Source: an uncultured virus (IMG/VR IMGVR_UViG_3300030685_000002) (lineage: Duplodnaviria; Heunggongvirae; Uroviricota; Caudoviricetes). From it: a stretch of DNA of 23,985 nt. This document shows, piece by piece, positions 1 through 23,985 of this stretch (positions within the stretch are counted from its first letter, which is position 1; every line of letters begins with the position of its first letter). The notes beneath the pieces were generated by a model. The model made no database searches. It was not told the origin of the DNA and was given only the letters and a program-made list of their open reading frames with translations. The stretch lies in IMG/VR virus record IMGVR_UViG_3300030685_000002; one strand, given 5' to 3'. The translations under genes were made by a program, and so were the position numbers.

Positions 1-2847
1 AAAAGTAATGTTCATGATACAGAAAAGTATTCATTAGAACTTGAAACAACTGATGTATTATTACAACAGTCTATTGATGATCTTCTAATGAAAGAACTTA
101 CTTCATATTATAAAAACAATAAAGAAGCATTCAAAAATAGTCCTTATGACTTTACTGGATCAGATAAAGAACAATTACTTCAACAATGGAAAAAAGATAA
201 TGGATTTGATGATGAAAACCTATTTACTTATAAGAACAATAAAATTGTTTTTGATAAAACTGATGTATCGAATTTTGATATTAAAGACTTGGATAGCATT
301 TCTACAGAAGTTGCTAATGAATTAAAACTAATGGTGCGTTCTCGTGCAAACATAAATATTGCCAGGACCGACATACAAGGTTTACGTTACATGAAAATGG
401 TTCCTAAGCTTAGTGTTACCGCAGATGCTTTGTATCGTCTTTCTACTATCATGGGAATGCGTAATGGTATTCCTTCATTGGATAAGGATTTCAGAACAAT
501 GATTAATACCGTACAACAAACTATTGGTATGTCATTGCAAGAATACAATTCTAATCCGGCAAGTGATATGAATGTTGCTAAACATATGGCTTACTATACC
601 ATAAACAATGATGCTTACAATAAAGAACAAGATGAAAAGAAAAAAGCTTTTATGTTCTCCCAAGAACAATTGGTAGCTAATGAAATTAATATGGGTAAAC
701 TTATCAAGAACTTACCTCAGATTGATTATATCTTGCAAGAACTGTATCGTCAAGAACTTATCACTAAACAGTCATTTATGGCCGATAATGAAGCTATTGA
801 AAAAGATGTTGTAAAATCATTCTTGAAATTACAGAATAGAACAACACTGAACTTCGGTGGTGAAGTCGCTGCAGTAAGTACCGCGATAAACGATATTATG
901 CTTGACAAGTACTATGCTACCATTGGAGAAAGTGCTATCATGAAAGGTCAGTATATCTATCAAGCTGTTGGTAATACTTATGAAAACCCATCACAGAACT
1001 TGGATTTATCAAGTCTTTTTGATAGACAATCATTTGTAAAGAACTTTCCTCAATTTATGATGGATATTGTTGAGCATTCTGATAATATTGATTATTTGAA
1101 TAAGACAGTACAAAGTGAGTTGCCGGCAGAAGAATGGATAAGATTTGCAGTTAATCCTCTTATCAAACTATTTACTATTGGTGGTAAGTTTGATGTGAAA
1201 TTATTACTTGATGTCAATACTAAAGAAATGACAGAACAGCGCGTTGCTCAGTTGAAAGACTACTTTAATTCTCTTCCAAAAGAATATAAAGAAATGCTTA
1301 TCAACTATGAGATTATTGCCAATAGAATGTCATATCGTCAAGGTGGTTTACTTCAAGTGATAGGTGTAGATTTCTACAAAGGACCAATAAGCAAAGTGTA
1401 TAACGATACATACGCCGAATTGCGCTCTTCTCTTGGTCTTGATAGTCTTGTACCAAATAAGTACAGAAAGTCCGTTACATTCAATTCAGACATTCGTGAG
1501 CGTATCTATGACTATCTTGGATTACAACCTGAGTTTGCACAATATCTAAGTCCAAAAGCAGTAGTAAATGAAAATAGTCCTAAGTATGCTTATCAGTTTG
1601 AGACAAAAACTATAGATGGTGAGAAAGTAAACACCGGACATAGAATAAATTTAAAACTGAATGATAACAATGCTTATGAAGTATTTGGAAACATTACTTC
1701 TTTAGGTATGTCTACTATGGCCGGAGAGAATATGACTTCTGAATTACGCTCATTTCAGACTACACCGGAAGAAGAATACAATCTTAGTCTTGCTAATCGG
1801 GATAATAATGATTTGATATTACATCAAGGTTCACGTGCATGGGTATCGGAAGGACAATTTCTATATACAAGAAGTGGAAAATTAATACGTGTTATTAAAG
1901 TAAAAGGAACTAATTTTGAATATCGTCTTGCTAACGATTCAGATATCACTTATCGTATGGAACAAAAGGAAATGGATACTCAGAAACGTAACAATAGGAT
2001 TCAACTTAAGGAGGGAACATTACAACATTCTATTTTTGATCCGAATGCTACTTCACTTACTGAGAATGAAGTTACAAAACCAATGGAATACAAAGTAAAA
2101 GGGAATATGTTCTTAAGTCAGTTGAACATAAATACTCTTACAAATGATGGTGTTGAAACTCGTATATCAATTTTTGACAATAAGAACAAATTCAATTCTA
2201 TCAATGAGGTTCTTGATGCTTACAAATACAAAGTATTAAGTACTATCGGAGAAAAGACAAAGAACTTTCCTTGGGACTTGAAGAACTATCAAAATGAAGA
2301 ACACAGAAGAAACAAAATCAATAAATATATTCGTAATTTAGTTGATGATGTTCAAGTTGTGGAAACTGAGAAGAATGCCAATGAGATTAAGCAAATAAAG
2401 ATTGCTATGGCACAACTCAATTTCAAACAATCATTGATAGTAAAAGCATTAGTACAAGCACGTGCATTGGCTTATATCAGTAGTCAAGGAAAGAACATGG
2501 TGGAACAACTTACTAGTAAGATTTCATCAACTGATTTCTTAGCTAATCAGAAAACTACTTTCAATAAAGAAGTTGAAGATATGTCAGTAGGGATTACTAC
2601 TTATGGAAAGGTTGCTCGTAGTGCTATTGTTGAAATGATTAATCCGGCAGTACGTGCTGAGATGAAAGCAACAGAAAGCAAACGTTCTGAAATGTTGAAT
2701 ACATTGGAAGGATCACTTGAACTATTCGATAGTGAGATAGCAAAGAAAGATAGCAAGAAAGAAGTTGCAGAAGGTGAACCCGCTATTGGTACTCCGGCAC
2801 AAGATAATGAGTCAGATAATAATGATGAAAAAAATAAATGTAAATAA
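1..2847 (+). CDS. C-terminal part of a giant phage protein, probably virion-packaged/co-injected (5' truncated by window)
   Basis: Frame 1 is open from base 1 (AAA AGT AAT GTT...) into the ORF called at 88, so the gene begins upstream. No catalytic motif recognised. Acidic tail ends ...KNKCK. Size, composition and tandem position with another giant gene resemble crAss-like ejected-protein loci. Confidence 0.6.
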   Translation, partial: KSNVHDTEKYSLELETTDVLLQQSIDDLLMKELTSYYKNNKEAFKNSPYDFTGSDKEQLLQQWKKDNGFDDENLFTYKNNKIVFDKTDVSNFDIKDLDSISTEVANELKLMVRSRANINIARTDIQGLRYMKMVPKLSVTADALYRLSTIMGMRNGIPSLDKDFRTMINTVQQTIGMSLQEYNSNPASDMNVAKHMAYYTINNDAYNKEQDEKKKAFMFSQEQLVANEINMGKLIKNLPQIDYILQELYRQELITKQSFMADNEAIEKDVVKSFLKLQNRTTLNFGGEVAAVSTAINDIMLDKYYATIGESAIMKGQYIYQAVGNTYENPSQNLDLSSLFDRQSFVKNFPQFMMDIVEHSDNIDYLNKTVQSELPAEEWIRFAVNPLIKLFTIGGKFDVKLLLDVNTKEMTEQRVAQLKDYFNSLPKEYKEMLINYEIIANRMSYRQGGLLQVIGVDFYKGPISKVYNDTYAELRSSLGLDSLVPNKYRKSVTFNSDIRERIYDYLGLQPEFAQYLSPKAVVNENSPKYAYQFETKTIDGEKVNTGHRINLKLNDNNAYEVFGNITSLGMSTMAGENMTSELRSFQTTPEEEYNLSLANRDNNDLILHQGSRAWVSEGQFLYTRSGKLIRVIKVKGTNFEYRLANDSDITYRMEQKEMDTQKRNNRIQLKEGTLQHSIFDPNATSLTENEVTKPMEYKVKGNMFLSQLNINTLTNDGVETRISIFDNKNKFNSINEVLDAYKYKVLSTIGEKTKNFPWDLKNYQNEEHRRNKINKYIRNLVDDVQVVETEKNANEIKQIKIAMAQLNFKQSLIVKALVQARALAYISSQGKNMVEQLTSKISSTDFLANQKTTFNKEVEDMSVGITTYGKVARSAIVEMINPAVRAEMKATESKRSEMLNTLEGSLELFDSEIAKKDSKKEVAEGEPAIGTPAQDNESDNNDEKNKCK

Positions 2848-2855
2848 TCAATTCT

Positions 2856-5800
2856 ATGAGTAAATGTCCTAACAAAAATGATAAGGAATACAAAGCCTTA
2901 TCAGCAATCGTCGGAGATGGTAAAGCACATACTATCTATGCAAAGAACAATGGTAATCCTGTCAGCTTAACGGCTGATGGGAATCCATCTTTAATATACC
3001 AGCAGTTAGTGGAACGCTATGGTGTAGATAAAGCAGTGAAGTATCGCGCGAATATGTTTACTGAAAAGTTTTCTGTTCTCAGTGGTCAAGATACAACTAA
3101 GATTAAAAATGGAGTTGATCAATTATTTAATGATAATGATAAACTTAGTACTATTGGAACTAAGCAACAATATTCAAAATATATTGAAAGTATATTCCCT
3201 GATAGCAAAAACAAAGAAATATTATTTAGAGGTGAAAACGAAAATAATAAAAATGGGAAATACTTTACACCGGATGAAAATTATGCTAAAGTATTTGGTA
3301 AAAATGTAAAACCATTTATCATAAATTCAAACAATGTACTTGATTTAAGGAAATACAATATTGAATTAGATGCTGAACTTATAGATAAAAGCGGAAGAGA
3401 AACTGAAAGAGAAAATTTATGGGTAAATAAAAATATAGATATTGATAAATTAATTGATAATAGTGATACTGTTGTTGGATTAGATGCGGGTAATCAAGTT
3501 TTATCTATATATACTAAGAATGATGTATATCAATTAGGTTCTGAATTAGATATTACTGGATTCAAAAAATTTGTTGCTAAGAATACTATATCAGAAAATG
3601 ATTACATACTTGACGAAAATGACAACATTATCACTAAGTCGGGTAAATCTATTCAGATAGGGGAGAAAGTGGCAGAAACGGAAGGTATTAAAGACTACAA
3701 GCTACGTAAAGAGTTTATTGCAACAGCAGAAAAGACTAATTCGTTTATTCATTCATTGGAGAAAGCGGTACCGGGATTTAAAATACAAGTTGAAAGTTTT
3801 GAGACAACACGTAATACCGAACATGCTACTGATCGCGCGTGGGTAGATGCTACCGGAATACACTTGAATACTCAATCAATGAATGTTGATACTCCTATTC
3901 ATGAGCTTACACACGTATGGATTCACGTTCTTGAAATGACTGATGGATATAAGTACAATCAGTTTATGAGTAAAGTACGTGATTCAATTGCAGACAATAA
4001 AGAAATCATGGACTCGATACGCAAAAAGTATTGGCAGCTTGACGAGGTTCATCAACTCTATGAATATGCTGCTGCAGTAAGTGGTATGACTTCACAGAAA
4101 GAAGTAAACAAGTTTCTTGCTCGTAACAATCGCTATGTATCTTCTATTCGATCAAAAGATATATTCAGAAAAGTATATGATATTGTCAGTAGCTTATTCT
4201 CTTCAATAGGTAATCTAGTATCTGGTAAAATAACTGCTAACTCAGCACTTGATAATGTAAACTTTGAGAAAGGTACATTGAATGACATTTTCAATGCATT
4301 GACAGAAGATATTCTTAATGGTAGAAAGATTATTGATTTTGGGCCGGTAGAGGTAGAACAGTTATTGAAGAACTATTATAGTGATGGTTTCTATGAAGCT
4401 GATATAGGATTTAAGCCTATTGAGAATGTCGCTGAGGTAGTTCCATTCCTTATCAACAATGAAGAGTACGGACAACTTAACTTTGAAAATCCGGAAGCAA
4501 AAGAAAAGATGGTTGAAAACATATTTGCGAACCTTTGGCAAAGAGATAAGGATCGTATCTATGTTGACTATGGTAAGATGTATAGTTATCCTAATAGTAT
4601 GCCGGACAATGAAGTTATGGCCAGTATAAAGAATGAAATGCTAGTACGTCGTCAGCAGATGATGAACTCATTCAACAACAATATTGTCGAAATACTTAAT
4701 AAGCATATCTCAGATACTTCTGTTCCACTTGAAACACTTATTCAAGATACTTTCTCTGAATATGGTTTCTCTGATACAGTAGTTGAGAACATTGTTCGTT
4801 CTATTAAATTGCTTGGTATAAACGAACCTATGACTACTGTTATGAACTATCGGGATATGACAAACGTACAAGCGCTGGCACCATTATACAATGATGCTAT
4901 TGTTGGTTTTAATCCTATTGTGATAGTACATACTATGTCTGACAGCAAAGTTGATGTATCACTTATTGACTTAACCGGTTCCGTTCTTGGGTTTCAAGAT
5001 AACCTTATGGATTCACATAAGAAATCACTTGCTTCAAACTTAGGTAATGACAAATCAGAAAAAGGTCGTAAGTTTAATATGAGCAATAGTCAGGGAGATA
5101 TACGACAAGTATTACTCGGAGTGACTATTGCCGGCATGAATAAACTTGCTCAAGAGAATAATAAGAAACTTACCTTACGTCGCTATGGTGTTATTGGTTT
5201 TAATGGTACTTCTATTCAACCACGTATGCTTTCTACTCTTCATCAAGCAATGGCCAATGGTAGAGATTTATTTACTCTTCCATCAGTACAAGCTGTCATG
5301 GATGAAAAATCATTATCGTATAAATGGTTTCAAGAGCTTTTAAGCGATGATAAAGCATGGAATGAGGATAGTATATACCAGAGTTGGAGAGATAAGCTAG
5401 AAACGTATTATGCTGCTTACTATCAATCATTGAATATGGATGAAGTACAGAAAAATGCTATGACTGATAACTTCAACAGTTATGAACATTTCAAACTACT
5501 TAGCGATCGTGCCCGGGCAATAGAGATAAAAGACAAGAATTGGATAAACAATCCGGAACACAAATTGATTACTCAGTATCTTGTATGGTTCAAACAAGGT
5601 GTAGGTATCAATAACGGACAAGTAAAAGATATCAATAAGACTTGGTTGAAGTTTACTAATATCCACAATATTAAATCTGATATCCTTCAATACTATTCTG
5701 TAGAAGCCGAAGCAACAAAATCTATTATTGTCAATCAATTGAATGACTATAAAGCAAAGTTTAATGATGCACTGACAAAATCACTTGAATCGCGTGGTAT

Positions 5801-8033
5801 GTCATTAAACATCCTCGGTAATCAACCCGAGAAAGTATTTGGTCACTTATTCAAGAAAGGAGAGTTATTGCTTACTGAGGATAGTGATAAGAATAAGAAA
5901 GGTGATATTGTTCCTATCATTCTCAATAATCAATTGTATGGATCTTACAATGTCGAAGAAGCTAAGAAAGCCGGACTTACTACAGAAGATATTGCTCTGG
6001 CCGACCTTATTCTTGAAACAGTAAAAGAACGTTACCTTGCCAATGCAATGCATGATAACTCGCGCCGGTCAACGCCAAAGAAAGAAGAAGAGTTGCGTAA
6101 TGAGTTATTGAGTAAAATGGTTCCAGGGCATATTCCTGTTTTGGAAAAGACTAAACAAGAGTTATTCCGCGACAAGAAATACAAAGAGATGGTTCGTAAA
6201 GGGTGGGATCAAATAGCTATTTCTGAGTTTATGTCCGGAATAGAAGATGTGACTATTGATAATGATTTGATTTCAGATAATTATCAACATATGAACTCAC
6301 GGTTTCGATCTCAGCAGTCTATACAGCAACAGATGATACGTATGGGACTTATGCCAACAGACAGTACTACACCTAATAGATACAAAGGTGATTTGAAATT
6401 CTATGGTAAAAAGACTATGAACTTAGAATATGTATTTAGCATGTTTGTAGATGATAGCATTCGTACTATTGAGATTGAGAATAGAATGATCCCTGCCATG
6501 AATAAAGCTATTCAATGGAATCAGATATTAAAAGAAGAGTATAACATTCAAACGAAATATACTAATGAATTTTTGAAAGAATATTCTGACAGAATTATCA
6601 AAGGAAAGTCACAAGATGATCCTACTGATAAGACTGCAGCTATTGTAAAGAATATCACTAATGCTTATTCTTTCATGGCTCTTGGTTATCGTCCACTTGT
6701 ATGGGTACGTTCAGCTTATTTCAATACTCAGTCACAAATCATAGAAGCATTGTCTACTAAGGCTGCTAATATGTTTACTGATGAAAATAAACGATTGAAC
6801 TTTCCTACTCCAGAAGATATGACTAAAGCAAATCTTGAACTTGCTATGAACCATAAAAAAGTTATGGCGCTAGGTAAGAAGTTTGGTTTAGTAAATGGTA
6901 GTGAGATGGAAGCTATTGAGTCATTTTTTACAACAAATATTGATAAGAACGTTTTCCAATCACAACTGGCACATATTGGTAATTACTATTCTGATATCGC
7001 GGCCAGACTAACTACCATGGTCGGATTTATGATACATGATGGTTCTTATGAAGCTCATACCTATGATAAGACAACTGATACATTGAAATATGATAAGTTG
7101 AAAGATACTCGTTACTTTGATAAAGAGGGTAAAATGATCAGTGGTAAAGAACAAGCTATCTGGGATAGAAAGACAAAACAGATGATTGACCAAGGTATCA
7201 TAAAAGATACTGAAAATATGGAAGTGGGTTATGATTTTGAAGAAGTAAACACTCGTTTCAAATGGTATGCTGACAAGTATATTATTGGTGCTATGGATGA
7301 ATATCAAAAGATGCTTTTAGGGAATACATTCTCGGGTCGTATCTTTACTCAGTTCCGTACTTTCTTGCCAGGGAAGATATTCAATTTAGTTGGTAGTAGA
7401 AGAATGACATCTTATGGTGCCGACGTTACTGCAGAACTGAATGAAAATAATGAATGGGAAACTATCAAGAAACAAATTATGATAGAGGGAACACTTGCTT
7501 CTATGTGGAACTATCTTTCTGATGTAGTAAAAGTTGTTCGTACTAAGGATATGAAGTTTTCTGATTTGGAAGAGATGGACCCAATGACAAAATACAATCT
7601 TGCCCGGTCAATGATTAGTGCTACTTTCTTTACTTCTATTTTAGTAGGTATAAACATGCTTGCAGCAAATGGAATGAGTGACAGAGATAAGGACAAACTT
7701 TCATGGCTTTATAGCGAACTTCTTTCTTATTCGAACTATGACTCCATAAAGAGTAATATTGTTCCAATGTCAGGCCTTATAGACAACATCATGGGGCTTA
7801 TGACAGGACAAAAGAAGTGGACGCGTTTATTTGCTTATACTGGACCAGTATATGATGCTATATGGTTTATGGAGTTATTAGGAGATAATGACAACATGCT
7901 TCAAGACTGGACAGCACGTAAGAAAATAAATGATATGAATGCTCAGGAACTGAAAGAACACTATCAAGAAGTTGCTGATAAACGAGCTAAGCGATTACAA
8001 AAAGAAGTTGACGATCTTGAAAAATTGAATTAA
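2856..8033 (+). CDS. Large polyvalent virion/ejection protein (1725 aa): ART-like domain, HExxH metallopeptidase domain, C-terminal hydrophobic region
   Basis: N-terminus MSKCPNKNDKEYKAL; IFPDSK..ILFRG..YFT..YA..G module (aa ~83-240); DTPIHELTHVW zincin motif (HELTH at nt 3900-3914) with downstream YEYAA; GRIFTQFRTFLP and hydrophobic SMISATFFTSILVGINMLAA (nt 7608-7667) near the C-terminus. Confidence 0.7.
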   Translation: MSKCPNKNDKEYKALSAIVGDGKAHTIYAKNNGNPVSLTADGNPSLIYQQLVERYGVDKAVKYRANMFTEKFSVLSGQDTTKIKNGVDQLFNDNDKLSTIGTKQQYSKYIESIFPDSKNKEILFRGENENNKNGKYFTPDENYAKVFGKNVKPFIINSNNVLDLRKYNIELDAELIDKSGRETERENLWVNKNIDIDKLIDNSDTVVGLDAGNQVLSIYTKNDVYQLGSELDITGFKKFVAKNTISENDYILDENDNIITKSGKSIQIGEKVAETEGIKDYKLRKEFIATAEKTNSFIHSLEKAVPGFKIQVESFETTRNTEHATDRAWVDATGIHLNTQSMNVDTPIHELTHVWIHVLEMTDGYKYNQFMSKVRDSIADNKEIMDSIRKKYWQLDEVHQLYEYAAAVSGMTSQKEVNKFLARNNRYVSSIRSKDIFRKVYDIVSSLFSSIGNLVSGKITANSALDNVNFEKGTLNDIFNALTEDILNGRKIIDFGPVEVEQLLKNYYSDGFYEADIGFKPIENVAEVVPFLINNEEYGQLNFENPEAKEKMVENIFANLWQRDKDRIYVDYGKMYSYPNSMPDNEVMASIKNEMLVRRQQMMNSFNNNIVEILNKHISDTSVPLETLIQDTFSEYGFSDTVVENIVRSIKLLGINEPMTTVMNYRDMTNVQALAPLYNDAIVGFNPIVIVHTMSDSKVDVSLIDLTGSVLGFQDNLMDSHKKSLASNLGNDKSEKGRKFNMSNSQGDIRQVLLGVTIAGMNKLAQENNKKLTLRRYGVIGFNGTSIQPRMLSTLHQAMANGRDLFTLPSVQAVMDEKSLSYKWFQELLSDDKAWNEDSIYQSWRDKLETYYAAYYQSLNMDEVQKNAMTDNFNSYEHFKLLSDRARAIEIKDKNWINNPEHKLITQYLVWFKQGVGINNGQVKDINKTWLKFTNIHNIKSDILQYYSVEAEATKSIIVNQLNDYKAKFNDALTKSLESRGMSLNILGNQPEKVFGHLFKKGELLLTEDSDKNKKGDIVPIILNNQLYGSYNVEEAKKAGLTTEDIALADLILETVKERYLANAMHDNSRRSTPKKEEELRNELLSKMVPGHIPVLEKTKQELFRDKKYKEMVRKGWDQIAISEFMSGIEDVTIDNDLISDNYQHMNSRFRSQQSIQQQMIRMGLMPTDSTTPNRYKGDLKFYGKKTMNLEYVFSMFVDDSIRTIEIENRMIPAMNKAIQWNQILKEEYNIQTKYTNEFLKEYSDRIIKGKSQDDPTDKTAAIVKNITNAYSFMALGYRPLVWVRSAYFNTQSQIIEALSTKAANMFTDENKRLNFPTPEDMTKANLELAMNHKKVMALGKKFGLVNGSEMEAIESFFTTNIDKNVFQSQLAHIGNYYSDIAARLTTMVGFMIHDGSYEAHTYDKTTDTLKYDKLKDTRYFDKEGKMISGKEQAIWDRKTKQMIDQGIIKDTENMEVGYDFEEVNTRFKWYADKYIIGAMDEYQKMLLGNTFSGRIFTQFRTFLPGKIFNLVGSRRMTSYGADVTAELNENNEWETIKKQIMIEGTLASMWNYLSDVVKVVRTKDMKFSDLEEMDPMTKYNLARSMISATFFTSILVGINMLAANGMSDRDKDKLSWLYSELLSYSNYDSIKSNIVPMSGLIDNIMGLMTGQKKWTRLFAYTGPVYDAIWFMELLGDNDNMLQDWTARKKINDMNAQELKEHYQEVADKRAKRLQKEVDDLEKLN

Positions 8034-8080
8034 AAAAATAAGCCATCTAACCTACGAATAGGAAAGATGGCTTTCTTTTT
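8032..8080. terminator. Bidirectional rho-independent terminator between convergent gene blocks
   Basis: AAGCCATCT-aa-CCTA-cgaa-TAGG-aa-AGATGGCTT hairpin (8040-8073), with an A-run on the left (U7 on - strand) and TTTCTTTTT on the right, directly after the 8033 stop. Confidence 0.85.
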
Positions 8081-8170
8081 GAGCTTTACATACTTCACAG
8101 CATTCTGTCTCTTTGACGTATAAAAAATCTAACTAAAATTGCAAAAATCTCACTTTTTAAATAACACGTA

Positions 8171-8207
8171 CAAATGTATATAAAAAGATAGAATTATTAT
8201 ATACAAA
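8171..8207 (-). promoter_or_regulatory. Possible Bacteroidota sigma-A-type promoter
   Basis: Minus strand TACATTTG (8178-8171) matches the TAnnTTTG -7 consensus. A TTTG lies at 8207-8204, but the spacer is 25 nt, longer than the usual ~19-21. Confidence 0.4.
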
Positions 8208-8216
8208 TTTATATTT

Positions 8217-8588
8217 TTAAGGTATGAAACGATAATGAGTAATATCTTCTTGTTTAATTCCTTCATCAACTGTTTTATGAATAAAATCAAAGAACTGATC
8301 GTCATTTGCTTTTACATAATAACCAATGAAAGGATGATTATAACCTTTGACTTTTATTTCAAGATATTCCGACCAATAAATGCCTTCATCTTCAATAGTA
8401 CATTCAGGTTCTTTTTCATCAACTGAAATCCATTGAAGCTTATCTTCAAATTCCTTTTTGCATAACTCATAACCTTTTTTAAACCAATTACGACTTATAT
8501 ATTCTGTTATTTCAACAGCCCACATTCCAAATTTAGGATAATTGTATGGATATTGATTTTCTTTTGCTTTTTCGTCTAGTGTTGACAT
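8217..8588 (-). CDS. DUF551-like phage protein
   Basis: WISVDEKEP...ITHYRFIP is the typical DUF551 pattern. Start moved to MSTLDEK (8588), 1 nt after the upstream stop. Confidence 0.6.
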   Translation of the reverse strand: MSTLDEKAKENQYPYNYPKFGMWAVEITEYISRNWFKKGYELCKKEFEDKLQWISVDEKEPECTIEDEGIYWSEYLEIKVKGYNHPFIGYYVKANDDQFFDFIHKTVDEGIKQEDITHYRFIP

Positions 8589-8589
8589 A

Positions 8590-8916
8590 TTATTTTCTTT
8601 TATAGTTTGGATCAATCATTCTACCTGTTACTTTGTCTATACAGTTATGAAGCATTTCTTGTTGATATAAGCCAAATAAACTAGATAGATGAGTAAACGT
8701 ACCTTGAACGTCAGAAAACTCGTCTAATAGGTGTTCTAATGCTTCTGGTGGCATTACAACATCATTAGCAATATATGTTTCATATTCATCAAATGCTTCA
8801 TATAATTCTTTTACTTCTTCTTTGAATTTATCAAAACGAGAAAGAACATCATTTCCAAACTGAGAAGTAAACAAATCAATTGCTTTTGCTTCGGTGATAT
8901 CTCTTACTTTAATCAT
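8590..8916 (-). CDS. MazG-like all-alpha NTP pyrophosphohydrolase
   Basis: KFKEEVKELYEA and LLDEFSDV give the EExxE...ExxD metal-binding motif. Confidence 0.7.
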   Translation of the reverse strand: MIKVRDITEAKAIDLFTSQFGNDVLSRFDKFKEEVKELYEAFDEYETYIANDVVMPPEALEHLLDEFSDVQGTFTHLSSLFGLYQQEMLHNCIDKVTGRMIDPNYKRK

Positions 8917-9154
8917 TGACTAAGCTGTTATGTATTTCCATTAATAATAATTCTCCTTTGTAATCAATCTGTTCTTCTTCATAAATCTTCTTCATTACTT
9001 CTGCAGTATAAAGATGTCGATACTCACTTTGTAAGTCCTCTAATGTACGAGTATTGCAGTCCCAAGTTGTTTGTATCATTTCTTTTGACCCTTGAAATAA
9101 AACAACATGTTCAGTTGTCATTATTATCCAATTGTTTGAATTATCTATTGTCAT
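8909..9154 (-). CDS. Hypothetical protein (81 aa)
   Basis: Tiles between neighbours with an 8-nt overlap and 5-nt gap. Confidence 0.6.
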   Translation of the reverse strand: MTIDNSNNWIIMTTEHVVLFQGSKEMIQTTWDCNTRTLEDLQSEYRHLYTAEVMKKIYEEEQIDYKGELLLMEIHNSLVND

Positions 9155-9159
9155 ATTAC

Positions 9160-9474
9160 TTATTTATTAATTACGTTTTTCCATTCTTTTATATATTCAA
9201 ATTTTAAATCTTCATCACCTTTAGTAAGGTCTGGTCGAAATAGAACATTATCATATATTAAAATGAATTTACCAAAGTAAGTACTCCCTTTATGGGTTTT
9301 TACTATGATATCAGTATTCATTGGATGCTTTAATAATGTCATATCAATAAATTCATCACATTTATTAAATCCATTGATATATCCATTTTCAATAAAACTA
9401 TGAATACTATCAAAAGAATTACTCTTTAGTATTTCAGTAGCATATTGCTTTGCTAGATTAGTTATGTTTTTCAT
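9160..9474 (-). CDS. Hypothetical phage protein (~104 aa)
   Basis: Start reassigned to MKNITNLAKQYA (9474) to avoid a long overlap with the upstream gene. Confidence 0.55.
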   Translation of the reverse strand: MKNITNLAKQYATEILKSNSFDSIHSFIENGYINGFNKCDEFIDMTLLKHPMNTDIIVKTHKGSTYFGKFILIYDNVLFRPDLTKGDEDLKFEYIKEWKNVINK

Positions 9475-9835
9475 GATAAATGTCATTTGTGTCAGTACAT
9501 GCCGGAACCATTTCATTAAGATCAAGATTAAAGAAGAAATTCTCAATTACGTTTTTGAGTGATTCACTTTCTTCTCCAAATAATACGACAGCAGAAATAT
9601 TATCTTTGTTTCGTTTCCATACTTCTTCTCGAAGTGTTCCGGTAAGGTGTTTCAACTTATCAATATCTTGTTTTATACGGAACCGGTAATCACCTACATC
9701 TTTCAGTATTTCCATTGCATCAAGAATATATCCTTCTTGTATGTCCGCAAGCTGATGAACAAGATATATCAATGCTTCTACTCTTGATTCTTTTTCAGCA
9801 ACTTCTGCTTTAGTATAAAATTTTGTTGGAATCAT
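9458..9835 (-). CDS. Hypothetical helical phage protein (125 aa)
   Basis: ATGA overlap with the upstream gene; operon tiling. Confidence 0.65.
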   Translation of the reverse strand: MIPTKFYTKAEVAEKESRVEALIYLVHQLADIQEGYILDAMEILKDVGDYRFRIKQDIDKLKHLTGTLREEVWKRNKDNISAVVLFGEESESLKNVIENFFFNLDLNEMVPACTDTNDIYHEKHN

Positions 9836-10383
9836 ACTTCATGTATTTTGTATTTATTATTTACTTGAATATATTTTATTGTTTGGTCTACTATAGAATG
9901 TAAATCAATTTTCCATTGTCGACAAAGAAGTTCAATAAGAAATAGCATTTGATTAATTATCTTTTCCATTTTTGGATGTTCTTCAAACTGTAGTTCAGAT
10001 ACTATTATAGTAATACAATCTGCTGAATTAAAACGGATGAAATCAATCGATTTAGAGCGTTCAAAACTTATTTCCATACCATGTATCCAACCATAAGCAA
10101 TTAGTTGAATATAGGCCATTGCAAGATAATATTCAACACTATCCTTTATGAATACCTCAAAGTTATAATCATAGTATTGTTCAACGGCATTATTACTTAA
10201 TCCAAATGATTTAAAATTAGCTTCTTTACCTTTACGTTTAGCAAGAGAACAATCACAAAGACTTTTAATAGCATCTAATGATAAATATTCATTTGATAAC
10301 CGATGCTTTTTATTATCGTATATTTCAAATATGTTTTCCTTTATGGAATTAGTGTAGTTAGTTAGCTCTTTTCTTTTTATCAT
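9832..10383 (-). CDS. Degenerate MazG-like protein (catalytic acidic residues absent)
   Basis: LSNEY...AKRKGK...IKDSVEYYLAMAYIQL...IDLHSIVDQTIKY follows the layout of Bacteroidota phage MazG-like proteins as I recall it (SELMEAVEADRKG...KDTVEDELAD...IDL..HIE.KM.YN), without the E/D ligands. Confidence 0.5.
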   Translation of the reverse strand: MIKRKELTNYTNSIKENIFEIYDNKKHRLSNEYLSLDAIKSLCDCSLAKRKGKEANFKSFGLSNNAVEQYYDYNFEVFIKDSVEYYLAMAYIQLIAYGWIHGMEISFERSKSIDFIRFNSADCITIIVSELQFEEHPKMEKIINQMLFLIELLCRQWKIDLHSIVDQTIKYIQVNNKYKIHEV

Positions 10384-10558
10384 TTTTCACTGTTTCAAAT
10401 CGTGATAACTTATTTATACTTTCAAATTCTTCTCTTGTAAATTCAACCATTTCTCCTTCATATGTAACTTGAACAATTGTTTTAGTTACTAAGGAAATAG
10501 TATATTGTATATCCTTTTTTTCATCAGTAAATACAATTCCTTTTTTAATTTCAATCAT
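10358..10558 (-). CDS. Hypothetical small beta-rich protein (66 aa)
   Basis: Tiles between rusA and the downstream gene. Confidence 0.6.
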   Translation of the reverse strand: MIEIKKGIVFTDEKKDIQYTISLVTKTIVQVTYEGEMVEFTREEFESINKLSRFETVKNDKKKRAN

Positions 10559-10568
10559 ACAATATTTA

Positions 10569-11282
10569 TTAAATTGGGCCTTCCATTTCTACGATGACGC
10601 CTGGCCTAAGACCCCAGCGTTTAAAAATACCATTCTTAGATACTATCTGTGCATCATTATCATACACAAGACCTACAAGAGCATTCTTTACATCTTTCTC
10701 AGCCTTTTCAGCTTGCATAGCATCCCATATCATCTTTTCAAGGTTATCTAAATCGGGAGCCGTATCTTTAAAGTAAATCTTAGTACCGGCAGTAAGATCA
10801 TCTTTCATGTACTTAGGTGCCGAATCAGATACTTTAAATATAAATTCAAGACGAGTAACAAATACAGCACCACGAAACTTAGTAAATGATATTTCTCCAA
10901 GTTGCTTCAATACTTGTAATTGTAATGCTTTTACTGTATTGGTGATACGTGCATCTTGATATGATTTAATAAGTACATCAGGCTTACCGGTATGCTTATT
11001 TGGATAAACAAGGATTTCTCCTTTCTTGGGTCCATTACTATAACGGGTAACCATAAAACGCGCTGATTGCTTAGGAATAGGATTACCTTTTTCATTTGTA
11101 TCAAGTTCCGGATAGAGTAATACTAATCGTAATTTCTGATATCGAGGATTTACACTGTCTGTTTCAATGACTTCTTCAAAAAGACTACCTTGTGTTGATA
11201 TTACTTCTTGTGGCATTATATTCTTTCTTGAATCACATCGTTCAAGAAACTTTGCTCTATCTGCTTTCGTCCATCCGGCCAT
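10569..11282 (-). CDS. rusA: RusA-family Holliday junction resolvase
   Basis: PIPKQSARF N-terminal motif, PDLDNLEKMIWDAM, and VYDNDAQIV with the catalytic Asp residues of RusA. Confidence 0.85.
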   Translation of the reverse strand: MAGWTKADRAKFLERCDSRKNIMPQEVISTQGSLFEEVIETDSVNPRYQKLRLVLLYPELDTNEKGNPIPKQSARFMVTRYSNGPKKGEILVYPNKHTGKPDVLIKSYQDARITNTVKALQLQVLKQLGEISFTKFRGAVFVTRLEFIFKVSDSAPKYMKDDLTAGTKIYFKDTAPDLDNLEKMIWDAMQAEKAEKDVKNALVGLVYDNDAQIVSKNGIFKRWGLRPGVIVEMEGPI

Positions 11283-11454
11283 TTTTATTTATAATTAATG
11301 CATTAGTAATAATAAGTATTTCACACATTTGAATGCCCTTTATAAGCTCTTTTGTATCTATTCTTGATTTGATATAGTCAGACAACAAATACCTACGCAG
11401 CAACATTGCATTATTGTAGGTATTCATAGCTGATTTGATATTTTCGTTACTCAT
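11257..11454 (-). CDS. Hypothetical protein (65 aa)
   Basis: Likely start MSNENIK at 11454 overlaps the upstream stop as TAATG (translational coupling). Confidence 0.55.
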   Translation of the reverse strand: MSNENIKSAMNTYNNAMLLRRYLLSDYIKSRIDTKELIKGIQMCEILIITNALIINKNGRMDESR

Positions 11455-12386
11455 TAAATGACTTCGAAATTTTGTTGTTCTTCTATTTCTTTTTTTTTCT
11501 CTGTTCGGGAAGGACAAGATAGCAACGCGCATTGGCTACAGTTATCAATATTAGGAACCATACCTTGCCAGTTATCACGTTCATTCTTATTCAATTCTTC
11601 TACAGTTCTACGGATAGATTCATGAAGTTCTGCCTGAGCAAGTTTGTTATATTCTACTTCAATAAATTTATTGTTTATTGCTTCTTTATAATTGAATACC
11701 CAAAAGAAGAATAAAGGATCGTTGTTCTTTAATATGTTTCTTACTGTTGGAGTAAAAACTTGATGAATTGTACTATTAGGGTTTTCCTGCATATTAAAGT
11801 CCAAATCAATGTCACGTATCAACTCATGATACATCTTGCCTTGTATGCCGTCTAAATTAGTTGGAGAACCCCAACAGAACTCACCATAGTCAGAGAATGT
11901 ACCAGTAAGCTTTAAATCAATAGCACAAAGTCGTAAACCACGTGTCGGTAATGCAATAGAAGCAGGGAATATATCAATCTCACCTTGTAAGATAATATTG
12001 TCATTCTTACTCCATATTTTCTTTACACCGACTTGGGTATTCATCTCTTTCTCTATTGGTATCTGATATTCAGTTTTGAGTTTGTTGAACATCATCACTT
12101 GCTGGTCAATACGTATCTGATCAATTTTTTTATCACCTATTGTTTGACCGGCAAGAATTTGCTTAGCAGTAAGTTTCTTTCTTGGCAAATCAAGTGTTTT
12201 CTTGCCACCAATAGAAGCACCCAGACATTGTGTTTCAAAATAATTACCACATGTCATTGATAGTGATTCCCGACTTACTGTTTTATCAATAGTATTAGCC
12301 TTTATGGCCATAGCACAGTAATCACGTTTTTCTCCTTTGTAGAAGAACTTTTTTATTAATGACTGATTGATATATGTCTTACTCAT
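11454..12386 (-). CDS. PD-(D/E)XK exonuclease, Cas4/AddB-like with probable Fe-S cysteines
   Basis: LQGEIDI, AIDLKLTG, QGKMY motifs; N-terminal Cys (YCAM) plus C-terminal CSQC....CP. Confidence 0.8.
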   Translation of the reverse strand: MSKTYINQSLIKKFFYKGEKRDYCAMAIKANTIDKTVSRESLSMTCGNYFETQCLGASIGGKKTLDLPRKKLTAKQILAGQTIGDKKIDQIRIDQQVMMFNKLKTEYQIPIEKEMNTQVGVKKIWSKNDNIILQGEIDIFPASIALPTRGLRLCAIDLKLTGTFSDYGEFCWGSPTNLDGIQGKMYHELIRDIDLDFNMQENPNSTIHQVFTPTVRNILKNNDPLFFFWVFNYKEAINNKFIEVEYNKLAQAELHESIRRTVEELNKNERDNWQGMVPNIDNCSQCALLSCPSRTEKKKEIEEQQNFEVI

Positions 12387-12525
12387 TTTTATATCGTTTT
12401 TTCATATTTTGAATATGGTCTTTTGCTTCTTGATAAGTATCATAAGTAAAACAATACATTGTTCCAAAATAAACATTAAATAATCCATTCTCTTTATTCT
12501 TTTTAATTGAATATCTATCTGGCAT
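12379..12525 (-). CDS. Small hypothetical protein (48 aa), missing from the ORF track
   Basis: MPDRYSIKKNKENGLFNVYFGTMYCFTYDTYQEAKDHIQNMKKRYKNE* fills the gap: starts 3 nt after the upstream stop and overlaps the nuclease start (ATGAGTAA). Confidence 0.65.
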   Translation of the reverse strand: MPDRYSIKKNKENGLFNVYFGTMYCFTYDTYQEAKDHIQNMKKRYKNE

Positions 12526-12528
12526 AAA

Positions 12529-13152
12529 TTATTTGGGTGGATTAGCCTTTTCAAATTCTACTTGAGCTTTTACTACTGAGGACATAGAAGCTGCAATAGT
12601 TTTAGCCTTTTCAATAGTCCACGCAGTAAGTGTTACTCCTTCTGCTTTATCAAACATACCATTCGCTTGCATCTTTTGTAAGGCAAAGCGAAGTCCGGCA
12701 ATATTCATCCATCGTTGTTGTTCATCACCTTTTAATGTGAATGTATAGAACAAATTCAATACACCATCTTCTGCAGCTTGACTTTTGTACACATCCGGAT
12801 TAAGTTCAAAGAATTTGAAAGTACATTCCAATGAAGCTTCAAGACATTTCTGTACTACAAAGCTAGGATTAGGAACACGAGCACCACTGCCACCAAAACC
12901 ACCAGCCTGATTTATAGACTTCATATTTTTGATATTGGTATAGTTTCCTTGTATTGCTACTTCATAAGTATATTCTTCACCAATCTTCCATGATGGTTGT
13001 TGTTTGCTACTATTTGCTGTTCCGGTTACTTGTGTACCGGCATTATCAAGAGTAACAGTAAACTTATAAAGCATACCATTACTTCCACTATATGTATCTT
13101 GTACGCCATTTTTCATCAGTGGTACGAAACTGATTAATTTACCTTGTGCCAT
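12529..13152 (-). CDS. Putative single-stranded DNA-binding / recombination protein
   Basis: OB-fold-like N-terminal strand pattern (LYKFTVTLDN...ANSSKQ...IGEEYTYEV...NIK), Gly-rich linker, position next to the exonuclease. Confidence 0.5.
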   Translation of the reverse strand: MAQGKLISFVPLMKNGVQDTYSGSNGMLYKFTVTLDNAGTQVTGTANSSKQQPSWKIGEEYTYEVAIQGNYTNIKNMKSINQAGGFGGSGARVPNPSFVVQKCLEASLECTFKFFELNPDVYKSQAAEDGVLNLFYTFTLKGDEQQRWMNIAGLRFALQKMQANGMFDKAEGVTLTAWTIEKAKTIAASMSSVVKAQVEFEKANPPK

Positions 13153-13504
13153 TACGTTTCAATTTTGTTACTCGTTCAATCTCTGATTTGCAATCTCCCT
13201 CTGTCAGAAAATAGTTTCCAACTTCATAATACAGATTATCTGTAGTGTTGTTTGTTTCTACTCTTTTTCTTGAAATGAAATCATTCATAGAAACATTTTG
13301 ATTTTTCAAAATATAAACAAAATACTCTTCACCTACTGATACGCGAACAACATTTGTTTTTTTCTTTACATACTTCTTACATCGGATAACATTATTATTT
13401 CCGACATTATCGCCAAATTCCGGCTGACCAGTGCAATCAGGGTAGCTGCTTTTACAATTACCACAAAGATTGCGTTTGGTATCAATTGTTGATACTTTTC
13501 CCAT
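13139..13504 (-). CDS. Hypothetical protein with N-terminal Cys cluster (putative Zn-binding)
   Basis: Start reassigned to MGKVSTID (13504), 1 nt after the upstream stop; LCGNCKSSYPDC...VIRC. Confidence 0.6.
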   Translation of the reverse strand: MGKVSTIDTKRNLCGNCKSSYPDCTGQPEFGDNVGNNNVIRCKKYVKKKTNVVRVSVGEEYFVYILKNQNVSMNDFISRKRVETNNTTDNLYYEVGNYFLTEGDCKSEIERVTKLKRNGTR

Positions 13505-13505
13505 T

Positions 13506-13832
13506 TTAAACCTCCGGTATATATCCAATCCAATCCTCGGCCAATGCATCAGAAACAGAAGGTGCCCATCCATTGATATTGTTTTCCTTATCAACTATTG
13601 CTAATTGATTGTTGTAACGAATAGACAAAAATGGTTTTGCTTCTTCTTTTGTCATTGGAACTTCAAAACGACGTGCAAATTCATCTTTTACTGCTTCAGG
13701 TAATGATTGCATTTTTAGGACAACAAAAATTGGTATTTCAGAAGGTATTTGTTGAAATACAAATAGTCCGTTACCATTCCATCCAATTCTTTGAATCATT
13801 GGATAAGTGTTGATAGCTTGTATAAAATCCAT
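13506..13832 (-). CDS. tad2: DUF2829 family protein, Tad2-like (Thoeris anti-defence nucleotide sponge)
   Basis: MDFIQAI...RIGWNGNGLFV and GWAPSVSDALAEDW are the hallmark N- and C-terminal motifs of DUF2829, the family containing Tad2. Confidence 0.8.
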   Translation of the reverse strand: MDFIQAINTYPMIQRIGWNGNGLFVFQQIPSEIPIFVVLKMQSLPEAVKDEFARRFEVPMTKEEAKPFLSIRYNNQLAIVDKENNINGWAPSVSDALAEDWIGYIPEV

Positions 13833-13873
13833 AATTATTGATTGGCTTACCTATACCGCACTAGGTTTTAGTT
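13833..13873 (-). promoter_or_regulatory. Conserved leader element, copy A (upstream of tad2-like gene)
   Basis: AACUAAAACCUAGUGC-GGUAUAGGUAA-GCCAAUCAAUAAUU-AUG; core at 13857-13847, 14 nt from AUG. Confidence 0.65.
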
Positions 13874-14242
13874 TTATTTCAAAGAATCTACAATAGCACA
13901 GAATAATGCATCCTTCTTTTGTTGGAAAATAGGTAATTGTTCGAAAGAAACAATACATGAATGAGTTTTTGCTTCTGCATTTTTACTTTCTCCATATACC
14001 CATCCATCAGCAACTTTTTCAGCCATCCATGAATTATGCTGTGCATCATGTCCAGCATCCGGATTTTCAATACGAAATTGTACACCTTTAATAGCACTTT
14101 GTTTTTGCCAATCATCGGCTTGATACCAATCTTTTTGAGAATAATCACCATAACTTTCGCAAAATGCTTTATTTGCTTGATAGCAAATAGGAGCAATAAC
14201 TTCTGCAATACTTGCAGGTCTTGAACCAGTATTTTCACTCAT
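13874..14242 (-). CDS. Stand-alone phage RyR-domain protein
   Basis: HNSWMAEKVADGWVYG...KTHSCIVSFEQLP..QQKKD matches the RyR repeat motif (H..W...K...GW.YG...K.HP.LVP...L...K..D). Confidence 0.85.
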   Translation of the reverse strand: MSENTGSRPASIAEVIAPICYQANKAFCESYGDYSQKDWYQADDWQKQSAIKGVQFRIENPDAGHDAQHNSWMAEKVADGWVYGESKNAEAKTHSCIVSFEQLPIFQQKKDALFCAIVDSLK

Positions 14243-14286
14243 AATAGAATATCACTTTACCTATACCAGTGAGAAGGTTCTAGTTA
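14243..14286 (-). promoter_or_regulatory. Conserved leader element, copy B (upstream of RyR-domain gene)
   Basis: AACUAGAACCUUCUCACU-GGUAUAGGUAA-AGUGAUAUUCUAUU-AUG; core at 14267-14257, 14 nt from AUG. Confidence 0.65.
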
Positions 14287-15762
14287 TTAAAATAATTCTT
14301 TATCTTCTTTCTTTACTTCATGGTCGATTTGATCATAACCAACCAACTGCATTTCATCAGCAGAACGAACATGTTCAGCGAATAGCATTACCTTACCAAG
14401 ACTCTTAGCTGTTTCCTCAAGCTTATTGAGTACTTCATATCCCAAGGCCTCAGCATCGCCCATAAGCATCAATGGAGCCTTATTTACGCGCATCATCAAT
14501 TGAGCAATAGCAGCAGTCGCTTCCGACTTACAAATATCAGTTTCCAGAAAAGGAATATTATCGATAGTAACATAATCATCATCAATCGACCAACCAACCG
14601 GCATGTTCTGACTGTTTTTGATGATTTCCTTTTTCTTGGTGCGGAGAGTCGTAATCTTCTCGTCCAACTCACTAACTTCACTTTCCTTCTTTTTATGATC
14701 TTCTTCATTCTTTGCTTTTTGTTTTACTAATACATCCAATTGATTATACTGATTGATTTTTGTCTGGCCAATCTCTAATCGTTTGGCAAGACCAATATTC
14801 TTTTCAGTACCATCACCATCTAATTCTAATTTTGCAGCTTCAAGTACTTTCACATCGAACTTAGTATTCAATTCAGTGATTGCTGCAGTGATTGCTTTTT
14901 CAGAAGTTTCGTACTCAGCATTCTCAGTTTCCAGTTTCTTTTCATCGGCTGCCAATTCTTTGGTAAGACGGTCAATTTCTTCTTTGGCAAAACGAATGGA
15001 GTTAGTAAGACTTTCCACTTGCTTATTATGTGATTTTTTTAGTGGATCCAGTTTTTCATTTTCTGCATCCAACTTCACTTGATAAGTATCGAATCCTTTA
15101 ATTGTTTCATCAATCTCTTCTTTACGAGCAGTAAGTTCAGTAAACAACTTTTGAATAGCCGGAGCATCAGTAATAAGTTTTTGTTGTTCCGGATTGAATA
15201 CGATATTGTCAATACTCTTTTTCAAGAAGTCAACTGACTTATTCAATTCTTTACGCGAATCGATCATTGTTCCTTTTGTAGGATGAATCTCAGCATCTAT
15301 TTTCATTATCTCTTCACGTTCTTTTTCTGAAAGTAAGTTCATGAAGATAGCACGTTGTTTAGCACGGCCCGGTTCTGTTTTACTCCATTCAAAGAACTCT
15401 TCCAATGTAAAATGAGTATAATTGAAGATAGCGCGCATTTCAGTAATTCCTTTGACAACTTTATTGTCTGGAGCAATGAACTGAAATTTGTTCTTACCAT
15501 CAATATTAAAGTCGTAACGAAATTGGTATTGTAAACCATCAGCGCCAGGTATTGTACCGGTAGCAAATCCTTCTTTCTCACCAAAAGTTACTGGATTGAC
15601 AGTAGTATCTTTTACTTCCATGAGTGCTTGGATAAGATTCAAGAAAGAAGTCTTACCTTTTTTGTTTCCGCCTTGTGCGAAGAAGATAGTACCATTTGAT
15701 AAATCCCATTCTCCTTCTTTGAGAAGTTTGTAATTCTTGATATGAATTTTAATTTCTGACAT
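14287..15762 (-). CDS. Rad50/SMC-like coiled-coil ATPase
   Basis: IHIKNYK start, Walker A GGNKKGKTS, long coiled-coil middle, degenerate C-terminal ABC motifs (ICKSE, LMLMGDAE). Confidence 0.75.
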   Translation of the reverse strand: MSEIKIHIKNYKLLKEGEWDLSNGTIFFAQGGNKKGKTSFLNLIQALMEVKDTTVNPVTFGEKEGFATGTIPGADGLQYQFRYDFNIDGKNKFQFIAPDNKVVKGITEMRAIFNYTHFTLEEFFEWSKTEPGRAKQRAIFMNLLSEKEREEIMKIDAEIHPTKGTMIDSRKELNKSVDFLKKSIDNIVFNPEQQKLITDAPAIQKLFTELTARKEEIDETIKGFDTYQVKLDAENEKLDPLKKSHNKQVESLTNSIRFAKEEIDRLTKELAADEKKLETENAEYETSEKAITAAITELNTKFDVKVLEAAKLELDGDGTEKNIGLAKRLEIGQTKINQYNQLDVLVKQKAKNEEDHKKKESEVSELDEKITTLRTKKKEIIKNSQNMPVGWSIDDDYVTIDNIPFLETDICKSEATAAIAQLMMRVNKAPLMLMGDAEALGYEVLNKLEETAKSLGKVMLFAEHVRSADEMQLVGYDQIDHEVKKEDKELF

Positions 15763-15766
15763 ATTT

Positions 15767-16051
15767 TTATTTTTGTATATTGTAAATATTAAATGGATTT
15801 TTTAAACTATAATGAGCTGGATGATCCATAATTAAAAGATTTGAATTTTTTTGTACTTCTCCAGTAATGTCATAAAACTTACCATCAATTTCTGTAATAA
15901 TATGACTTTCATCATACCAACATTTTGCACTTGGATATATATTTTTAAGTATAAGATAAAAATGATAACAACTTCCATTTGTATATACTTGCTGAGAACC
16001 AACAAACGAATCTCTAATTAATGATATAAACTTTTCTATTTCTTGTGACAT
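15767..16051 (-). CDS. Small phage protein with putative Cys-His-Asp triad
   Basis: YTNGSCYHF...HIITEIDGKFYDITG. Confidence 0.6.
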   Translation of the reverse strand: MSQEIEKFISLIRDSFVGSQQVYTNGSCYHFYLILKNIYPSAKCWYDESHIITEIDGKFYDITGEVQKNSNLLIMDHPAHYSLKNPFNIYNIQK

Positions 16052-16061
16052 GTTGTGTTAT

Positions 16062-16325
16062 TTAAAGTGTTTCGATTTCTTTTTCTTTTTCAGCAATAAT
16101 TCTTTCTACTTCATTTTTAGCTAGAATTACTAATATATCTCTCATTTCTTTTGATATATATCTAGTAATAGAAACTCCAGATGAATTTCTATTTGCTGGA
16201 ATCATAATTGAAAATCCACTTACAATTTTGGTTTTTTCTTGAAGTTTTATATCTTCTAGCAATTGTTCAAGTCCAGTTATTTCAGAACTTAATTCAGAAG
16301 CACGTTTTATATTTTCTCTTTTCAT
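16062..16325 (-). CDS. Hypothetical protein (87 aa)
   Basis: Operon tiling with 1-nt and 10-nt gaps. Confidence 0.6.
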   Translation of the reverse strand: MKRENIKRASELSSEITGLEQLLEDIKLQEKTKIVSGFSIMIPANRNSSGVSITRYISKEMRDILVILAKNEVERIIAEKEKEIETL

Positions 16326-16326
16326 T

Positions 16327-16536
16327 TTAAAATGAGTTTAATGTTAGACAATTTGTACATTCTGCTTTATACATACTTACTACTTCTAATTTGTTTTTGT
16401 TGCATGACTTACATAGCTTCGTTTTAAGCGTACTTACATGCTTCTCTACCGAATTGACCCATCTACTAAATTCAAGGGCTTCTTGCTCTTGATACATAGC
16501 AAATAGGTCATTATTCAAGGTACTATCGTTTGTCAT
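16327..16536 (-). CDS. Small zinc-ribbon protein
   Basis: CKSC...CTNC; start reassigned to MTNDSTL, an ATGA overlap with the MTase stop. Confidence 0.6.
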   Translation of the reverse strand: MTNDSTLNNDLFAMYQEQEALEFSRWVNSVEKHVSTLKTKLCKSCNKNKLEVVSMYKAECTNCLTLNSF

Positions 16537-17516
16537 ACATGAATGATTACAATACAAGCTGCAATCATAGTTCCACTTTCTTTAAAGGTACCGGCTGGTA
16601 TTTCTTCGATAACAGCACCCATACCATCAAGAAAAGCTCTGAACTCAGTTTCTTTCTTGTTCTTTGATTCTCTCCAATGATTAGAAGCACATGATACCAC
16701 TATTCCCCCGGGTTTACAGACTTCTACCATTTTATAGATATGATCAATATCCTGATTCTTTGTGAATGGTGGATTAGCGATAACCTTATCAAATGGCTTA
16801 CTACATTCTGAAGTAAGAAAGTCTTGAAAGAAATGGGTAATCTGTTTCTTTGTAAGAACAATAGAATTGAGTCCCATATTCTCAACACATGTAGGCACGA
16901 TATTATGCCATTTGCGTTGCATTGCTTCAACGATAGCACCTTGTCCGGCACTAGGCTCTAGAACACGATCAAAGTTGTTTAATTGAGCAAGTTCTATAAG
17001 TCTGTCAGCAAGTTCTGGCGGAGTACCAAAGAATTGATGTTCTTTCTTTAGATTACGTTTTTCACCACTAGCTATCTCGGCTAATAAATCTGTTGGGTCC
17101 TCAGCAAACACAAAGGCCTTTATTTTACCACCAGTCCATTTACCACCGATAAGTTCTAACGCTTTTGCAACTTCCATATAAAGCTTACGGTCGATTTGTT
17201 CGTCCGGTAGATATACGCGATTTTGTACTACTGTACATTGTAATAATATGTTTTTTGCATTCATAGAAATTTCACTTATTTGTTTTTTTACTTGTTCTTT
17301 TTTGTTTGAACTTTCTTTAATTGGATTATAATCAAGGTCTAAATAAATTAATCCGGTTTCATCATCCCATGTACATTTATATTTTTTAAAAATGGCCATT
17401 CGAATTTCATATATCCTAGGAGATTTGCTTTTTGATTTGATTAATTCATTGTGTTCTTTTATTAAATCCTTATCTAATTGATTATTCTCCAATGTTACCA
17501 AATTTGACATATTCAT
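16533..17516 (-). CDS. Amino (N6A/N4C) DNA methyltransferase, gamma-type motif order
   Basis: FFGTP, VLEPSAGQG (SAM-binding), IANPPF (catalytic), GTFKESGT. Start uncertain (17516, 17510 or 17264). Confidence 0.85.
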   Translation of the reverse strand: MNMSNLVTLENNQLDKDLIKEHNELIKSKSKSPRIYEIRMAIFKKYKCTWDDETGLIYLDLDYNPIKESSNKKEQVKKQISEISMNAKNILLQCTVVQNRVYLPDEQIDRKLYMEVAKALELIGGKWTGGKIKAFVFAEDPTDLLAEIASGEKRNLKKEHQFFGTPPELADRLIELAQLNNFDRVLEPSAGQGAIVEAMQRKWHNIVPTCVENMGLNSIVLTKKQITHFFQDFLTSECSKPFDKVIANPPFTKNQDIDHIYKMVEVCKPGGIVVSCASNHWRESKNKKETEFRAFLDGMGAVIEEIPAGTFKESGTMIAACIVIIHV

Positions 17517-19152
17517 TTTCTTCTTTTTGCTTAGGGATATAAGGTACCTGTGCATCAGCATCAGCTAATGATACTGTTTTCTTTTCAACAAGTTCTTTCT
17601 TTACTGGATTCAATTCATCAAGAATGACTTGTTTACGAATAGCAATACGATCCTTACGTTTGTTACATGTAGCCGTATGTTCTTCGACAATCTCCCCAAA
17701 CTTATCTGAGTAAAAGACATTAGAAATGTTTGAAAGGATATTCTGTACATCTGCATCATGAGTTACTTCTGTTCCAACAATACATTGTTTGATAAAGCAG
17801 CGTTTCAATGTAATAATATCCTCGGGTAACATGTTTTGTATGTTTTCCATGTAAGACAAATCTTTCTTGAATTTTGTTCTTATCTCTTTTAATTTACTGT
17901 TAGAAGCCATATAGAATATGACAGCCATAAAAGCAGTTTCTTCAATAGGAAGTAGTGGTGTACTTATCTCACGATAGTTACTACCGGAAATAAGACTTCT
18001 AAGATCAGCATTAATCTTTTCCTCTTTGATTTCCTCTTTACGAACAAGGTCTTTGTCAAGCTTTATAAGTTCCGGATGAACTGTTCCTGCAGCAGCAATA
18101 TCTTTTTTGGTAATCTTTGCTTTTATATAAAACATCTTATCACCACCAGACCATGTATCAAGCCCGTAAACAGCTTCAAATCCTTTCTTGACCATTTTAT
18201 CATGAAAGGATAGATCATCGCTCTTATCATGCTCAAAATCGTATTCTTCGGTACTAAACACTACAACTGGTATATGCAATTCTTTCAGCTTATCAAGAAC
18301 CCGATTACTTGTACCTAATGAACGAATCATAATAGTAGTATCTTCTTCATGTGCAAGAATAATATTGTTCATACGATGTTCAAAGATTTTATCATCATAA
18401 CAGAAGCTATTAGTACAAGAATTGATTTTGTAGTCCGGGAATAAAGAACCATGGATAGAAGTACAAAACTGACAAGTAATACACTCAGCCAAGCTAAAAG
18501 AAGCATTGTCTAAGTTCTTTGCAAGATTTTGTATTTTCGATTTTAAATCTTTTAGATTAAGATCATTCCACCGATAGTAATCACTGGCTTCTTCGCTATA
18601 ACGAGTTTTGTAAATATCTAACTGAATATCTTTGTCAAGCTTACATAATTCATAAGCATGAGAAATGGATAATTCATTTTCATCAAACATTTTTACAAAC
18701 TCAGCAATAAGCTCAAGCAAGCGTATTCTATGCATTACAAATAGAACCGGCTTACCAACCTTTACAGCAATATCTTCACCAGTCCAACCTTTGTTATTGA
18801 GGTTAGCAAATGCCCGCGCTTCATCCATAGGTTCGATATCCTGGCGTTGTAAGTTCTCAATGATCATTGCATCCAGTACTTCTTCATCATCCATTTCTAC
18901 AATGATACATGGCATTGTTGTCATTCCAAGATGACTACATGCACAATAACGACGATAACCCATGATTACTTCATAAACATCATTTGTTGGATAATCATCT
19001 TCTTCAATTTTACGTACAGTAATAGGCTGCAACAACCCTACTGATTTAATACTTTGTGATAACTCAATTATAGAGTCTTGGTTTATTGTTTTCCGAGGGT
19101 TTAACTTGGACGCAACAATATACACTAATGGAATTTGAACAATTTCATTCAT
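17482..19152 (-). CDS. parB: Long ParB/RepB/Spo0J-family protein
   Basis: NPRK, ELSQSIKSVGLLQPITVR, GYRRY (GxxRxxA), IENLQRQD, HTH region, then a CxxC..C...C cluster and extended C-terminus. Confidence 0.85.
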   Translation of the reverse strand: MNEIVQIPLVYIVASKLNPRKTINQDSIIELSQSIKSVGLLQPITVRKIEEDDYPTNDVYEVIMGYRRYCACSHLGMTTMPCIIVEMDDEEVLDAMIIENLQRQDIEPMDEARAFANLNNKGWTGEDIAVKVGKPVLFVMHRIRLLELIAEFVKMFDENELSISHAYELCKLDKDIQLDIYKTRYSEEASDYYRWNDLNLKDLKSKIQNLAKNLDNASFSLAECITCQFCTSIHGSLFPDYKINSCTNSFCYDDKIFEHRMNNIILAHEEDTTIMIRSLGTSNRVLDKLKELHIPVVVFSTEEYDFEHDKSDDLSFHDKMVKKGFEAVYGLDTWSGGDKMFYIKAKITKKDIAAAGTVHPELIKLDKDLVRKEEIKEEKINADLRSLISGSNYREISTPLLPIEETAFMAVIFYMASNSKLKEIRTKFKKDLSYMENIQNMLPEDIITLKRCFIKQCIVGTEVTHDADVQNILSNISNVFYSDKFGEIVEEHTATCNKRKDRIAIRKQVILDELNPVKKELVEKKTVSLADADAQVPYIPKQKEENEYVKFGNIGE

Positions 19153-19182
19153 AATAAAATAAATATAGATTTGTTTGTGCAG

Positions 19183-19503
19183 TTATAGCACAGAGGAAAT
19201 ATCAAATGAGGAAATGTTTGATTCTAAAATACGAATGACTTTAAAACCTTTGCTTTTACAAAAATCATCTTTGACAATTTCTGCTTGTTTGACATTTATA
19301 GAAAGACTAATATTGATAATTATATTTTTATGTGGAATATAAAAATTTGCCATGTAATAAGTTATATCATTAGGCACTTTATATTTATATTTAAAATCAA
19401 TATTAGACATCATTAATTTACTCAATAAAAGTTGTTCTGCTTTAGAACCATATTTAATTGAATTGAAAACATATTTATCAATTAATTCTTTATTCATTGA
19501 CAT
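19183..19503 (-). CDS. Degenerate DUF559/Vsr-like endonuclease
   Basis: SKAEQLL...YYMANFYIPHKNIIINIS...KDDFCKSKGFKVIRI matches the DUF559 scaffold; DF reads NF and IEvDG reads INISL. Confidence 0.6.
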   Translation of the reverse strand: MSMNKELIDKYVFNSIKYGSKAEQLLLSKLMMSNIDFKYKYKVPNDITYYMANFYIPHKNIIINISLSINVKQAEIVKDDFCKSKGFKVIRILESNISSFDISSVL

Positions 19504-19547
19504 ATATTACTCTCCTATTTTATTACACATATATTTGGGTGAAGAAA

Positions 19548-20333
19548 TCATGCATACTTAATTAAACTAAAATTGGATATAGAATATATATTACTGCTTT
19601 GTATGTAATACATATAATTTATTTTTCTTAAATAGCCACTATTACCATTTTTCTTATATTCAATTTGAATTGATTTATCTTTTGATTTAGCTTTAATACC
19701 AGTAAAAATAAGATTTACTGACTTATTTATTACATTTTTACTCACTAACTCTTTGATATAAAAAATGGCTTTGTTTTTATTTACATTTGCAATTTTAGAA
19801 ATGCTATCATAACTCAATCCTATTAATTCATTTGGAATATTCACTGCATACTTATATAATTTTTTCATTGCTGTTTTTCTTTGTTTATAAGAAACTTTAC
19901 AATTCTTCACCGTATATATTGTATCATTGATAAATGAAATTTTATTGATATGGTCAATAATAACTGTTTTTTGAATAAGAGATTTTATCTGATTATTGTT
20001 ATAAAGAGATTCTTTTGAATTGAAATCAAGACGAATAATTAATTCTTTTTCAGAATACATTTTATTAGCTATTAATTTTCCATTTTCAAATCGAATATAT
20101 TTATATTCAATACCATTTTTTATTATTCTCTTAATCTTGTCATGTCCTAAATGAAATTGCTCTTTTAGCTTAGAGTATTTTATACTTTTATCACTAGAAG
20201 AGCAATCCATTAGACAAGATGAAACATACATACCTTTTATCTGAATAGCAAATGCTAAAGCTTCCAATCTACTCTTAGATTGTACTGCCAATTTAGCTTG
20301 TGATATAGATAATTTTATTGTACGCATATTCAT
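19548..20333 (-). CDS. Basic protein with HTH-like motifs, possible replication initiator/regulator
   Basis: YSKLKEQFHLGHDKIKRII and LSYDSISKIANVNKNKAIFYIKEL are HTH-like; very Lys-rich and AT-rich. Confidence 0.5.
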   Translation of the reverse strand: MNMRTIKLSISQAKLAVQSKSRLEALAFAIQIKGMYVSSCLMDCSSSDKSIKYSKLKEQFHLGHDKIKRIIKNGIEYKYIRFENGKLIANKMYSEKELIIRLDFNSKESLYNNNQIKSLIQKTVIIDHINKISFINDTIYTVKNCKVSYKQRKTAMKKLYKYAVNIPNELIGLSYDSISKIANVNKNKAIFYIKELVSKNVINKSVNLIFTGIKAKSKDKSIQIEYKKNGNSGYLRKINYMYYIQSSNIYSISNFSLIKYA

Positions 20334-20346
20334 TAATTATTAAACG

Positions 20347-20441
20347 CAAAAAACCCCGAAAGGGAGTGACATTCCTTCGGGGTCTTAAGTGTATCAAAAG
20401 GGTACTACCGAATGTTCATTCGATAGTCACTCCGATTGAAC
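20347..20441 (-). promoter_or_regulatory. Structured 5' leader / attenuator with terminator
   Basis: Minus-strand terminator ACCCCGAAGG...CUUUCGGGGU followed by a U-run (20383-20348). Its GUCACUCC (20370-20363) is complementary to upstream GGAGUGAC (20433-20426). Second hairpin ACUAUCGAAU-GAAC-AUUCGGUAGU. Confidence 0.75.
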
Positions 20442-20444
20442 ACT

Positions 20445-20477
20445 GCAAAGAAAAGACAATTCTATAAGTTTACCAAA
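20445..20477 (-). promoter_or_regulatory. Probable Bacteroidota sigma-A-type promoter driving the leader
   Basis: Minus strand TTTG (20477-20474), 20-nt spacer, then TTTCTTTGC: one mismatch to TAnnTTTG, with canonical spacing. Confidence 0.55.
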
Positions 20478-20488
20478 CAATTCGCTAA

Positions 20489-21103
20489 TTATTTGTATTC
20501 TTTAATAGAAAGTTTTTCCAAGATATGCTCCACAGTAGGGTTTAAAGCTACTGTAGAAGCCATTTCTTTATCAAGTAAGGAATAATACGCTTTTGCTTGA
20601 ATAAGTAGTTCCTGAGCATGTCCTTGTCCTTCTTGATGGCTATCGATACTGTAGATAGTCGCCCAACCAGGTCCTTCACCAAATGTAGCAGTACAACTTT
20701 TGTATTTTACTACTGTTAGTTCCATTCCTAAATGATTACCTGGAGCAATGTACAATTTTTCTTCTGCAAACTGATTGAATACAAAATATCGAATTGTTCC
20801 ATCAGCTAAGATAACTGGCATCATACCAATGATAAACACATCAGAACGTTTCTTTGTCCAATAACTCAATGACACTTCATTATTGATAAATACAGCCATT
20901 TTGAAATCATGTGGATTTTCAATATCGAGTTCAAAAATAGTATTCCCATCTTTAAATTTACGTTCATAAGAAAGAACTTTCAATTTGAACCGTTCGCATT
21001 TACATTCGAGAAAGATACTACCAAGCTCAATGTCATTTGACATGTGATTACCTTTCAATACTACAAAAGCATTTTCAATATTTACGTCTTTCATGCTATT
21101 CAT
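20489..21103 (-). CDS. Protein with C-terminal GNAT-like acetyltransferase domain
   Basis: ATIYSIDSHQEGQGHAQELL resembles GNAT motif A (Q/RxxGxA); ALNPTVEHILEKL resembles the C-terminal N...K motif. Start may be 21094. Confidence 0.5.
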   Translation of the reverse strand: MNSMKDVNIENAFVVLKGNHMSNDIELGSIFLECKCERFKLKVLSYERKFKDGNTIFELDIENPHDFKMAVFINNEVSLSYWTKKRSDVFIIGMMPVILADGTIRYFVFNQFAEEKLYIAPGNHLGMELTVVKYKSCTATFGEGPGWATIYSIDSHQEGQGHAQELLIQAKAYYSLLDKEMASTVALNPTVEHILEKLSIKEYK

Positions 21104-21554
21104 CCTTTTTCATCAATGAATCAAATACTCCTTCTTTCAATAAACCTTGTTCACTCATTTTTATAACGAGTTGAGAAGCAAACATCATATCATATCTGTT
21201 TTTCATTTCAACAGAATAATTATTAGCAAGTTTTTCAATCAATTCTTTTTGACTATTGTAATTTGAATTATACTCAAATTTTTCAGCAATATATTCTGCA
21301 ACACTAATCATTGCCGAACTTCTACTTGATTTTAATTTACCAGTTTCAATAAAATCAGCAGTTGCTTTATTTGCCATTGCATCAAATGATTCAATAACTT
21401 TTTTACTTGCAATTTCACCAACTAATCTTACATGTCCTTCTAATAAATTTTCTGTGATTTGTTTTGAAAGACTTTGTATAATTTGATGTTTTATTTCATC
21501 AACAATATAAATATTTTCAATCCAATTATCTTCTATTTTTACAACAAATTCCAT
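21096..21554 (-). CDS. Hypothetical helical phage protein (152 aa)
   Basis: Operon tiling. Confidence 0.65.
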   Translation of the reverse strand: MEFVVKIEDNWIENIYIVDEIKHQIIQSLSKQITENLLEGHVRLVGEIASKKVIESFDAMANKATADFIETGKLKSSRSSAMISVAEYIAEKFEYNSNYNSQKELIEKLANNYSVEMKNRYDMMFASQLVIKMSEQGLLKEGVFDSLMKKDE

Positions 21555-21564
21555 AATGATATTT

Positions 21565-22458
21565 TTAAAGATTATATTCTTTTACTAAGAACTCAGACCA
21601 AGCAATGTTCTGTCCAATAATATTTGGAAAATCAGTTTGCCCGGGCTTATACAATTCAGTAGAGATATTGTAGATATCCCACAAACTCATATTCGTAGAA
21701 TCACGCTTAATACATTCCAATAGATAGTTCTCAACAAATGTTGAAATCTGTGTTTGATTAAGAGGATAATTTCTACCTACATTTGCTTCAAGTTTCTTCA
21801 ATGATTTTTCAGAAGAATCTTTTACAACACGTATAGTATTCAACCGGCCAATAAGCGCCATAGTATCGTTGTAAGACACTTCAATTGCTTTCATGCGCGA
21901 TATTACCTTTTGGTCATGTGAACGTTGCTCAGTAAAGTTCTGCATCCAATCATCAATGATTTGAAATACTTTGTCCAGGTCTTTAATCTTGCCATCTCCA
22001 CCATAAGTAGAAATCATTCTGTCAGCTGCAAGAATACATTGGTTATGACAAATCTTTACGTTAGGGCCAATAGCTATCTGAATTCCATCTTGGTGAAATG
22101 CAACTGCAAGACCGGTGTTCGTTTCATCATCTTCCAAATCATTAATCCGGATAGTAGTAAATACGCGACGAAGAACATGCGCTTGAATAGAATTATCTCC
22201 ATACTGAGCTTCTAATTCTTTTGATACTGATACACCATCACGACCGGCCTTTTTGTTGTTAGCGGCAAAGATTGACTCAATATTGAAGTTGATATTGTTT
22301 TTTGCTATTATAGCAGCAATACGTTCAATAAGTTCATAGTGATAGATACCATTGAAAGAGGGTTTACCATCGAAGTTTTTTTCATGATATGTTTGTTTTA
22401 GAACATCAAGTTCCATTTCTTGAACATTGTTTGATTTAAAATCGAATATTTTACTCAT
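21565..22458 (-). CDS. DUF932-like phage protein
   Basis: IQIAIGPNVKICHNQ (C.N motif) and SLWDIYNISTE (W..YN..T) resemble DUF932/DUF945 proteins. Confidence 0.55.
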   Translation of the reverse strand: MSKIFDFKSNNVQEMELDVLKQTYHEKNFDGKPSFNGIYHYELIERIAAIIAKNNINFNIESIFAANNKKAGRDGVSVSKELEAQYGDNSIQAHVLRRVFTTIRINDLEDDETNTGLAVAFHQDGIQIAIGPNVKICHNQCILAADRMISTYGGDGKIKDLDKVFQIIDDWMQNFTEQRSHDQKVISRMKAIEVSYNDTMALIGRLNTIRVVKDSSEKSLKKLEANVGRNYPLNQTQISTFVENYLLECIKRDSTNMSLWDIYNISTELYKPGQTDFPNIIGQNIAWSEFLVKEYNL

Positions 22459-22696
22459 GATTTATTTTTATTATTGAACCTGTATTACTATCAACTAAGA
22501 TACTTTTTACAGTTTCATTTGATTCATTTTTAATTTGAATAAATTTACTTCCTTTTGTAAATTCTAGAAGTCCTTTTGATACTGCATCATTTTGAAATGT
22601 GTTTGATTCCCAATATGAATAAAACATATTTCTAATTTCATCCATTCCCAATCCATCTTTAAAAAGAGAATAATTAATTTCTATTGCATTATTCAT
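22451..22696 (-). CDS. Hypothetical protein (81 aa)
   Basis: Overlaps both neighbours by 4-8 nt. Confidence 0.55.
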   Translation of the reverse strand: MNNAIEINYSLFKDGLGMDEIRNMFYSYWESNTFQNDAVSKGLLEFTKGSKFIQIKNESNETVKSILVDSNTGSIIKINHE

Positions 22697-22884
22697 ATTA
22701 TATGAACTTGAAAATTATCTTCACAAGGCTCTAGGAACCCATTACGTCCATCTTCTTCCATATTACGTAGAGCAAGACGTTTTGCACATTCACGTTCTGT
22801 TTCATCATTTGCTTTACGTTGACGTGCTTCTTCATGAGATATGTAATACACTTTGCTTACTACAATTTTATACGCGTTTTCCAT
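22693..22884 (-). CDS. Hypothetical protein (63 aa)
   Basis: ATGA overlap with the downstream gene. Confidence 0.6.
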   Translation of the reverse strand: MENAYKIVVSKVYYISHEEARQRKANDETERECAKRLALRNMEEDGRNGFLEPCEDNFQVHII

Positions 22885-22888
22885 TTAT

Positions 22889-23107
22889 TTATTTTTGATT
22901 TAATTTCCATTCATTGTAACCAAGGTTGAAAGCAACCGGATCATTGTCTTTTAATAGTTATCCATAGTTATCTCTTCTCTTTCGCATTATGCCGGCAATG
23001 ATAAATTCATCATCCCCGAGAGATTCACCAAGCTCATTCAGATACTTTACGTAATCCTTTTTAGTATTAGGAAAACGTTTTGGTACATTACCATCAATCT
23101 TACTCAT
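22889..23107 (-). pseudogene. 72-codon gene interrupted by an in-frame TAA at codon 50
   Basis: MSKIDGNVPKRFPNTKKDYVKYLNELGESLGDDEFIIAGIMRKRRDNYG*LLKDNDPVAFNLGYNEWKLNQK*; internal stop at 22960-22958. The read-through frame fills the gap between neighbours. Confidence 0.65.
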
Positions 23108-23297
23108 TTTCTTGTCTTAAAAGAGCATCTGCATATTCAAATGATAATTTTGCAACATCTTCTGAATGTATTAAAGTATCATCACCTCTAAGAAATCCTT
23201 GCATTGCCATTGTAGCAATAAATAATCTTTGAGACATTCCAAGACCATATCCTAATGATGGACAAATTGGTTTTTGTCCTAATTTTTCTTCTTCCAT
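23100..23297 (-). CDS. Small conserved phage protein (GMxxR..A..AMQG...ADA type)
   Basis: GMSQRLFIATMAMQG...VAKLSFEYADALL; TAATG overlap with the helicase stop. Confidence 0.7.
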   Translation of the reverse strand: MEEEKLGQKPICPSLGYGLGMSQRLFIATMAMQGFLRGDDTLIHSEDVAKLSFEYADALLRQENE

Positions 23298-23985
23298 TAT
23301 TTTTGAGTATTTAATTCATTAAACTTCATAGTACCGAAATCAACTATCCATCGTTGGATAGCTTTAGAGTCGTCAGACATATCACCATCTCTATTCTTTG
23401 CTACCTCAGCAATAAGCATATTCTTTAAAAGCTTTTCTCTTTTTACAAACATAGAAGTACCATTTGAATTGATACAATTGATATCCGGAAGAGAAGAATG
23501 CTTTTTGATAAGATCTTTATGCATGCCCGGGTTATTCAATAGAATAATACCATTGGCAACATCAGCAAAACGAGTGGTTCCTTTCATGTGACTAAGCTTA
23601 GGACGATAGGCTTCTTCGAAATTATTCTTACTCTCCATTTCCTTTGTCATGTGGTGCAAGAATATCACAATAGCTTTATGTCCTTTCTTATCGGCATTGT
23701 TTACGATAGCGCGAATGCTGGCCGCAACCTTATCTTCAATTTGAATTTGGTTGGAACCGGCTGGGCTGTTATACAAATCATCAATAAGCATGATATTGTC
23801 AATAATCAGAAAACATACTTTCTTTTCTCTTTTCTTTATGAATCGATTGAAAGTACGTGATATGGTTGACATTGTTTCTTGCTCATTTACAAAATCTATA
23901 TCATACTTAGAAAACTTGTTTATCTCTCCTGTAACGGACTTTAATTCGTCATTGGATAGTTTGTACCCTTTACCTTGCATTTGTG
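23297..23985 (-). CDS. dnaB: DnaB-like (SF4) replicative helicase, C-terminal part (5' truncated by window)
   Basis: Walker B FLIIDN, VIFLHH, RPKLSHMKGT..FADVA (cf. RP.LSDLR.SG.IEQDA), arginine finger AKNRDG; the frame stays open to the window end. Confidence 0.8.
   Translation of the reverse strand, partial: QMQGKGYKLSNDELKSVTGEINKFSKYDIDFVNEQETMSTISRTFNRFIKKREKKVCFLIIDNIMLIDDLYNSPAGSNQIQIEDKVAASIRAIVNNADKKGHKAIVIFLHHMTKEMESKNNFEEAYRPKLSHMKGTTRFADVANGIILLNNPGMHKDLIKKHSSLPDINCINSNGTSMFVKREKLLKNMLIAEVAKNRDGDMSDDSKAIQRWIVDFGTMKFNELNTQK

Follow-up and report, generated by a model that had tools for sequence, protein, structure and literature searches.

A hairpin leader repeated ahead of unrelated accessory genes in Bacteroidota phages, with a probable role in mRNA

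Two putative anti-Thoeris genes, each behind a short spacer

The stretch of DNA analysed here (the window, 23,985 nt) corresponds to positions 6,112-30,096, read on the reverse strand, of a 68,576-nt (68.6-kb) IMG/VR virus record and has a G+C content of 32%. We take the virus to be a distant crAss-like phage, given that the large terminase of the record is 22-29% identical to Crassvirales terminases and that the same record holds an ORF of 5,836 aa. DNA of the window was found in 24 DNA contigs, all of them from peat metagenomes, and in no RNA run. Bacteroidota and their phages initiate translation without Shine-Dalgarno pairing, and the genes of the window resemble them: they lack Shine-Dalgarno sequences and their leaders are A-rich. 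To our knowledge, little is known about gene-by-gene expression in crAss-like and other gut phages.

The features that concern us are adjacent to one another, all on the minus strand:

14287..15762, minus strand: conserved 491-aa gene (phrog_1499), the left border of a variable spot; its stop lies 1 nt before leader B
14243..14286, minus strand: leader B, covariance-model match of 21.7 bits, E 0.0087
13874..14242, minus strand: RyR-domain gene, 122 aa (PF02026, phrog_5154, RyR-domain chains in the PDB)
13833..13873, minus strand: leader A, covariance-model match of 29.1 bits, E 1.5e-4
13506..13832, minus strand: Tad2-like (DUF2829) gene, 108 aa (PF11195 and solved Tad2 chains)
13139..13504, minus strand: Cys-rich conserved gene (MGKVSTIDT...), bordering the variable spot on its right, read from the sequence

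The 491-aa gene is 97-100% identical across 10 IMG/VR relatives. The RyR protein matches PF02026 with 36.4 bits, above the cut-off of 27.4 (E 6.1e-9), and phrog_5154 with E 4.8e-42, and RyR-domain chains match it in the PDB; as a small phage protein with an RyR Repeat12-type domain, it is a putative member of the RyDEP / RyR-Tad family. The family is large and conserved among phages (561 proteins at E ≤ 1e-10), and includes one fusion to a Tad2 domain and one to an Acb2/Tad1 hairpin domain. According to the abstracts of two preprints, RyDEPs are phage RyR-domain proteins that cleave or sequester the 2'/3'cADPR signals of Thoeris (10.64898/2026.05.28.727677), and a RyR-related Thoeris inhibitor sponges NAD-derived signals (10.64898/2026.06.04.730250). 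The protein encoded next to it matches PF11195 with 40.7 bits against a cut-off of 25 (E 3.6e-10) and the solved chains of SptTad2, Tad2, ModTad2, and AcrIIA7 with E 1e-8 to 1e-5; PDB chains 8wjd, 8v3e, 9eib, 8kbi, and 9kzr match it with E 1e-8 to 1e-7. By domain and similarity, this gene encodes a putative Tad2 (DUF2829) anti-Thoeris sponge. The original prediction had described two adjacent putative anti-defence genes at this site, and that description is well founded because both belong to anti-Thoeris families, as judged by Pfam, PDB chains, and the preprint abstracts.

The spacers ahead of these genes had been called the only two of about 40 nt in a tightly packed stretch. This is correct between positions 8,217 and 19,152, where they are the sole gaps longer than 10 nt; it does not carry over to the same strand further on, where gaps of 30, 44, 155, and 73 nt occur.

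The spacers carry two copies of one leader

Both spacers were said to share the arrangement AACTARAACCT-(5-7 nt)-GGTATAGGTAA-(14 nt)-ATG. Indeed, this pattern has two matches in the window compared to none in 100 shuffles, and the two copies are found where the original prediction had placed them, each on the minus strand. Copy B runs from position 14285 to 14240 of the window as AACTAGAACCT TC TCACT GGTATAGGTAA AGTGA TATTCTATT ATG; copy A runs from 13873 to 13830 as AACTAAAACCT AGT GC GGTATAGGTAA GC CAATCAATAATT ATG. Their parts, all on the minus strand, are as follows:

14285-14275, leader B: box, AACTAGAACCT
14272-14268, leader B: 5' stem strand, TCACT
14267-14257, leader B: loop, GGTATAGGTAA
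14256-14252, leader B: 3' stem strand, AGTGA
14251-14243, leader B: spacer
13873-13863, leader A: box, AACTAAAACCT
13859-13858 with 13846-13845, leader A: weak stem, GC with GC
13857-13847, leader A: loop, GGTATAGGTAA
13844-13833, leader A: spacer

The complementarity claimed for the bases on either side of the core is present in both copies, as TCACT/AGTGA in copy B and as GC/GC alone in copy A, where the stem is 2 pairs only. Neither spacer folds better than its own shuffles (z = 0.24 and -0.53). The exact 11-mer core, GGTATAGGTAA, has two occurrences in the whole 68,576-nt record, both of them in the window, and two in a complete 85.7-kb relative. That no third copy exists, as had been noted by eye, is right for this genome; many copies are found in other phages.

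The leader belongs to a family with a fixed distance to the start codon

A first broad scan used the pattern AACCT-N5-7-GGTATAGGTAA, in which the exact 11-mer was required. It returned 111 loci, about our rough estimate of the chance level, and only the relatives of the window and two other loci, L084 and L042, stood out; a flanking stem of at least 5 bp was present in 3 of the 67 unique matches compared to 0.24 expected. We then relaxed the pattern to AACT-N2-3-AACCT-N6-8-GTATAGGTA. Searched against IMG/VR, it matched 64 loci with 41 unique sequences, 36 of which have both a hairpin and a start codon, as judged by reading. In metagenome contigs there were at least 117 loci and at least 90 unique sequences; among the matches listed, a stem of at least 4 bp was found in 62 of 90 unique sequences, in at least 31 distinct versions.

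The start codon goes together with the stem. Among the metagenome matches listed, an ATG lies 6-13 nt past the stem (mode 8) in 56 of the 62 sequences that bear a hairpin, compared to 5 of the 28 that do not. We also built a covariance model from 10 seed sequences, which gave 82 matches (40 of them distinct) among the loci collected; the first ATG lies 3-8 nt beyond the end of the model in 33 of 41 distinct downstream genes. At the level of sequence comparison, these counts show that the family exists and that it keeps a fixed distance to the start codon.

Aligned copies also show the anatomy of the family: a box, AACUnnAACCU, predicted to be single-stranded; a short hairpin with the conserved loop (G)GUAUAGGUA(A); an A/U-rich spacer; and the AUG. 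The leader is about 36 nt long. Its stem, 4-6 bp, is variable in sequence yet paired, its loop holds GTATAGGTA, and across the family the AUG lies about 7-12 nt past the hairpin. There are two exceptions. In L042, the ATG is 24 nt away and follows an SD-like AAGGAG; in L126, the motif lies about 70 nt ahead of a tRNA array and has no ATG nearby.

This small RNA hairpin is widespread and apparently uncatalogued. In agreement with the earlier remark that it is not a named riboswitch, comparison with Rfam 15 gave no relevant match to the window region at E up to 10 and none on five motif loci at E up to 5, and nothing reached the gathering score on 20 motif loci and the whole window. The literature found by topic searches does not describe the motif, and the core 9-mer, searched in both orientations, gave primer-type matches only. 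The supplementary files of PMC8040213 that were searched hold no copy, and it could still be listed among bulk RNA predictions; phages do not feature in a 2026 preprint that maps noncoding RNAs.

Covariation points to a hairpin in the sense-strand RNA

In an alignment of 40 distinct sequences, 91.5% of the stem cells are paired, compared to 26-49% when the partner strand is slid by 1-3 columns. Compensatory changes are seen in 5 of 5 stem pairs. Changes on both sides of a pair were counted in 55 cells compared to 15.1 in shuffles, and none of 500 shuffles reached 55. RNAalifold predicts the same helix, with a folding term of -3.15 kcal/mol, as for a weak hairpin. Alignment by a covariance model is biased toward the structure in the model; counts made by script on the raw flanks are independent of it and agree. 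The structured element, originally put forward on the basis of two copies, is now backed by covariation across the family.

The imperfect pairs tell the two strands apart. We counted 56 distinct stems in which at least four of five pairs are Watson-Crick; the exceptional pair is G-U in 15 of them, A-C in 1, and another combination in 17. Given this 15:1 ratio of G-U to A-C, the structure is therefore read as sense-strand RNA; neither a feature of the DNA duplex nor an antisense fold would give such an asymmetry. As judged from these patterns of substitution, the hairpin is shown to be under selection, and on the sense strand.

A second helix had been proposed, in which the 5' ACCU pairs with AGGU in the core to make an H-type pseudoknot. 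The two segments can pair, and all 40 distinct copies have the same AACCU in the box and the same AGG in the loop. Because both sides are invariant, this box-loop arm is without covariation, and where the loop does vary, to AGGC (2 copies) or AGGG (1 copy), the box is unchanged. In most members a single A joins AGGU to the 3' strand of the stem, and a linker of one nucleotide looks too short for crossing a 4-bp helix.

Unrelated genes follow the leader in unrelated phages

The original prediction was of a switch specific to anti-defence genes, and it had named a motif upstream of unrelated genes as evidence against that idea. This is what we found. The motif lies ahead of genes for membrane proteins, DUF932, BspA-LRR, and holin, of many ORFans, and of a tRNA array, and it is absent from most Tad2-like and RyR loci. 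For the Tad2-like genes, we scanned 74 of 80 returned loci with the covariance model, 6 duplicates of the window's lineage having been excluded; outside that lineage, the motif is present at 0 of 71. For the RyR genes, we scanned 65 of 68 loci, and the motif stands directly before the RyR gene at 1 of 64 outside the window lineage (L195). Most of 24 downstream proteins that we scanned had no family; the rest were DUF932, BspA-type LRR, holin, and small membrane proteins. As annotated, the downstream genes have no common function, whereas a riboswitch would be expected to control genes that share a function tied to its ligand.

Anti-signalling genes do recur among the cargo: four genes belong to sponge families (RyR twice, Tad2-like, and Acb2/Tad1-like). 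The 129-kb phage G010 has three copies of the leader, one before a long RyR protein, one before a membrane protein, and one before an Acb2/Tad1-hairpin protein. The protein downstream of another copy, L337, matched only mycobacteriophages by tblastn.

Could the leader nevertheless be a mini-riboswitch, with a box-loop pseudoknot that senses an immune nucleotide, NAD+/ADPR, or an infection-state signal and times the translation of any cassette behind it, across unrelated Bacteroidota phages? Riboswitches of the preQ1-I type are about 34 nt long, have a hairpin loop that can pair with a flanking single strand, and adjoin the translation start. The leader is similar in size, in its potential loop-flank pairing, and in its place by the start codon, so that its size and its hairpin-plus-pseudoknot layout fall within the range of the smallest riboswitches known. 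The invariance of ACCU and AGG in all 40 distinct copies would fit as well, as would the anti-signalling sponges among the cargo. In contrast to preQ1-I, however, the genes downstream of the leader are incoherent in function, its second helix is without covariation, and it has no match in Rfam. The AGGC and AGGG loops that leave the box as it is, the one-nucleotide link from AGGU to the 3' stem that looks too short across a 4-bp helix, and the counts of 0 of 71 and 1 of 64 at other Tad2-like and RyR loci also argue against a riboswitch, which we consider highly improbable.

The carrier phages are unrelated to one another and range from 46 to 362 kb. Copies are clustered within them: one end of G009 has six within 3 kb, and G010, G013, and G014 have three each. 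We compared 141 ORFs of G013 by tblastn with five other carriers and found no protein common to more than two, at a threshold of 1e-3 that a small, fast-evolving trans factor may escape. Pfam annotation of 99 ORFs around the motif clusters of six phages revealed no HTH/RHH regulator except a ParB, within the limited sensitivity of Pfam and BLAST. Two named Crassvirales carry one copy each: the uncultured cr50_1 (E 7e-4) and the cultured Kolpuevirus 'frurule' (E 5e-6). In 'frurule', which infects Bacteroides cellulosilyticus WH2, the copy is at OQ198718.1 92,832-92,868 on the minus strand. There was no convincing copy in crAss001, phi14:2, DAC15, Fpv3, BS-TP4, or BS-TP2 (best E 0.1-1). In the species-representative genomes of GTDB, 5 of 36 pattern matches were genuine, a term that we use, by our own criteria, for a stem together with a start codon; these five are on contigs of 4.8-41.6 kb from metagenome-assembled genomes, two of them labelled Bacteroidales. 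As surveyed in these genomes, the motif is shown to be rare in hosts and not a host element.

These results also bear on a second alternative, in which the leader would serve as an operator and a repressor of translation would act on it in trans: bound to the loop and the box, this protein would stop translation of the accessory genes later in infection. The combination seen here, a freely varying stem with a box and loop that stay constant, is typical of protein-bound hairpins; the element adjoins the start codon, and four cargo genes come from immune-signal sponge families (RyR twice, Tad2-like, Acb2/Tad1-like). There is also a precedent in the RNA motifs bound by Aca1/Aca2, which are described as covarying hairpins in 5' UTRs and between the genes of acr-aca operons, near the start codon, that act on translation (PMC13551039). 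The leader is likewise a covarying hairpin adjoining a start codon, and it too is found between adjacent genes. The Aca motifs, as described there, differ in that an HTH regulator is encoded with them and the promoter holds a DNA operator, whereas we found no such regulator for the leader: by tblastn no protein is common to the 6 carrier genomes, and 0 of 99 ORFs near motif clusters has an HTH/RHH domain, apart from the ParB. Leader cargo, moreover, is mostly not recognisable as anti-defence genes, and carriers of 46 kb to 362 kb are unrelated. With this balance, we regard an operator as quite unlikely.

Cassettes have been exchanged at the leader

Among the alternatives offered by the original prediction was a recombination site for the exchange of gene cassettes, and this one is borne out by three allelic states among close relatives. 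In the window (state 1), the order is the 491-aa gene, leader B, the RyR gene, leader A, and the Tad2-like gene. In L120-L124, which are about 89% identical (state 2), the 491-aa gene is followed by one A-type leader and the Tad2-like gene, and the RyR gene is absent. What these relatives lack is a 411-nt unit made up of the rest of leader B, the RyR gene, and the start of leader A, and their single leader aligns to both copies of the window over 31 nt. In L524 (state 3), the 491-aa gene ends in the same way and leader B is identical up to the ATG; behind it comes an ORFan of 72 aa, which matches nothing in Pfam or PHROG and is directly joined to the Cys-rich gene of the right border.

As aligned, these relatives show that a spot between two conserved genes carries differing cargo, with left-hand (5') junctions that fall in or at the leader. 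Taken together, the three allelic states and the left junction at the leader show that the twin leaders reflect cassette exchange: an RyR cassette with its own leader came to sit ahead of the leader of the Tad2-like gene, yielding the twin arrangement. Short leader-leader homology may be what lets co-infecting phages swap such cassettes. Elsewhere, one 31-nt version of the leader stands before three different genes in related, prophage-like contigs of Bacteroides, and in G014 the leader is present in duplicate, each of the identical copies extending into the first bases of the gene; the second is without a full ORF, as in a duplication scar. Given that the leader marks variable spots where RyR, Tad2-like, and Acb2/Tad1-like genes are swapped, scans for it could find new accessory or counter-defence genes.

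The closest parallel that we found to this behavior is in T4-type phages. In the account of Arbiol et al. 2010, promoter-early stem-loops (PeSLs) are short regulatory cassettes that recur in hyperplastic regions, where they separate small genes that are not essential, and they bound insertions, deletions, and replacements between close relatives, which leads to modular shuffling (PMC2839356). The leader is likewise repeated between accessory genes and bounds changes of cassette; in our comparison of close relatives, it is a repeated intergenic motif that delimits indels and replacements. There are differences in composition. PeSLs, as characterized there, combine a strong sigma-70-like promoter with a terminator stem-loop, neither of which was found at the spacers of the window, and the leader has a conserved loop, a stem that evolves like an RNA helix, and a fixed distance to the AUG.

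The leader probably acts in the mRNA

The parallel with PeSLs raises a third alternative: the leader could be a phage promoter acting at the level of DNA, or a PeSL-like cassette of promoter plus hairpin, with the box and loop as recognition elements and transcription starting at or after the loop. The loop sequence TATA/GG looks like the beginning of a T7-type promoter; copies of the motif lie between genes, point the same way as the gene that follows, and are grouped ahead of series of small genes, as in the 3 kb of G009 with six copies; and in L126 a tRNA array follows the motif. The constant distance to the ATG could be accounted for by a short leader of set length as well, and the early promoters of the virion RNA polymerase of crAss-like phages are, in the literature consulted, uncharacterised. 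Several results argue against a promoter. The 15:1 ratio of G-U to A-C means that both arms of the stem are selected as sense RNA. By tblastn, the carriers have no polymerase or sigma factor in common, and PF00940 (T7-type polymerase) was not found in 5 carrier genomes, in a search where control genomes also gave no match. Neither a sigma-70-type promoter nor a U-tract terminator is present on the gene strand at either spacer, the Bacteroidota -7 box TAnnTTTG is absent from the spacers by reading, and the 6-8 nt between box and loop are too short for -35/-10 elements. In cr50_1, a divergent gap of 208 nt ends with the motif, which takes up its final 45 nt, and a host-type, TAnnTTTG-like -7 box, seen by eye, stands about 110 nt upstream of the motif. 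We therefore consider a promoter unlikely.

Instead, we think that both spacers are probably copies of a portable, cis-acting mRNA leader of Bacteroidota phages, Crassvirales included, that acts near translation initiation or in mRNA processing by way of the host machinery. Given that the carriers have no detectable protein in common, we infer that the leader is read by host machinery and not by a phage protein. Such a leader would supply each cassette with its own RNA-level expression signal.

Lambda-type nut sites (boxA + boxB) offer a comparison for this layout. In these sites, too, a conserved linear box precedes a hairpin in which the stem covaries and the loop is conserved; a genome has just one or two of them, however, placed downstream of early promoters, and their effect is on transcription elongation, whereas the leader recurs ahead of many individual start codons, at 7-12 nt from each, with as many as six copies in 3 kb.

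As for the step at which the leader acts, an effect on translation initiation is favored because of the AUG spacing, and we put it forward tentatively, as a possibility somewhat short of even. A bolder reading, of low probability, is that the hairpin would replace the Shine-Dalgarno duplex on Bacteroidota ribosomes, making foreign cassettes translatable at arrival. Recruitment of the ribosome through base pairing is unsupported because the loop and box have no complement of 6 nt or more in the two Bacteroidota 16S genes that we compared. A covarying RNA element 7-12 nt before the starts of dozens of unrelated accessory genes provides a testable handle on gene expression in gut phages, and the one cultured carrier, Kolpuevirus 'frurule', allows bench tests.

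The outliers L126 and L042 fit a translation role poorly. Ranked second, and rather unlikely in our estimate, is a role in mRNA processing or stability, in which the leader would help to process the transcript or stabilise its 5' end. A RAGATH-1 hammerhead ribozyme (82.6 bits) is found on the same strand in G009 and G011, its end 3 nt ahead of a leader copy; a ribozyme in this position speaks for an RNA context and fits the processing/stability reading.

A possible anti-signalling island with apparent stop-codon recoding in phage G010, and fusions of the RyR domain

In the 129-kb phage G010, the RyR-domain gene is separated by a GroES-like gene (Cpn10) from a gene for a small Acb2/Tad1-type protein, which lies two genes downstream of it.

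L195 1018-1521, + strand: RyR-domain gene of G010
L346 4027-4296 (G010:10026-10295), - strand: gene for a protein of 90 aa whose Acb2/Tad1 hairpin domain matches PF24729 (36 bits)

This neighbourhood looks like a small anti-signalling island. The RyR-domain gene is interrupted in frame by a TAG codon, located at a conserved position; with TAG read as Q, it encodes a 167-aa read-through protein. Given that several adjoining ORFs likewise need TAG to be read as Q, G010 appears to recode this codon.

Two proteins from the search of the RyR-domain phage family, P0098 and P0069, are natural fusions; one joins RyR to a Tad2-like domain (205 aa) and the other joins it to an Acb2/Tad1 hairpin domain (204 aa). 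Such domain architectures suggest that the three sponge families act jointly.

Elements beside the leader motif

In the lineage of phages G009 and G011, two small genes are separated by a hammerhead ribozyme of the RAGATH-1 class (82.6 bits, E 1.5e-13), whose 3' end is 3 nt upstream of a leader motif copy; this pairing was seen in that one lineage only.

L275 285-358 (G009:285-358), + strand: RAGATH-1 hammerhead ribozyme
L288 1206-1279 (in G011), - strand: RAGATH-1 hammerhead ribozyme

The outlier motif copy L042 precedes a holin-endolysin pair in an SD-using host, and a reverse transcriptase lies ~700 nt away.

L127 3753-4823 (G002), - strand: reverse transcriptase, assigned to the diversity-generating-retroelement type from reading its motifs

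Other genes of the window

Window 1-8033, + strand: two large ORFs
Window 16533-19152, - strand: overlapping genes for a ParB-N/HTH protein (556 aa) and a DNA methyltransferase-like protein (342 aa)

The window starts within a 5,836-aa ORF of the phage record, followed by one of 1,725 aa; Pfam and PHROG gave no match for either. Giant virion proteins are typical of crAss-like phages, and these two ORFs may encode proteins of that type. The unrelated phage G014 has a ParB-like gene (L345 95-1810) that resembles the window's and lies upstream of that phage's motif cluster.
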